A stretch of 64,000 nucleotides of DNA, from contig CAVWLW010000074.1 of assembly GCA_963755715.1 (NCBI GenBank), forward strand, positions 64,001 through 128,000, written 5' to 3'. Of this stretch, positions 1 to 64,000 are shown piece by piece; position 1 is the first letter of the stretch; each line of letters starts with the position of its first letter. The translations under genes and the position numbers were made by a program. The notes under the pieces were generated by a model. The model saw only the letters and a program-made list of their open reading frames with translations, was not told the origin of the DNA and made no database searches. Origin of the DNA: an uncultured delta proteobacterium. Its GTDB lineage: Bacteria > Desulfobacterota > Binatia > UBA9968.

Positions 1-931
1 GGTCCGCTATGACGGCGCCGCGCATTTCTCGCCGAACATTTCTTTCGCTCTGGAGCCGAAAAGCAAAGCCGATGAAGACAAGTTGCCGCAAGGCTTGCAT
101 CGCATGATGGAAGAAGATCAGACTATCGCGATGCATCGCGACGAAGAAACGCGCGACTTTATTCTTTCCGGTATGGGGCAGCAGCACATCGAGATCATCG
201 TCGAAAAATTGAAACGCAAATACGGCGCGGAAGTCATTCTCAAAGCGCCCAAAGTGCCGTACAAGGAGACCATTCGCGGCAGCGCCAGCGCGCAGGGACG
301 GTTGAAGAAACAGACCGGCGGGCGCGGCCAGTTCGGCGATACTTGGCTCAAGGTCGAGCCGTTGCCGGCGGGCAAGGGATTCGAATTCGTCGATCAAATC
401 GTCGGCGGCGCGATCCCGCGCAATTATATTCCCGCCGTCGAGAAGGGCGTGAGAGAAGCGATGGTGGCCGGCTATCTGGCAGGTTATCAAATGGTCGACG
501 TGCGCGTGACCCTCTACGATGGATCGTATCACGACGTCGATTCTTCCGACATGGCCTTCAAGATCGCCGCATCGATGGGATTTAAAAACGCCGTGGAAAA
601 AGCCAAGCCGGTGCTTTTAGAGCCGGTGATGAATATGGAAATCTCGGTGCCCGACGAGTGCATGGGCGACGTGATCGGCGACCTGAACAGCCGGCGCGGC
701 AAAGTGCTCGGCATGGACACCAAAGGCCACACCCAGGTGATCAAATCGCGGGTGCCGATGGCCGAGGTTTTAAAATATGCGCCCGATCTGCGTTCCATTA
801 CCAGCGGGCGTGGCGAGTTTCATATAGAGTTTTCCCATTACGAAGAGTTGCCCGCACACTTGGCGGAAAAAGTGATCAAAGAAGCCAAGGCAAGCAAGGC
901 GGGGGAGCATAACGGGGAACACAAAGCGTAG
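1..931 (+). CDS. fusA: Elongation factor G (C-terminal part, truncated by window start); probably a stand-alone EF-G paralog
   Basis: Domain III-V motifs: GMGQQHIEI, PKVPYKETI, KKQTGGRGQFG, DGSYHDVDSSDMAFKIA, LLEPVM, GDVIGDLNSRRG. Confidence 0.95.
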   Translation, partial: VRYDGAAHFSPNISFALEPKSKADEDKLPQGLHRMMEEDQTIAMHRDEETRDFILSGMGQQHIEIIVEKLKRKYGAEVILKAPKVPYKETIRGSASAQGRLKKQTGGRGQFGDTWLKVEPLPAGKGFEFVDQIVGGAIPRNYIPAVEKGVREAMVAGYLAGYQMVDVRVTLYDGSYHDVDSSDMAFKIAASMGFKNAVEKAKPVLLEPVMNMEISVPDECMGDVIGDLNSRRGKVLGMDTKGHTQVIKSRVPMAEVLKYAPDLRSITSGRGEFHIEFSHYEELPAHLAEKVIKEAKASKAGEHNGEHKA

Positions 932-940
932 GGTAGTTGT

Positions 941-1159
941 ATGGCGCAGTCCTTCGACCAGTTCAACGCGTCGTTGCTTTATTGCAGCAAATGCGGCCGG
1001 GCGATGCCGGTGCGTGAAAAATTGTTGCTGGTGCTGCCGGATGGCGAGCTTTATGACTACACTTGCCAGGGGTGCAACAGCTCGGTCGGGTCCAAAACTG
1101 AAAAAGCTGGGCTCGATCCAACGGGGAAAAATCCGCGATCGAGATTGGGAGGGCTTTAG
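941..1159 (+). CDS. Small zinc-ribbon protein of unknown function
   Basis: 72 aa with CSKC...CQGC pairs; sits 9 nt after the fusA stop and 2 nt before the next gene. Confidence 0.75.
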   Translation: MAQSFDQFNASLLYCSKCGRAMPVREKLLLVLPDGELYDYTCQGCNSSVGSKTEKAGLDPTGKNPRSRLGGL

Positions 1160-1161
1160 CG

Positions 1162-2190
1162 ATGGTGGTGATCGATTCGGACGCGCATGTCTTAGAGACA
1201 AATCATACTTGGGATTACCTGCTGGAGTCGGAGCGCGACATGCGGCCGCGCATCGTGCCGACGCCGAACGACTCGTTATCGGGCGGGGAATCTTGGTTGG
1301 TTGACGGCACTTACATCGGCAAGGCGCGCAACGTCGGCCACGATACCTCGAGAGAGGCGCGCGAGATGGAAGACATCAAAGCCCGTCTCAAACACATGGA
1401 CGAGCTCGATATCGACATCCAGGTGCTGTATCCGACGATTTTTCTGCGCCCGTTCACGCGCCGTCCGGAAGTCGAGCTGGCCGTGACCCGGAGCTACAAC
1501 CGTTGGCTGATCGATATATGGAAAAAGGCGCCGGAGCGCTTGCGCTGGGTGGCGGTGCTGCCGCTCTTGTCCATGGACAAAGCAATCGAAGAAGCGCGCT
1601 TTGCCAAAGAGAACGGCGCCTGCGGCATCTTCATGCGCGGCTTGGAAGGCGACAAGCATATCAGCGACCCACATTTTTTTCCGATCTATGAGGAAGCCGG
1701 CAGACTGGATCTGCCGATCTGCGTGCACTCCGCCACCGGCAGCTTCGCGGTGCATGATTACTTTCTCAACGAGTGCGGCTTTAACAAATTCAAGCTCGCC
1801 GTGGTCGGCTCTTTTCACTCGTTGATCTTCAATAAAATCCCGGACAAATTTTCGCACACCAAATGGGCCTTCATCGAAGTGAGCTCTCAATGGGTGCCCT
1901 ACGCGATTCACGACTACGCAAGGCGGTTCGAGCGCAGCGGGGTTAGCGTCGACAAGAGTCAGGTGCTGCGCAGGAACAAGATCTGGATCACGTGCCAGAC
2001 CGATGACGACCTGCCCTACGTGCTTAAATATTCCGGCGACGACAGGCTCGTGATCGGCACCGATTACGGCCATAACGATACTTCGTCCGAAATCTTGGCG
2101 CTGCGCAAATTGAAGGAAGACGGCGCGGTGCCGACTTCCGTCGTCAACAAAATCCTCGATGACAATGCGCGCGCTTTATATGGCCTATGA
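1162..2190 (+). CDS. Amidohydrolase family protein (Amidohydro_2)
   Basis: IDSDAH N-terminal motif, HMDELDIDIQVLYPT, PICVH, IGTDYGH, ILDDNARALY. Confidence 0.9.
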   Translation: MVVIDSDAHVLETNHTWDYLLESERDMRPRIVPTPNDSLSGGESWLVDGTYIGKARNVGHDTSREAREMEDIKARLKHMDELDIDIQVLYPTIFLRPFTRRPEVELAVTRSYNRWLIDIWKKAPERLRWVAVLPLLSMDKAIEEARFAKENGACGIFMRGLEGDKHISDPHFFPIYEEAGRLDLPICVHSATGSFAVHDYFLNECGFNKFKLAVVGSFHSLIFNKIPDKFSHTKWAFIEVSSQWVPYAIHDYARRFERSGVSVDKSQVLRRNKIWITCQTDDDLPYVLKYSGDDRLVIGTDYGHNDTSSEILALRKLKEDGAVPTSVVNKILDDNARALYGL

Positions 2191-2212
2191 GACTTATTTA
2201 CTGTGACTGGAC

Positions 2213-3238
2213 ATGATTATTGATTTTCAAGCCCACGTCTTCCCCGAAGCTTACATCGCTGAAATGAATCGTCTCGACGGCGCCGTCGTTCTCGAGGAGC
2301 CTGATCCGCACAGCGGCATGAGGTACTTCTACGATAAGAAACTCAAATGCCGGATCAACACCGCGACGTTCCAAGGACAAGACATCGAAAAACGTTTAAA
2401 GCACATGGATGAATTGGGCATCGATATCCACGTGCTGACGATTCCCGCGCCCGGCGCGGACCGCTTCGAGAGTGATGACGCGATTCAGATCGCGCGCGTC
2501 GCTAATGATGCGATCGCGGCGATCGCGCGGCGCTATCCCAAACGGTTCATCGGGTTCTTCACCCTGCCGACCTGCGATATCAAAGCGTCGCTCGACGAGC
2601 TCGAGCGCTCGGTCAATGATCTCGGCCTACGCGGTTTCGGCTGCTTCGTAAATCTCAACGGCCAGGCTTTGGATCGGGAAGAGCTCTTTCCGATTTACGA
2701 ACAGCTGGTGAAATACAAGCTGCCCGTTTACCTCCATCCGACCGCGCCGCTGGCGACGGAAGCGACCGGCATCGACATCATGCCGACCTTGATCTTCGGT
2801 TGGGCGTTCGACAGCAGCGTGGCCATGACGCGCCTCGTGTATGGCCGGGTGCTCGAGCGCTTTCCGGAGATCAACTGGGTTGTCGCTGACGTCGGCGGTG
2901 TGTTGGCGTTCTTCGCGCAGCGCGCAATCAATATCTACACGGGACGCACCGACGAGATTCGGCACAAGTATGGGTTGAAAGAAAATCCGCTAGACTCGTT
3001 TCGACGATTTTACGTCGACACGGCCGATCACCCGGCATCGACGCTTCGTTGCGTGAAAGACTTTTTCGGTACCGACAGAATGGTCTTGGGCACCAACTAT
3101 CCTTATGGCCCGGAAGAAGGTTGTGTGCTGGTAAAAAACAGCCTCAAGGCGATCGACGGACTCGATCTCGATACAATGGACAAAGAAAAAATTCTCGGCG
3201 GCAACGCGGCGGGAATTCTTGGACTTGGAGCAACATGA
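2213..3238 (+). CDS. Amidohydrolase family protein (ACMSD/LigW-like fold, atypical metal ligands)
   Basis: IDFQAHVFP, PVYLHP, VLERFP, LGTNYPY, ILGGNAA. Confidence 0.88.
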   Translation: MIIDFQAHVFPEAYIAEMNRLDGAVVLEEPDPHSGMRYFYDKKLKCRINTATFQGQDIEKRLKHMDELGIDIHVLTIPAPGADRFESDDAIQIARVANDAIAAIARRYPKRFIGFFTLPTCDIKASLDELERSVNDLGLRGFGCFVNLNGQALDREELFPIYEQLVKYKLPVYLHPTAPLATEATGIDIMPTLIFGWAFDSSVAMTRLVYGRVLERFPEINWVVADVGGVLAFFAQRAINIYTGRTDEIRHKYGLKENPLDSFRRFYVDTADHPASTLRCVKDFFGTDRMVLGTNYPYGPEEGCVLVKNSLKAIDGLDLDTMDKEKILGGNAAGILGLGAT

Positions 3239-4836
3239 ATTTCGCCAAAGCGGCACGACCGGTGATGATGGGGCAAAACGGCATGGTGTCCTGCGGCCAT
3301 CAGCTGGGGGCGCTTACCGGTATCGATATTCTTCGGGAAGGCGGCAACGCCGTCGACGCCGCGCTCGCGGCGGCGTTCGTCATGGCGGTAGTCAAGCCTG
3401 AGACGAGCGGTCCCGGAGGCGATCTGTTTGCGCTTGTCTACATGAGAAAGACGGGCAAAGTGGAGGCGCTCAACTCCAGCGGCCCCGCGCCGGCGAAAGC
3501 GACCATCGAGTATTTTCAGGAGCACGGGTTGAAGAGCATTCCGCAGTATGGACCGCTGAGCATCGCGGTGCCGGGCGCGGTGGACGGCTGGTTGGAGCTG
3601 CACAAAAAGTACGGCACGAAAGACTTATCGCGGTTGATGGCCGACGCGATTCACATCGCGCGCACGGGTTTTCCGATCTCACAAGAATTTGCCGAAAGTA
3701 TCGACGAGTTCAGCAATGAATTTCCCTGGGTCGATCGCTGCTACCGTCGGCCGTTCGGCATGCCGACGCCTGGAAAGATACTTGTACAAAAGGGTTTGGG
3801 CGACGTGCTCGATAGGATCGCGCAAAAAGGGCGCGACGGTTTTTACGCCGGCGAAATCGCCGATAAAATCTGCGCGACGATCAAAGCCGAAGGCGGCATT
3901 CTGGCGCCCGAAGATTTGCAGCCAATCGTTTGTCAGTGGCTGGATCCGGTCAGCTCGACGTACCGTAACACGCTGGTTTACGAGCAGCCGCCGGTATCCC
4001 AGGGCTTTATGGTTCTCGAGATGCTCAATATTGCCGAGCTGTGGCCCTTCCACGACGGCAGCATGAGCCAGGCTGATATAATTCATTGCCAAGTCGCGGC
4101 TAAGAAGCTGGCTTTCGAAGACCGCATCCGTTACCTGGAGGATCCGAAATTCGGCGATCCGAAAATCGCTATGCTGATTTCGAAAGAGTATGCAGCAAAG
4201 CGCCGTGAATTATTCGGTGAGATCATGAATCGGCCGACGGCAAGGATCGCGAATCAGAGCAGCGACACGACGTACCTTTGCGTGGCGGATCGAGACGGCA
4301 ACGCGATTTCATTTATCCAGAGCGTCTTCGCGCCGTTCGGCTCGCGCGTGATCGCCGGTGATACCGGCGTAATTATGAATAATCGCCTGTGCAGCTTCGG
4401 TCTCGATCCGAGCAGGGCCAATGCGGTCAAACCGGGAAAACGTCCGGCGCACACGCTCAACACCTACATGGTTTTCCGCGGCGACGAAGTCTTCGCCGTC
4501 GGCGGCAGCCCCGGCGCCGACGACCAGCCGCAAACGAACTTCCAGATCATTCACGATCTGGTCGATTTAGGGATGGATCCGCAAAGCGCCGTCGAAGCCC
4601 CGCGCTGGAGCCATCAACCGGGCACGCCGCCGCGCGACCAATTACCGGAGTCACTGCGTGTCGAAGAAGGCTTGGATCAACTGACCCTCGATAGTTTGCG
4701 CGAAAAAGGTCACGCTGTGTCGGTCGTCGAGCGCTGGTCGTTCGGCAGCGCGAAAGTGATTGTCAGAGATCAAGAGAACGGCTGTTGGCTCGGCGGCGCC
4801 GACCCGCGCCGTGTCGCCTACGCGTTGGGCTATTGA
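3235..4836 (+). CDS. ggt: Gamma-glutamyltransferase family Ntn-hydrolase (YwrD/HpxW-like)
   Basis: GGNAVDAALA, VPGAVDGW, catalytic Thr in DTTYLCVADRDGN, PGKRPAHTLN, GGADPRR; ATG at 3235 overlaps the upstream stop (ATGA). Confidence 0.9.
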   Translation: MNFAKAARPVMMGQNGMVSCGHQLGALTGIDILREGGNAVDAALAAAFVMAVVKPETSGPGGDLFALVYMRKTGKVEALNSSGPAPAKATIEYFQEHGLKSIPQYGPLSIAVPGAVDGWLELHKKYGTKDLSRLMADAIHIARTGFPISQEFAESIDEFSNEFPWVDRCYRRPFGMPTPGKILVQKGLGDVLDRIAQKGRDGFYAGEIADKICATIKAEGGILAPEDLQPIVCQWLDPVSSTYRNTLVYEQPPVSQGFMVLEMLNIAELWPFHDGSMSQADIIHCQVAAKKLAFEDRIRYLEDPKFGDPKIAMLISKEYAAKRRELFGEIMNRPTARIANQSSDTTYLCVADRDGNAISFIQSVFAPFGSRVIAGDTGVIMNNRLCSFGLDPSRANAVKPGKRPAHTLNTYMVFRGDEVFAVGGSPGADDQPQTNFQIIHDLVDLGMDPQSAVEAPRWSHQPGTPPRDQLPESLRVEEGLDQLTLDSLREKGHAVSVVERWSFGSAKVIVRDQENGCWLGGADPRRVAYALGY

Positions 4837-4936
4837 TTCGTCAAGCACCGCGAAAGTCAGTTTGCTGGCCGCCCGCTTCCTTTAACATGCTGCTCAAAGG
4901 GTAACGCTTCGCCTTCCGACCGGCACAGGAGTAAAC

Positions 4937-5779
4937 GTGGAAAAGATCGGTATGATTGGCACCGGCGCGATGGGATTGGCGCTGCTCGAACGGCTCAAGG
5001 TCGCGGGCGTTAACGCCGTCTGCTACGACGCCTACGCGCCGGCGCTGGAGCAGGCGGGGGCATTGGGCATGCGCACTGTCGGCAGCTCGGCGGAAGTTGC
5101 CGCGGAGTCGACGCTGATCGATATCGTCGTACGCACCGATGAGGACATGGTCGATTGCGTTATCGGCGCGCATGGGGTTTTGGCGAATGCGCAGCCGGGA
5201 ACTCTATTGTTGCTGCACAGTTCGATACTGCCGCAGACGATGATTAAAGTCGGGCAAGCAGCAAGCGGCAAAGGCGTGCACGTGGTCGATGCCTGCATGA
5301 CCGGCGTGCCGGACGCTGTGCGCGCCGGTGAATTGTGCTTTGTTGTCGGCGGCGCGGAGGACTTGGTGCAACGCGCCAGGCCACATTTGCTCAAGATGAG
5401 CAAAGAGGTTTTTCACATGGGGCCGCTCGGCACCGGCGCCGTGGGAAAGCTGATCGTGAACATGCTCGGCGGCGCAGAGACGCTGATTGTGCACGAAGCG
5501 ATTCAGATCGGTTTGGCGGGCGGCATTCCTTATCCGAAGGCGCTAGAGATGATGCGCCGCATCGGCCACAATAGCGTGCTCAACCGCTGGCAGCGCACGT
5601 TCGACCCGGTGGGAAACGATCCGCTGCCGAGATCGGGCCGGAACGTTTTGAACAAAGACATTCCGCTGGTTGCCGAGTTGGCACGGCTGCACGACCTCGA
5701 TGTCCCGATCACTCGGCAATTGGCTGCATCGGCCAAGCGCATTGTCGATGCCAATGAAAAACGCAACAAGAAGTCATAG
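4937..5779 (+). CDS. NAD(P)-dependent oxidoreductase, 3-hydroxyisobutyrate dehydrogenase family
   Basis: IGTGAMG Rossmann motif, GPLGTGAVGKLIVN catalytic Lys region; GTG start with AGGAG RBS. Confidence 0.85.
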   Translation: MEKIGMIGTGAMGLALLERLKVAGVNAVCYDAYAPALEQAGALGMRTVGSSAEVAAESTLIDIVVRTDEDMVDCVIGAHGVLANAQPGTLLLLHSSILPQTMIKVGQAASGKGVHVVDACMTGVPDAVRAGELCFVVGGAEDLVQRARPHLLKMSKEVFHMGPLGTGAVGKLIVNMLGGAETLIVHEAIQIGLAGGIPYPKALEMMRRIGHNSVLNRWQRTFDPVGNDPLPRSGRNVLNKDIPLVAELARLHDLDVPITRQLAASAKRIVDANEKRNKKS

Positions 5780-5818
5780 TTTTCGTATGGCCATCGCCGA
5801 CGAAGGGAAAAGCAAAAA

Positions 5819-6871
5819 TTGAAATTCAGTCTGTTTACGGAAATTCAATGTCCGCCGGGCTCGTCACCGACGGCGCGGCTCGAAGAATTCATGGAACAAG
5901 CCGAGCTGGCCGATCGCTTGGGATTCTACACCTACTGGATTGCAGAGATTCACTGCCAGCCTAAATTTTCGCTGCTCTCCGCTCCTTACGTTGTGCTTGG
6001 TGCGGTGGCGCAGAGAACCAAACGTCTGCGCCTCGGTGTCGCCGTCAACACATTGCCGGTGCACCATCCGGTGCAGCTTGCCGAAGAAGCGGCGATGCTC
6101 GATCTGGTCAGCAACGGCCGGATGGATTTCGCCGCCGGCGGCGGTCATCCGCACAGCCGAGCGTATGAATGCTTCGGCGCCGATCACAAGTCGACTCACG
6201 ACGTCATGGCCGAGTCGCTCGAAGTGATTCGCAAAGCGTGGTCCGAACCGACGCTTGCCTACAGCGGTAAGTTTTTTCAGATTCCCGAAGTGATCGTCAA
6301 TCCGAAACCGGTGCAGCATCCGCTGCCGCCAGTCTACATGGCAACGAGCTCGCTCGACGGCGTCGAAGTCGGCGCGCGCTTGGGGATCAATATGTTCTTG
6401 CCGATTCACACGCGCGCCCCAGAACAGGTTGTCGAGTACGCGCAGGCGTACTGGGACGGTCTGAAGAAAAATGGCCATGAACCGAAAAGCCGGGAGCTCG
6501 GCTTGTTGATTCCAATGCACTTGGCCGCGACGACCGCCGAAGCGAAAAGCCGCGCGGAAGCCGGCGTGATGAGTTATTTCAAAACGATCCTCGACCTGCG
6601 CTTGGATTACACCGATTGGCTGACGCGACGCGGCGTCGAGCTGCCGTCGCGCTTGCGCACTGCGGCGGGAACGATGGTCGGGTTCGACACGGTCTGTGAA
6701 AAACATGCGGTCATCGGCGATGCCAATCTTGCCGTTGAGAAACTCAAAGAACTGACGCAAAAAACCGGCGCGACGAATCTGCTCACATGGTTCAACATCG
6801 GCACCGTGCCGCATCCGCTTGTAAAGGAGTCGATGGAGCGGTTTATTAAAGACGTGATGCCGAAGCTGTAA
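5819..6871 (+). CDS. LLM-class flavin-dependent oxidoreductase
   Basis: WIAEIH, RTKRLRLGVAV, HPVQLAEEAAMLDLVSNGR, PKPVQHPLPP. Confidence 0.92.
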   Translation: MKFSLFTEIQCPPGSSPTARLEEFMEQAELADRLGFYTYWIAEIHCQPKFSLLSAPYVVLGAVAQRTKRLRLGVAVNTLPVHHPVQLAEEAAMLDLVSNGRMDFAAGGGHPHSRAYECFGADHKSTHDVMAESLEVIRKAWSEPTLAYSGKFFQIPEVIVNPKPVQHPLPPVYMATSSLDGVEVGARLGINMFLPIHTRAPEQVVEYAQAYWDGLKKNGHEPKSRELGLLIPMHLAATTAEAKSRAEAGVMSYFKTILDLRLDYTDWLTRRGVELPSRLRTAAGTMVGFDTVCEKHAVIGDANLAVEKLKELTQKTGATNLLTWFNIGTVPHPLVKESMERFIKDVMPKL

Positions 6872-6880
6872 GATCGGTGT

Positions 6881-6904
6881 GTAGGGGCACGGCAGGCCGT
6901 GCCC
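6881..6904. repeat. REP-like GTAG palindrome
   Basis: GTAG followed by GGGCACGGC-ag-GCCGTGCCC hairpin in the intergenic space. Confidence 0.6.
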
Positions 6905-6942
6905 GCATCGATGCACCGTGAAACTGTAATCGGAGGATTAAC

Positions 6943-7296
6943 ATGGAAGAGTTGACCGAACAAAAATGCGTAGCTTGCCGCGTCGGCGCGCCGTCGGTGA
7001 CGCCGGAGGAGACGAAAGAACTCCAGCCTCAAGTGCCGGAGTGGCAGATCGTGACTGAAGACGGGATTCCGAAATTGGATCGCCTGTTCAAGTTCAAAAA
7101 TTTCAAAGACGCTATTTCATTTACCGACGAAGTCGGCGCAGCGGCTGAAGAAGAAGGTCATCATCCACGCATTACGACGGAGTGGGGCAAGGTTGCCGTC
7201 ACGTGGTGGACGCACAAGATCAAGAATTTGCATAAGAACGACTTCATCATGGCCGCGAAGACCGACGCGATCTATAAGAAGTATGCTCAGTTGTAA
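6943..7296 (+). CDS. phhB: Pterin-4-alpha-carbinolamine dehydratase
   Basis: AEEEGHHP, VTWWTHKIKNLHKNDFIMAAK; GGAGG RBS. Confidence 0.93.
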   Translation: MEELTEQKCVACRVGAPSVTPEETKELQPQVPEWQIVTEDGIPKLDRLFKFKNFKDAISFTDEVGAAAEEEGHHPRITTEWGKVAVTWWTHKIKNLHKNDFIMAAKTDAIYKKYAQL

Positions 7297-7784
7297 GCAT
7301 TCCACCAGGTTTTTGGGTAACCGGCATTAGATTGATTAGAAGAACCGCGAAATACTAACGACGCAGCGCTGGAGGAAATTTCTTAAAGGCGAGTTTCATT
7401 AGCCAGCGATTTTCGCTGGCATCGGGTTCCAGAGCGAAGTTCCACCGTTTGTATCCAGGGGTGGTAGCCACCAGGCTACGCAAATCGGCGATGATCCAGT
7501 CCAAGCCTTTACGCTGAGCTTGCGCGTGAAGCGGCCCTGTTCGTCGAACGAATAAATAGCGATTTCACCGAGCACGTCCGTGCCGTCGATACGATTGACG
7601 ACAATAAAATGAGACAAAAGAATAGCCTCATCGATTCAGGCTTCCGAGTATTAATAAAAGTGTTTATGCAGAGATCTGCATGGAGAACATGATCGTCGCA
7701 AGAGCTCTTGGCGGTTGTAATTTTAGATTTTTAGAACGATTAGGACGCTAATGCGGTGGCCAAATCCGTGCTCACGGTTGCCGG

Positions 7785-9446
7785 CTATTGCATTACCTGA
7801 TCGATCACCACATCTACGTTCTTTGTCCCCACTTCCGCAGGATTTTTTTTGTACTCCCCGGTCATGTCGCCGGGGGTGCGGGTGACGGGGTTGCCGTCTT
7901 TGTCGAGGCGAACGGTGAGGTTGATCTTGCCGGTGAAGGGCGTGCCTTGCATCATCACGTTTTCCTGACTCAACGAGTAGGTAAGCGGAAAGACCGGCTT
8001 GTCGATTTTTTTGACGGCGAGGGGCGGGCCGCCGGCGCCGCCGCCGGGGCGGGCGATGATGAACAGCGCGGCGTTGGGATCGACGTTGGCTTTGAGCTTC
8101 GGGTCGATAGTGATTTTGCCACTGATTTGTGCGGACGATGGCGCAGCGGCTGTCGGAGTCTTCTCAGTTGCGGCTGATCGGGTTGAGTTGCCGCCGGTCG
8201 CCGGGATCTCGGCGAGCACTTTGACGATCTCATTTCGTTGTTCGCCTGCGGGAAGGAGATTCAAAAGCCGCTCCAGGATTTCACGCGCGCCGGCAAAATC
8301 TTTTTTGTCTTGGTACAAGACCATCCCTTTGCCCCAGAGCGCCATGGGAAAATTCGGCGCTTGAGATAAAGCTTTGTCGAAGGCCATCAACGCGCCGTCG
8401 CCGTGACCGGCTTGCACCAAAATAAATCCCATGTAGCTGTGTGCTTCCGGATTGTTCGGATCGGCGGCGAGGACTTTTTTGAAAGCTTCGATCGCTTTGG
8501 GAAAATCCTGATTGCCGAAAGCCTGTTTGCCTTCGTTGAGCGCTGCGCGGACCTCGACGGATGAGGAGTTGGTGCCGGTCAGGAAATCGCCGGTCATCGT
8601 GTCGTTTTCCGATTCGCGCGGGCGCACCGACTTGGTCAGCATCACGCCTAACGCCAGGCCGAAGAGCATAAGAAAAGTTCCACCGGCAATGATCTGCCAG
8701 CGGCGGAATTGAGATGGGTTGGCGTTGACCTTGACGTCACGAGCGCGGGACTTGCCCGCAGGCGCGGGCTTGGCTGCGGGCTCCGGCGGCAGCGAACCGA
8801 GTTGTTGAATGACGGTGCCCGCTTTGGTTTCGATCTCCTGCTTGAGCCCCGTGTAGTCCGACTCAGAAAGTTTGCCGGATTGAAAGTCGAAGTCTAGATC
8901 GATCAATTCATTGCGCAGCCGGGCGCGCTCGCGCAACAGTTGGGCCTTGGCGCTCGCGTCTTCAAGATCAGGCTCTTCGACATTTTTACGCAAAAGCTCA
9001 GCGCGGATTTGTTGAGAAACCGGCGCCGGAGCCGCGCTTTGCTCCGCGTTTTTTTTCCTGGCCACCCAGCGCCGCACAAACCAAAGCGCGGCGCTGACGC
9101 CGAGCACGAGCACGACGTACGGCAGGATCCACAAAAGCGCGCTGAAACCGGTAGTCTTCGGTTTGAGTAGCACCCATTCGCCGTATTTCGACACGAAGAA
9201 GGCTTTGATCTCGTCAGGCGATTTGCCGGCCTGCAGCTGCTCGCGCACGATGGCGCGCATCTGCTGGGCCATTTCCGAAGGCGAGTCGGCGACCGAAAGA
9301 TTTTGACAAACGACGCAGCGCAGCTCGGTGGCGACAGCGCGGGTTTGGTCGTCGAGATCGGGCGCGGTTGCGGCGTGGAGTGGATGAACGAATAAGACCC
9401 ATAGGGCGAATATGGCAAATAGCGTGCTTGGGCTCATCGTCTTCAT
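7785..9446 (-). CDS. ccmH: Cytochrome c biogenesis CcmH fused to CcmI/CycH-like TPR and C-terminal domain
   Basis: LRCVVCQN motif, FFVSKYGEWVLL, two TM segments, TPR repeats, C-terminal PPLAVKK...RLDKDG domain; true start MKTMSPS at 9446 overlaps the ccmG stop. Confidence 0.88.
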   Translation of the reverse strand: MKTMSPSTLFAIFALWVLFVHPLHAATAPDLDDQTRAVATELRCVVCQNLSVADSPSEMAQQMRAIVREQLQAGKSPDEIKAFFVSKYGEWVLLKPKTTGFSALLWILPYVVLVLGVSAALWFVRRWVARKKNAEQSAAPAPVSQQIRAELLRKNVEEPDLEDASAKAQLLRERARLRNELIDLDFDFQSGKLSESDYTGLKQEIETKAGTVIQQLGSLPPEPAAKPAPAGKSRARDVKVNANPSQFRRWQIIAGGTFLMLFGLALGVMLTKSVRPRESENDTMTGDFLTGTNSSSVEVRAALNEGKQAFGNQDFPKAIEAFKKVLAADPNNPEAHSYMGFILVQAGHGDGALMAFDKALSQAPNFPMALWGKGMVLYQDKKDFAGAREILERLLNLLPAGEQRNEIVKVLAEIPATGGNSTRSAATEKTPTAAAPSSAQISGKITIDPKLKANVDPNAALFIIARPGGGAGGPPLAVKKIDKPVFPLTYSLSQENVMMQGTPFTGKINLTVRLDKDGNPVTRTPGDMTGEYKKNPAEVGTKNVDVVIDQVMQ

Positions 9447-10009
9447 CGAACCGCCGAGTAGTCGCCTTTTCCTTCTTGGGCGCTGACGATGCCTTTGGCG
9501 GCTTCTTCGAGCTTGGCGATGACGAGGGCTGCGCGGATGCCGCCGACGTGTTTGTAGGTGATCCGTCCTTGGGGATCGATGAAAAAACTCTCCGGTATGC
9601 CCCACGTGCCGTAATCGACGCTGATCTTGCCGGACTCGTCTTTGCCGTTGGGATAGCTGACGTTGAACTCCTTCAAGAATTCCGACGAATTCTTGTCGGT
9701 GTCCTGCAGCGCGACGCCGAGAAAGACCATGTTTTTGTCTTTGACTTTCTGCCAAGCGGCTTCGAGATCGCGGGCTTCTTCGCGACAAGGCAAACACCAA
9801 GAGGCCCAGAAATTTATAAATATGGCTTTGCCGCGGAGATCGTCCAGCGTCAGCTTGCGCCCGTCGAAGAGCGTGACCGTAAACGGCGTCGCCGGCTTGG
9901 CGATCAGCGGCGAGACGATGTAGCGCGAATCGCGCCTGAAGCCATAGGCGAGCAGCGCCAAGACCGGCGCGATGATGAAGATCGTGATCGCCAAGCGTCG
10001 CCAGGGCAT
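9443..10009 (-). CDS. ccmG: Thiol:disulfide oxidoreductase CcmG/DsbE (TlpA family)
   Basis: N-terminal membrane anchor, NFWASWCLPC, YGTWGIPESFFID. Confidence 0.88.
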   Translation of the reverse strand: MPWRRLAITIFIIAPVLALLAYGFRRDSRYIVSPLIAKPATPFTVTLFDGRKLTLDDLRGKAIFINFWASWCLPCREEARDLEAAWQKVKDKNMVFLGVALQDTDKNSSEFLKEFNVSYPNGKDESGKISVDYGTWGIPESFFIDPQGRITYKHVGGIRAALVIAKLEEAAKGIVSAQEGKGDYSAVR

Positions 10010-10077
10010 CTAGTCCTCGCTCCGCTCGGAACGGCAGATCTCTGCTCGCAAAATACAGATTGTGGATTCCAAAAAGA

Positions 10078-12039
10078 TCATGTCTCCGAAGATTCCGTCT
10101 TTCTCATCGGCCAGATGCAGACGAGAGTTCCCAAGGCGATGACACATCCACCAATCCACATCCAGATCACCAACGGGCGAACGAGCACTTTTAAGGTGGC
10201 GTGATTGCGATCCACTTCGCTGAAGCCCGAAAGAATCAAATAAATATCCTCATCCAAGCTACTCTGATGCACCGCGCGGCCGATGGGTGACTGTTGGGTC
10301 GGAAAAAATTTCAGCGCCGGGGTCAAAATGCCTTGATCGTTGCCGTTGTGAAAAACTCGAAAGGCGCCTTCGACACGAAAATGGGTCGGTTGCTGTGAGC
10401 CTTTTAAACCTTCGAACTGGACACGGTAGTTACCAAGTTGCAGTTCCTGCTTCACGGCCATCGTTGCTTCTTTCTCCAGGCTATAGGTCATTGAGCCGGC
10501 AATGCCCATCATGATCAACACGATGCCCAGATGAACGACGAATCCGCCGTAGCGCCGCTGATTGCGCCGCGCCAGAGTTACCAGACCGTAGAGGATGCCT
10601 TCGCCGGCGATGCGCTTGCGCGCGCGCAGCGCCAACGCGGTGTCGTAAAGAATCGAAAATACGACGAACGCCAACAGCGTAAATCCTAACAAGGGCAAAA
10701 AGTCGTGTACTTTCCAGGTAAACAATCCCAAGCCGAAAGCAAGCGAAGCGGTAGCGGGCCAGAAAAAATTGCGCTTCAGGTTGTCCCAAGAGGCGCGTCG
10801 CCAGGCGATCATCGGTCCGACGGCCATGAGAAAAACTAAAAAAAGAAACAGCGGCACGGTGACGGAGTTAAAATAAGGCGCGCCCACGCTGACTTGCACG
10901 CCGGCGACGGCCTCGGAGAGCAAAGGAAAGATCGTTCCGAGAAAAATCGTAAAGAGCGCCGAAACGAGCACGATGTTATTCAGCAAAAAAGCCGATTCGC
11001 GGCTGACCATCGAGTCGAGCTCCGGTTGCTCCTTGAGCAGATCGGCGCGATAGGCCACCAGGCCAAAGGACGCGAGTAGGATCACGGTGAGAAAGCCAAG
11101 AAAAAAACCGCCCACCGGTCCCGATGAGAACGCGTGGATCGACGACAGGATGCCCGAGCGGGTGAGAAAGGTGCCGAAGATGGTGAGGCTGAAAGCGACG
11201 ATGATCAGCGACAGGTTCCAAACCTTCAGCATGCGCCGGCGCTCCTGAACTTGAATCGAGTGCAAAAAAGCGGTTGCCGGTAGCCAGGGCATGAACGCGG
11301 CGTTTTCCACTGGATCCCACGCCCAGTAACCGCCCCAACCGAGGACATGATAGGACCACCAGGCGCCGACCAGATTTCCCGCAGTCAGGAAAAACCAGGC
11401 GATAATCGTCCAGCGCCGCGTACTGACGATCCACGCTTCGTCGAGCTTGCCGACGATCAGCGCCGCCATAGCAAACGCATACGGTACGGTGAGACCGACG
11501 AAGCCGGTGTAGAGCAGCGGCGGGTGCGTCATCATGTTAGCGTCTTCGAGCAGCGGATTTAAACCGCGACCGTCGAGCGGCACCGGCGAAATGATTTCGA
11601 AGGGATTCGACAGAAAGCCGACGACGCCAAGAAAAAAAGCCGATACGATACAAAAGATCATGATCACCCAGGGCATCATGTCTTTGTGCCGGTCGCGATA
11701 GAGCCACGCGACGACGCCCGAGAAAATGATCAGAATCCATTCCCAAAGCAGCAGCGAGCCTTCGAGTGCGCCCCACAAACCGGTCACGCGATAATAGATC
11801 GGCGTGGCGCGAGTCGTGTTGAAGGCGACGTATTTAATGGAAAAGTCCGTGGTGACCAGGCCGTAGATCAAAGCGGTGGCGGCCACCGTGACCAAAACGA
11901 ATTGCGCGAGAATCGCATAACGCGCGATTGACAAATATCGTCGGTCGCCTGAGCGCGCCGCAATAATAGGGCTGACGATCCCCGCGAGAGCTATGATAAA
12001 AGCCAGCAGGATGGAGCTATGGCCCAGATTCGCGGTCAC
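10078..12039 (-). CDS. ccmF: Heme lyase CcmF
   Basis: HPPLLY, WGGYWAWDPVENAA, SGILSSIHAF. Confidence 0.97.
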   Translation of the reverse strand: MTANLGHSSILLAFIIALAGIVSPIIAARSGDRRYLSIARYAILAQFVLVTVAATALIYGLVTTDFSIKYVAFNTTRATPIYYRVTGLWGALEGSLLLWEWILIIFSGVVAWLYRDRHKDMMPWVIMIFCIVSAFFLGVVGFLSNPFEIISPVPLDGRGLNPLLEDANMMTHPPLLYTGFVGLTVPYAFAMAALIVGKLDEAWIVSTRRWTIIAWFFLTAGNLVGAWWSYHVLGWGGYWAWDPVENAAFMPWLPATAFLHSIQVQERRRMLKVWNLSLIIVAFSLTIFGTFLTRSGILSSIHAFSSGPVGGFFLGFLTVILLASFGLVAYRADLLKEQPELDSMVSRESAFLLNNIVLVSALFTIFLGTIFPLLSEAVAGVQVSVGAPYFNSVTVPLFLFLVFLMAVGPMIAWRRASWDNLKRNFFWPATASLAFGLGLFTWKVHDFLPLLGFTLLAFVVFSILYDTALALRARKRIAGEGILYGLVTLARRNQRRYGGFVVHLGIVLIMMGIAGSMTYSLEKEATMAVKQELQLGNYRVQFEGLKGSQQPTHFRVEGAFRVFHNGNDQGILTPALKFFPTQQSPIGRAVHQSSLDEDIYLILSGFSEVDRNHATLKVLVRPLVIWMWIGGCVIALGTLVCIWPMRKTESSET

Positions 12040-12479
12040 TTGACGTAGGCTTCCTTGGCGGGAATGAAACTTTTAGCGGCGTCTTTGCCGTCGGTGTGCG
12101 GGCTGTACTCTTCGGCGTGTTTAGCCATGATCGTCGTAGCTTGAAACACGCCATCTTTGCCGATGCGTCCTTCGACGACAGCGCCCTTGCCTTCGCTAAA
12201 CAAGTCCGGCGGCACGCCTTTGAAGAACACCGGAAAATTTGTCGTGCCGTCGGTCAGCTCGAAGCGGTAGGTGAGATTTTGCAGGTCTTTTTGCATCGAT
12301 CCCTTTACGACCATGCCGCCCATGCGCAAGAACTTATCGGTGGAAGTATTTTCTTTGGCTCTTAGCTCGGATGGGGTGACGAAATAGACGATGGCTTCTT
12401 TCATGCCGCCAATGATCAAGTAAGAGATTGCCGCGAGAATAATGACCCCGCCGATCAAGAAACGTTTACTTTTTGACAT
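12036..12479 (-). CDS. ccmE: Heme chaperone CcmE
   Basis: YFVTPSE, RMGGMV, PDLFSEGKG, AKHAEEY (HxxxY heme motif). Confidence 0.95.
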   Translation of the reverse strand: MSKSKRFLIGGVIILAAISYLIIGGMKEAIVYFVTPSELRAKENTSTDKFLRMGGMVVKGSMQKDLQNLTYRFELTDGTTNFPVFFKGVPPDLFSEGKGAVVEGRIGKDGVFQATTIMAKHAEEYSPHTDGKDAAKSFIPAKEAYVK

Positions 12480-12621
12480 CGCGATCCGTCGCCTCCACCG
12501 AGCTGAGCACGTCCAGCTCGGCTTGCGCGCTATTGTAGCGCCGCTTCAACGAAATGAGGTACAGCAGGATTACCCCCCAGACAATTCCATACGCCAGCGC
12601 AACAAAACCCCAAGGTCCCAT
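12466..12621 (-). CDS. ccmD: Heme exporter protein CcmD (51 aa, not in ORF track)
   Basis: Manual translation MGPWGFVALAYGIVWGVILLYLISLKRRYNSAQAELDVLSSVEATDRDVKK; FVxxAY plus TM plus charged tail; between ccmC and ccmE with overlapping stop/start. Confidence 0.85.
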   Translation of the reverse strand: MGPWGFVALAYGIVWGVILLYLISLKRRYNSAQAELDVLSSVEATDRDVKK

Positions 12622-13328
12622 CAGCCGCCTCGCGCCAAGCGCCGCGCTTTGATCTCACCACGCATTTCACCGAACCGATAGCGCAACGATAGCAAATAAA
12701 AATAAAGCAACAAGAATCCGACAAAACTGATCGTTAAAGCGATCAGCATCGACGGATGAACATTTTCCCAGGGAGCTTTGTTCGGCTGTAAAATCGACGG
12801 CGGTTGATGCAAGGTGCGCCACCAGTAAACCGACATGTGGATCAATGGAATGTCGAGAAAGCCGATGATGCCCAATACCGCCGCGGCCGATGCGGCGCGG
12901 TTTTCATCTTCGATGAGCGATCGCAACATCAAATAACCGATATAGATCAATAAGAGGATCGCTGTGAGGGTAAGCCGCGCATCCCAGGTCCACCACACGC
13001 CCCACGTTGGGCGTCCCCAGATCGAGCCTTCGATGATCGTCAGCGCGGTGAACAGCACGCCGAGCTCGGCCGCCGAGTGCGCCAGGATATCGTCGCGCTT
13101 CTCACGTTTCCACAAATACATGCCGCTGCCGATGAACACTAAAAAATAAGAAAGATAAGCGGTGAGAATGCTCGGCAGATGCAGATACATGATGCGCTGG
13201 ACTTGGCCTTGATAAGCGTCCGGCGGCGCGATCACGAGACCCCAATACAGTCCGACGGCGATGGCGATGAGCGCCAAGGCGCCGAGAATGCCACGGCGTT
13301 TTTTGATCGGTCGAGCGCCTTTCTTCAT
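12621..13328 (-). CDS. ccmC: Heme exporter protein CcmC
   Basis: RIMYLHLP, WGRPTWGVWWTWDARLT, WWRTLHQ. Confidence 0.96.
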   Translation of the reverse strand: MKKGARPIKKRRGILGALALIAIAVGLYWGLVIAPPDAYQGQVQRIMYLHLPSILTAYLSYFLVFIGSGMYLWKREKRDDILAHSAAELGVLFTALTIIEGSIWGRPTWGVWWTWDARLTLTAILLLIYIGYLMLRSLIEDENRAASAAAVLGIIGFLDIPLIHMSVYWWRTLHQPPSILQPNKAPWENVHPSMLIALTISFVGFLLLYFYLLSLRYRFGEMRGEIKARRLARGG

Positions 13329-13329
13329 G

Positions 13330-14007
13330 TCAACTCTCGATGACGTGATCGAAAAGCAGGACGCCGAGGGTCAGAAATATCACATCAAAACCTAAAAGCA
13401 GCCGGAGCCAGGGGAGCGCCTCGCCGAGTTCACCCATGCGCAGAATATTTTCCATGCAGCGGATCGTCGCCAGTATGACTGGAATCATTAAAGGAAACAG
13501 CACCAGCGGCAGCAGCAGCTCGCGCGCCCGGGCGCGCAGCGTGACCGCTGCCATCATCGTTCCCAGGCCACAAAAGCCAACGGTACCTAACAAACTAACC
13601 AGAAATATTTGCGGTAGCAAATTCCATGAATGGAGATTGAAAAGGATCCAAAAGAGCGGGATGACCACGATCTCGACGAGAAGCATCAGGATCAAGTTGA
13701 AGCCGGTCTTGGCGAGAAACAGCGCGCCGCGATCGAGCGGCGACAGCAGCAGCGCATCGAGGCAATGATTTTCACGCTCGGCGTTGAAAAGTTGGGCGAG
13801 ACCCAAAGTGCCGGTGAAAAGGAACGCCAGCCAAAGCAGCGCCGGCGCCATTTCAACGATCTTGTCCGGCGCGAGATCGAAGGAAAAATGAAAGACAAAC
13901 AGCAGCAGCGTGCCGAAAAAAAACATCGTCAACAAGCTCTCGCGCCGGCGCAACTCCAGCAGGAGATCTTTCCAGAGCAGCAGGTAAGTTTCTTTGAGCA
14001 GCGTCAT
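13330..14007 (-). CDS. ccmB: Heme exporter protein CcmB
   Basis: KDLLLELRR, ERENHCLDALLLSP, LLLPLVLFPLMIPV. Confidence 0.93.
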   Translation of the reverse strand: MTLLKETYLLLWKDLLLELRRRESLLTMFFFGTLLLFVFHFSFDLAPDKIVEMAPALLWLAFLFTGTLGLAQLFNAERENHCLDALLLSPLDRGALFLAKTGFNLILMLLVEIVVIPLFWILFNLHSWNLLPQIFLVSLLGTVGFCGLGTMMAAVTLRARARELLLPLVLFPLMIPVILATIRCMENILRMGELGEALPWLRLLLGFDVIFLTLGVLLFDHVIES

Positions 14008-14708
14008 GGGTCGCCGTGCGGCAGAAATTCACCGAAGGCTTGATCGAAGCTCGGCCAGGGCTGGCGTTTGGTTTCGTCGAAAGTCACCCGACCTTGATGC
14101 AAGATCACGGCGCGATTGCACAGCCGCAGCACGCGCGCGACATGATGCGAGGCGATGACGACAATGCCGCCCCGGGCACATTGCGCCAGCAAAAAATCTT
14201 CGAGCAGATCGACGCCGCTGCCGTCGAGCACGCCGTAAGGCTCGTCGAGCAATAAGAGCTCGGGTTGCAAAAGCCGCCACTTGGCGATGGAGAGACGGCA
14301 CTTCAGGCCGCTGGAAAGATTGGCCACGTATTCGCTTTGGCGCGCGGCGAGCTGAACGGCTGCAAGATTTTCCTCGATGGCGGCGTCGTGCGGGCGGCGA
14401 TAGAGCGACGCGAAGAAGCGGAGATTTTCCCCCACTGTAAGATTCTCGTATAAATGATCAACGGGAGACAGAAAACCGATCTTTCGGCGCAAGCCGGTGT
14501 TCCCGGGCGCAAATTCGGCGCCGTCAAAGCAGATCGATCCCAAGGTGGGGACGATCAATCCAGCGAGCAGTCGCAATAAGGTTGTTTTACCGGCGCCGTT
14601 GGGTCCGAGCAGGGCGGCGAGCTGTCCCGGTTGAAAATCGAGACGGACATCTCTAAGCGCCCACAAAAAACCGTAGGCTTTGGATAATTTGTCGATGGAC
14701 AGGTGCAA
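14004..14708 (-). CDS. ccmA: Heme ABC exporter ATP-binding protein CcmA
   Basis: Walker A GPNGAGKTT, LLLLDEP, first gene of the ccm operon; start uncertain (TTG at 14708 or up to 14789). Confidence 0.88.
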   Translation of the reverse strand: MHLSIDKLSKAYGFLWALRDVRLDFQPGQLAALLGPNGAGKTTLLRLLAGLIVPTLGSICFDGAEFAPGNTGLRRKIGFLSPVDHLYENLTVGENLRFFASLYRRPHDAAIEENLAAVQLAARQSEYVANLSSGLKCRLSIAKWRLLQPELLLLDEPYGVLDGSGVDLLEDFLLAQCARGGIVVIASHHVARVLRLCNRAVILHQGRVTFDETKRQPWPSFDQAFGEFLPHGDP

Positions 14709-14891
14709 GATCTGGTTCCGATGGCGACGCAGGTTTCGAGTATCGCTGCCGAGTCGCTCGACTATAGTGAGGGGAGGTTGCGGTTGCAAGTACGGTGGAA
14801 GTTTTGCTTTTTGACGCCTTAGTTTGACATTATTGCTGTAACTCCCCTATTTAGTAGTTGCGATCGTAGATCGCGCCTAAAGGAGGAATTG

Positions 14892-15567
14892 ATGAATCCG
14901 ATGGTCACAGTCACGGGATTTTGGGACGCCTTTGTCACCAAGATCGCGGTATTTCTACCGAACCTGTTCTTTTCCATTGCGATCCTTCTGCTCGGCTGGG
15001 TGATCTGCAACGTGATCAAAAGAATCGTCGTGCGTCTGCTCAAGCTCTGCCAGTTCGATTCGCTGGCGGAGCGCGCCGGTATCAAGCAGATTCTCGAAAA
15101 GGGCGGGATCAAGCAGGCGCCTTCCGACATCATCGGGCTGCTCGCTTTCTGGTTTCTTTTTCTGATCGCGATCGTGACGACGCTGGAGACGCTCAATCTT
15201 GAGCGGCGCCACCGATACCTTGCACACGATTTATCTCTACATTCCCAAGATCGTCGCGGCTTTAGTGACGTTGATCCTCGGGCTTTATTTCGCGAATTTT
15301 TTGGAAACCGTGACGCGGACCTCCTGCGCCAATGCCGGTCTCCACGCCGCGGCATCGATCGGCCGTGCCGCTTATATCGGCACGACGATCTTCGTCGTCG
15401 CCGGCATCTTTGAAATCCTCGATATCGCCTCCGAAATCGTCATCTGGGCATTCATTTTGGTCTTCGGCGCGGTCTGCTTGGCGCTGGCTCTGGCCTTTGG
15501 TTTGGGCGGCAGAGACGTCGCCGGGCGCTACCTGGAAAAGTGGCTAGAGCAGAAGAAAAACGAGTAG
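14892..15567 (+). CDS. TM-helix-repeat membrane protein (CmpX / small mechanosensitive channel TM-like), split by a +1 frameshift near 15199
   Basis: FLPNLFFSIAILLLGW and YIPKIVAALVTLILG repeats, ALALAFGLGGRDVA C-terminus; AGGAGG RBS; removing one T at 15199-15200 joins the two ORFs. Confidence 0.8.
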
Positions 15568-15697
15568 TTAAGCGCCTTGACTCGCCCTAGTTTATCAGTT
15601 AGTTTCGAGCAGTTAAAAATTCATTTTTAAGCAAATAGCCTAAGGTGCGTTTAGATTTGTAGAAGGCCCTTAGGCTATTTTTGCAGGTGAGGAGAAC

Positions 15698-17104
15698 ATG
15701 GCAGAGTATAAAGTGGTAAAAGTCCCGACGGGCGGCGCAAAGATCACCATGGGAGCCAACAAAAAGCTTCAGGTTCCCGACAACCCAATCATTCCCTATA
15801 TCGAAGGCGACGGCACCGGGCGCGATATTTGGCGCGCGTCGGTGCGCGTGTTCGATTCGGCCGTGGAAAAGGCCTACAAGGGCAAAAAGAAAATCCACTG
15901 GATGGAAGTTTACGCGGGCGAGAAGTCATTTAAGCAGTACAATAGCTGGCTGCACGATGAAACCGTGCCGGCGTTCACTGAGTTTCTCGTTGGCATCAAA
16001 GGGCCGCTGACCACTCCGATCGGCGGCGGCATGACGTCGCTCAACGTAGGTTTGAGGAAGTTGCTCGATCTCTATGTTTGCCTGCGCCCCATTCGCTACT
16101 TCAACGGCGTGCCGTCGCCGGTCAAGCATCCTGAGTTTGTCGACATGGCGGTTTTTCGCGAGAACACCGAAGATATTTACACCGGCATCGAGTTTCCCAA
16201 CGGCACCGAAGCCAACGCTAAGTTCAAATCGCTGCTCAAGGAAAACTTTCCAAAAGAATATGCCAAGATTCGCTTTCCAAACACCGCAGCCGTCGGTTTG
16301 AAGCCGGTCTCGGTCGAAGGCACCGAGCGTTTGGTGCGCGCGGCGATTCAGTGGGCGCTAAATAACAAGCGCAAGAACGTAAACTTCGTCCACAAGGGCA
16401 ACATCATGAAATATACCGAGGGCGCGTTTATGGAATGGGGCTACGCCCTCGGAAAACGCGAATTTCGCAACGATGTGGTCAGCGAGCGCGAGTCGTGGAT
16501 CCTAGGTAACAAGGAAGCCAAAGCGAATATTTCAGTGGAAGAAAATGCCAAGCTGATCGATCCGGGCTTCGACATGATGTCGCCGGCACAGCAGGGCGAT
16601 ATCAAAAAAGAAGTCGAAGAGGCGCTTAAACTTTGGCCGACCCACGGCGACGGCAAATGGAAGTCAAAGTTGATGCTCAAAGACTCCATCGCTGACGTAA
16701 CGCTCCAATTCGTGCTTATCCGGCCAAAAGACTACGACGTCATCGCGACATTAAATCTGAACGGCGACTACCTCTCCGACGCTTTGGCAGCTCAAGTGGG
16801 TGGCATCGGCATCGCGCCCGGCGCCAATATAAATTACGAAACCGGCCATGCGGTTTTCGAGGCGACCCACGGCACCGCGCCGAAGTATGCCGACCTCGAT
16901 AAAGTGAATCCGGGATCGGTTATTCTTTCCGGCGAAATGATGCTCCGCTACATGGGTTGGGGTGAGGCCGCTGATCTCATCATCAAGGGAATCGAGGGCG
17001 CGGTTAACAATAAAACCGTGACCTACGATTTCGAACGTTTGATGCCGGGATCGAAGCTGGTGAGTTGTTCCGGATTCGGCGACGCCATCATTGCCAATAT
17101 GTGA
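15698..17104 (+). CDS. icd: NADP-dependent isocitrate dehydrogenase
   Basis: [56 protein letters not shown]. Confidence 0.97.
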
Positions 17105-17161
17105 AGAAGTGCGCGCTGAGAGATTCAGTTGTAGCTTGATTAAAATAGGTTTGAGGGAGTT

Positions 17162-18106
17162 ATGGCAAGGAAGAAAATCGCGCTTATTGGCGCGGGCAAT
17201 ATCGGCGGATCGATGGCCCACTTGGCGCTGTTAAAAGGGCTCGGCGACGTGGTGATGTTCGATGTCATCGAAGGGCTGCCGCAGGGCAAAGCGCTCGATT
17301 TGTCCCATGCCGGGCCGATCGAAGGTTTTGACGGCAGCGTCATCGGCACCAACAAGTACGACGATATTGCCGGCGCCGATGTTTGTATCGTGACAGCGGG
17401 GATCGCGCGCAAACCTGGCATGAGCCGCGACGATTTGCTGGGCACCAACGCCAAGATCCTGACTTCAGTGGCGGACGGAATAAAAAAACACGCGCCAAAC
17501 TCCTTTGTCATCGTCATCACCAATCCGCTCGATGCGATGGTGACCTTGATGCAGCGCGCGCTGGGTTTTCCGAAAAACCGCGTGGTCGGTCAATCGGGAA
17601 TTTTGGATTCTTCCCGTTATCGTTCGTTTATTGCGAAAGAACTGAATGTTTCCGTAAAGAGTGTGCACGCGACGGTGTTGGGCGGTCACGGCGACGACAT
17701 GGTGCCGGTGCGGAGTTCCTGCATTGTCGGCGGCGTCCCAGTGGAGAAACTGATCCCGGCTAAGCGGCTCGATGAAATCGAAGCGCGGGTACGCAACGCC
17801 GGCGGCGAAGTCGTCGCGCTCTTGAAAACGGGATCGGCCTATTTCTCACCGGCTTCGGCGGCGATTCAAATGACGGAGGCCTTCCTCTTTGACAAGAAGG
17901 AAATTCTTCCATGCGCGGCGTTGCTCGAAGGCGAGTACGGCGTCAGCGGTTATTACTTCTGCGTGCCGGTGATGATTGGCGCCGGAGGCGTTGAGAAAAT
18001 CATCGACATCAACCTCAATGCCGCCGACAAGAAGGCCTTCGACGAATCGCTCAGTCATGTTAAAGACATCGTACAAGCGATGAATCGTGTTTTGGGCGTC
18101 GCGTAA
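17162..18106 (+). CDS. mdh: Malate dehydrogenase (LDH-like)
   Basis: [32 protein letters not shown]. Confidence 0.97.
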
Positions 18107-18129
18107 CCGAGTCGAAATTCAGTAGTCTT

Positions 18130-18165
18130 GAGACCCTGAGACTAATCGTCTAGTCTTAGGGTCTC
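18130..18165. other. 15-bp intergenic stem-loop between mdh and sucC
   Basis: GAGACCCTGAGACTA-atcgtc-TAGTCTTAGGGTCTC (one G-U pair). Confidence 0.6.
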
Positions 18166-18186
18166 GCTTTATCACGCTCTAAACCG

Positions 18187-19353
18187 ATGAACATCCACGA
18201 GTTTCAAGCCAAGGAAATTCTCAAGCGCTTCGGTGTCGCCGTACCCCGAGGAATTGTGGCTACGACACCGGAGCAAGCCAAAGCTGCGGCGCAAGAGCTC
18301 GGCGGTGGAGTGAGCGTCGTCAAAGCGCAGATTCACGCCGGCGGGCGCGGCAAAGGCGGCGGCGTCAAAGTCGTCAAGAGTCCGGACGAGGCGGCGGCAA
18401 AAGCGCGTGAGATGCTCGGTAAAAATCTTGTCACGCATCAAACCGGCCCGGAAGGCCGCCAGGTCCGCCGGGTGCTTGTCGAGCAAGGGCTCAATATCGA
18501 GCGCGAGCTTTATCTGGCCATGGTTTTGGATCGCGCGCAGTCGCGCGTGACCGTGATTTGTTCGTCGGAAGGCGGCGTGGAGATCGAAGAAGTGGCCGCA
18601 AATCATCCGGAAAAGATTTTGAAAGAAACGGTCGATCCCGTGATCGGCCTGGCTGCTTTTCAATGCCGCCGCTTGGCATTCGCGTTGGGCGTCCCGCCTG
18701 CATTGACCGGAAAAATGGTCGGTGTCATGCAAGGGCTTTATCGCGTCTTCGAAGAATGCGACGCCTCGCTCGCCGAAATCAATCCACTGATCATCACGAA
18801 GGAAGGCCAGGTGATGGCGCTCGACGCCAAGATGAATTTCGACAGCAACGCCTTCTTTCGGCAGAAGGAAATTGTCGCGCTACGCGACTTGGATGAAGAA
18901 GACCCGCGTGAAGTCGAGGCCAGCAAATACGATCTCTCGTATATTTCGTTGGACGGCAACATCGCCTGTATGGTCAACGGCGCCGGCTTGGCGATGGCGA
19001 CCATGGATATTATCAAGCTCTACGGCGGCGAGCCGGCTAATTTCCTCGACGTGGGCGGCGGCGCCGACAAGGAAAAGGTCGCCCAGGCTTTCAAAATTCT
19101 TCTGGCCGATGCGCGAGTGCGTGGCGTGCTGATCAATATTTTTGGTGGCATTATGCGTTGCGACGTATTGGCTCAAGGCGTTGTGGATGCCGCGCGCGAG
19201 CTGAACATCAGTGTGCCGTTGGTCGTGCGCATGCAGGGAACCAACGTGGAGCAGGGCAGACAAATCCTCGCCGAATCCGGCTTGACGATCATTTCCGCAG
19301 AAACGATGGCCGAAGCGGCGGAGAAGATCGTGAAAGCAGTCCAAACAAATTAA
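18187..19353 (+). CDS. sucC: Succinyl-CoA synthetase beta subunit
   Basis: [45 protein letters not shown]. Confidence 0.98.
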
Positions 19354-19430
19354 AAATGCAAAATGAAAAATTAAAAATGGATAGGGCGTTGCCTTTTTTA
19401 ATTTTTAACTTTTAATTTTAAATTTATTTT
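19352..19430. repeat. AT-rich inverted arrays of degenerate heptamers between sucC and sucD
   Basis: aaaaatg-caaaatg-aaaaatt-aaaaatg ... aattttt-aactttt-aatttta-aattt. Confidence 0.6.
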
Positions 19431-19439
19431 TGATAGCAC

Positions 19440-20312
19440 ATGTCGATCCTCGTCAATAAGCAAACCCGTGTCTTGACCCAAGGCATCACCGGGGCGACGG
19501 GGCAATTTCACACCAAAGCGTGCAAAGAGTATGGCACGCAAATGGTGGCTGGCGTCACTCCCGGAAAAGGTGGGACGGTGTTTGAAGGCATTCCGATCTT
19601 CGACAGCGTTGAACGGGCGGTGCGGGAGACCGGCGCTGACGCGAGCGTGATTTATGTCCCGCCGCCGTTCGCGGCGGATGCGATCCTTGAGGCGGCTGAT
19701 GCCGGAATTCCCTTGATTATCTGTATTACCGAGGGCGTGCCGGTGCGCGATATGGTGAAGGTGAAGCGTTACCTCGAAGGTCGAAGCTCGCAACTGCTTG
19801 GCCCGAATTGTCCGGGCACGATTACGCCGGGAGAGTGCAAGATCGGCATTATGCCGGGACACATTCACAAAGCGGGAACGATCGGCGTGGTTTCGCGCAG
19901 TGGCACGTTGACGTATGAAGCCGTGGATCAGTTGACCCGTTTGGGCATGGGGCAGTCGACTTGCGTCGGCATCGGCGGCGATCCGGTGCATGGATTTGAA
20001 TTTATCGACGTCTTGAAAATGTTTAACCAGGACTCGGGAACCAGCGCGGTAGTGATGATCGGCGAGATCGGCGGCAGCGCCGAAGAGGAAGCCGCGGCCT
20101 GGATCAAGCTCAACATGAAAAAGCCGGTGGTCGGTTTCATCGCCGGCCAGACGGCGCCGCCGGGGAAAAGAATGGGCCACGCCGGCGCGATCATTTCCGG
20201 CGGCAAGGGCACCGCCAAAGAAAAAATCGAAGCGATGAAATCTGCCGGTATCCGGCTGGCACCGTCACCGGCCACTATCGGTCGCACCCTGCAGGAGGCA
20301 ATAGGAAAGTAA
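19440..20312 (+). CDS. sucD: Succinyl-CoA synthetase alpha subunit
   Basis: [27 protein letters not shown]. Confidence 0.98.
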
Positions 20313-20731
20313 TGAGTGTTGAAAGAACCTTATCGATTGTCAAACCCGACGCAGTCGGACGAAATCTGATCGGCGAGATTCTGCGCCGGTTCGAGGCCGC
20401 CGGTCTCCGGATCGCCGCGGGAAAACTTCTGAGACTGTCGCCGGAGCGAGCGCAGGCATTTTATGCGGTGCACAAGGAGCGGCCGTTTTTTGCCAGCCTG
20501 TGTACCTATATGTCTTCCGGGCCGATCTTCGTGTCGGTTCTCGAGGGGGAGAACGCGATCGCGAAAAATCGCGAGATCATGGGCGCCACCGATCCCGCGA
20601 AAGCCGCGCCGGGAACGATTCGCAAAGATTGCGGCAAAGACGTCGAGCAAAACGCCGTCCATGGCTCGGATGGAGCGGAGACCGCTGCCGGTGAAATTGC
20701 TTTCTTTTTCAGGCCCGACGAAATTTTTTAA
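20312..20731 (+). CDS. ndk: Nucleoside diphosphate kinase
   Basis: [19 protein letters not shown]. Confidence 0.97.
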
Positions 20732-20815
20732 CGCGTCCCGCATTCGTTCTAAACCGGGCGACCCGCGAGCGTTGCAACGACAAACCGCGAACGTCTTTCG
20801 AGCGTTAATTGCAGC

Positions 20816-21886
20816 GTGAAGCCCAACATCAAAGATTTGAGCTTCAAGGAGCTGACGGCGTTTCTGAGCGAGCACCATCATCCTGTCTATCGTGCCAAAC
20901 AGGTATGGCAATGGTTGTTTCAGAAGCGGGCGATCACGTTCGCCGAAATGACAAACCTGTCGCGCTCATTGCGCGAGCAATTGGACGAAAATTTTAGCAT
21001 CGGCCGATTGCAAACCTTGCGGCGCGCCGAGTCGCGCGATGGCACCGTCAAGTTTCTTTTCGGCCTCGTCGACGAGGTGAGCATCGAAAGCGTGTTGATA
21101 CCGGAGCCGCGCCGGTTGACGCTTTGTGTTTCGACCCAAGCCGGTTGCGGTTTCGGCTGCGCTTTTTGCGCCACTGCGATTTTGGGTCTGAAGCGAAATT
21201 TAACGACTAGCGAAATCGTCGATCAGATTCTCGAAGCGAGCCGCACGCTGGGCGATGATGGGCGCATTACACATATCGTTCTCATGGGCATGGGCGAACC
21301 TTTGGCCAATTACGACCAGACCGTCAGAGCGCTGCAAATCATGACCGATGGCGAATGGGGCATCGGTATCTCGCCGCGCCGGGTGACGCTTTCGACCGTC
21401 GGCTTGGTACCGCAAATCGAAAAACTCATGGCCGAGACACGGGTCAATTTAGCGATCTCGCTGCACGCGCCCAACGACGAGCTGCGCGGCGAATTGATGC
21501 CGGTCAATCGCAAATATTCTCTGACGCAACTGCTCGATTGCTGCCGCTCGCTGCCGATACCACGGCGCAAGCGCATCACCTTCGAATACGTCTTGTTGCG
21601 CGGCGTCAACGATTCCGAACAGCAAGCGCGCCAGCTTGCCAAGCTGCTGCGCGATATTCCGAGCAAGGTCAACGTGATTCCATTCAATCCCCATCCCGGC
21701 AGCTCCTATTTGCGGCCGGCGGGCGAGGATATTGTTCGTTTCGAAAACGTTTTGCACGATGCCGGCGTGCAGATCAACGTGCGCCGGCCGCGCGGCGATG
21801 ACATTCAAGCTGCTTGCGGGCAGCTTCAAGGCGAGGAACAGAGCCGCACGCGGCGCGGAAAACGCCTTGCTGCAGAAGCCGTCTGA
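20816..21886 (+). CDS. rlmN: Dual-specificity 23S rRNA m2A2503/tRNA methyltransferase RlmN
   Basis: CVSTQAGCGFGCAFC, MGMGEP, AISLHA, DIQAACGQL. Confidence 0.96.
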   Translation: MKPNIKDLSFKELTAFLSEHHHPVYRAKQVWQWLFQKRAITFAEMTNLSRSLREQLDENFSIGRLQTLRRAESRDGTVKFLFGLVDEVSIESVLIPEPRRLTLCVSTQAGCGFGCAFCATAILGLKRNLTTSEIVDQILEASRTLGDDGRITHIVLMGMGEPLANYDQTVRALQIMTDGEWGIGISPRRVTLSTVGLVPQIEKLMAETRVNLAISLHAPNDELRGELMPVNRKYSLTQLLDCCRSLPIPRRKRITFEYVLLRGVNDSEQQARQLAKLLRDIPSKVNVIPFNPHPGSSYLRPAGEDIVRFENVLHDAGVQINVRRPRGDDIQAACGQLQGEEQSRTRRGKRLAAEAV

Positions 21887-21893
21887 TACGATC

Positions 21894-22754
21894 ATGGGAG
21901 CACCTATCATTGGCGTGATCGGCGGCAGCGGTCTTTATCAGATGAGCGAAATCGAAGGAGTACGCGAAGTCGAGGTCAAAACGCCTTTCGGCAAACCGTC
22001 GGATCGACTGATTCGCGGCCAGCTGGGCAACGTCGAACTGATTTTTTTGCCGCGCCATGGCAAGGGACATCGTTGGTTGCCTACGGAAATCAATTTTCGC
22101 GCGAATATTTTTGCGCTGAAGAAACTCGGCGTCGGGCAAATTATTTCGGTCAGCGCCGTCGGCAGTTTGCGCCAGGAGATCGCGCCCGGACATTTAGTCG
22201 TGCCCGACCAGTTCATCGACCGCACGACGCAGCGCCCGAGCACTTTTTTTGGCCGCGGCTTAGTCGCACATGTGAGTCTGGCCGATCCTTTTTGCAAAGA
22301 TCTATCGGCGACGCTGATCGACGCGGCGCGGTCGGAAGGCGCGCAGGTTCACGCCGCCGGCACTTACGTGTGCATGGAAGGGCCGCAGTTTTCGACTCGC
22401 GCGGAATCACATTTGTATCGGAGCTGGGGCGCTCATGTGATCGGCATGACCAATCTCCAGGAAGCCAAGCTGGCGCGGGAGGCCGAAATCTGTTTCGCCA
22501 CGCTCGCGCTCGCGACCGATTACGATTGTTGGAACGAGAGCGCGGGAAACGTCGAGATTGAGCATGTATTGACCGTGCTAAAAAACAATGTGGACCTGGC
22601 CCAGCGTACGATTCGGCGCGCCGTGGCGAAACTGTCCGCGCCGCGCGCCTGCGCCTGTGCGTCGGCGTTAAAGGATGCTATCATCACCGAACGCGCGCGC
22701 ATTCCCAAGAAACTCCGCGCCGAGTTACGGCCGATTATCGGGAAATATTTATGA
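21894..22754 (+). CDS. mtnP: S-methyl-5'-thioadenosine phosphorylase
   Basis: IGVIGGSGLY, PRHGKGH, EGPQFSTRAES, TDYDCW; start at ATG 21894. Confidence 0.93.
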   Translation: MGAPIIGVIGGSGLYQMSEIEGVREVEVKTPFGKPSDRLIRGQLGNVELIFLPRHGKGHRWLPTEINFRANIFALKKLGVGQIISVSAVGSLRQEIAPGHLVVPDQFIDRTTQRPSTFFGRGLVAHVSLADPFCKDLSATLIDAARSEGAQVHAAGTYVCMEGPQFSTRAESHLYRSWGAHVIGMTNLQEAKLAREAEICFATLALATDYDCWNESAGNVEIEHVLTVLKNNVDLAQRTIRRAVAKLSAPRACACASALKDAIITERARIPKKLRAELRPIIGKYL

Positions 22755-23656
22755 GCGTCTTAGTGGTTGGCACCGTTGCTTTTGATTCGATCGAAACGCC
22801 TTTCGGTTCCGCCGAGCGCATCCTCGGCGGCTCGGCCTCTTACTTCGCCCTCGGCGCAAGCTTTTTCGCGCCGGTGCGGATCGTCGGCGTGATCGGCGAG
22901 GATTTTCCGCAGGACTATATCGACCTTTTCAACCAACGCAACATCGACATCGAAGGCATTCAGCGCGAGAAAGGTGACACGTTTCACTGGCGCGGGCGCT
23001 ATCACGAAGACATCAACTTGCGCGACACCATCGAGCTGCATTTGAACGTCTTGGCCGGCTTCGAGCCAAAACTGCCGGAGCGCTACCGCGACGCCGAATA
23101 TGTTTTTCTCGGCAACATCGATCCGCTTATGCAGATGAAAGTGTTGGACCAACTGCGGCGCATGAAGCTGGTGGTGTGCGACACCATGGATCATTGGATT
23201 CGCGAGAGCCAAGAAGAGCTTAAGAAAGTTCTGCGGCGCATCGAGATCCTCGTCGTCAACGACTCGGAAGCGCGACTCCTAAGCGGCTATGACAACATCG
23301 TCAAGGCCGCGCGAGCGATCCTCAAAATGGGACCGAAGATGGTACTGATCAAACGCGGCGAGTACGGCGTTTTGCAGTTTTCCGACTCCTCGGTCTTCGC
23401 CACGCCGGCCTATCCGCTCGAGGAAGTTTTCGATCCGACCGGCGCGGGCGATTCATTTGCCGGGGGGCTCATGGGCCATCTGGCGCGCTCGGGCGATCAA
23501 AGCCAGGGCGGATTGCGCCGGGCGATCGTTTACGGTTCGGTCGTGGCTTCGTTCACCGTCGAAGATTTCGGCGTTAAACGGCTGACCGATGTGTCTCTTG
23601 GCGAGATCGAAGAACGCTACCAGCGCTTCGTGGAGTTGACCGATTTCCACTCCTGA
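22751..23656 (+). CDS. PfkB-family carbohydrate/nucleoside kinase
   Basis: LGGSASY, DPTGAGDSFAGG. Confidence 0.92.
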   Translation: MSVLVVGTVAFDSIETPFGSAERILGGSASYFALGASFFAPVRIVGVIGEDFPQDYIDLFNQRNIDIEGIQREKGDTFHWRGRYHEDINLRDTIELHLNVLAGFEPKLPERYRDAEYVFLGNIDPLMQMKVLDQLRRMKLVVCDTMDHWIRESQEELKKVLRRIEILVVNDSEARLLSGYDNIVKAARAILKMGPKMVLIKRGEYGVLQFSDSSVFATPAYPLEEVFDPTGAGDSFAGGLMGHLARSGDQSQGGLRRAIVYGSVVASFTVEDFGVKRLTDVSLGEIEERYQRFVELTDFHS

Positions 23657-23660
23657 GCCG

Positions 23661-24611
23661 ATGGAGCTGTCGATCGTCATTCCGGTTTATAACGAGGAAG
23701 AGAACGTCGAACCGTTGATCGGAGAGATCGAAGGCGTCTTGGCGGCCGCGGAGAAAACCTACGAGATCATCGCCGTCGATGATGGCAGCAAAGATCGCAC
23801 GTTCATGATGCTGCGCCAGTTGCACGGGACCCGGCCTCGGCTCAAGATCGTCAGGCTGAAGCGCAACTTCGGGCAGACCGCCGCGATGGCGGCCGGCTTG
23901 GCCTACGCCAAGGGTGAAATCATCATCGTCATGGACGGCGACGGTCAAAATGATCCCGCCGATATTCCCGAGTTGATTAAAGAGATCGAAGAGGGAAACG
24001 ATCTGGTGGCGGGCTGGCGTTCTAATCGCCAGGATCCGTTTTTCCGCCGTCGCCTGCCTTCAATGATCGCCAACCGTCTGATATCCTGGACCACGAGAGT
24101 GAAGCTGCACGACTACGGCTGCACGCTCAAAGCCATGCGTAAGGACGTTGCCAAGAGCCTGAGGTTGTACGGCGAAATGCATCGCTTCATTCCGGCGATC
24201 GCTTACGAGCGCGGCGCGCAGATTGTCGAGCTTAAAGTGAATCATCGGCCGCGCTTACGCGGCGTCTCGAAGTACGGGATTACCAGAACTCTGCGCGTAG
24301 TGTTGGATCTACTAACCGTGAAATTCTTGATCAGCTATTCGACCCGGCCGTCGCACATTTTTGGGCCGCTCGGAGTCTTCAGCGGCGGCATCGGATTTGT
24401 ATTTGGAGTGTATCTGACTATTGAAAAATTCTATTCGGGCATGGCGATCGGTGGCCGGCCGTTGCTGTTGCTTGCCGTATTGCTGATCTTTCTCGGTTTT
24501 CAATTTCTCACCATGGGATTGCTCGGAGAGATGCTGGCGCGCACATATCACGAATCACAGAACCGTCCGATATACGTCGTCGGCGAGGTGTTGGCGCATG
24601 GAGGACGAGTC
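23661..24611 (+). CDS. Glycosyltransferase family 2 (ArnC/DPM1-like polyprenyl-phosphate GT); in this sequence it reads through into ugd
   Basis: SIVIPVYNEE, VDDGSKD, RNFGQTAA, MDGDGQNDP, two C-terminal TM helices, RPIYVV. Confidence 0.88.
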
Positions 24612-25916
24612 ATGAAGTTGGCGATGGTCGGCGTTGGCTACGTGGGGCTGGTGGCAGGCACTTGCTTTGCCGAGAGTGGCAACGACGTGACCTGCGTCGA
24701 CATCGACGAGAAAAAGATCGAAATGCTCAAGGCGGGCAAGGTGCCGATTTACGAGCCGGGCTTGGAAGAAATGGTTCGGCGCAATTTCGAGGATCAGCGC
24801 TTGAGCTTTACTACCGATTTGCCGAGTGCCGTTAAAAATTCGCAAATCATATTTATCGCTGTTGGCACGCCCCAGGGGCCGACCGGACACGCCAACCTTG
24901 AATATGTCGAGGCGACAGCTAGGGGCATCGCCAGAGCGATGAACTCGTTCAAAATCATTGTCACGAAAAGCACGGTGCCGGTGGGCACGGCCGACCGGAT
25001 CCAACAGTGGATTGCCGAGGAAACTCAGCAGCCTTTTGCGGTGGCGTCGAATCCCGAGTTTATGAAGGAAGGCGCGGCTGTGGAAGATTTTATGAAACCC
25101 GATCGCGTGGTCTTAGGCGGCGACAACGCCGAGGCCTTGGAGACCCTCAAGGAGCTCTATGATCCTTTCTTGCGCACCGGAAATCCGATTCTTGTGATGG
25201 ATTGCCGTAGCGCTGAAATGAGCAAATACGCGGCCAATGCTATGTTGGCAACCAAGATATCCTTCATCAACGAGATTGCGCACCTGTGCGAAGAGATGCA
25301 AGCCGATGTGGGCGAAGTTCGGCGCGCGATCAGCCTCGACCGGCGCATCGGGCCGCACTTCATTTTTCCCGGCGTCGGTTACGGCGGCTCGTGTTTTCCG
25401 AAAGATATCCGCGCCATGATCGGCATGGCTGGAGATGAGCCCGCCATGCCGCTCCTCAGAGCAGTGGAACAGGTGAACGAACAGCAAAAGGGACTGCTGT
25501 TCCAAAAAGTGAAAAGGCATTTCGGCGTAGAGTTGGCGGGGTTGACCTTTGCGATCTGGGGGCTTGCCTTCAAACCACGCACTGACGATATGCGCGACGC
25601 GCCGGCGATCACCGTCATCGAATCCCTTTTGAGCGCCGGCGCGCGAGTGCAAGCATTCGATCCGGAGGCGATGGAGGAAGCGAGAAAAATCTTCGGCGAC
25701 CGCATCCAGTACACGCATCGAAATTATGACGCGCTGCACGGCGCCGCGGCGCTGCTGATTCTGACCGAGTGGAATGAATTTCGCCGGCCGGATTTTTCGC
25801 GGATCAAAGGATTGCTCAAACAGCCGGTGATCTTCGACGGCCGCAATATTTACGATCCGATCGATCTGCGCAAGCTCGGCTTCACATATTATTCAATAGG
25901 ACGGAACCATGTCTAG
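24612..25916 (+). CDS. ugd: UDP-glucose 6-dehydrogenase
   Basis: [48 protein letters not shown]; own RBS (GAGGA) before ATG 24612. Confidence 0.92.
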
Positions 25917-26856
25917 ATATCTGGTGACGGGCGGCGCCGGTTTCATCGGTTCTCATCTGTGCGAGAGTTTCCTGAACCAGGGACATGAGGTGCTCTGCAT
26001 GGACAACTACTCCACCGGTGCCAAACAAAATGTCGGCGCGTTTCTCAAAAACCCGCGTTTCCGTTTCATCGATCATAACGTGAGCCGCTACATCGAAGTG
26101 CCGGAGCCGCTCGATTACATCCTGCATTTCGCTTCGCCAGCGAGCCCCGTCGATTATTTGGAGTTGCCGATCCCAACCTTAAAAGTTGGCGCTTTGGGCA
26201 CGCACAACACGTTGGGTCTGGCGAAAGCCAAGAGCGCGGTTTATTTGCTGGCGTCGACTTCCGAAGTCTATGGCGATCCGCTGGTGCGACCGCAGACGGA
26301 AGAATACTGGGGCAATGTCAATCCGATCGGGCCGCGCGGCGTCTACGATGAGGCGAAACGATTTGCCGAGGCGATGACGATGGCGTATCACCGTTTCCAC
26401 GGCTTGAACACGCGCATCGTGCGCATCTTCAATACTTACGGGCCGCGCATGCGCTTGCACGATGGCCGTGTGGTGCCGAACTTCATCATGCAGGCGCTCA
26501 AAGGAGAGCCGTTGACGGTTTACGGTCAGGGCGAGCAGACGCGCAGTTTTCAATACGTCGATGATCTCGTCATCGGGCTCAAGAAGCTTCTCGACGCCGA
26601 TCATCACTTGCCGGTCAACATCGGCAATCCGCATGAGATGACCGTCTTGGAATTCGCCAAAAAAATTATCGAGCTCACCGGCTCGAAAAGTTCCATCGTC
26701 TACAAACCCTTGCCCGAGGACGATCCGCAAGTGCGCCAGCCCGATATCACCAAGGCCAAAAAGATTCTCGGCTGGGAGCCCAAGGTGCAATTGGAAGAAG
26801 GCTTGGTCAAAACCATCGAATATTTTCGCGCCCGGCTGGAGGAGCAGAAGACGTGA
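25909..26856 (+). CDS. UDP-glucuronate decarboxylase (UDP-xylose synthase-like SDR)
   Basis: [46 protein letters not shown]. Confidence 0.92.
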
Positions 26857-27776
26857 GAATCATCGTTACCGGCGGCGCGGGTTTCATCGGCTCGAACATT
26901 GTCGATGCTTATTTGGAACGCGGTCATGAAGTGCATATCTTCGATGATCTCTCGACTGGGCAGAAGGCGAATCTCAACGCCAAAGCGACGCTGCACGAGG
27001 TCGATATCGCGGCTCCAGAAGCGGCACGGCGGATCGAGCAAATCAAGCCGGATGTTTTGTGCCACCACGCGGCGCAAATGGACGTGCGCCATTCCGTCGC
27101 TGATCCGACGTTTGACGCGCGCGTTAACATTCTCGGCTTTATCAATTTGCTCGAAGCCGGCAAAAACGCCGGCGTGAAAAAAGTTATTTTCGCTTCTTCA
27201 GGAGGCGCGGTTTACGGCGAGCAAGAGACGTTTCCCGCCGCCGAGGATCACGTCACGCGGCCGGCGAGCCCCTACGGCGTGAGCAAGCGGGCGGGCGAGC
27301 TTTACCTGTCTTATTACCACCAAACCTTCGGCTTACCGTACATCGGGCTGCGTTACGCTAACGTTTACGGTCCGCGCCAATCCACCAAGGGCGAGGCCGG
27401 TGTCGTCGCCATCTTCTTGTCACTGCTGCTGCAGGGCAAAGCCCCGGTCATAAACGGCGATGGACGGCAGACGCGTGATTACGTCTACGTCGGTGATGTG
27501 GTTGCCGCCAATGTTGCGGCACTGGATGCGCAATTTGTCGGTGAAATAAACATCGGCACGAGCATCGAGACCGACGTGGTGACGATTTTTCAGCACCTGC
27601 GGCAAGCCGTGGGCAGCGAGATCGACGCGCGATACGGACCGGCGAAACCCGGCGAGCAGCGACGCAGCTGTATCGATGCGGGTCGGGCCGCGCAAGTGCT
27701 TGGCTGGCGTCCCACGATGGCGCTCACTGAAGGGCTTCGGCGCACCGCTGCCTGGTATCGGGATACGACTGGCTAA
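26853..27776 (+). CDS. NAD-dependent epimerase/dehydratase (UDP-glucose 4-epimerase-like)
   Basis: [36 protein letters not shown]. Confidence 0.9.
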
Positions 27777-29569
27777 TGACTCTGGATCACATCAGGAATT
27801 TTTCCATCATCGCGCATATCGATCACGGTAAATCAACGCTGGCCGACCGCTTGCTCGAATTCACCGGCGCGGTCAGCGCGCGGGAGAAAACCGATCAGAT
27901 TCTCGACAGCATGGACCTCGAGCGCGAGCGCGGTATTACCATCAAGGCCAGTCCGGTCTGCCTGAGATACCGAGCCAAGGACGGCAAAGAGTATAAGCTC
28001 AATTTGATCGACACCCCCGGGCACGTCGATTTCACTTACGAGGTATCGCGCAGCCTGGCGGCCTGCGAAGGTGCGCTGCTCGTCGTCGACGCGGCTCAAG
28101 GAGTGGAAGCTCAGACTGTGGCCAACGTGCACATGGCGCTCGATCACAATCTGGAAATTCTTCCCGTGATCAACAAGATCGATTTGCCGAGCGCGGAACC
28201 GGAGCGCGTCAGAACCGAGATAGAGGACGTCATCGGCCTGGATGCTTCCCACGCCGTGTGCGCGAGCGCCAAAGAAGGCATCGGTACGGAGGAGATCCTC
28301 GAAGGGATCGTGCACTACTTTCCGCCGCCGAAAGGAGACGCTTCGGCGCCCTTGCGAGCTTTGATTATCGATTGCCGGTTTGATCCTTATCACGGCGCCG
28401 TCGTGATGACGCGTATTTTCGACGGCGCCATGCAAAAGGGCACCAAGATTCGCATGATGGCGAGCGGCCACGCGTTCGAAGTGCTGCGCCTCGGCGTTTT
28501 CTCGCCCGGATCCGTGGAGGTCGCGGAACTAAATGCCGGCGAGGTCGGTTTCGTGATGGCCGGCATCAAAGAAGTGGCCGAAACCCAGATCGGCGACACG
28601 ATCACGACGGACGATCGGCCGGCGCAGGAGCCGTTGCCGGGATTTAAACCGATGAAGCCGATGGTTTTCAGCGGGCTCTATCCGACCGACTCAGGGCAGT
28701 ATCAGGCTTTGCGCGACGCGCTAGAAAAACTGCGGCTGAACGATTCCTCGTTTACCTACGAACCGGAGACTTCGCAAGCGCTGGGCTTCGGTTTTCGCTG
28801 CGGCTTTCTCGGCTTGCTCCACATGGACATCGTTCGCGAGCGTCTCGAGCGCGAGTTCAGCCTGAGTCTGATCACCACGGCGGCAACGGTGGTTTATCGC
28901 GTGATCACAATTGCGGGTGCCACGCTCATGATCGACAATCCGGTGAAGCTACCCAACGAATCGGAGATCGAGCGGATCGAAGAGCCGGTCATCCAGGCGA
29001 CGCTTCATCTGCCTCAGGAGTTCCTCGGCGGTGTGCTGAAGATCTGCGAAGAGAAACGCGGCACGCAAAAAGAAATCCGCTATTTGGGCCCCAAGCGGGT
29101 GATGCTCGTCTATGAGTTGCCTTTGAATGAAATTGTCGTAGATTTCTATGATAGACTTAAATCGGTGAGCCGCGGTTATGCATCGATGGATTACGAATTG
29201 GCCGGCTATCGACCGGCGGACCTGGTAAAACTGGACGTGCGCATCAACGGTGATGTCATCGATGCCATGTCGATGATCGTTCCTCGGGAGAAGGCCTATT
29301 ACCGTGGCCGCGATCTCGTGCAGAAAATGCGCGAGCTCATCCCACGCCAGCTTTTCGAAGTCGTCATCCAAGCCGCCATCGGCAGCCGGGTGGTGTCCCG
29401 CGAGTCGGTGAAGGCGCTGCGCAAAAATGTCACCGCGAAATGTTACGGCGGCGATATCACGCGCAAGCGCAAACTGCTCGAGCGCCAGAAAGAAGGCAAG
29501 AAGCGCATGAAACAGGTCGGCAAGGTGGAGATACCTCAAGAGGCGTTTCTCGCGGCGCTCAAAGTTTAG
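27776..29569 (+). CDS. lepA: Elongation factor 4
   Basis: [45 protein letters not shown]. Confidence 0.99.
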
Positions 29570-29583
29570 TGGCAGGGTTGCCA

Positions 29584-30252
29584 ATGGCTTCAGAAAAGGT
29601 GAATAAAGTGAAAGATCAAACAATCATGGAGAATTCAACTACGGTGAAGGCGAAGTCGACTTTCCGCGAATACGCGGAAGCGATCATCATGGCGCTGGTT
29701 TTGGCGCTGTTTATTCGAACCTTCATCGTGCAAGCGTTCAAAATCCCTTCCGGCTCGATGATTCCGACTTTGGAGATCGGCGATCACATCCTGGTCAACA
29801 AGTTGTCCTACGGTTTGCGCATGCCGTTTTTGGAACGCTACTTATTCCAATATTCGACGCCGAGCCGGGGCGACGTGGTGGTATTCATCTACCCGGAGGA
29901 TCGTTCCAAGGATTTTATCAAGCGCGTAATCGGCGTCGCTGGCGATACGGTGGAGGTGCGCGCTAAAAAAGTTTTTATCAACGGCAAGCAGGTCGAAGAT
30001 CCGCACGCTCACTTTGCCGGTTACGATCCCCAGGCGGGCGCGGTAGGGAGCGGCGATGACTACGGGCCGAAAGTGGTGCCGTCCAATCACATCTTTGTCA
30101 TGGGCGACAATCGCGACCGCAGCTACGACAGCCGTTTCTGGGGCTTTGTCAATCTCGAAGAGGTGCGCGGCAAAGCCTTCTTGATCTATTGGTCCTGGGA
30201 CGGCGGCGACCGCTGGGTGCGCTGGGAACGCTTGGGCAACATCATTTACTAG
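29584..30252 (+). CDS. lepB: Signal peptidase I
   Basis: IPSGSMIPTL, FIKRVIG, GDNRDRSYDSRFWG; start approximate. Confidence 0.95.
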   Translation: MASEKVNKVKDQTIMENSTTVKAKSTFREYAEAIIMALVLALFIRTFIVQAFKIPSGSMIPTLEIGDHILVNKLSYGLRMPFLERYLFQYSTPSRGDVVVFIYPEDRSKDFIKRVIGVAGDTVEVRAKKVFINGKQVEDPHAHFAGYDPQAGAVGSGDDYGPKVVPSNHIFVMGDNRDRSYDSRFWGFVNLEEVRGKAFLIYWSWDGGDRWVRWERLGNIIY

Positions 30253-30300
30253 GGGAAATAATTTGCGAGCGTCGATCAAACAACGGATGGACAGAGCTCC

Positions 30301-30588
30301 GTGACAAAAAAAACAAAAATTTTCCTGACGATTTGGTCGTCCCTGCTTGTCGTTTTCGTGCTGTTCAATATTCTCATTTCGCTCGGCAACCAATCGATTC
30401 AAGCCGAAGTGGGCGAGCGCCAGCAAGAAATCGCCCAGACGATCCAACTGGAAACGCTCAACCGCCAACTGATCACGGTGCTCGCCAGTCTGGCGGTCAA
30501 GACCAACGACGAACAACTGAAGAAAGTCTTGGCGGACAGCGGCGTCAACCTCGGCAACGCGCCTGAGGGCGCGCCGGCGAAAAAGTGA
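30301..30588 (+). CDS. Hypothetical bitopic membrane protein with coiled coil
   Basis: N-terminal TM followed by a heptad-rich segment; typical codon usage. Confidence 0.7.
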   Translation: MTKKTKIFLTIWSSLLVVFVLFNILISLGNQSIQAEVGERQQEIAQTIQLETLNRQLITVLASLAVKTNDEQLKKVLADSGVNLGNAPEGAPAKK

Positions 30589-30594
30589 GGCATC

Positions 30595-30996
30595 ATGGCC
30601 GAGGAAAATGACAAGATTCTTGAGCGCGAAGAAACCCTGGAGGATTCTGCGGTCCCACAGCCGGTTTCGAATCTGCCGTTCATTATTACCCTCGTGGCGT
30701 TGACGATCTATTTCGTGTTTCAGACGCTGCAACTCGCAACCGAGCGAAGTAATCTCGGCATGGTGAAAGCCAATCAAGATGCGGCGATCCAGGAAGCGCA
30801 GAAAGTCCAGACTCAGTTTAAAACGCTCGTGTCAAAAACCGGCGAACTGGCGGCTCAAGGCCATGCCGGCGCGAGGATGGTAATGGAAGAGCTGCAAAAG
30901 CGCGGTCTCGGCGCCGCGCCAGAAGCGCCGACGCCGGAAACGAAGATGCCGGAAACCAAAGCGCCTCCAAAGAGCGAGACGAAGCCCGCCAAGTAA
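30595..30996 (+). CDS. Hypothetical bitopic membrane protein with coiled coil and Pro/Lys tail
   Basis: GAGG RBS, single TM (LPFIITLVALTIYFVF), coiled coil, PETK repeats. Confidence 0.75.
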   Translation: MAEENDKILEREETLEDSAVPQPVSNLPFIITLVALTIYFVFQTLQLATERSNLGMVKANQDAAIQEAQKVQTQFKTLVSKTGELAAQGHAGARMVMEELQKRGLGAAPEAPTPETKMPETKAPPKSETKPAK

Positions 30997-31162
30997 TTTC
31001 GTTACGGAGTATTCAGTTTGGCGTATTTGGCCAACCCGACTTGCGTGCGTTCGCTATTTTTCGATTCCAACGACGGGCAAGCGCCAGCGCCGTCGTTTTG
31101 TCTGTTGAACCTTAGCTGATTTCAATTTAGGCTATTTTCTCCACTTTACAGAGAAAACTAAT

Positions 31163-34100
31163 TTGAACACGTCTTTTCACCCGTTAGTCCAGCGCTGGTT
31201 TGCCGAGAAATTCCAAACTCCAACGCCGGCACAAGCGCAGGGTTGGGAGTCCATCGCCGCCGGAAAATCCACGTTGATCGCGGCGCCGACGGGGTCGGGC
31301 AAGACCTTGGCCGCGTTTCTCTGGTCTCTCGACCGGCTGATCAAGCGCGCGCTCAACGGCGGGCTCGATGAGTGCACCAGCGTGGTTTATGTCTCGCCGC
31401 TCAAGGCGCTTGGCAACGATATCGCCAAGAATCTGCAGGCGCCGCTGGCGGAAATTTACGATCTGGCGGGACGCGAAGGAATTCTTCTGCCGACGATTCG
31501 CGTGGCCGTTCGTTCCGGCGATACGCCGGCGCAAGAGCGCCAAGCGATGGTGCGAAAACCGCCGCATATTCTCATCACGACGCCCGAGTCGCTTTATATT
31601 TTGCTCACTGCCGCGCGCAGCCGCGACTTCTTGAAAACCGCCCAGACATTGATCGTCGATGAAATCCACGCGGTCGCGCAAGACAAACGCGGCGCGCATC
31701 TGGCGCTATCGCTCGAGCGTCTGGATGCGCTGGCCGAACGGCCGCTGCAGCGAATCGGCTTGAGCGCGACGCAAAAGCCGATCGAAGAAGTTGCCCGTCT
31801 GCTGGTCGGGACGCGCCATATTTCAGCGGACGGCGCGCCCGGCTGCGCCATTGTCGATGTCGGTCACAAGCGCGAGATGGAGCTTCACATCGAGGTGCCC
31901 GATGAAGAGCTCGGACCGATTATCCGCCAAGATATCTGGGCCGCGGTCTACGATAAGCTCGTGGCGCAAATTCAGGCGCACCACACGACGTTGATCTTCG
32001 TCAACACGCGCCGTTTGGTCGAACGCGTGGCGCACCAGTTGACGGAGCGTTTGGGCGAGGGCAAAGTCGGCGCGCATCACGGCAGCCTATCGCGCAAGAC
32101 TCGCCTCGAGGTCGAAGAGAAACTCAAATCCGGCGAATTTTCGGTCGTTGTCGCCACCGCTTCGCTGGAGCTCGGCATCGACATCGGCCACGTCGATGTG
32201 GTCTGTCATATCGGTTCGCCGAGAAATCTGGCGGTCCTGCTGCAGCGGGTCGGCCGCTCGGGGCATTGGCTCGGCGCGATTCCCAAAGGCATTCTCTATC
32301 CTTTGACCCGTGACGATCTGTTGCAATCGGTCGCGGCGATTCGCGCCGTACGACAGGGGCAGTTGGACAAGCTCAGCGTGGTCAAGAAACCGCTCGACGT
32401 TTTGGCACAGCAAATGGTCGCGACGGTAGCGAGTGTGACACCGTCGGAAAAGGCCGCTGGCAAGAAGCGCGGCCATGAGCAAGACGGCATCTCGGAAGAG
32501 GCATTGTGGCAACTCGTTCGTGCCGCTTATCCATACAGAGAGCTCACGCGAGAAGAGTACGAGCAGTTGCTCGAAATGCTCAGCGAAGGTGTGGAAACCC
32601 GGCGCAGCCGGAGGAGCGCTTATATTCACCGCGATCGTATCAACGGCATGCTGCGGGCGCGCCGCGGTGCGCGCTTGACCGCGATCACCAACGGCGGCGC
32701 GATTCCCGATACCGCTGACTACGATGTCATCGAGTTTCCGAGTGAAACCTTCGTCGGCAAAGTGCACGAGGACTTCGCCATCGAAAGTCTCGGGGGCGAT
32801 ATTTTTCTGCTCGGGAACCGTTCCTGGCGCATCCGCCGCGTCGGCTCGGGCAAAGTTCATGTCGAAGACGCCCAAGGCCTTCCGCCGACGATTCCTTTCT
32901 GGATGGGCGAAGCGCCGGGGCGGACGCTGGAATTATCCAAAGCGGTTGCCGATTTGCGCGAGGACTGTCGCGGCGAAGCTGGCGGACCGAGCCGGAGCGG
33001 CGCAATGGCTGATCGAAGAAGTTTCCATGCCGCCGAGCGCCGCCGAGCAAATCGTCAATTACGTCGGCGAAACTGTGGCGACTCTCGGCACGGTGCCGTC
33101 GCAGGAAAAAGTCATCGCCGAGCGGTTCTTCGACGAGGCCGGCGGCATGCAGTTGATTCTTCATTCACCTTGGGGCGGGCGCATCAACCGGGCCTGGGGC
33201 TTGGCGCTGCGCAAGCGTTTTTGCGTGAGCTTCGACCGGGAGCTGCAGGCGGCGGCGACCGACGATGGCATCTGCATTTCTCTGGTCGAACAGCACTCGT
33301 TTCCATTGAGCGATGTTTTTTTGATGCTCAAACCGGCGATGCTCGAAGAGAATCTGACTCAGGCCGCGCTCGCCTCGCCGATGTTCGACAACCGCTGGCG
33401 CTGGAACGCAACTCGCGCTCTGGCGATCCAGCGTCACAGCGGCGGCCGCAAAGTTCCCGTGGCGCTTCAGCGCATGCGCGCCGAAGATCTTTTGGCCGCG
33501 GTTTTTCCCGAACAAGTGATGTGCCAGGACAACCGCACCGGACCGGTAGAGCTTCCCGATCATCCGCTGGTCAAAGAGACCATCGGCGATTGCCTGCACG
33601 AAGCTATGGACATGGATGGCTTGGCGCAAATTCTCGCGCGCATCGAGAGCGGGGCGATCGAAACGCTCGCCATCGATACGCCGGCGCCTTCGCCGATGGC
33701 CCATGAGATTCTCAACGCCAATCCCTACGCGTTCTTGGACGACGCGCCGCTGGAAGAACGGCGCGCGCGGGCGGTGTCGCTGCGCCGTGTCGATCCGTGG
33801 CTGGGCCGTGAATTCGGCCGGCTCGATCAAGCGGCGATCGACGAAGTGCGCAAACAGGCATGGCCCGAAGCGCGCAATCCGGACGAATTACACGATCTCT
33901 TGCTCGGCGTCGGGTTATTGCCCGTCGAACGGCGGCCCGATTGGCAGGCATTGGCCGCACGAGTTGATTAAGAACCGCCGCGCCACCGTCGCTGTCTGGC
34001 ACGACGAAGATACCGAACGGCGCGCTTATCTCGCCGCGGAGCGCAGCGACTTGATCCGGCTCGCGATCGGCGGGGTTCTCCTCAATCCGCCGGTGGAACT

Positions 34101-35529
34101 GCCGCTTGGTTTCAGCGAAAACGTTGCGTCGCCGGAGGAAGCGTTTAGAAAAATCGCTCAGGGTTGGCTCGAAGTCAGTGGGCCGATTACGGATCGAAAA
34201 CTCGCGGCGAGCTTGGGGCTACCGTTGAATAAGATCGACGCGGCGTTAATCGCATTGGAAAGCGCCGGTGTCGCGATGCGCGGCGAATTTACGACCGAAG
34301 GCGGCGCAAACGGCGGCGTCGAGTGGTGCGATCGAGTGCTATTGGCGCGGATTCATCGTTTGACCTTGGGCCGCATGCGCAGAGAAATCGAGCCCGTATC
34401 GGCGGCGGACTTCATGAAGTTTTTGCTCGCTTGGCAACACGTCGCTCCGGGAATGCAATTGCGTGGACGAGACGGCGTGCTGCGCGTGATCGAGCAATTG
34501 CAAGGGCTCGAACTCCCGGCTCCCGCATGGGAGCAGCATGTTTTGCCGGCTCGGGTCGAACGCTACGATCCCGCCGACCTCGAGCATCTTTGCCTCGCGG
34601 GTGTGATCACGTGGGGGCGGTTACGAAGCGGGGCGAGCGCGGTGGAGGACAGCGCGCGGCCGCCCGTGGCGCCGCGCCGAGCTAGGCGGCTCTTGGCGCC
34701 GGGGCGAAACGCGCCGATCTCGTTTTTGTTGCGCGAGGATCTCGGTTCGTTTTTGGAGCCGACGGCGCAGCGTCTCGAGGAAATCACGACACTCTCACCG
34801 ATGGCGTTGGAAGTCGCTCGCTTTCTCGAGCGCCACGGCGCTTCGTTTCTCGATGATATCGCGCGCGGCACCGGTCTCTTGAAGATCAAGGTCGAAGAGG
34901 CTTTGTGGCAACTGGTCGCGCATGGCCGCGCCACCGGCGATGGGATTGCCGGGCTCCGAGTTCTTCTGACGCCGGCGCACAAACGGGTCGAACGGCGCCG
35001 TACGCTGCGGATCATCTCGGGCGGGAAAAGCCCGGAGCGATCCATGCCAGTGGGCCGCTGGTCGTTGTGGCGCAATCACGGCGCGGATGAGCGGAGCAAC
35101 GACGAAGCGCGATCGGAGCGGCGGGCGCGGCAACTGTTGCAGCGTTACGGCGTGGTCTTTCGCGATTTACTCGCGCGCGAACAGATGTCGCCGTCCTGGC
35201 GCAGCTTACTCGGCGTCTATCGGCGTTTGGAGGCGCGGGGCGAAATTCGCGGCGGGCGCTTTATCGACGGATTTGTCGGCGAGCAGTTCGCGTTGCCGCA
35301 AGCGGTCGATACGCTGCGCGCAGGAAGACGCAACGAGACAGGGCAGGGACCTGTGATTGTTTCGGCGGCCGATCCGCTAAATTTGATCGGCATACTGAGT
35401 CCCGGCTCGCGGCTCTCGCCTTATTCGAATCAGGCCATTGCCTACGAAAACGGGATTGCTATTGGTTCAGGTTTGTTGGGCGAGCTGCGTAGTCAGTTGC
35501 AGCACGCCTCGGCGCCGCAGCCCGGTTAG
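31163..35529 (+). CDS. lhr: Lhr-family large DEAD/DEAH-box helicase, split by two +1 frameshifts (~32962, ~33955)
   Basis: APTGSGKT, SPLKAL, IVDEIH, LSATQ, ATASLELGIDIG, QRVGRSGH; the C-terminal ORF has EARGEIRGGRFIDGFVGEQFA. Confidence 0.9.
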
Positions 35530-35658
35530 ACGATGGGTTTTGAGAAAAAGCTCGGTCTTAGCGAACGAAATGAGCCTGGACCAAAAGAATTCGGCCCAAT
35601 AACGGCGTGGAAAACCGCAAACCTTATGGCAATCGGTTTTGCGGATCAGGGATGAAAT

Positions 35659-35946
35659 CTAGGGTCGCGCCTGGCCGTTTATCTGTTTTAATGTTGGCGC
35701 GCTTAGAACCTCTTTTAAAACCCGGATTTCAACGACATCTTCTTGTAACCGAGTCAGACCTTCTTTGGCGCGATGGATTTCCCCGAGCATGGAATCAAGC
35801 TCACCGATGCTGATTGATTCCAGCGCCTGGCGAATCTTGCGGTTCATGCCGAACAAATTCTGCATGCCGCCTTTATCGGAAATCTTGTTGTCCAAATCGA
35901 TATATACGCGAGTTAGGCCTTCCATTTGGCTCTTCACGTCGTCCAC
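35659..35946 (-). CDS. Hypothetical coiled-coil protein (~95 aa)
   Basis: GTG start preceded by AAGGAGG; amphipathic helical sequence VDDVKSQMEGL... Confidence 0.65.
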   Translation of the reverse strand: MDDVKSQMEGLTRVYIDLDNKISDKGGMQNLFGMNRKIRQALESISIGELDSMLGEIHRAKEGLTRLQEDVVEIRVLKEVLSAPTLKQINGQARP

Positions 35947-36132
35947 GGGTTTTCCTCCTTGTGTGCTTGCCACAAATGTTGGGTTGATGTACCTACCACA
36001 AATCATGTTTGTGATTCGAAAACAAGCACGGAGGGATTCTAAGTAATATTTTGTCGCAAAACATGAAGGTTAGCGTAAAAGTTGGAGCGTTTTGTTGTAT
36101 TTTCATCGGGTCGATCATTGAGGTGATTTCAC

Positions 36133-38355
36133 ATGAGCGAAATCCGCAGCGTCGGTATTCCCAGTCCGCGCGTTGAAGGCGAACAAAAAGTCGGCGGTGA
36201 CGCGGTCTACGCCATCGATGTCGTGTTGCCCGACATGCTCTGGGCGAAAGTTTTGCGCAGTCCGATCGCCCATGGCCGAATAAAAAAAATCGACGCCGCC
36301 AAAGCGCTTGAATTACCAGGCGTGCGCGCCATCGTTTCCGGCGCGGATCTCGCCGGCGCCAAGATCGGCAAAAAGATCGTCGACATGCCGCTGCTCGCCG
36401 ACGGCGTGGTACGCTACGTCGGTGAAAAAATCGCCGCGGTTGCGGCGGAGAGCGAAGCGATCGCCGAAGCCGCCCTTGATTTGATCGAAGTCGAGTATGA
36501 AGATTTACCGATTGTCACCGATGCACTGGAGGCGATGGCGCCGGGCGCCCCCCTGTTGCATCCGAACGTCGCCGAATACAAAGGACTGCTTCATAAAATC
36601 GAGACTCCGAGCAATGTTTTTGTCGCGCTCCATTGGAAAAAGGGCGAGGTGCAAGAGGGTTTTCGCCAATCCGACGTCGTCATCGAGAATACTTTTACCG
36701 TTCCCGCCGTCCACCAGGCCTACATCGAGCCGCACTCGTCGCTGGTGCGGCTGAATCCCGACGGCACAGCGGACATCTGGTCGTCGAACAAGAGTCCGTT
36801 CGCGCTGCGCGATCAGGTCGGCAACGCCTTGCAAGTCGCGCCGGCGAATCTGATCATCCATCCTTGTTACGTCGGCGGCGACTTCGGCGGCAAGGGCGAC
36901 GGCAACGACGTGGCGCTTTGCTATGCCTTGGCGAAAAAAAGCGGCCGGCCGGTCAAGCTCGTTGTCGATTACACCGAGGAGTTGACCGCAGGCAATCCTC
37001 GTCACGGCGCCGTCATCCAGGTGAAGACCGGCGTCAAAAAGAACGGCATCTTGATCGCGCAGCATGTGCAATTCATTTTCGATAGCGGCGCTTACGGCGC
37101 TTACCGGCCGCAGGGCTTTTTGGTTGGCGCTCATGATGCGCCGGGGCCGTATCGAGTGCCCAACTGTTTGGTCGAAGAAAAATACGTTTACACGAACAAG
37201 ATGCCGTGTGGCTACATGCGCGCGCCGGGTCATCTGCAGGCAATGTTTGCGTGCGAGAGCCAGACCGATCTGGTGGCTCGTCAACTGAAGATCGATCCGA
37301 TCGAGTTTCGCCGCATGAATTTGATGCACGACGGCGACGCCGCGCCGCTCGGGGAGGTGATCCCGCATGTGAAGGCCACCGAAACCTTGCTGAAGGCGCT
37401 CGATGAGTCGGGGTATCGCCGCGACAAGAAAAAAAATATCGGCCGCGGTTGCGCGATCGCGGACTGGGTTTCCAAAGGCGGCGAATCTTACGCTTTTGTC
37501 AAGCTCGATGAGGAAGGCGTCGTGACGCTTTCTTCCGCGGTGACCGACACGGGGCCCGGCGTCTTTACCATGATGCGCCAGGTCGTCGGCGAAGAGCTCA
37601 AGGTGCCGCTCGATGCGATCCGGGTCGAGATGTTGGACTCGTCAAAAGTCATCAAAGACACCGGCGTGCGCGGCAGCAGCAGTACGCGCGTGCATGGCAA
37701 CTCGGCATTGGACGCGGCACAAAGACTGCGCGACGCGATTCTCAACGTCGCCGCGCGTGTGATGGACGCCAAGCCGGATGAATTGATATTGTACGACGGC
37801 GGCGTCACTCATGGCCGGGCCGAGCGGCGCATGACCTACGGCGAGATCGCGCGCGCCAACGGCAAACCTTTGATTGCCGAGGGCCATTATCTGAATATGG
37901 CCGACGGGCCGGAAGCTTCGCTAGTGGCGCAGGTCGCCGAAGTCGAAGTGGACGAGGATACCGGCGCAGTGCGCGTGAAAAAACTGACCACAGCGCACAA
38001 CACCGGCACGATCTTAAATCCCTCGACCCATCAAGGTCAGATTGACGGCGCGGTCGTTATGGGATTTGGCTACGGGGTGATCGAAAATCTCGCCTACGAC
38101 GAGAGCGGCAAAGTTCTGGCGGCCAATCTGGGCGAGTACAAAATTCCCAACATCCAGGATATTCCCGAGCTCAGGACGGCTATTATCCAATCCGATTTCG
38201 GCAGCGGACCCTACAACAGTATGAGCATCGGCGAGACGGCGCTGATCCCGACCGCGGCGGCCATCGCCAACGCGATCGAAGATGCGATCGGCGTGCGCAT
38301 TAAATCTCTGCCGATCACGGCGGAAAAGGTATTGAACGCACTCAAGGGACGGTAA
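36133..38355 (+). CDS. Xanthine dehydrogenase family molybdopterin-binding (large) subunit
   Basis: LRSPIAHGRI, AYIEPH, VGGDFGGK, MRAPG, AEVEVDEDTG, GQIDGAVVMG, SIGE. Confidence 0.93.
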   Translation: MSEIRSVGIPSPRVEGEQKVGGDAVYAIDVVLPDMLWAKVLRSPIAHGRIKKIDAAKALELPGVRAIVSGADLAGAKIGKKIVDMPLLADGVVRYVGEKIAAVAAESEAIAEAALDLIEVEYEDLPIVTDALEAMAPGAPLLHPNVAEYKGLLHKIETPSNVFVALHWKKGEVQEGFRQSDVVIENTFTVPAVHQAYIEPHSSLVRLNPDGTADIWSSNKSPFALRDQVGNALQVAPANLIIHPCYVGGDFGGKGDGNDVALCYALAKKSGRPVKLVVDYTEELTAGNPRHGAVIQVKTGVKKNGILIAQHVQFIFDSGAYGAYRPQGFLVGAHDAPGPYRVPNCLVEEKYVYTNKMPCGYMRAPGHLQAMFACESQTDLVARQLKIDPIEFRRMNLMHDGDAAPLGEVIPHVKATETLLKALDESGYRRDKKKNIGRGCAIADWVSKGGESYAFVKLDEEGVVTLSSAVTDTGPGVFTMMRQVVGEELKVPLDAIRVEMLDSSKVIKDTGVRGSSSTRVHGNSALDAAQRLRDAILNVAARVMDAKPDELILYDGGVTHGRAERRMTYGEIARANGKPLIAEGHYLNMADGPEASLVAQVAEVEVDEDTGAVRVKKLTTAHNTGTILNPSTHQGQIDGAVVMGFGYGVIENLAYDESGKVLAANLGEYKIPNIQDIPELRTAIIQSDFGSGPYNSMSIGETALIPTAAAIANAIEDAIGVRIKSLPITAEKVLNALKGR

Positions 38356-38410
38356 CGCACACACCGATTGCTGGTTCGGGTTAAGGCGAATTTTTTTTCC
38401 ATCTTGATGT

Positions 38411-38773
38411 ATGGGCAATGCTGTTCTCGGACCGGTCGAGCGAATCGTCAAGGCGACTCGCTATTCACTGAGCGGGTTAATCGATGCGTGGCGCACGCAA
38501 GCGCCGTTGCGGTACGAATGTTTCGTGTTGGCGATCATCGTGCCGTTGGCGTGGAGCCTGCGAACAACCGCTGTCGAGCGTTCATTGCTGATCGGCAGTT
38601 GGCTCTTGGTCATCGTTGTCGAGCTCATCAATTCAGCCATCGAAACAGTCGTCAACCGGATCGGCAGCGAGCCCCATGACCTCTCCGGACGCGCCAAGGA
38701 CCTAGGATCTGCCGCGGTTTTCTGTTCCATCGTTCTGGCCGTGACAGTCTGGCTGATTCTGTGCCTCGGGTGA
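38411..38773 (+). CDS. dgkA: Diacylglycerol kinase
   Basis: YSLSGL, ELINSAIETVVNRI, SGRAKDLGSAAV. Confidence 0.93.
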   Translation: MGNAVLGPVERIVKATRYSLSGLIDAWRTQAPLRYECFVLAIIVPLAWSLRTTAVERSLLIGSWLLVIVVELINSAIETVVNRIGSEPHDLSGRAKDLGSAAVFCSIVLAVTVWLILCLG

Positions 38774-39039
38774 GCGATTAATGAAAAATTTTTTGGAGTG
38801 AATTATGAATCGCTGCACGCGTCGTCAGTAATGAGTGCGTGCAATTCGACCGCGTGGTTGTAAAATCTTCGTAAGAAGAGCTGAAAAAGACGCTCAAAAG
38901 TCAGGATAGCGATCGGCTTGGGCATCTTCTGGATTCCCGCTAATTATCAAGGTTTGTTAGCTGGAAAGGTCGATGGCGATATGCGAGCCGAGCCGCGCGA
39001 CGCGATCGACCTTTCGCGGCGAGGCCGGGATTTGCCGGT

Positions 39040-39462
39040 TTAAGTCGAAGCTAAGGTCAAAGCCTGGAGCAAAATCTCGGGTATCCGAGTGATTCGGCCG
39101 GATTGATCGATGCAGGCATGCGCGGTTTTACCGCCGGCTAAAAAGCTGCCGTCAGTTTCGCGTGAGATCCGATAGACGAATTTTAACGAGGCCCGGCCCA
39201 ATTCTACCAACGTGGTTTCGATTTCTATAAGATCATCGTAGCGCGCCGATTGGGTGTAGCGGCAGTTTACTTCCACGACCGGAAAATGAAATCCTTGCCC
39301 CTCGATGGTCGAATAGGGCAAGCCGATTTGACGGAGAAATTCCGATCTGCCACTCTCAAACCAGCGGAGATAGTTGGCGTAGTAAACGACTCCCATCTGA
39401 TCGGTATCGCCGTAAATGACGCGGTACGAACTGATGCGTTTGACGCTTGGCTGCTTTTTCAT
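39040..39462 (-). CDS. Acyl-CoA thioesterase (YbgC/4HBT family)
   Basis: RVIYGDTDQMGVVYYANYLRWFE. Confidence 0.92.
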   Translation of the reverse strand: MKKQPSVKRISSYRVIYGDTDQMGVVYYANYLRWFESGRSEFLRQIGLPYSTIEGQGFHFPVVEVNCRYTQSARYDDLIEIETTLVELGRASLKFVYRISRETDGSFLAGGKTAHACIDQSGRITRIPEILLQALTLAST

Positions 39463-39630
39463 GGCAAAATATCTTTATTTGCTTTTGCCGATTTTCTCAA
39501 TGCGCCTCGGCGCCGGCGACTTGCCTTGACAAGCGAAACTGAAGTGTGATTTAAGCTGATGAAAATTATTTTTCTATTATGATGAAGCGGCGTTGACGAT
39601 GAGCCGCGTCATCTTTGAGGAGGATGAATC

Positions 39631-40086
39631 ATGAACAATGCCTTAAAAGATTATTCCTGGTTGCTTAGCGTCGCCCTGTTAGCGGTGCTAGGCGTTGGGT
39701 GCAGCTCGGTGGAAGAAAAGCCGGCGCCGACGCCGCCGGCAGCAGCGGCGAAACCGGCTCCCGCTCCGGCCCCGGCTCCCGCGCCGGAGAAATCAGAGTC
39801 TGCGAAGGCGTCGAAAACCAAGGCGGTTGAAGTCGAAGGCGTGATCAGTGCGGTGGGCCAAAGAACGATCACCTTTCAAATGGAACGCAAAGGCAAAGTG
39901 CGCGAAGAAGTCGTTGGCGTAGATGACAAAACCAAAATCGAAAAGAGCGGCGCGAATATTAAGCTGCGCGAGCTTCAGGAGACCGACAAGGCTTTGATCA
40001 ATTATGAGCCGGAAGCCTACACGCCGGCGATCGCCATTAAAGTCACGGGCAAAGGCGAAATCCAAAAGGTCGGGGGCGACGATTAG
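39631..40086 (+). CDS. Hypothetical lipoprotein with Pro/Ala linker and probable OB-like beta domain
   Basis: Lipobox VGC after a hydrophobic stretch; GAGGAGG RBS. Confidence 0.75.
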   Translation: MNNALKDYSWLLSVALLAVLGVGCSSVEEKPAPTPPAAAAKPAPAPAPAPAPEKSESAKASKTKAVEVEGVISAVGQRTITFQMERKGKVREEVVGVDDKTKIEKSGANIKLRELQETDKALINYEPEAYTPAIAIKVTGKGEIQKVGGDD

Positions 40087-40985
40087 GAACGGTAGCGGTC
40101 GGCTCGATCGCCGCCGACCACCTCCAAATCAAACGACTGATCTTCTCTCAGAATTCTGAACGAGATCCGTTCCCCTGGAAGCTTTTTCCACATTTCCTGG
40201 TAAAGCTCCTGGCGCGAACGGATTTCTTTTTTATTGACCGTGAGAATGATGTCGCCTTGCTGCAGACCAAACTTCGCGGCGGGTCCAGTCGGCACGACGC
40301 CGCCGATGACGACATGCCCGGCCATAACCTCCGGATAGATGCCAAGCCAGGGTCTTTTGGGACGGCTGCGAACTTGCCCGTACTGCTTCAGTTCCCGTTC
40401 GTAATTCCGATAGTAGTCAATCGGAATCGCCAGCGAAAATTTCCCAACTTCGCTTAAATTCAAAGATACGATGCCGGCCAATTCGCCGCGGAAATTGGCC
40501 AGCGTGCCGCCGCCGAAGCCGGGATTGGACGCAGTGACCCGAATTGTTTTGTCGATCATGTATTCCCACTGGCCGTCATAACCCTCGACGGACGTTACAT
40601 AACCACCGCTGACCCGCCGTCCGGTTCCACCGCTGCTGGCAACCATCACTACGGGCTGGCCTAAAGCGATCGAATCGGCCGGCGCCAGCTTGAGATAGGG
40701 CAAATTTTGCGCGGCAATTTTAACCAGCGATAGTCCGGTTTCTTGATCTTGAGCCGCTACTTGGGCCGGATATTGCTCGCCGTCTGGTAAGGTCACGGTA
40801 ATCGAAGATGCGCCGACGGTCACGTAGTGAACCGTCAGGATGTAACCGTCAGAGTCGACGATCGTGCCAGAACCGACGCGCTCTGAACCCAGATTGCTCG
40901 CTGATGGATGACTTTCCGGAATATTAACGTGAAGATCCACCGTGGCGGGTAGGATCGAGTGAATCAAACCGATATGGCCGTTCAA
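40083..40985 (-). CDS. Trypsin-like (S1C) plus PDZ protein, catalytic triad degenerate
   Basis: GSGTIVDSDGYILT, NPGFGGG in place of NPGNSGG, PWLGI, GPAAKFGLQQGDII PDZ motif. Confidence 0.85.
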   Translation of the reverse strand: MNGHIGLIHSILPATVDLHVNIPESHPSASNLGSERVGSGTIVDSDGYILTVHYVTVGASSITVTLPDGEQYPAQVAAQDQETGLSLVKIAAQNLPYLKLAPADSIALGQPVVMVASSGGTGRRVSGGYVTSVEGYDGQWEYMIDKTIRVTASNPGFGGGTLANFRGELAGIVSLNLSEVGKFSLAIPIDYYRNYERELKQYGQVRSRPKRPWLGIYPEVMAGHVVIGGVVPTGPAAKFGLQQGDIILTVNKKEIRSRQELYQEMWKKLPGERISFRILREDQSFDLEVVGGDRADRYRS

Positions 40986-41986
40986 AACGCGACTCCTTCG
41001 GCGTCGTGGAAATATGGCGGATTGGTAGCGTCATCATTCTCGCCGGAAAACAGTCTGCCCTGCCACGTGTCGCGACTTTCGAGAGCCTCAAGGATGGCGT
41101 TATGGACGCCGAGTTTGTCAATCGACCATTCCGGGGCGACGGTGATAGCGCGGTAAGTTTCGCCTGACAATCGATGGATGATCATATTCGGATTCAAGCG
41201 CTCGAGAAAATCCACTACCAAGGCGACGTACTCGACGCGGCTAAAGAGCGGAACTTGTCCGGCTAGGTAAAATTTTTCCAACGGCGTGTTCTTGATCACA
41301 TGGAGGTTGTGCAATTTGACTCCGTCGATCTGCAACCGATTGAGTAATTCCGGCGTTCTCAACATGTCATCGCGGCTCTCCCCTGGAAAGCCGAGAATGA
41401 GATGGGTGCAAAGCCTTAGCTCGCGTGCTTTGGCGCGCTCAACCGCGTCGATAAATTCCCTCAAGCCATGACCGCGATTGACCCACGCGAGCGTACGGTC
41501 GTACATGGATTCGAGTCCGATCTCTAGCCAAAGATAAGTTTGTTTCGCTAGATCGCGTAGCAGATCGAGCGTCTCATCGGCAAGGCAATCCGGCCGCGTT
41601 GCGATCGACAGTCCGACGACGCCGGGAAAGCGCAACGCCTCCTCGTAAAGCCGGGCAAGCTTGGCCGTGGAATCATAGGTGTTCGTATAGCTTTGAAAAT
41701 AGGCGATAAATTGCTCCGCCTTGTGGCGCCGCTGGATCGCCAAAGCGCCTTTTTCGAGCTGCGTCGTAACCGAAGTGCGCGGCCGGTAGTCTTGGGCCGT
41801 GTGGCTCGCGTTGTTACAATAAATGCAGCCGCCGACCGCTACTTTGCCATCGCGATTGGGACAGGTGAAATCCATGCGCAAACCGATCTTGTAGACGCGC
41901 GCATCAAAGCGATCGCGCAGCGCGCGATTAAACGAATTGAATCGCTTTTCGCGCCAACGTTGTGCAAGAGAGTTGGGGAAATTCAT
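40982..41986 (-). CDS. TIGR01212-family radical SAM protein (YhcC-like)
   Basis: FTCPNRDG...GGCIYCN, AYFQSYTNTY, ATRPDCL, GVKLHNL. Confidence 0.92.
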   Translation of the reverse strand: MNFPNSLAQRWREKRFNSFNRALRDRFDARVYKIGLRMDFTCPNRDGKVAVGGCIYCNNASHTAQDYRPRTSVTTQLEKGALAIQRRHKAEQFIAYFQSYTNTYDSTAKLARLYEEALRFPGVVGLSIATRPDCLADETLDLLRDLAKQTYLWLEIGLESMYDRTLAWVNRGHGLREFIDAVERAKARELRLCTHLILGFPGESRDDMLRTPELLNRLQIDGVKLHNLHVIKNTPLEKFYLAGQVPLFSRVEYVALVVDFLERLNPNMIIHRLSGETYRAITVAPEWSIDKLGVHNAILEALESRDTWQGRLFSGENDDATNPPYFHDAEGVAF

Positions 41987-42151
41987 GAGACGAACCTAAA
42001 AAGAGTTAACAAAAAGACTAAGAATACTCAAGGTGAAGAAATGAGCCCGAGTTAATCTGAGAGCCACGATAAAGCCCCGGAACGAGTCCTGGCTTACGAT
42101 GGAAGTCGCGAATATATCATGGGCTTTTCGCAACTGGAGGGCTGTCCTTGC

Positions 42152-42179
42152 TTGACAATGAAGAGAAATTGTCTATATT
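42152..42179 (+). promoter_or_regulatory. Sigma70-type promoter of the yceD-rpmF-plsX-fab operon
   Basis: TTGACA-N16-TATATT about 30 nt upstream of yceD. Confidence 0.55.
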
Positions 42180-42211
42180 CATTTAACACTTGACGGCCCG
42201 CGCGACCGCTG

Positions 42212-42748
42212 ATGAAAATCTCCGTTGACGAGATTCCTCAATCACCCAAAGAGATCACCTTCTCGGAAAGCATTGAGGAACTTAATGAGATCTACCGCCG
42301 GAGTAATAGCCGGGATTTTAGTTTTCCACCCCGTCTGGACGTAGACTTGACCTACTACCGCTCGGGGCGGGAGATTTTTTTGAGCGGAGCTTTTCATGGA
42401 TCATTCAAAGGGTGCTGCGGGCGCTGTTTGGAGCATTATGGGTTTCCTTTAAATAGTCATTTCGACATCGTTCTCACACCCGATCCCGCCAAGTTAGAGC
42501 GCGGCGCGGAAGAGTTACATCGGGACGAGCTCGGTTTGAGCTATTATTCGTCGGATGAGATCAATCTGGAGCCGCTGGTCGCGGAGCAAGTCATGTTGGC
42601 GTTACCGACTCGACCCCTGTGTTCGGATAATTGCCGCGGCTTATGCGGCCATTGCGGCGCCAATCTCAACAAAGAAGCTTGCAGCTGTTCCACCGTGGTC
42701 GGCGATCCGCGCATGGCGATTTTCCGAACGCTTAAAGTCGGTCGATAA
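42212..42748 (+). CDS. yceD: DUF177/YceD family protein
   Basis: CGRCL, LALPTRPLCSDNCRGLCGHCGANLN, DPR; upstream of rpmF. Confidence 0.92.
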   Translation: MKISVDEIPQSPKEITFSESIEELNEIYRRSNSRDFSFPPRLDVDLTYYRSGREIFLSGAFHGSFKGCCGRCLEHYGFPLNSHFDIVLTPDPAKLERGAEELHRDELGLSYYSSDEINLEPLVAEQVMLALPTRPLCSDNCRGLCGHCGANLNKEACSCSTVVGDPRMAIFRTLKVGR

Positions 42749-42809
42749 TTCGCCGCTCCATCTCAAAATATTTCCGCCGCGAACACGCGGAGAAAGCCAG
42801 GACTAACCG

Positions 42810-42992
42810 ATGCCGGTACCGAAGCGAAGAACTTCAAAACGGGTCAAGAATCAACGTCGCGCGCACGATGGCTTGACCAAACCGCAATGGAGCACGTGCT
42901 CCAACTGCGGCGAAACGATTTTACCTCACCGCGCCTGTGCTCACTGCGGCTTTTATCGTGGCCGCGCCGTGCTCCAAGTCGAGCAAAGTTAA
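42810..42992 (+). CDS. rpmF: 50S ribosomal protein L32
   Basis: MPVPKRRTS, CSNCG...HRACAHCGFY. Confidence 0.97.
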   Translation: MPVPKRRTSKRVKNQRRAHDGLTKPQWSTCSNCGETILPHRACAHCGFYRGRAVLQVEQS

Positions 42993-43007
42993 GCAGTCCC
43001 ACGACAT

Positions 43008-44123
43008 ATGCCGAAAATCGCCGTCGACGCGATGGGTGGTGATCGAGCTCCGCAAGTGGTTGTCGAAGGGGCGGTGCTCGCGGCCCAAAATCACAGTGTC
43101 GAAATAGTTCTGGTGGGCGACAAAGAGGCGATCGAGCGCGAGCTGGCCAAGCAGAAGGACGCGCCGAGATTTTCCATCGCCGCCGCTTCGCAAATCGTGC
43201 CGATGCGCGAGTCGCCGAGCGCCGCGCTGCGTATAAAAGATTCTTCGATGAAGGTCGGCTTCGAATTGATGAAGCGCGGCGAGGTCGATGCCGTGGTGAG
43301 CGCCGGCAACTCGGGTGCGATGATGGCTCTCGGGATGCTCGTGATGGGGACTTTGCCGCAGGTCGCCCGACCGGCCATTCTGGTGGTCGTGCCGACCTCG
43401 GATAAGGGCACGGTGATCATCGATGCCGGGGCGAACGTCGACTGCAAGCCGCACCACTTAGTTCAATTCGGTCTCATGGGATCGATTTACGCCGAGCGGA
43501 TTTTGGCCGTAGCGGAGCCGCGCGTCGGGGTTTTGAGCAATGGTGAAGAGGAAGGCAAGGGCAATGACCTGACGCGGGCGGCGAGCGCGCAACTCGCAGC
43601 CACGTTCGTCAACTTCATCGGCTATGTCGAAGGCCGGGACATCTTTAACAATAAAGTCGATGTCGTCGTCTGCGACGGCTTTACCGGTAACATCGCGCTC
43701 AAGACCATGGAGGGCGTCGCGAGCTTTGCCGGTGCGGTATTGAAAAGCGCCTTTCAAAAAAATCTTTCCAGCCGCGTGGGCTATTTGCTCAGCCGCAAGT
43801 CGCTGGCCGAAGCCTATCGGCGCTTAGACTATGCGGAATATGGCGGCGCGCCGCTGATTGGTTTGGACGGCGTGGCGATCATCGCTCACGGCGGCTCCAA
43901 TCCGCTGGCGATCAAGAATGCCATTCGGGCGGCGGGTGACGCCGTTGATCAACAGATCAATCGCCATATCGCCGACGCCTTGGGTGAGATGGACGGCGCA
44001 GCGGAAAAAAGAGAAGGCTTGCCGCGGAAACTGTGGCAGCGCTTTAAATCTAAAATCGAATCCTTAGGCGACAAGACGGAAGCCGAGAGCCATCCACCGG
44101 AACGGAGGCGGGGTGGCGATTAG
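43008..44123 (+). CDS. plsX: Phosphate acyltransferase PlsX
   Basis: IAVDAMGGD, SAGNSGA, DAGAN, VCDGFTGN, YGGAPLIG. Confidence 0.96.
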   Translation: MPKIAVDAMGGDRAPQVVVEGAVLAAQNHSVEIVLVGDKEAIERELAKQKDAPRFSIAAASQIVPMRESPSAALRIKDSSMKVGFELMKRGEVDAVVSAGNSGAMMALGMLVMGTLPQVARPAILVVVPTSDKGTVIIDAGANVDCKPHHLVQFGLMGSIYAERILAVAEPRVGVLSNGEEEGKGNDLTRAASAQLAATFVNFIGYVEGRDIFNNKVDVVVCDGFTGNIALKTMEGVASFAGAVLKSAFQKNLSSRVGYLLSRKSLAEAYRRLDYAEYGGAPLIGLDGVAIIAHGGSNPLAIKNAIRAAGDAVDQQINRHIADALGEMDGAAEKREGLPRKLWQRFKSKIESLGDKTEAESHPPERRRGGD

Positions 44124-45057
44124 TCATCTCGCCTTCGTTTTCCCAGGTCAAGGGTCTCAGTACGTCGGCATGGGGAAGGATCTCAGCGCCGAGTTTGCGC
44201 TCGCCCGCGAGACTTTCGCCGAGGCCGACGACGCGCTCGGATTTTCTCTCAGCGGACTTTGTTTCGATGGTCCCGAAGCCGATCTCAAGTTGACCGAGAA
44301 TACCCAACCGGCGATTCTCGCCGCATCGATCGCCGCTTTGCGAGTGCTCGAAGCCGAGACGCCGTTACGCCCCGCTTTTGTTGCCGGTCATAGCTTGGGC
44401 GAATATAGCGCGCTCGTTGCCGTCGGTGCGTTTAAGTTTAGTGATGCCGTCAAGGTTGTGCGCGAGCGCGGACGCTTGATGCAGCACGCTGTGCCAGCGG
44501 GCCAAGGCGCAATGGCGGTAGTGCTGGGCTTGGAGATGGATGCCGTGGGCGCGCTTTGCGTCGATGCGGCTTGCGGCGAAGTGGTGTCGCCGGCCAATTT
44601 CAACGGCGCTGGACAAGTGGTCATTGCCGGGGCGAGGAGCGCTGTTGAACGCGCGATGGCATTGGCGAAAGAGCGCGGCGCCAAAAGAGTATTGGATCTG
44701 CCCGTGAGCGCGCCGTTTCACTGCCAGCTCATGCAGCCAGCGGCGGAAGGTTTAGAACGGACACTCCACGACGTCGCGGTTCAGCCCTTCGATATCGGCG
44801 TCATCACCAACGCCGAAGCTGACGTCAATCGCAGCGCCGAGCGGGTCAAAGCTTTGCTGATCGAACAAGCGGTCCGGCCCGTGCGTTGGGAAGAGTCGGT
44901 TAAAAAACTGGTGGCCTTGAACTGCCATCGGGCCATTGAGATCGGTCCCGGCAAGATCCTGAAGGGGCTCATGAAGCGTATCGCGCCGACTATGGAACTG
45001 GAGAATTTCGAAACGCCGCAAGATCTATCGAAAGTTGTCTCGGCGTGGAGCCAATGA
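44113..45057 (+). CDS. fabD: Malonyl-CoA:ACP transacylase
   Basis: FPGQGSQ, AGHSLGEY, VSAPFHC. Confidence 0.96.
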   Translation: MAISHLAFVFPGQGSQYVGMGKDLSAEFALARETFAEADDALGFSLSGLCFDGPEADLKLTENTQPAILAASIAALRVLEAETPLRPAFVAGHSLGEYSALVAVGAFKFSDAVKVVRERGRLMQHAVPAGQGAMAVVLGLEMDAVGALCVDAACGEVVSPANFNGAGQVVIAGARSAVERAMALAKERGAKRVLDLPVSAPFHCQLMQPAAEGLERTLHDVAVQPFDIGVITNAEADVNRSAERVKALLIEQAVRPVRWEESVKKLVALNCHRAIEIGPGKILKGLMKRIAPTMELENFETPQDLSKVVSAWSQ

Positions 45058-45798
45058 GTTTCGAGGGTCAAATTGCCTTGGTCACCGGCGCCAGCCGCGG
45101 CATCGGCCGAGCAATTGGACTGGCCTTCTCCCGTGTCGGCGCGTACGTTATCGTTAACTACCGTGGCAATGAGGCGGCGGCGCAAGAGTCATTGGCCGCT
45201 ATCGAGGCCGCGGGAGGGCACGGCGAGCTTTGCCAGTTCGACGTCGCGGAGGAAAGCCAAATCGAAGACGGCCGCGAAGAAAATCGTTGACCGTCACAAG
45301 AAAATTGATATTCTCGTCAACAATGCCGGCATCGCTTCCGATAATCTTCTGATGCGCGTCAAACCGGCGGATTGGGACGCAGTCATCGGGACCAATCTCA
45401 AGGGCACGGTCCTCTGCACAAAAATCGTTTCTCGTTATATGATCCGCCAGCACTATGGCCGGATCGTGAATTTATCTTCCGTGGTCGGACAAACGGGCAA
45501 CGTTGGACAGTCGCTCTACGCGGCGTCCAAGGCGGGAATCATCGGCTTCACGAAATCCCTGGCCCGCGAAGTGGCTTCGAGAAACGTGACGGTGAATGCC
45601 GTGGCGCCGGGCTTTATTGAAAGCGACATGACGGCTAAATTGCCGGAGCAGCTGCGCCAGGACTTTCTCCACTCGATCCCTCTCGGTCGCTTTGGCACTT
45701 GCGAGGAAGTCGCCGAAATGATTGTATTTCTCGCTGGGGAGAAGGCTGGCTATATTACCGGGCAAGTGTTCAATATTAACGGTGGGCTGTACATGTAA
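45054..45798 (+). CDS. fabG: 3-oxoacyl-ACP reductase, split by a +1 frameshift near 45270
   Basis: TGASRGIG in the first ORF; NNAGI, YAASKAG, VAPGFI in the second; removing one G at 45270-45271 restores the frame. Confidence 0.93.
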
Positions 45799-45825
45799 CG
45801 AATCTGTAGCAGGAGGTATGTGAAG

Positions 45826-46062
45826 ATGGCGGCGTCTGTTCAGGCTAGGGTGAAAGAAATTGTCTGTGAGCAACTTGGGGTAAGCGCGGAAGAGGTGACC
45901 CCGGAAGCTTCCTTTATAGAAGACTTGGGTGCTGATTCTCTAGACATCGTCGAGCTGGTGATGGCGCTCGAAGAGGAATATGAGATGGAGATTTCCGACG
46001 AGGACGCGGAAAAAATAAAAACCGTCCAGGATGTCATCACCTACATCGAAGCTCATCGTTAG
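45826..46062 (+). CDS. acpP: Acyl carrier protein
   Basis: [19 protein letters not shown]; AGGAGGT RBS. Confidence 0.97.
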
Positions 46063-46129
46063 GAACTCCGGATCGCGCAGAGCGCTTTCGGGCTGGTTGA
46101 TCACCCATCGGCCATCGGAGAAGCAACGC

Positions 46130-46177
46130 AAATCGCAGGGGAGTGGCGTCCAGGCCCACGTTCCTGCGATTTTCTTT
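46130..46177 (+). terminator. Long stem-loop/terminator after acpP
   Basis: AAATCGCAGG ... CCTGCGATTT followed by TCTTT. Confidence 0.5.
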
Positions 46178-46215
46178 ATCCCAAGATTGCGCTCGGCCAA
46201 TTCGCTGGAGAATTT

Positions 46216-46689
46216 ATGATCGCATTCGCCTGCGACCATGGCGGCGTGGAGCTTAAAGATTTTCTCGTCGATAGCTTGCGCACCGATGGCGTCGTTATCG
46301 GTGATTACGGCACCCACGGTAAGGATTCAGTCGATTACCCGGATTATGCGCGTGAAGTTTGCCGGCGCGTGGTCTCGGGAGAAGCAGCGCGCGGCGTGCT
46401 CGTCTGCACGAGCGGCATCGGTATGTCGATCATCGCCAATAAATTTCCCGGCGTGCGGGCCGCACTGGTGCAGGACCTAGACGGCGCGCGCTCGAGCCGC
46501 GAGCATAACGACGCCAACGTGCTGGTTCTGAGCGGCGCGAAGACCGACAAATCTTTGGCCCGACAAATCATCGACGCCTGGCTCGCCACGCCGTTCGCCG
46601 GTGGACGGCATCAGCGCCGGGTAGATAAGATCACTCAGACGGAAAAAGATCTCGGTATCCGGCTCATCGTCGAAGCGGAGAAGAAATAG
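46216..46689 (+). CDS. rpiB: Ribose 5-phosphate isomerase B
   Basis: DHGG, VDYPD, CTSGIG, REHNDAN, GGRHQRR. Confidence 0.95.
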   Translation: MIAFACDHGGVELKDFLVDSLRTDGVVIGDYGTHGKDSVDYPDYAREVCRRVVSGEAARGVLVCTSGIGMSIIANKFPGVRAALVQDLDGARSSREHNDANVLVLSGAKTDKSLARQIIDAWLATPFAGGRHQRRVDKITQTEKDLGIRLIVEAEKK

Positions 46690-46704
46690 AGCGAAGGAAG
46701 TCCT

Positions 46705-47973
46705 ATGTCATTTCTCGAACAAGCGGACCCAGCCGTGTTCTCGGCGATTCAGAAGGAAACGCAAAGGCTCGAAGGCAACCTGGAGCTGATCGCCTCGGAA
46801 AACGTCGTGAGCGAAGCGGTGTTGGAAGCGCAGGGCTGCGTGATGACCAACAAGTACGCGGAAGGCTATCCGGGCAAACGCTACTACGGCGGTTGCGAGT
46901 TCGTCGATGAAGTCGAGTCTTTGGCCATCGCGCGGGCAAAGGAGCTTTTTAGCGCCGATCATGCCAACGTGCAGCCCCATTCGGGCTCGCAGGCGAACAT
47001 GACGGTTTATTTGTCCGTGCTAAAACCGGGCGATACCTATCTAGGTATGAACCTGGCGCACGGCGGGCATCTGTCGATGGGTAGCCCGGTCAATTTTTCC
47101 GGGTTTATTTACAAAGTGATTCCTTACGGCGTGTCCGAGAAAACCGAAACGATCGATTACGACGAAGTCGAACGCTTGGCAAAAGAGCACCGTCCCAAAT
47201 TGGTTGTCGCTGGCGCTAGTGCCTATCCGCGCGTGATCGACTATCCGCGCTTTCGCAAAATTGCCGACGATATCGGCGCTTTGCTGATGGTGGACATGGC
47301 GCATATCGCTGGTTTGGTGGCGGCCGGGTTGCACCCGAGTCCGGTGCCGTACGCCGACTTTGTTACGACGACGACTCATAAGACCTTGCGTGGCCCGCGC
47401 GGTGGCATGGTGCTGTGCAAAGCCGAGCACGCCAAGACGGTCGATAGCAAAGTTTTTCCCGGCATGCAGGGCGGGCCGTTGATGCACGTGATTGCCGCCA
47501 AAGCGGTGGCGCTCAAGGAAGCCTTGAGCCCGGAATTTAAAATTTATCAGCAACAGATCGTCAAAAATGCTCAGACGCTCGCAAAGGGCTTGATGAGCCA
47601 TGGTTTCAGGCTGACTTCCGACGGCACCGACAATCATTTGATGCTCGTTGATCTGCGCAAATCCGAGTTGACCGGCAAGGTCGCTCAGGAGACGCTCGAT
47701 AAAGCGCGCATTACGGTGAATCGAAACGCCGTCCCGTTCGACACCCGTTCGCCGTTTGTCACCAGTGGGGTTCGCATCGGCACGCCGGCGGTGACGACGC
47801 GCGGCATGAAAGAGCCGGAAATGGCGATCATCGCGGATCTTATCGCGCGCGCTCTCGATCACGTGAGCGACGCCGCCGCGCTACGATCGATCGCCGACGC
47901 GGTCGGCGAGCTGTGCGGAAAATTTCCGGTTTATCCACACCGGCTGGGAAACGTGGAGCGCGATAGAAGATAG
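46705..47973 (+). CDS. glyA: Serine hydroxymethyltransferase
   Basis: [33 protein letters not shown]. Confidence 0.98.
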
Positions 47974-48019
47974 AAGATCGCGGTTCGCGATCGGCCATTC
48001 ACGATCCTTAGTAAACGCT

Positions 48020-48523
48020 ATGAAATGTCCCTTTTGCCATGAGACGGAAAATCGCGTCATCGACTCGCGCTTGAGCAAAGACAGCAACATGATCCGGCGC
48101 CGGCGCGAGTGCGGGCGCTGCAGCCGGCGCTTTACCACCTACGAGCGAGTCGAGGAAATGATGCCTCTCGTCGTCAAAAAAGACGGACGGCGCGAGAGCT
48201 ACGATCGTTTGAAGATCATCAATGGCTTGAAACGGGCCTGCGAAAAACGTCCGGTCAGCATCAATACCATCGAAGCGATCGCTGACAGGATCGAACGAAC
48301 GATTCAAGAACGCGGCGAAAAAGAAGTCGCCAGCTCGGTCATCGGTGAAACTTTGATGCGCGAGTTGCACGACACCGATCCGGTGGCTTACGTGCGTTTT
48401 GCATCGGTGTATCGCTCTTTCAAAGACATCAGCGAGTTCATGGTCGAGCTCGAAGAGTTGCTGAAGGAACGCAAGGGCATGCCGCTTATCAAGGTCGCCG
48501 AGGCGCGCCAAAAGAGGGAATAG
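48020..48523 (+). CDS. nrdR: Transcriptional repressor NrdR
   Basis: [18 protein letters not shown] cone, AYVRFASVY. Confidence 0.97.
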
Positions 48524-48528
48524 CATCT

Positions 48529-49633
48529 TTGTCGGCGTCACGCTGGAGCGCACAAGATCTCAGATATATCCGAAGGGCGTGCCGCTTGGCTCGAAAGGCG
48601 GCGGGCAGAACCAGCCCCAATCCCATGGTCGGCGCGGTTCTCGTGCGCGCCGGCCGAGTCGTCGGCGCTGGGTTCCACCAATTCGCTGGCGGTGATCATG
48701 CTGAAATCATCGCACTCAAGCGCGCCGGCGCGAAAGCGCGTGGCGCCACGCTCTATATTACGCTGGAGCCATGCAGCCATCAGGGGCGCACGCCGCCGTG
48801 TACCCGTGCGTTGATCGGCGCCGGTATCAAAGAGGTCGTCTGCGGCACGAGGGATCCCAATCCGCTGGTTGCGGGACGAGGCTTTCGCAAGCTCAGAACG
48901 AGCGGGCATCCAGGTGCGGGTCGGCGTTTTGGAAAACGAATGTCGCGCCCTGATCGAAAGTTTTTCTAAATTCATCACGCGTCGCCTGCCGTTCGTCACG
49001 CTAAAGCTAGCTGCGACCCTGGACGGCAAAATCGCCGCGGCGAGCGGCGACGCGCGCTGGATCAGCGGCGAAGATTCGCGCCTGACGGTGCACCGCATGC
49101 GCAACGAGGTTGACGCGGTCGTCGTTGGCATCGGCACGGTTAAAGCCGACGATCCGCAACTGACATGCCGGATCCCGGGCGGCCGCAATCCGCGGCGCAT
49201 TGTCCTCGATAGCCGCCTCGGCATCGACTTTTCCGCGGCGATCCTGCATCAGGTTGATCCGGCAAAGACGATCATCGTCACTGGCACGGCGGTTTCAATA
49301 ACAAAATTGCGCTCGCTCGAAGCGCTCGGCGCGCAGGTTTGGTCAATGCCACTTCGGCATCGAGAGGTGGCGTGGTTGCCCTTGCTGCGGAAACTCGCGG
49401 CTTTGGGCATTGTCAGCGTGATGATTGAAGGCGGCGCGGCGGTCGCCGCCTCGGCTCTCAAAGCCAAGATCGTGGACAAGATCATTTTTTTCTATGCGCC
49501 GAAGTTTATCGGCGGCGATGGACGGGCAATGATTGCTCCGTTGAACATCAGGCGCGTGCGAAACTCCATCCCGTTAAAAAAAATTCGTGTCGAGAAATCC
49601 GGCGCTGATTTGATGATCACCGGCTATTTTTAA
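48529..49633 (+). CDS. ribD: Bifunctional riboflavin deaminase/reductase RibD, split by a +1 frameshift near 48897
   Basis: PNPMVG, HAE, LEPCSH..TPPC in the first ORF; KLAATLDGK, WISG, IEGG in the second. Confidence 0.93.
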
Positions 49634-49680
49634 AACGGCAGCCTTGGACGGCAATCAACAATTCATTGGAAAATCAGAGC

Positions 49681-50274
49681 ATGTTTACCGGACTCATCGA
49701 AGACGTAGGGACGATCGGCGATTTGCGGCTGCAACAGAAGTCGGCGGTGCTGACCGTCAAAACCAAGTTGCCGGTTCGCTCGATGGCGCGTGGCGCGAGC
49801 GTGGCGGTCAATGGCGCTTGCTTGACCGTCGTCAAAAAGGGCCTGAGGTCGTTTACCGTGGACGTCTCGCCGGAAACTTTGCAGCGCACCAGCCTGGAAA
49901 CTTTAACCGTCGGTAGCATGGTTAATCTGGAGCGGCCGATGCGTTTAGCCGATCGGCTCGGCGGACATTTAGTGACGGGGCATGTGGACGGTGTCGGCGC
50001 GGTCGCGGCGATCGAAAAGCAAGGCGAGTTTACCATTATTACTTTCGAGGTGCCGGCGCCGCTCGGCGCCTTGCTGGTGCCGAAGGGATCGGTCGCCGTC
50101 GATGGCATCAGTTTGACGGTCAATGTTTGCCGCAAACAGCGATTTTCCGTGGCGATTATTCCGTTTACCTTGCGGCACACTAATTTGCGCGCCCGCAGGG
50201 TTGGTGATAAGGTTAACATCGAAACCGATTTGATCGGCAAATATGTGCAAAGCTTCATGCGCCAAAGCGGCTAG
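49681..50274 (+). CDS. ribE: Riboflavin synthase (alpha chain)
   Basis: MFTGLIE, SVAVNGACLT, GGHLVTGHVD. Confidence 0.96.
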   Translation: MFTGLIEDVGTIGDLRLQQKSAVLTVKTKLPVRSMARGASVAVNGACLTVVKKGLRSFTVDVSPETLQRTSLETLTVGSMVNLERPMRLADRLGGHLVTGHVDGVGAVAAIEKQGEFTIITFEVPAPLGALLVPKGSVAVDGISLTVNVCRKQRFSVAIIPFTLRHTNLRARRVGDKVNIETDLIGKYVQSFMRQSG

Positions 50275-50312
50275 AACAACGCCGCGCAATTACACTCTGC
50301 ATTTTCGCTCTC

Positions 50313-51539
50313 ATGTCGCTCTCTAGCATCGAAGAAGGTCTCGAGGAGATCCGCAACGGCCGGATGGTGATCCTGGTAGACGAGGATGCGCCGGAGAGCG
50401 ACGGCTTTTTCTGTCTCGCGGCGGAAAAAGTTACGGCCCAAGCGGTCAATTATATGTTGCGTTACGGACGCGGCATTGTTTACGTGACGTTAGTGGACGA
50501 GCGCATTCGCGAACTCGGCATTCCTATGGTGCCGGAGGAGAACAGCCGACTGGCGGGATTGCTCTGCGGCGCGTCTTTTTCGATCAGTTTGGAAGGCGTG
50601 CACGGAGTTTCCGCACAGGGACGAGCGCACACGATTCAGGCGGCGATCGCTGACACGACCAAACATGAGGATCTCGTCATCCCCGGCCATGTGCAGCCGC
50701 TTCAGGCGCGCAGCGGCGGTGTTTTGGCACGCTCAGGCCGAACCGATGCATCGGTGGATTTGGCGCACTTGGCCGGCTTCAAGCCGGCGGGTGCGATTTG
50801 TCAGATCCTCGCCGACGACGGATCTGTGGCATTGCTGCCGGGGTTGAAGCGGCTCGCTGAAGAGCAGCATTTGAAAATCGTCTCGGTCGCGGATTTGATC
50901 GCCTATCGATTGCGCAACGAGAGCTTGGTCCGACGCGTCGCCGAAGAAGAGTTTCCCACCATTCACGGCGGCATGTATCGCGCCATTGTCTATCGCAACG
51001 AAGTCGACGGTCTGGAGCACATGGCGTTGGTCAAAGGCGATATCAGCCGCCCCGATCAGGTGCTGGTTCGGGTTCATTCCGAATGTCTGACCGGCGATGT
51101 GTTCGGCTCGGAGCGCTGCGACTGCGGCGATCAGATTCGTCAGTCGCTGCACTTGATCGACGAGCGCGGCCGAGGGGTGCTGATTTATATGCATCAGGAA
51201 GGGCGAGGCATCGGCTTGACCAACAAGATCAAAGCCTACGCATTGCAGGACCAGGGACGCGACACGGTCGAGGCCAACCTCGAATTGGGCTTTAAAGAAG
51301 ACTTGCGCGACTACGGCATCGCCGCGCAGATTTTGCGCGACTTGCGCGTGGAAAAAGTCGAGCTATTGACCAACAATCCGCGCAAGATCGCCGGGCTGGA
51401 AGTTTATGGCGTCAAAGTCGTCGAGCGCGTACCCTTGGAGGCGCCGCCGCGCGACAGCAATATTCATTATCTGCGAACGAAACAAATCAAGCTCGGCCAT
51501 TTGTTATCGAATCTCGAAGCCAAACCTGTGAAGCGATAG
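50313..51539 (+). CDS. ribBA: RibBA: GTP cyclohydrolase II with degenerate DHBP-synthase domain
   Basis: C-terminal RVHSECLTGD, RCDC, QEGRGIG, LTNNPRK intact; N-terminal RibB fold lacks RENEGD. Confidence 0.92.
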   Translation: MSLSSIEEGLEEIRNGRMVILVDEDAPESDGFFCLAAEKVTAQAVNYMLRYGRGIVYVTLVDERIRELGIPMVPEENSRLAGLLCGASFSISLEGVHGVSAQGRAHTIQAAIADTTKHEDLVIPGHVQPLQARSGGVLARSGRTDASVDLAHLAGFKPAGAICQILADDGSVALLPGLKRLAEEQHLKIVSVADLIAYRLRNESLVRRVAEEEFPTIHGGMYRAIVYRNEVDGLEHMALVKGDISRPDQVLVRVHSECLTGDVFGSERCDCGDQIRQSLHLIDERGRGVLIYMHQEGRGIGLTNKIKAYALQDQGRDTVEANLELGFKEDLRDYGIAAQILRDLRVEKVELLTNNPRKIAGLEVYGVKVVERVPLEAPPRDSNIHYLRTKQIKLGHLLSNLEAKPVKR

Positions 51540-51558
51540 AACACGCGCGGGCGCGGCC

Positions 51559-52026
51559 ATGAGCAAAATCATCGAAGGCAAGAAAGACGCGCAGGGCCTG
51601 AAAATCGGTATCGTCGTGAGCCGCTATAACCATTTTATTACGGAAAAATTACTCGATGGCGCCTTGGACGGATTTAAAAGCCACGGCGGGGACGATGACA
51701 AAGTAACGATCGTGCGGGTTCCCGGCGCTTTCGAGATTCCGCTGATCGCCGATAAGTTGGCGGCCAGCGGCCGATACGATGCGCTGGTCTGTTTGGGGGC
51801 GGTGATTCGCGGCGACACACCGCATTTCGATTATGTTTGCGACGCGGTCACACGCGGCATCGGCGCGGCAGTGCAGGCTCACAAGATTCCCATCGGCTTC
51901 GGTGTTCTGACGACCAACGACGTGCAGCAGGCGATGGAACGCGCCGGTGCGAAGGACGCCAACAAGGGTTATGAGGCGCTGTTGACAGTCGTCGAGATGA
52001 TCAGCGTGCTGCGCCAGTTAACGTAG
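51559..52026 (+). CDS. ribH: 6,7-dimethyl-8-ribityllumazine synthase
   Basis: VPGAFEIP, LGAVIRGDTPHFDYV. Confidence 0.97.
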   Translation: MSKIIEGKKDAQGLKIGIVVSRYNHFITEKLLDGALDGFKSHGGDDDKVTIVRVPGAFEIPLIADKLAASGRYDALVCLGAVIRGDTPHFDYVCDAVTRGIGAAVQAHKIPIGFGVLTTNDVQQAMERAGAKDANKGYEALLTVVEMISVLRQLT

Positions 52027-52065
52027 CATCGAACGGTTTTTACCATTCATACTTCAGAGTCACCA

Positions 52066-52524
52066 TTGTCGGCGGATCAAGACAGTTTTTTGCCCGGCCA
52101 TTCGGTCAAGGGCACACGGCGCAAGGGGCGTGAGCTGGCGCTCCAAGCGCTGTATCAGATCGAGATCACGAGCGATCCGTCGGTCGCGGCCGTGGATCTG
52201 TTCCTGCAACATTTCGAGGGCAATGCGGCGGCCAAAGAATTTGCCCGCCGCTTGGTTTCCGGGGTGGTGAGCCAGTCGGTTGAAATCGACCGGCTAATTG
52301 CTGAATGCACGGAAAATTGGAAGCTCGCGCGGTTGGCGAAAGTCGATCTGGTGGTGCTGCGCATGGCGACCTACGAATTGGTTTTTTGCCCCGACATCCC
52401 GTCGCGCGTCAGCTTGGATGAGGCCATCGAGATCGGCAAGCGCTTCGGCAGCGCCGAATCCGCCACTTTCATCAATGGAGTGTTGGATCACGTGGCGCAA
52501 TCCAGTGGTGTCAAATCGGACTGA
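52066..52524 (+). CDS. nusB: Transcription antitermination factor NusB
   Basis: RRKGRELALQALYQ, EAIEIGKRF, FINGVLD; start uncertain. Confidence 0.94.
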   Translation: MSADQDSFLPGHSVKGTRRKGRELALQALYQIEITSDPSVAAVDLFLQHFEGNAAAKEFARRLVSGVVSQSVEIDRLIAECTENWKLARLAKVDLVVLRMATYELVFCPDIPSRVSLDEAIEIGKRFGSAESATFINGVLDHVAQSSGVKSD

Positions 52525-52533
52525 TCCAAGCTC

Positions 52534-55131
52534 ATGGAAGAACGCTACCAACCCAAAGCGATCGAGGAAAAGTGGCAGCAACGCTGGGAGGCTCGCCGCG
52601 CATTCACCGCGAGCGAGGATGCGGCAAAGCCCAAGTACTACGTCCTGGAGATGTTTCCTTATCCATCCGGCCGTATTCACATGGGGCACGTGCGCAATTA
52701 CTCCATCGGCGACGTGGTCGCGCGCTACAAGCGCATGCGCGGTTTCAACACGCTCCATCCGATGGGCTGGGACGCCTTCGGCTTGCCGGCTGAAAATGCC
52801 GCCATCGAGCGCGGCGTGCATCCGGAAACGTGGACGCAGGAAAATATTCTCTACATGAAAACCCAGCTCAAACGCATGGGACTTTCCTACGATTGGGAGC
52901 GCGAGCTCGCCACTTGCGAGCCCGAATACTATCGCTGGAATCAATGGATCTTTCTCCAGTTTTTCAAAAAAGGGCTGGCTTATAAAAAGAGCTCCTTCGT
53001 CAACTGGTGTCCGTCGTGCGAGACGGTTTTGGCCAACGAGCAGGTCATCGACGGCCGATGTTGGCGTTGTGATTCGCTGGTCACGCAAAAAGAGCTCGAG
53101 CAATGGTTTTTTCGCATCACGGATTATGCGGAAGAATTGCTGAGCGATTTGGACACGCTGAGCGGCTGGCCCGACAAAGTGCTCACCATGCAGCGCAACT
53201 GGATCGGCAAGTCGGTGGGCGCCGAAATCGATTTTCCCTTGATCGGACATGAAGGGGCGCTGCGCATTTTCACGACGCGACCGGATACGATCTTTGGCGC
53301 GACGTTCGTTTCCCTCGCGATCGAACATCCATTGGCTTTCAAGCTCGCCGTCGGCACGGCGCAAGAAGCCGCGGTGAGAGCATTCATCGAGCGATTTAAG
53401 AATATCAGTCAGACCAACCGGGGCGCAGAGGAAGGAGAAAAGGAAGGCGTGTTCACCGGCGCCTACTGCCTAAATCCGTATACGGGTGAAAACATCCCGA
53501 TCTATCTCGCAAACTTTGTGCTCATGGAATACGGCACCGGCGCGGTCATGGCGGTGCCGGCGCACGATCAAAGAGACTTCGAATTCGCGAAAAAATATGA
53601 TCTGCCGATTCGCGTGGTGATTCAGCCGCGCGACCGCGAGATGCAGTCGACGCCTTTGACCGAAGCCTACGTCGATGAAGGAGTGATGGTCGATAGCGGC
53701 AGTTTTTCCGGCTTGGCGAATACGGTAGGCAAGGAAAAAGTCGCCGCTTACGCCGAGGAAAACGGATGGGGCAAGAAAGCGATTCGCTATCGTTTGCGCG
53801 ATTGGGGCGTGTCGCGCCAGCGTTACTGGGGCACGCCAATACCCATCATCTATTGCGATCGTTGCGGCACGGTGCCTGTGCCGGAGAGTCAATTGCCGGT
53901 GCTGCTCCCGAAAGACGTTCCATTTACCGGCAAGGGCGGTTCGCCGCTCGCCGAAAGCAAACTTTTTTCCGAAGTCGCTTGCCCTCAATGCGGCGGTCCG
54001 GCGCGCCGCGAAACCGACACCATGGACACTTTCGTGGATTCGTCGTGGTATTTTTTGCGTTACACGTCAGCCAGATTTACCGAGGGACCGTTTGACGCCG
54101 AAAAAGCACGCTATTGGATGGCGGTGGATCAGTATATCGGCGGCGTCGAGCACGCGGTTTTGCATCTTCTTTACGCGCGCTTTTTTACCAAGGCGCTGCG
54201 CGATTTGGGCCTGGTCAACGTCGACGAGCCGTTCAGTAACCTCTTGACCCAGGGAATGGTCTCAAAAGAGACTTACCGATGCATTGAGCATAACTGGCTT
54301 TTTCCGGGAGAACTCATCGGCTCGGAAAAAGAAGGCTGGAAGTGTCCCCATTGCGGCCGACCCGTGGAACGCGGCCGGGTGGAGAAAATGTCCAAGTCGA
54401 AGAAAAACATAGTCGACCCGGAGGAATTGATAAATCTTTACGGCGCCGATACCGCGCGTTTGTTTACGCTCTTTGCCGCGCCGCCGGAAAAGGATCTGGA
54501 GTGGAGCGATCAAGGCGTCGAGGGCGCTTATCGTTTTCTCTCCCGCTTGTGGAGATTCATTTATCAAAACCGGCAGTATTGGTTTACCAGCTCAGCCAAT
54601 GGCGACGATAGTCAAGTTTCAACGGAACTGCGCGATCTGCGGCGCGCGATCCACCGAACCATTAAGAAGGTCGGCGACGACATCGACGGACGGTTTCATT
54701 TCAATACGGCGATCGCCGCGATTATGGAACTGTTCAACGCTCTGAGCGCGGCGGCGCAGATGAGACCTGAGTCGAGCGCGGCAAGGCAGGTCGTTAAAGA
54801 AGGGACCGAGGCGATCATTGTGCTGCTGGCGCCGTTTGTCCCGCACGTCGCGAGCGAGCTGTGGGAAGAGTTGGGTCATGGCCAGCACTTGGATCAGGCT
54901 CCGTGGCCGAGTTACTCAGAAGCGGCATTGGCGGAAGAAGAATTGCTGATCGTCGTTCAGGTGAACGGCAAAGTGCGCGGCAAGATCACGGTGCCCGCCG
55001 ACGTGACTCAGGAATATATCGAAACCAATGCGCTGGCCGATCCCAAGGTCCTCGGTTTTCTGGACGGTAAAAATGTCCGGCGGGTGGTTTACGTGCCGCG
55101 CCGCTTGGTCAACATTGTCGTGGAGGGCTAA
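52534..55131 (+). CDS. leuS: Leucine--tRNA ligase
   Basis: [18 protein letters not shown], editing domain [15 protein letters not shown]. Confidence 0.99.
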
Positions 55132-55746
55132 ATGATGCGATCCTATTTTTGGCTGTCGCGCTTCGCGGTGTGGTTATTTGCGATGATGACTGTGGCGCCG
55201 CTTGGCGGCTGTGGCTATCAATTTGTCGGCGAGAGCTCTCTATTGCCCAAAGAGGCCCGGACGATCTACGTCGAGCCGTTCGTCAATCGCAGCCGCGATG
55301 TCGGCTTAGACAAGGAGCTGACGACGGCGTTGAGAGGAGAGTTTTATCGTCGTGGTCAACTTAAGATCGTCGATAGCGCCGAGCAAGCGGATGTTATTCT
55401 CAGCGGGGTGATTCGGTCTTTCGCGGACAGCACCGCCTCGGTAAACCGCGACGATGAAGTGCTGCAATACGAGTCCCTGCTCATTATGGATGTCACCTTG
55501 CGGCGTCGCGAGCCCAATGAAATTTTGTGGCGCGGCCAGGGAGTGCGGCTCAATCAAGTGTACGCCGGTTCAAGAGCAGCGGTGGTGACGACTTCCTCGG
55601 CATTTCGCACCGGCACGTTCAACTCAACGGATGTAAGCCAACTGACGGACATTCAGCAGACCGAAGTAGACCGTAGAGCGACCAGAGACCGACTGATGGA
55701 GCAATTCGCCAGGGAACTGCACCAGCGCGTCACCGAAATGTTCTAG
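55132..55746 (+). CDS. lptE: LPS assembly lipoprotein LptE
   Basis: Lipobox LGGCGY, directly after leuS (conserved synteny). Confidence 0.8.
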   Translation: MMRSYFWLSRFAVWLFAMMTVAPLGGCGYQFVGESSLLPKEARTIYVEPFVNRSRDVGLDKELTTALRGEFYRRGQLKIVDSAEQADVILSGVIRSFADSTASVNRDDEVLQYESLLIMDVTLRRREPNEILWRGQGVRLNQVYAGSRAAVVTTSSAFRTGTFNSTDVSQLTDIQQTEVDRRATRDRLMEQFARELHQRVTEMF

Positions 55747-55807
55747 CTGGAAGTGGCTTTCTTCAGGAACCGGCTTGTCGATCAAGTCCTGGGGAAGAGG
55801 ATTTGCT

Positions 55808-56080
55808 TTAGCTGGACGCGCCAAGGCGAAATTCAGCACGGGAGAGTCGAGACAACCAGCGTGATGCGGTATTACTCTTGATAATCCCTTTGCTAACGGC
55901 TTTGCCCAGGGCTTTGTTGACGGCGCGAATTTGCGTCTGAGCCTCGTCGCGATTTTTCGCTTCGACCGACTGCCGCGCTTTTTTGATCAGGGTTCTTAGT
56001 TTCGACTTAATATCGATGTTGCGCGCCCGCTTATTGAGGCTCTGATGATGTCTCTTGATCGCTGACTTGTGAATGGCCAA
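55808..56080 (-). CDS. rpsT: 30S ribosomal protein S20
   Basis: HKSAIKRH, KGIIKSNTASRWLSRL; GGAGG RBS. Confidence 0.95.
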   Translation of the reverse strand: MAIHKSAIKRHHQSLNKRARNIDIKSKLRTLIKKARQSVEAKNRDEAQTQIRAVNKALGKAVSKGIIKSNTASRWLSRLSRAEFRLGASS

Positions 56081-56882
56081 TGCGTACCTCCGTAAAAATA
56101 ACTAGTGAATCTCTACCATCGTCCTGGTACGGAGTCAACGCGACTTTTGGCTCGTTTTTTCAGTTCCGCTCCACTCAAGAAAGGATTTTATTCAAACGCA
56201 CCCATTGCTTCGCTGATGCCTTCGGCGACCGGAAGAAGAAAGGGTGAGCGACAACGCCCAGGGGGACCGTTGAGCAGGATGACCCGCGGCGCGGCCCCAA
56301 ACGGCGTCGAAAAATTTCGGATTCAACAGTGAACGCCGGTTTACTGCAATTTTACCGATAATTTGCAAGTTAACGAAATTTCAACATTTGTTTGGCTTGG
56401 AAATTAGGCAATTCGCTAGGATCCGCGAGTTTTAGCCTTGCGCGCCGTGGCCCTCATCGGTTATCAACAAGTTATGCACATTTGATGTGGTCTAACCTAG
56501 AAGCTCTTCATCGGCGCCATCAGCGCGTCAAAAACATTTGTGAATTCTTCGCCGTGTGTGCGGCCCTCAAAAGAAATATTTTGCCGATTTTTAGGCCGCG
56601 AACTTTGAAAAATGAGGAGCACTTTGATCAGAAAAAATGAAAAAGAAATCGCCCGCCTGCCGCAAACTGGAAAATTATCTGATAGTCGGTGCGATTGAGA
56701 AAAAACGAAATCGCTAGCGCGTAGCCATACCCACTCGGTGCACAGCCGGCCGATAAAAATCGCGCGTTACGAATCCCGGCAAATCATTAAACATGCTTGA
56801 ATCTTCAATCGACATATGCGATAAAAAATCCTTAACGGACGATGCTTTGTATACGTGTGACGGGAAAGGAGGTGAACTAAGG

Positions 56883-57119
56883 ATGGGAAAGAAACTCGTG
56901 TCATTGTCGGCAATCACCCTCTTCGCTTTTACTCTAACGTTTGTGGGCTGCGGTAAGAAGGAGGAACCAGCTCCGCCTCCACCTCCGCCAGCTCCAGCAG
57001 CGCCACCAGAACCAGCGGCGCCGCCAGCGGGTGATCAGAAAGCGGCTGAACCGATGAAGGATGCAGCACCGGCTCCTGATAAGGCGCCAGAGAAAAAAGA
57101 CGAGGCGAAAACCAAGTAA
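56883..57119 (+). CDS. Small Pro/Ala-rich disordered lipoprotein
   Basis: MGKKLVSL...FVGCGKKEEPAPPPPPP; AGGAGGTG RBS; followed by a terminator. Confidence 0.75.
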   Translation: MGKKLVSLSAITLFAFTLTFVGCGKKEEPAPPPPPPAPAAPPEPAAPPAGDQKAAEPMKDAAPAPDKAPEKKDEAKTK

Positions 57120-57153
57120 GGTTCGCAAACCTTATTGCGGTTTGAAGCAACCG

Positions 57154-57188
57154 AAAAGGGGAAGGGTTTTTGACCTTCCCCTTTTTTT
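57154..57188 (+). terminator. Rho-independent (bidirectional) terminator
   Basis: AAAAGGGGAAGG-gtttttga-CCTTCCCCTTTTTTT. Confidence 0.8.
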
Positions 57189-57214
57189 GCAATTTCGGGT
57201 TACGGTAGTGGACT

Positions 57215-57943
57215 GTGGCGAGCGCTGCTCAAATGACTCTGACGGAGCATCTGGAGGACCTCCGTTGGTGTTTACTCAAATCGGTCTTAGCCATCATTCT
57301 TGCCTCGACGATCGGCTATTTATTTTCCGATTCGGTATTTAGTTTTATTGTCGCGCCGCTGCGGCAAAGCCTGCAGCCCGGTCAAAATCTGATCGGCACC
57401 AGCGTTACCGAAGCGTTTTTCGTCGAAATCAAAGTCGCGCTCGCCGCCGGCGTTCTCTTCGCGTGCCCGGTCATCTTTTATCAGATTTGGCGTTTTATCG
57501 CCCCCGGGTTATCGAAGAGAGAAAAGAAATGGGTCGTCCCTTTTGTCCTGTGCGCCACGCTGTTTTTTGTCGGCGGATCGTTGTTCTGCTATCGCTTCGT
57601 TTTGCCGGTAGCGTTTAAGTATTTTATCGAACAGTACGAAACTATGGGCGTGAGCCCGGCGATACGGATCGGGGATTATTTCACGTTTTTCTTTCGCATG
57701 GTGTTGGCGTTTGGCGTGACTTTCGAATTGCCGGTCTTTACTTTTTTTTTAGTGCGGGTCGGCGTGTGGGACTACCGTTTCATGCTGCGGTCGTTCCGCT
57801 ACGCCTTGGTGGCGATTTTTATCATCGCCGCAATCTTGACGCCGACTCCGGATGTGATTAATCAATGTCTTTTGGCCGGGCCGATGCTGCTTCTGTATAT
57901 TCTGAGCATCGGGGTGGCCTATGTGTGGCGCAAGAAAGAATGA
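57215..57943 (+). CDS. tatC: Twin-arginine translocase subunit TatC
   Basis: MTLTEHLEDLR, YQIWRFIAPGL, FELPV, AAILTPTPD. Confidence 0.96.
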   Translation: MASAAQMTLTEHLEDLRWCLLKSVLAIILASTIGYLFSDSVFSFIVAPLRQSLQPGQNLIGTSVTEAFFVEIKVALAAGVLFACPVIFYQIWRFIAPGLSKREKKWVVPFVLCATLFFVGGSLFCYRFVLPVAFKYFIEQYETMGVSPAIRIGDYFTFFFRMVLAFGVTFELPVFTFFLVRVGVWDYRFMLRSFRYALVAIFIIAAILTPTPDVINQCLLAGPMLLLYILSIGVAYVWRKKE

Positions 57944-57976
57944 ATTTACGACCTGAATCAGGGATGAGGAGGAGTA

Positions 57977-60106
57977 ATGATCTCGTTTGTTATCGCGATT
58001 AGCTGCTTGTCGTTGGCCTTTGCAGTCTATTTGGCCCGCTGGGTGCTTCAGCGGGACATGGGAACGCAAAAGATGCAGGAGATTTCCAACGCGATCAAAG
58101 AGGGCGCCGAAGCGTTCATGTCGCGGCAGAACCGAACGATCATCAGTTTGTCGGTAGCGTTGGCCGTGCTGATCTTTCTCCTCTATGCCTTTGTGCGCAC
58201 GCCGAGCCCAGCCGATCCGGTGCCGCCGGTGGCGATGGCTTTCTGGACCACACTATCGTTTGTCCTGGGCGCTGCCTGTTCCGTGATTGCCGGCTATGTC
58301 GGTATGTGGGTATCCATTCGCTCTAATATCAGGACTGCATCCGCGGTTCGTTCCAGTCTCAATGAGGGCCTTCGGATCGCGATGCGCGGCGGTGCGGTGT
58401 CCGGTTTGTTCGTCGTCGCCATGAGTCTATTGGGAGTCGGCGGCCTCTACGCTTTGCTTGAGTCCCTGGGCCACGATCCGCAAAAGATCCCTTTCACCAT
58501 CGTCGGTTATGGGTTCGGTGCTTCGTTTGTCGCGCTGTTCGCCCAGCTCGGTGGCGGTATTTACACAAAAGCCGCTGACGTGGGCGCCGATCTCGTCGGC
58601 AAAGTTGAGGCCGGCATCCCGGAGGACGATCCGCGTAATCCCGCGGTGATCGCCGACCTGGTCGGCGACAACGTCGGTGACTGCGCCGGCCGCGGCGCCG
58701 ATCTGTTTGAATCCACCGCCGCGGAAAACATCGGCGCGATGATTCTCGGCGTCGGACTCTATCCTTACTTCGGAATCAAAGGGATCGTTTTTCCCTTGGT
58801 CGCCAGGGCCCTGGGGCTGATCGCATCGATCGTCGGTATTATGATCGTCAAGACTGAGGAAAAGGGCGATGCCATGGCGGCTCTCAATCGCGGCTATTAT
58901 GTGACGAGCATTCTCGCGGTTGCCGGGTTTTTCATGACTGCCAAATTGCTGCTCGCGGTCGATGTGACCAAGCATCCTGAAGCTGAGTCCGCGTGGATCT
59001 ATTTCTTCCTCTGTGGCGTCGTCGGCATCCTGATGGCCCAGGCGTTCGTTTACATCACTCAGTATTACACTGAGTATAAATACCGGCCGGTCAGAGAAAT
59101 CGCCGAAGCGTCTAAGACCGGCCCGGCCACTAACATTATTGCCGGCATCGCCGTCGGTCTCGAATGCACGGCGATTCCGGTCTTGGTGATTTCGGTGGCC
59201 ATCATCACCTCGTACTATCTTGGCCTGGCGAGCGGTGTGAAGAATGCCGGCCTGTTCGGCACGGCTGTGGCCACCATGGGTATGTTGGGCACCGCGGCTT
59301 ACATCTTAGCTATGGATACTTTCGGTCCGATCACCGACAACGCCGGCGGTATCGTCGAGATGAGCGGCCAGCCGGAAGAGGTTCGTCAAAAAACCGATCG
59401 TCTCGATGCCGTCGGCAACACCACCAAAGCTCTGACCAAAGGCTACGCCATTGGTTCAGCGGCGCTGGCGGCGTTCTTATTGTTTTCGGCGTACCTCGAC
59501 GAAGTCGCTCACTACGGCCATCCGTTGGAAGTTGTCAACATCGCTAAGCCGGAGGTGTTTGTCGGCGGGTTGCTTGGCGCGATGCTGGTTTTTCTATTCT
59601 CGTCTTTCGCGATTCGCGCCGTCGGTAAAGCCGCTTACTATGTTATCAACGAAGTGCGCCGGCAGTTCAGAGAAAATCCCGGCATTCTCCAAGGTACAGT
59701 GAAACCGGATTACCGCCGCTGCGTCGATATCGTCACTGTCGGCGCGCTCAAGCAGATGATCGTTCCCGGCCTTCTCGCAGTCACCATGCCGGTCGCCGTC
59801 GGTCTCGTTTTCCGTATGTTCGGCATCGGTGCGGAAGCGGTGGCGGCATTCTTGATGGTCGGCACGATCGCTGGCATCTTGATGGCAACGTTCTTCAATA
59901 ACAGCGGTGGCGCTTGGGACAACGCCAAGAAGTTCATCGAGAGCGGGCAGTACGAAGGCGGCGGCAAAGGTTCCGATCCGCACAAGGCCGCAGTCGTGGG
60001 CGATACCTTGGGCGATCCGTTCAAAGACACCGCCGGCCCGAGCTTGCATGTCTTGATCAAGCTGTTGGCGACGATCACGCTGGTCTTGGCGCCGTTGTTC
60101 GTTTGA
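57977..60106 (+). CDS. hppA: Membrane-bound ion-translocating pyrophosphatase (K+-independent signature)
   Basis: GGGIYTKAADVGADLVGK, EDDPRNP, DNVGD, GNTTKA, GGAWDNAKK, GDPFKDT. Confidence 0.97.
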   Translation: MISFVIAISCLSLAFAVYLARWVLQRDMGTQKMQEISNAIKEGAEAFMSRQNRTIISLSVALAVLIFLLYAFVRTPSPADPVPPVAMAFWTTLSFVLGAACSVIAGYVGMWVSIRSNIRTASAVRSSLNEGLRIAMRGGAVSGLFVVAMSLLGVGGLYALLESLGHDPQKIPFTIVGYGFGASFVALFAQLGGGIYTKAADVGADLVGKVEAGIPEDDPRNPAVIADLVGDNVGDCAGRGADLFESTAAENIGAMILGVGLYPYFGIKGIVFPLVARALGLIASIVGIMIVKTEEKGDAMAALNRGYYVTSILAVAGFFMTAKLLLAVDVTKHPEAESAWIYFFLCGVVGILMAQAFVYITQYYTEYKYRPVREIAEASKTGPATNIIAGIAVGLECTAIPVLVISVAIITSYYLGLASGVKNAGLFGTAVATMGMLGTAAYILAMDTFGPITDNAGGIVEMSGQPEEVRQKTDRLDAVGNTTKALTKGYAIGSAALAAFLLFSAYLDEVAHYGHPLEVVNIAKPEVFVGGLLGAMLVFLFSSFAIRAVGKAAYYVINEVRRQFRENPGILQGTVKPDYRRCVDIVTVGALKQMIVPGLLAVTMPVAVGLVFRMFGIGAEAVAAFLMVGTIAGILMATFFNNSGGAWDNAKKFIESGQYEGGGKGSDPHKAAVVGDTLGDPFKDTAGPSLHVLIKLLATITLVLAPLFV

Positions 60107-60124
60107 TTGCGATTCGCCGACTGC

Positions 60125-60151
60125 GAGGGCCTCTCCACCCGGAGGGGCCTT
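60125..60151 (+). terminator. Stem-loop after hppA
   Basis: GAGGGCCTCTCC-accc-GGAGGGGCCTT. Confidence 0.55.
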
Positions 60152-60206
60152 CACATTTTCCGGCATAAAAGTTTGTGCTAAAAATTAGTCTGCTACTCCG
60201 TTCCTC

Positions 60207-60254
60207 GCCCGGATGGTGGAATAGGTAGACGCAAGGAACGTAAAAATCCGGGCA
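60207..60254 (+). pseudogene. Truncated tRNA-Leu copy (acceptor and D arm kept, variable and T arms missing); likely attL
   Basis: GCCCGGAT...ATCCGGGC-A closes an acceptor stem; anticodon arm degenerate. Confidence 0.75.
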
Positions 60255-60280
60255 GTGCGAAAAATCGAATACTGCATGGG

Positions 60281-60315
60281 AAACGGGGAGTTAAGCCAAC
60301 TCCCCGTTTTTATTT
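60281..60315 (+). terminator. Rho-independent terminator after the tRNA fragment
   Basis: AAACGGGGAGTT-aagcc-AACTCCCCGTTTTTATTT. Confidence 0.8.
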
Positions 60316-60485
60316 AATCTTTCCATACTATCTCGGATTGTGCTAAACGTTCAGATTGTCCACATCGGGCGCATTCTTCACCGAATTTGTTTACAGGGTG
60401 TTTACATAGATGGCGGCAACCGAGTTTGCTCCATCTATTCAGGTTTTTATTTACCCGGCGAAACTAACCTTCGCGCGATGGCAAA

Positions 60486-60659
60486 ATGCCTGACAACAAA
60501 CCCAACGAAATAAGCCTTGCGTTACTGAACGAGCGCATGGATCAGTTGACGCGCAAGATCGGGATATTGGATCACGACGATCCGCGCCGCGCGAAGATCT
60601 TCAAAGAGATGCTACGGCTCAATGATTTGGCGAGGGAGATGAAAAAAGATGGCAAATAA
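60486..60659 (+). CDS. Small hypothetical protein (~57 aa)
   Basis: Manual translation MPDNKPNEISLALLNERMDQLTRKIG...; helical; below the ORF-track cutoff. Confidence 0.4.
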   Translation: MPDNKPNEISLALLNERMDQLTRKIGILDHDDPRRAKIFKEMLRLNDLAREMKKDGK

Positions 60660-60750
60660 CGAAATCGAAGCGGCGACCCCTTCCCCTGCCTGAAACACCG
60701 CCGTTTTATCAGCGCTCAGAGGAGCTGAAGCAGCTCATGTGTCGGCCTCT

Positions 60751-60984
60751 TCATGTGAAGACGCACTCACTTTCAAATCGATGAAATTCCTTCTCTGGCA
60801 CACCAAACTTTCGTAGGACCAATCGCAATTTCTTGCTCCAACGTTCGGCAGTTTCGTGTTGGGCTTTGTGGCTCACGATCAAACAAATATAAGCGCAGAC
60901 AGTCTTGGAGTGGCCATTGACAAGCCGTTTAGGAAAGTGCTCGGCCCAGCTCCGCTCTATATCCGTTTCCTCGATCGGGTTCAT
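60751..60984 (-). CDS. Hypothetical protein
   Basis: 77-aa ORF downstream of and co-oriented with 61025-61246. Confidence 0.4.
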   Translation of the reverse strand: MNPIEETDIERSWAEHFPKRLVNGHSKTVCAYICLIVSHKAQHETAERWSKKLRLVLRKFGVPEKEFHRFESECVFT

Positions 60985-61024
60985 TGCTAGTCTAATTATT
61001 CCAGAGCGTGACTATAGGCAAAGC

Positions 61025-61246
61025 TTAGAAACAAGAGCCGTAACGTTCTACGTATTTAGGATCAGCGAACATACACGAATCACACACGTACTGTTCGTTC
61101 TCGCGCCGGTACTCTTCCCACTTTGTCATGTCATAAAAGCCAGCGGTAAACTGTTCACCTCGAATCCCCTCAACGATTTGTTTGCAGCGGTCACAGAGAA
61201 CTTTAATTGTTTTGATTCGAGAGTGCGAAGAGGCTTTAACTGACAT
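61025..61246 (-). CDS. Small CxxC...CxxC (zinc-finger-like) protein
   Basis: CDRC and CDSC motifs; GAAGGAG RBS. Confidence 0.6.
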   Translation of the reverse strand: MSVKASSHSRIKTIKVLCDRCKQIVEGIRGEQFTAGFYDMTKWEEYRRENEQYVCDSCMFADPKYVERYGSCF

Positions 61247-61622
61247 GCACTGTCTCCTTCCTTCCCGCTACCGTAAAGCAGGCCGGGGTCTCGCTACCTG
61301 GACGTGGAGAAACACGGCTTGGCCTGCGACCGCCCGCCTTCAATGTGCGATTATCCGTGCCCCGGCCCGGTTCTTTTTATGGTTGCCTTGTATTGCAGAA
61401 CCCGGAGCGACAACCAAGCGAGTTCTGCCGGATCATCGGTCCATGAAATCCGCTCGCTTTTGTTATTGACTACGACCCAGGCGCACAGTTTGTTGACATA
61501 CGCCAATACTGGCCGGTCGTTTAACCAGCGGTCCATTCCGCGTTCTCCTTGGATGTTAAGCCCGTTGTAAAGTGGAACGCGAAAAAAGAAAGAAAGCCGA
61601 TTGCCGGTTGAACGCTAATCGA

Positions 61623-62306
61623 TTAATTGTCTAGCCGCTGACGTTTTCTTAGAAACGGAAGACCGCCGAAGCCCACCGCGAATAAAAGAAGCGAAGCAGG
61701 CTCCGGAACTGCCGCAGTTGGCGATCCTGAAGGTGTAAAGCTCAGGTTCGCGATCTGGCCGGTTACAGTTCTCGTATCACCAAACTGAGATGCTGCAGTA
61801 TAGGACGCTGGATCATTAACCGAGATATCGAATGCGCCGGTACCGAGCGCATTGGAATAAGACAGATGCTGAGCGGCGTTGGCGAAGTCGATCGTTAGCA
61901 GACTACCGCTGCCAATGTTATTTGAATTGCCACTGCGCAAAATCGTCCCGAAGATATCAGCTGTAAAAAGCGCCGGGCTTCCGGACACGACCGGATCGGT
62001 AAATGTAATTCTCAAAGTGAAGTCAGTAATGCCGTCTTGACTCCCGAACGGCTCTTCGCAGCCTCTGCTTCCGCATACATTGAGGGTAAAAGTTCCGAGA
62101 TTTGTCAGGCTCGTCGGACCAGGACCGATCGGCACGTCGATATTTACAAAGCTGGCGCCTGTGTAGGTTAGGAAGGTGTCGATAGTTGTCGGCGAACTCG
62201 TATTAGTGTTTCCCGTGAACAAAATCGCTTGCGCTGTTCCGATAATGCCCAGCGCTCCAGCAAGTAGAGTCGCTAAAAAAACAAAACTCAGCATGTTTCT
62301 CTTCAT
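61623..62306 (-). CDS. PEP-CTERM sorting domain-containing exported protein
   Basis: Signal peptide ending AQA, Thr/Ser/Gly-rich beta domain, C-terminal VPEPASLLLFAVGFGGLPFLRKR. Confidence 0.9.
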   Translation of the reverse strand: MKRNMLSFVFLATLLAGALGIIGTAQAILFTGNTNTSSPTTIDTFLTYTGASFVNIDVPIGPGPTSLTNLGTFTLNVCGSRGCEEPFGSQDGITDFTLRITFTDPVVSGSPALFTADIFGTILRSGNSNNIGSGSLLTIDFANAAQHLSYSNALGTGAFDISVNDPASYTAASQFGDTRTVTGQIANLSFTPSGSPTAAVPEPASLLLFAVGFGGLPFLRKRQRLDN

Positions 62307-62351
62307 TTCTTTGCCCCGCTCGGAGAACTTCAAGATGATTTACCTCGGTAG

Positions 62352-62436
62352 AGCAATTGTTAGACCGTTTTCAGATCTGATTGACTTTGTTGCATTTGAT
62401 CATGCGAAATGGGCTTTAGTTGTAAACAAGATTTAC
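62352..62436 (-). promoter_or_regulatory. Sigma54 promoter plus TGTAAA-N5-TTTAC enhancer-like site for the PEP-CTERM gene
   Basis: Minus strand GG-tctaacaatt-GCT at 62366-62352; TGTAAAcaagaTTTAC at 62421-62436. Confidence 0.55.
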
Positions 62437-62487
62437 GGGATTCGAAGCGGGGTTAGTGCCCTCCGAATATTTCGATCTTTTTCAGTG

Positions 62488-62771
62488 TCAATATTGTCGG
62501 AATCTGTGACACCGCGGCGGCAGATTGACGTCGGTAGGATTATGCGTCTTTGGAAAGACGAGCGGCTGGCCCAATGCCCATTCGGTAGATCCCTTCTTTG
62601 TTTTTTTGCCATTGGACATGCCATCCGGTTGGTAGTGTCGCTGCATTGCGGCACGAAGCAATTTCAATGCGAAAGGCTTGTGCATTATTGCTCGATCGAC
62701 AAGCGATCCGTAGGAAAGGCGGTAGTTACGATCACGGGTATGTTGCGCGTCGACGGATCCGCTTTGAGCCG
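62488..62771 (-). pseudogene. Response-regulator receiver domain remnant
   Basis: RLKADPSTRNIPVIVTTAF, then in another frame MHKPFALKLLRAAMQRH (KPF motif); N-terminal half missing. Confidence 0.6.
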
Positions 62772-62799
62772 CCCTCGTGCTACTAGCTTTCTGTCTCGT

Positions 62800-63086
62800 G
62801 TTCGCAACGGCCGGCCTGTGAAGAGCATCCGAACCGCGTTCGAACGGGCAATTGAAAAAGCGGCGATCGAAGATCTACGATTGCACGATTTCCGACATAC
62901 GTGCATTAGGCGCTGGGCTACGGAGGGAATTCCGCAGCGATCATAGCCGCGGCCGGACACCATTCGATCGAGCAGAACAACGACTACGTGAACATGAAAG
63001 ACGATCATCTTCGAGCAGCCTTCAAATTGTTTACACCACGTTTACACGGTAAACCGGTTGAAAATCAGTGCGTCGCAAGTTATTGA
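62800..63086 (+). pseudogene. Tyrosine recombinase/integrase C-terminal remnant
   Basis: LRLHDFRHT (HxxR), then frameshifted AAAGHHSIEQNNDYVN (GH...Y catalytic); N-terminal part deleted. Confidence 0.85.
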
Positions 63087-63096
63087 TTTTACTTAC

Positions 63097-63182
63097 GCCC
63101 GGATGGTGGAATAGGTAGACACAAGGGACTTAAAATCCCTCGGACCGAAAGGTCTGTGCCGGTTCGAGTCCGGCTCCGGGCA
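63097..63182 (+). tRNA. tRNA-Leu (anticodon TAA), CCA not encoded
   Basis: Acceptor GCCCGGA/TCCGGGC+A, anticodon stem AGGGA/TCCCT with TAA at 63131-63133, long variable arm, GGTTCGAGTCC T arm. Confidence 0.96.
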
Positions 63183-63326
63183 TCACATCCAATTACAATT
63201 AAATGGGTAAAATCATGTTGCGCATGGTTTTTAACAAAGCAAATTGACGAGCGGTTTGCGACGCAATTATCCGCGATTGTGTTATGGGAGTTGACGAAGT
63301 AGCCGCTGTCACGAAAGGCATAACCC

Positions 63327-63861
63327 ATGTCTGTGATCACTGAGATCGCGCGCGTGTTGCGTGATCAGTTCGTCGCTCTCATCTTGGATAACGAGGTGAC
63401 GGTGGGAGAATTCGTCGTGCAACCGCCGCTTCCTTGGCTTCGGCTCGTCCAGGAGAACGGTGTCTTTAGAGTAGCGCAGGGCTATCCCACGGTCTTGAGC
63501 GCCGCGCAAGCCAAGTTCGAGATGAAGAACTGGGATCAGGTTTCTGGGCCGAGCATTCAACGCGCTTTAGACGGAAATCAATGGCGGCGTAGACTATGTG
63601 CTATTCGGCAACAATGCCGGACAAGGCCTGCCGCTGGCGCAGAGTCTGGCGCCAGACTTGATCACCGAACACGCCGCGATTATCTATGCCAACAGTCTGC
63701 CGGAGAAAAAAATCTATGAGCAATTGGGTTACCGGACTTTTTTTCGCCGCCGCGAGGCGGTGTCCCGCCTTTTGGAAGTGTCCGCCAGCGCAACCCGCCC
63801 GCTAGCGCTCTGTTTCATCAATACCATCCAACATAACGAGCTTAACTACCACGATCCGTAG
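63327..63861 (+). CDS. Hypothetical protein, split by a +1 frameshift near 63575
   Basis: Two overlapping ORFs (63327-63719, 63598-63861) join if one base of ACGGAAATC is removed. Confidence 0.6.
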
Positions 63862-64000
63862 TCGACCTGCATCAACGCAGACGGCGAAACGGCGCGCGCT
63901 GGAAACATCCGACTAAGATGCCGCTCGTTGCTCGTGGCAAGACGCGTCGGGATTACGAGTCGCCACCTTGCAATAAGAAGGCGCAGGACTGTTGAGCTGC

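What the first reader, a model, noticed from the sequence alone, without database searches (positions are those of the whole stretch)
60206..63182. Integrative element that targets the 5' (D-arm) end of tRNA-Leu(TAA), leaving the intact tRNA at the distal end
Seen: the 25-bp direct repeat covers tRNA nucleotides -1 to 24. The defective copy is next to hppA, behind a TGcTAAAAAT extended -10-like element. The complete tRNA lies 2.9 kb downstream, 10 nt after the integrase stop. Known: most tRNA-targeting tyrosine integrases duplicate the 3' part (anticodon loop, T loop or 3' end) and leave the intact gene at its own promoter. Inference: reversed geometry, suggesting an integrase family with D-arm specificity; the element is now reduced to an islet.
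Basis: partly seen in the sequence, partly recalled or inferred. Interest (0 to 1): 0.75.

Follow-up and report, generated by a model that had tools for sequence, protein, structure and literature searches.

The report
Decayed mobile-element stub upstream of tRNA-Leu
A 2.9-kb dead remnant of a mobile element sits between hppA and tRNA-Leu(UAA), inserted in the rarer but already documented way that rebuilds the front half of the tRNA gene, with the crossover at the anticodon loop rather than the D arm.

Summary
A 5' piece of tRNA-Leu(TAA) lies 100 nt after hppA, and the intact gene lies 2,890 bp downstream, 10 nt after the stop of an integrase remnant.

It is 40 nt (37/40 identical) and ends at the 3' edge of the anticodon loop.

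A syntenic MAG (L003) has the same layout with a perfect 42-nt repeat ending at the same place. All 5 genomic relatives of the integrase with at least 33% identity place the end of int about 10-90 nt before a co-oriented tRNA. None of the 9 assessable distant relatives does.

So this is the stub of an integrative element of the reversed, 5'-fragment type, with an anticodon-loop crossover. D-arm specificity is not supported.

The geometry is not new. Islander lists 159 of 3,919 islands with a 5' tDNA fragment (PMC4383910), and other papers describe 5' integration.

Additional features, all inferred:
- paired GTTTACA repeats near both ends, which may be arm-type sites;
- a terminator in the left arm;
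- a possible tRNA promoter inside the last int codons.

No empty site was seen. This is a new member of a known kind, of modest interest.

The parts
57977..60106 (+). hppA, the left chromosomal flank (context, not part of the element)
   Evidence: Pfam H_PPase, 891.8 bits. Syntenic with L003 at 74% nt identity up to 60099.
60206..60245 (+). Displaced 5' fragment of tRNA-Leu(TAA), positions -1 to 39. This is the attL host arm plus the overlap region. It has 3 substitutions, and an extra A follows at 60246.
   Evidence: 40 nt, 37/40 identical to 63096-63135; E 1e-10. Not recognised as a tRNA by ARAGORN or Rfam.
60239..60246 (+). Anticodon-loop equivalent in the fragment (CGTAAAAA). Inferred crossover region of attL, now mutated.
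   Evidence: The identity block ends here. L003's perfect 42-nt repeat ends 3 nt beyond the loop.
60247..60254 (+). TCCGGGCA, the first bases of the element's P' arm. It equals the 3' acceptor strand plus the discriminator of the tRNA. With the A before it, it pairs with tRNA nt 1-8.
   Evidence: Sequence. An 8-bp helix appears in the folds of both the window and L003 fragments. L003 has TCCGGGTA at the same place.
60279..60311 (+). Intrinsic terminator in the P' arm
   Evidence: 14-pair stem followed by a T run. L003 has an 18-pair terminator at the collinear position, 8493-8532.
60389..60406 (+). Tandem GTTTACA pair, 11-bp spacing. Candidate arm-type integrase sites in the P' arm.
   Evidence: The pattern GTTTACANNNNGTTTACA occurs twice in 64 kb, against 0 in 100 shuffles. 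5 of the 7 single GTTTACA copies lie in the islet.
60486..61536 (.). Four small ORFs of unknown function: 60486-60659 (+), 60751-60984 (-), 61025-61246 (-, CxxC...CxxC), 61351-61536 (-)
   Evidence: No Pfam family above cut-off. 61025-61246 matches phrog_12041 (unknown function) at E 2.8e-4. No tblastx similarity to the loci or to the rest of the window.
61623..62333 (-). PEP-CTERM protein gene; cargo or a later arrival
   Evidence: Pfam PEP-CTERM, 21.2 bits against a cut-off of 20.7.
62704..63086 (+). Tyrosine integrase pseudogene: only about residues 258-394 of about 390, with a 4-nt deletion near 62937
   Evidence: tblastn with P0003 and P0004. Alignments. Pfam Phage_integrase E 5e-4, 20.3 bits, below the 27.1 cut-off. 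PHROG integrase families at E 1e-5.
63029..63046 (+). Tandem GTTTACA pair inside the int 3' coding region. Candidate arm-type sites in the P arm.
   Evidence: The identical pair occurs at the same position in L002, 7440-7457.
63058..63086 (+). Candidate promoter for the rebuilt tRNA: TTGAAA, 17 nt, TATTGA (Tyr codon plus stop). Inferred only.
   Evidence: TTGA(AA/CG)-N17-TATTGA is conserved in the window and L001-L004. It is not called by the consensus scan because the last -10 base is A.
63097..63182 (+). Intact tRNA-Leu(TAA). The inferred crossover (attR) is the anticodon loop, 63129-63135.
63327..63861 (+). Right chromosomal flank: a conserved gene of unknown function, frameshifted in the window
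   Evidence: 73% aa identity to the 177-aa ORF downstream of tRNA-Leu in L001, split over two frames at about 63570.

Best explanation
Window 60206-63135 is the decayed remnant of a site-specific integrative element. The element inserted into the chromosomal tRNA-Leu(UAA) gene downstream of hppA.

Its tyrosine integrase gene lies at the right end, co-oriented with the tRNA, and stops 10 nt before it. Its attP carried tRNA nt 1 to about 39-42. The crossover took place in the anticodon loop, whose stem supplies the symmetric core sites.

Integration displaced the host's own 5' half, with the host promoter, to the hppA side (attL). It rebuilt a complete tRNA from the element's 5' half and the host's 3' half next to int (attR).

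Afterwards the element lost most of its content:
- int lost about 257 N-terminal codons and acquired a 4-nt deletion;
- the orphan 5' half picked up 3 substitutions and 1 insertion.
The stub cannot move by itself.

Inferred but not shown:
- The rebuilt tRNA is transcribed from a promoter embedded in the last int codons.
- The P'-arm terminator stops transcripts coming from the orphaned tRNA promoter. In the circular form it would terminate int.
- The paired GTTTACA repeats about 85-100 nt upstream and about 145-160 nt downstream of the crossover are arm-type integrase sites.
For: Shown:
- A 40-nt direct repeat (37/40) begins at tRNA position -1 and ends at the anticodon loop.
- The integrase remnant aligns to the C-terminal third of intact 386/394-aa homologues, including HxxR, the second His and the catalytic Tyr.
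- L003, a MAG syntenic over leuS-lptE-rpsT-tatC-hppA at 72-74% nt identity, has the same order: hppA, 5' fragment (42/42), 2.2-kb islet, broken int, tRNA-Leu(TAA). Its interior is unrelated to the window's.
- In 5 of 5 genomic relatives with 33-59% identity, the end of int lies about 10-90 nt upstream of a co-oriented tRNA. Four are tRNA-Leu(TAA) and one is tRNA-Ser(CGA). In 0 of 9 assessable relatives at 21-31% identity is this so, and L006 has the usual order of tRNA first and int after it.
- In L001 the DNA upstream of int carries Prim-Pol/PriCT/D5_N primase and HNH genes. Downstream of the tRNA is a gene shared with the window's right flank.
- In L002 the downstream genes are chromosomal in type, such as uvrB.
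- The left arms of the window and L003 are collinear: TCCGGG(C/T)A, CGA-N5-TCG, then a strong terminator.
- The GTTTACA-N4-GTTTACA pattern occurs only twice in 64 kb, once near each end of the islet on the same strand, against 0 in 100 shuffles. It also occurs in the P arm of L002.
- Islet GC is 0.46-0.53, against 0.56-0.60 in hppA.
- The ORF overlapping the broken int, with the same premature stop, exists in another public assembly: P0001, a cluster of 28 sequences.
Against: - No empty hppA-tRNA-Leu site was seen in any relative.
- The left ends of the larger elements in L001, L002 and L005 are not within the DNA held: no 5' repeat lies within 7.5-11 kb upstream. Only two complete att pairs support the boundary, the window and L003.
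- In the window the perfect identity stops at nt 24. The anticodon-loop copy in the fragment carries a substitution and an insertion, so decay has to be assumed.
- None of the four close genomic int copies is an uninterrupted full-length ORF. L001 has at least 2 frame changes, L002 has 1, L003 is truncated and shifted, and L004 is cut by the contig end.
- The proposed -10 (TATTGA) lacks the conserved final T and is not called by the scan. Its conservation could instead reflect the protein tail ...SY-stop.
- The Pfam integrase score of the remnant is below the gathering cut-off.
Confidence: 0.85

Rival explanations
1. One reading: the same element, but the integrase recognises and crosses over in the D arm (tRNA nt about 10-24). 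The weaker similarity beyond nt 24 is incidental.
For: The perfect identity in the window is exactly -1 to 24. A preprint reports Klebsiella islands at the 5' end of arg2 whose recombination site comprises the acceptor 5' half, D-stem and D-loop (10.1101/2020.11.02.365908, passages).
Against: - 12 of the next 15 positions still match, and the block ends precisely at the loop edge.
- L003's repeat is perfect through nt 42.
- Both left arms continue with TCC, the start of the 3' anticodon stem strand.
- An element that crossed over in the D arm would have no reason to carry nt 25-42.
Confidence: 0.07
2. Tandem duplication of tRNA-Leu followed by decay of the upstream copy, with an unrelated integrase fragment lying between the copies by chance.
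For: Right after the loop, the fragment carries TCCGGGCA. This equals the tRNA's 3' acceptor strand plus discriminator, as an internally deleted tRNA gene would.
Against: - The placement of int directly before a tRNA recurs in 5 of 5 relatives, including one next to a tRNA-Ser.
- L003 has a perfect end fragment stopping at the same nucleotide.
- No 3' fragment or second T arm is found anywhere.
- Paired repeats mark both ends.
Confidence: 0.04
3. An assembly artefact or chimeric contig joining a partial tRNA read to foreign DNA.
For: The window is of unknown origin. A conserved gene just downstream (63327-63861) also has a frameshift, so some indel error cannot be excluded.
Against: - An independent MAG (L003) has the same architecture in the same synteny.
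- The int lesion is a 4-nt deletion, not a homopolymer slip.
- A near-identical ORF with the same premature stop exists in another public assembly.
Confidence: 0.02

Closest known systems
Islander-class genomic islands with a 5' tDNA fragment (Hudson, Lau and Williams 2015, PMC4383910; passages and Table 1 read)
   Same: A tyrosine integrase island bounded by an intact tDNA and a co-oriented 5' end fragment lying upstream. The island is longer than 2 kb. This class makes up 159 of 3,919 islands in that database.
   Different: This one is a dead stub with a broken int that scores below the Pfam cut-off. Its integrase clade is not named in any library I searched. I did not see which integrases the 159 islands use.
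[quoted passage not shown] I saw only the title and its citation in PMC6563490 and PMC1635311. The paper is not held.
   Same: Reversed orientation of the target tRNA gene relative to the element.
   Different: Details are unknown to me. The host, tRNA, crossover site and integrase family could not be compared.
Klebsiella pneumoniae islands at the 5' end of arg2 (bioRxiv 10.1101/2020.11.02.365908; passages read)
   Same: Islands integrated upstream of the target tDNA, with a 5' repeat.
   Different: Their repeat is described as the acceptor 5' half, D-stem and D-loop. Here the repeat continues through the anticodon loop.
Anticodon-loop ('A') sublocation integrases (Williams 2002 classification, as summarised in PMC4383910 and in the Klebsiella preprint, which cites ICEAfe1 needing 19 bp around the anticodon loop)
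   Same: The identity block is bounded by the anticodon loop. The symmetric anticodon stem serves as the presumed core sites.
   Different: [quoted passage not shown]
Mx8 and SSV integrases whose gene extends across attP (mentioned in PMC4383910)
   Same: attP functions overlap the int coding region. Here the candidate arm sites and promoter lie in the last 20 or so codons.
   Different: int stops about 10 nt before the tRNA and is not split by integration. L005 may be an exception: there the frame runs into the tRNA.
Phage lambda int, with its terminator and sib site lying across att (recalled, not checked in any call)
   Same: A terminator that follows int in the circular form is moved to the far end of the element by integration.
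   Different: No evidence here for RNase III-type retroregulation. The integrases are only distantly related.

Membership tests
Tyrosine recombinase / phage integrase (PF00589) | Significant match to the catalytic domain | tested here: inconclusive
   The remnant scores 20.3 bits (E 5e-4), below the 27.1 cut-off, and covers profile positions 97-148 of 172. Its full-length homologues P0003 and P0004 score 74 and 67 bits. The remnant is 55-79% identical to them over the aligned part.
Tyrosine recombinase / phage integrase (PF00589) | A complete catalytic set (R, K, HxxR, H/W, Y) in one open frame | tested here: not met
   Only HDFR, GHH and the Tyr region remain. About 257 N-terminal residues, including the first Arg and the Lys, are absent, and a 4-nt deletion splits the frame. 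It is a pseudogene.
tDNA-integrated genomic island, by the Islander filters (PMC4383910) | A tDNA plus a co-oriented end fragment (not an internal one) of the same tDNA in the same replicon | tested here: met
   The fragment starts at tRNA nt 1 (with -1), on the same strand, 2,890 bp upstream.
tDNA-integrated genomic island, by the Islander filters (PMC4383910) | Configuration: a 5' fragment must lie upstream of the tDNA; an integrase ORF lies between; length is 2-200 kb | tested here: met
   The 5' fragment is upstream, an int remnant lies inside, and the length is 2.89 kb. Caveat: the int score is sub-threshold.
Anticodon-loop sublocation class of att sites | The element-host identity block is bounded by the anticodon loop, with flanking stem symmetry | tested here: met
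   The window block ends at loop position 39, with TCC following. The L003 block is nt 1-42, perfect. Strand exchange itself was not observed.
   The L003 repeat is 42/42 through the anticodon loop, and the window has 37/40.
Integrative mobile element (any) | An unoccupied site in related genomes | not tested
Integrative mobile element (any) | Excision or integration activity | not testable with these tools
   This needs an assay with an intact homologue.

The most novel reading that the evidence does not exclude
This integrase clade has 81 clusters (50%-identity representatives) at E<=1e-30. It may be hard-wired for reversed tRNA targeting, with its last 10 or so codons doing double duty.

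The conserved tail is [V/L/I][E/D]-x5-S-Y-stop. At DNA level this is always NTT-GA(A/C)...TAT-TGA, which would be the -35 and -10 of the promoter that drives the rebuilt tRNA. The preceding codons hold arm-type sites.

The P' arm supplies a terminator and an acceptor-strand mimic, which turn the orphaned 5' half into a harmless hairpin transcript.

One consequence follows. Once int dies, the host's tRNA-Leu(UAA) depends on the int 3' stub, so the stub cannot be deleted. That would explain why two genomes keep only this part.
Probability: 0.35. Interest if true: 0.55.

Novelty: new member of a known kind. Interest (0 to 1): 0.3.

Why it matters
It gives a clean, boundary-resolved example of the minority way of using a tRNA gene as an integration site: 5' half replaced, anticodon-loop crossover. 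The example comes from an uncultured deltaproteobacterial lineage, and the geometry proves to be a stable trait of one integrase clade.

If the embedded-promoter idea holds, it would show how such elements solve the problem that makes this geometry rare, namely cutting the tRNA off from its own promoter. It would also show why their stubs persist.

For annotation, the 60206-60245 fragment and the 62176-62946 ORF should not be called genes.

Tried and rejected
- Rfam at a permissive threshold over 59900-64000 found only the intact tRNA and one chance snoRNA match (E 1.1). The fragment is not a recognisable RNA gene.
- The sigma-70 consensus scan found 3 promoter-like sites against 3.4 expected. 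One window-specific site (62852-62881) is not conserved in L002 or L003.
- tblastx of the islet interior against all 15 loci and against window 1-60000 gave no hits. The interior cannot be tied to the original element.
- tblastn of P0004 against 50,697 phage records gave 319 records, all below 60% identity and the best about 25% (P2-like Burkholderia phages). That is too distant to test attP structure.
- NCBIfam gave only weak Xer-like similarity, far below the cut-offs.
- A search for the left ends of the larger elements in L001, L002 and L005 found no 5' repeat in the 7.5-11 kb held upstream.
- The helix closing the fragment is not by itself significant: z -1.5 for the short pieces. Only the longer pieces, which include the terminator, stand out, at z -3.2 and -4.5.
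- Papers not held: Williams 2002 (PMC100330), Zhao and Williams 2002 (PMC139527), Mageeney 2020 (PMC7192596).
- The TIGER/Islander 2025 announcement says nothing about 5' fragments in the passages shown.
- I considered that the window and L003 stubs descend from one ancestral insertion and think it less likely. The window's int remnant is 81% identical to L002 but 73% to L003, and the interiors are unrelated. I could not decide this.
Full report
**What is there**

The window ends with a chromosomal block: leuS, lptE, rpsT, a small lipoprotein gene, tatC and hppA. hppA stops at 60106.

One hundred nucleotides later, at 60206, a stretch begins that is identical for 25 nt to tRNA-Leu(TAA) positions -1 to 24. 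It is 37/40 identical over 40 nt (E 1e-10 within the window).

The only tRNA gene in the window is tRNA-Leu(TAA) at 63097-63182 (Rfam 59 bits), 2,890 bp downstream on the same strand.

Ten nucleotides before it is the stop codon of a reading frame that aligns to the C-terminal third of 386-394-aa tyrosine integrases. It keeps the HxxR, GHH and catalytic Tyr motifs.

**Where the repeat really ends**

The 40-nt block ends at the last base of the 7-nt anticodon loop (tRNA nt 33-39). After one extra A, the next three bases (TCC) again match the 3' strand of the anticodon stem.

The three substitutions lie at nt 25, 31 and 34. The one at nt 34 hits the base before the anticodon, and the one at nt 31 breaks an anticodon-stem pair. 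They therefore look like decay of a piece that no longer functions.

**Related loci**

Of 57 pattern matches, 15 loci were confirmed.

- In all five loci with 33-59% identity (L001-L005), the end of the integrase lies about 10-90 nt upstream of a co-oriented tRNA. Four are tRNA-Leu(TAA) and one is tRNA-Ser(CGA).
- Of the ten loci with 21-31% identity, nine have enough downstream DNA to judge, and none has this arrangement. L006 shows the common order, with the tRNA first and int after it.

The geometry is therefore a trait of this integrase clade.

**L003**

L003 is the most informative locus. It is syntenic with the window from 51.6 kb to the end of hppA at 72-74% nucleotide identity.

After hppA it has a perfect 42-nt copy of tRNA nt 1-42. 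Then come 2.2 kb of unrelated DNA, a truncated and frameshifted integrase, and tRNA-Leu(TAA).

The repeat again ends just past the anticodon loop.

**L001 and L002**

In L001 the DNA upstream of int encodes a Prim-Pol/PriCT/D5_N primase and an HNH nuclease. The gene downstream of the tRNA is the homologue of the window's right-flank gene. The mobile DNA is therefore on the 5' side of the tRNA.

In L002 the downstream genes include uvrB.

**Interpretation**

An element that rebuilds the tRNA needs to match it only from the crossover to the end of the gene that it restores.

A block running from nt 1 to the anticodon loop therefore places the crossover at the loop. This is one of the recognised att sublocations (PMC4383910, Table 1 footnote). 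The difference here is that the element carries the 5' part rather than the 3' part.

L003 contradicts it.

**State of the element**

- int retains about residues 258-394 only.
- int has a 4-nt deletion relative to L002 and L003.
- A near-identical ORF with the same premature stop occurs in another public assembly (P0001).
- The interior holds four small ORFs without family assignment and a PEP-CTERM protein gene.
- The interior has no similarity to the other loci.
- Islet GC is lower than that of hppA.

**End structures (inference)**

*Left arms.* The left arms of the window and L003 are collinear. Each has TCCGGG(C/T)A, which with the preceding A pairs with tRNA nt 1-8. Next comes a CGA-N5-TCG motif, then a strong intrinsic terminator at 60279-60311 in the window and 8493-8532 in L003.

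In the integrated state this terminator would stop transcripts from the orphaned tRNA promoter or from hppA. In the circular form it would follow int.

*GTTTACA pairs.* GTTTACA-N4-GTTTACA occurs twice in the window, against none in 100 shuffles. One pair lies 143-160 nt right of the attL crossover. The other lies 83-100 nt left of the attR crossover, inside int. L002 has the same pair in the same place.

These are good candidates for arm-type sites and would give an attP of about 260 bp.

*Possible promoter.* TTGA(AA/CG)-17 nt-TATTGA is conserved in the window and in L001-L004. TATTGA is the final Tyr codon plus the stop.

Eleven of the 155 family proteins inspected end in SY. Ten of them fit [VLIM][ED]-x5-[ST]Y. 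Many of the 155 are fragments that lack the C-terminus.

This could be the promoter that such an element must supply. Against it, the -10 lacks the usual final T, the consensus scan does not call it, and conservation of the protein tail would give the same pattern.

**Comparison with the literature**

- Islander lists 3,760 islands with a 3' tDNA fragment and 159 with a 5' fragment. Its filters explicitly accept a 5' fragment upstream (PMC4383910, passages and Table 1).
[quoted passage not shown] It cites Zhao and Williams 2002 and four archaeal studies (PMC6563490, passages).
- A Klebsiella preprint reports islands at the 5' end of arg2 (10.1101/2020.11.02.365908, passages).
- I could not read Zhao and Williams 2002, Williams 2002 or Mageeney 2020. 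A closer precedent may exist there.

**Limits**

- No empty site was seen.
- Only two att pairs define the boundaries.
- No close genomic int copy is intact. Frameshifts in MAGs may be sequencing errors.
- The window also has a frameshift in the conserved downstream gene.

**Verdict**

The feature is real and correctly spotted. It is an integrative-element stub with the reversed (5'-fragment) geometry and an anticodon-loop crossover, which makes it a new member of a known minority class. D-arm specificity is not supported. The embedded promoter, the terminator role and the arm sites are testable hypotheses.

Noticed in passing
window 63183-63185: The tRNA-Leu gene is followed by TCA, not CCA. 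L001, L002 and L003 encode CCA after the same acceptor end. In this organism the 3' end would have to be added or repaired by the CCA-adding enzyme.
   Followed up: no
window 63327-63861: The conserved gene downstream of the tRNA is split over two frames near 63570. It is 73% aa identical to an intact 177-aa ORF in L001 and has no Pfam family. This is either a pseudogene or an indel error in the window.
   Followed up: partly
L005 10700-10973: In this more distant relative (33% identity; the record is titled as an archaeon MAG), the integrase frame shows no stop before the tRNA-Leu(TAA) start and appears to read into it. It may be a case of int overlapping attP.
   Followed up: no
L001 3915-8077: The element upstream of int carries a QSregVF_b/DnaJ-like ORF, a Prim-Pol/PriCT-1/D5_N primase, a Pox_D5-like ORF and an HNH nuclease. 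This is a satellite- or plasmid-like replication module. Its left end lies beyond the 10 kb held.
   Followed up: partly
L001 10001-11123; L002 6314-7494: Both otherwise full-length integrase genes change frame: L001 at least twice and L002 once. Together with L003 and the window, none of the four genomic copies that are not cut by a contig end is open throughout.
   Followed up: partly
window 60258-60267; L003 about 8472-8481: The left arms carry CGAAAAATCG (window) and CGATTTTTCG (L003) at the same distance from the crossover. These are reverse complements of each other. It may be a bending-protein or recombinase site, or chance.
   Followed up: no
L003 9827-10020: The ORF that contains the L003 integrase remnant starts with about 60 residues that do not align to the integrase family. 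The 5' part of int seems to have been replaced by other DNA.
   Followed up: no
window 52534-55131: leuS (leucyl-tRNA synthetase) lies 8 kb upstream of the targeted tRNA-Leu, in the conserved block leuS-lptE-rpsT-tatC-hppA. This is probably a coincidence.
   Followed up: no
window 62176-62946: A 256-aa ORF spans the int remnant and non-coding DNA upstream of it. A 203-aa version is deposited as a predicted protein elsewhere (P0001). It is most likely a spurious gene call.
   Followed up: partly
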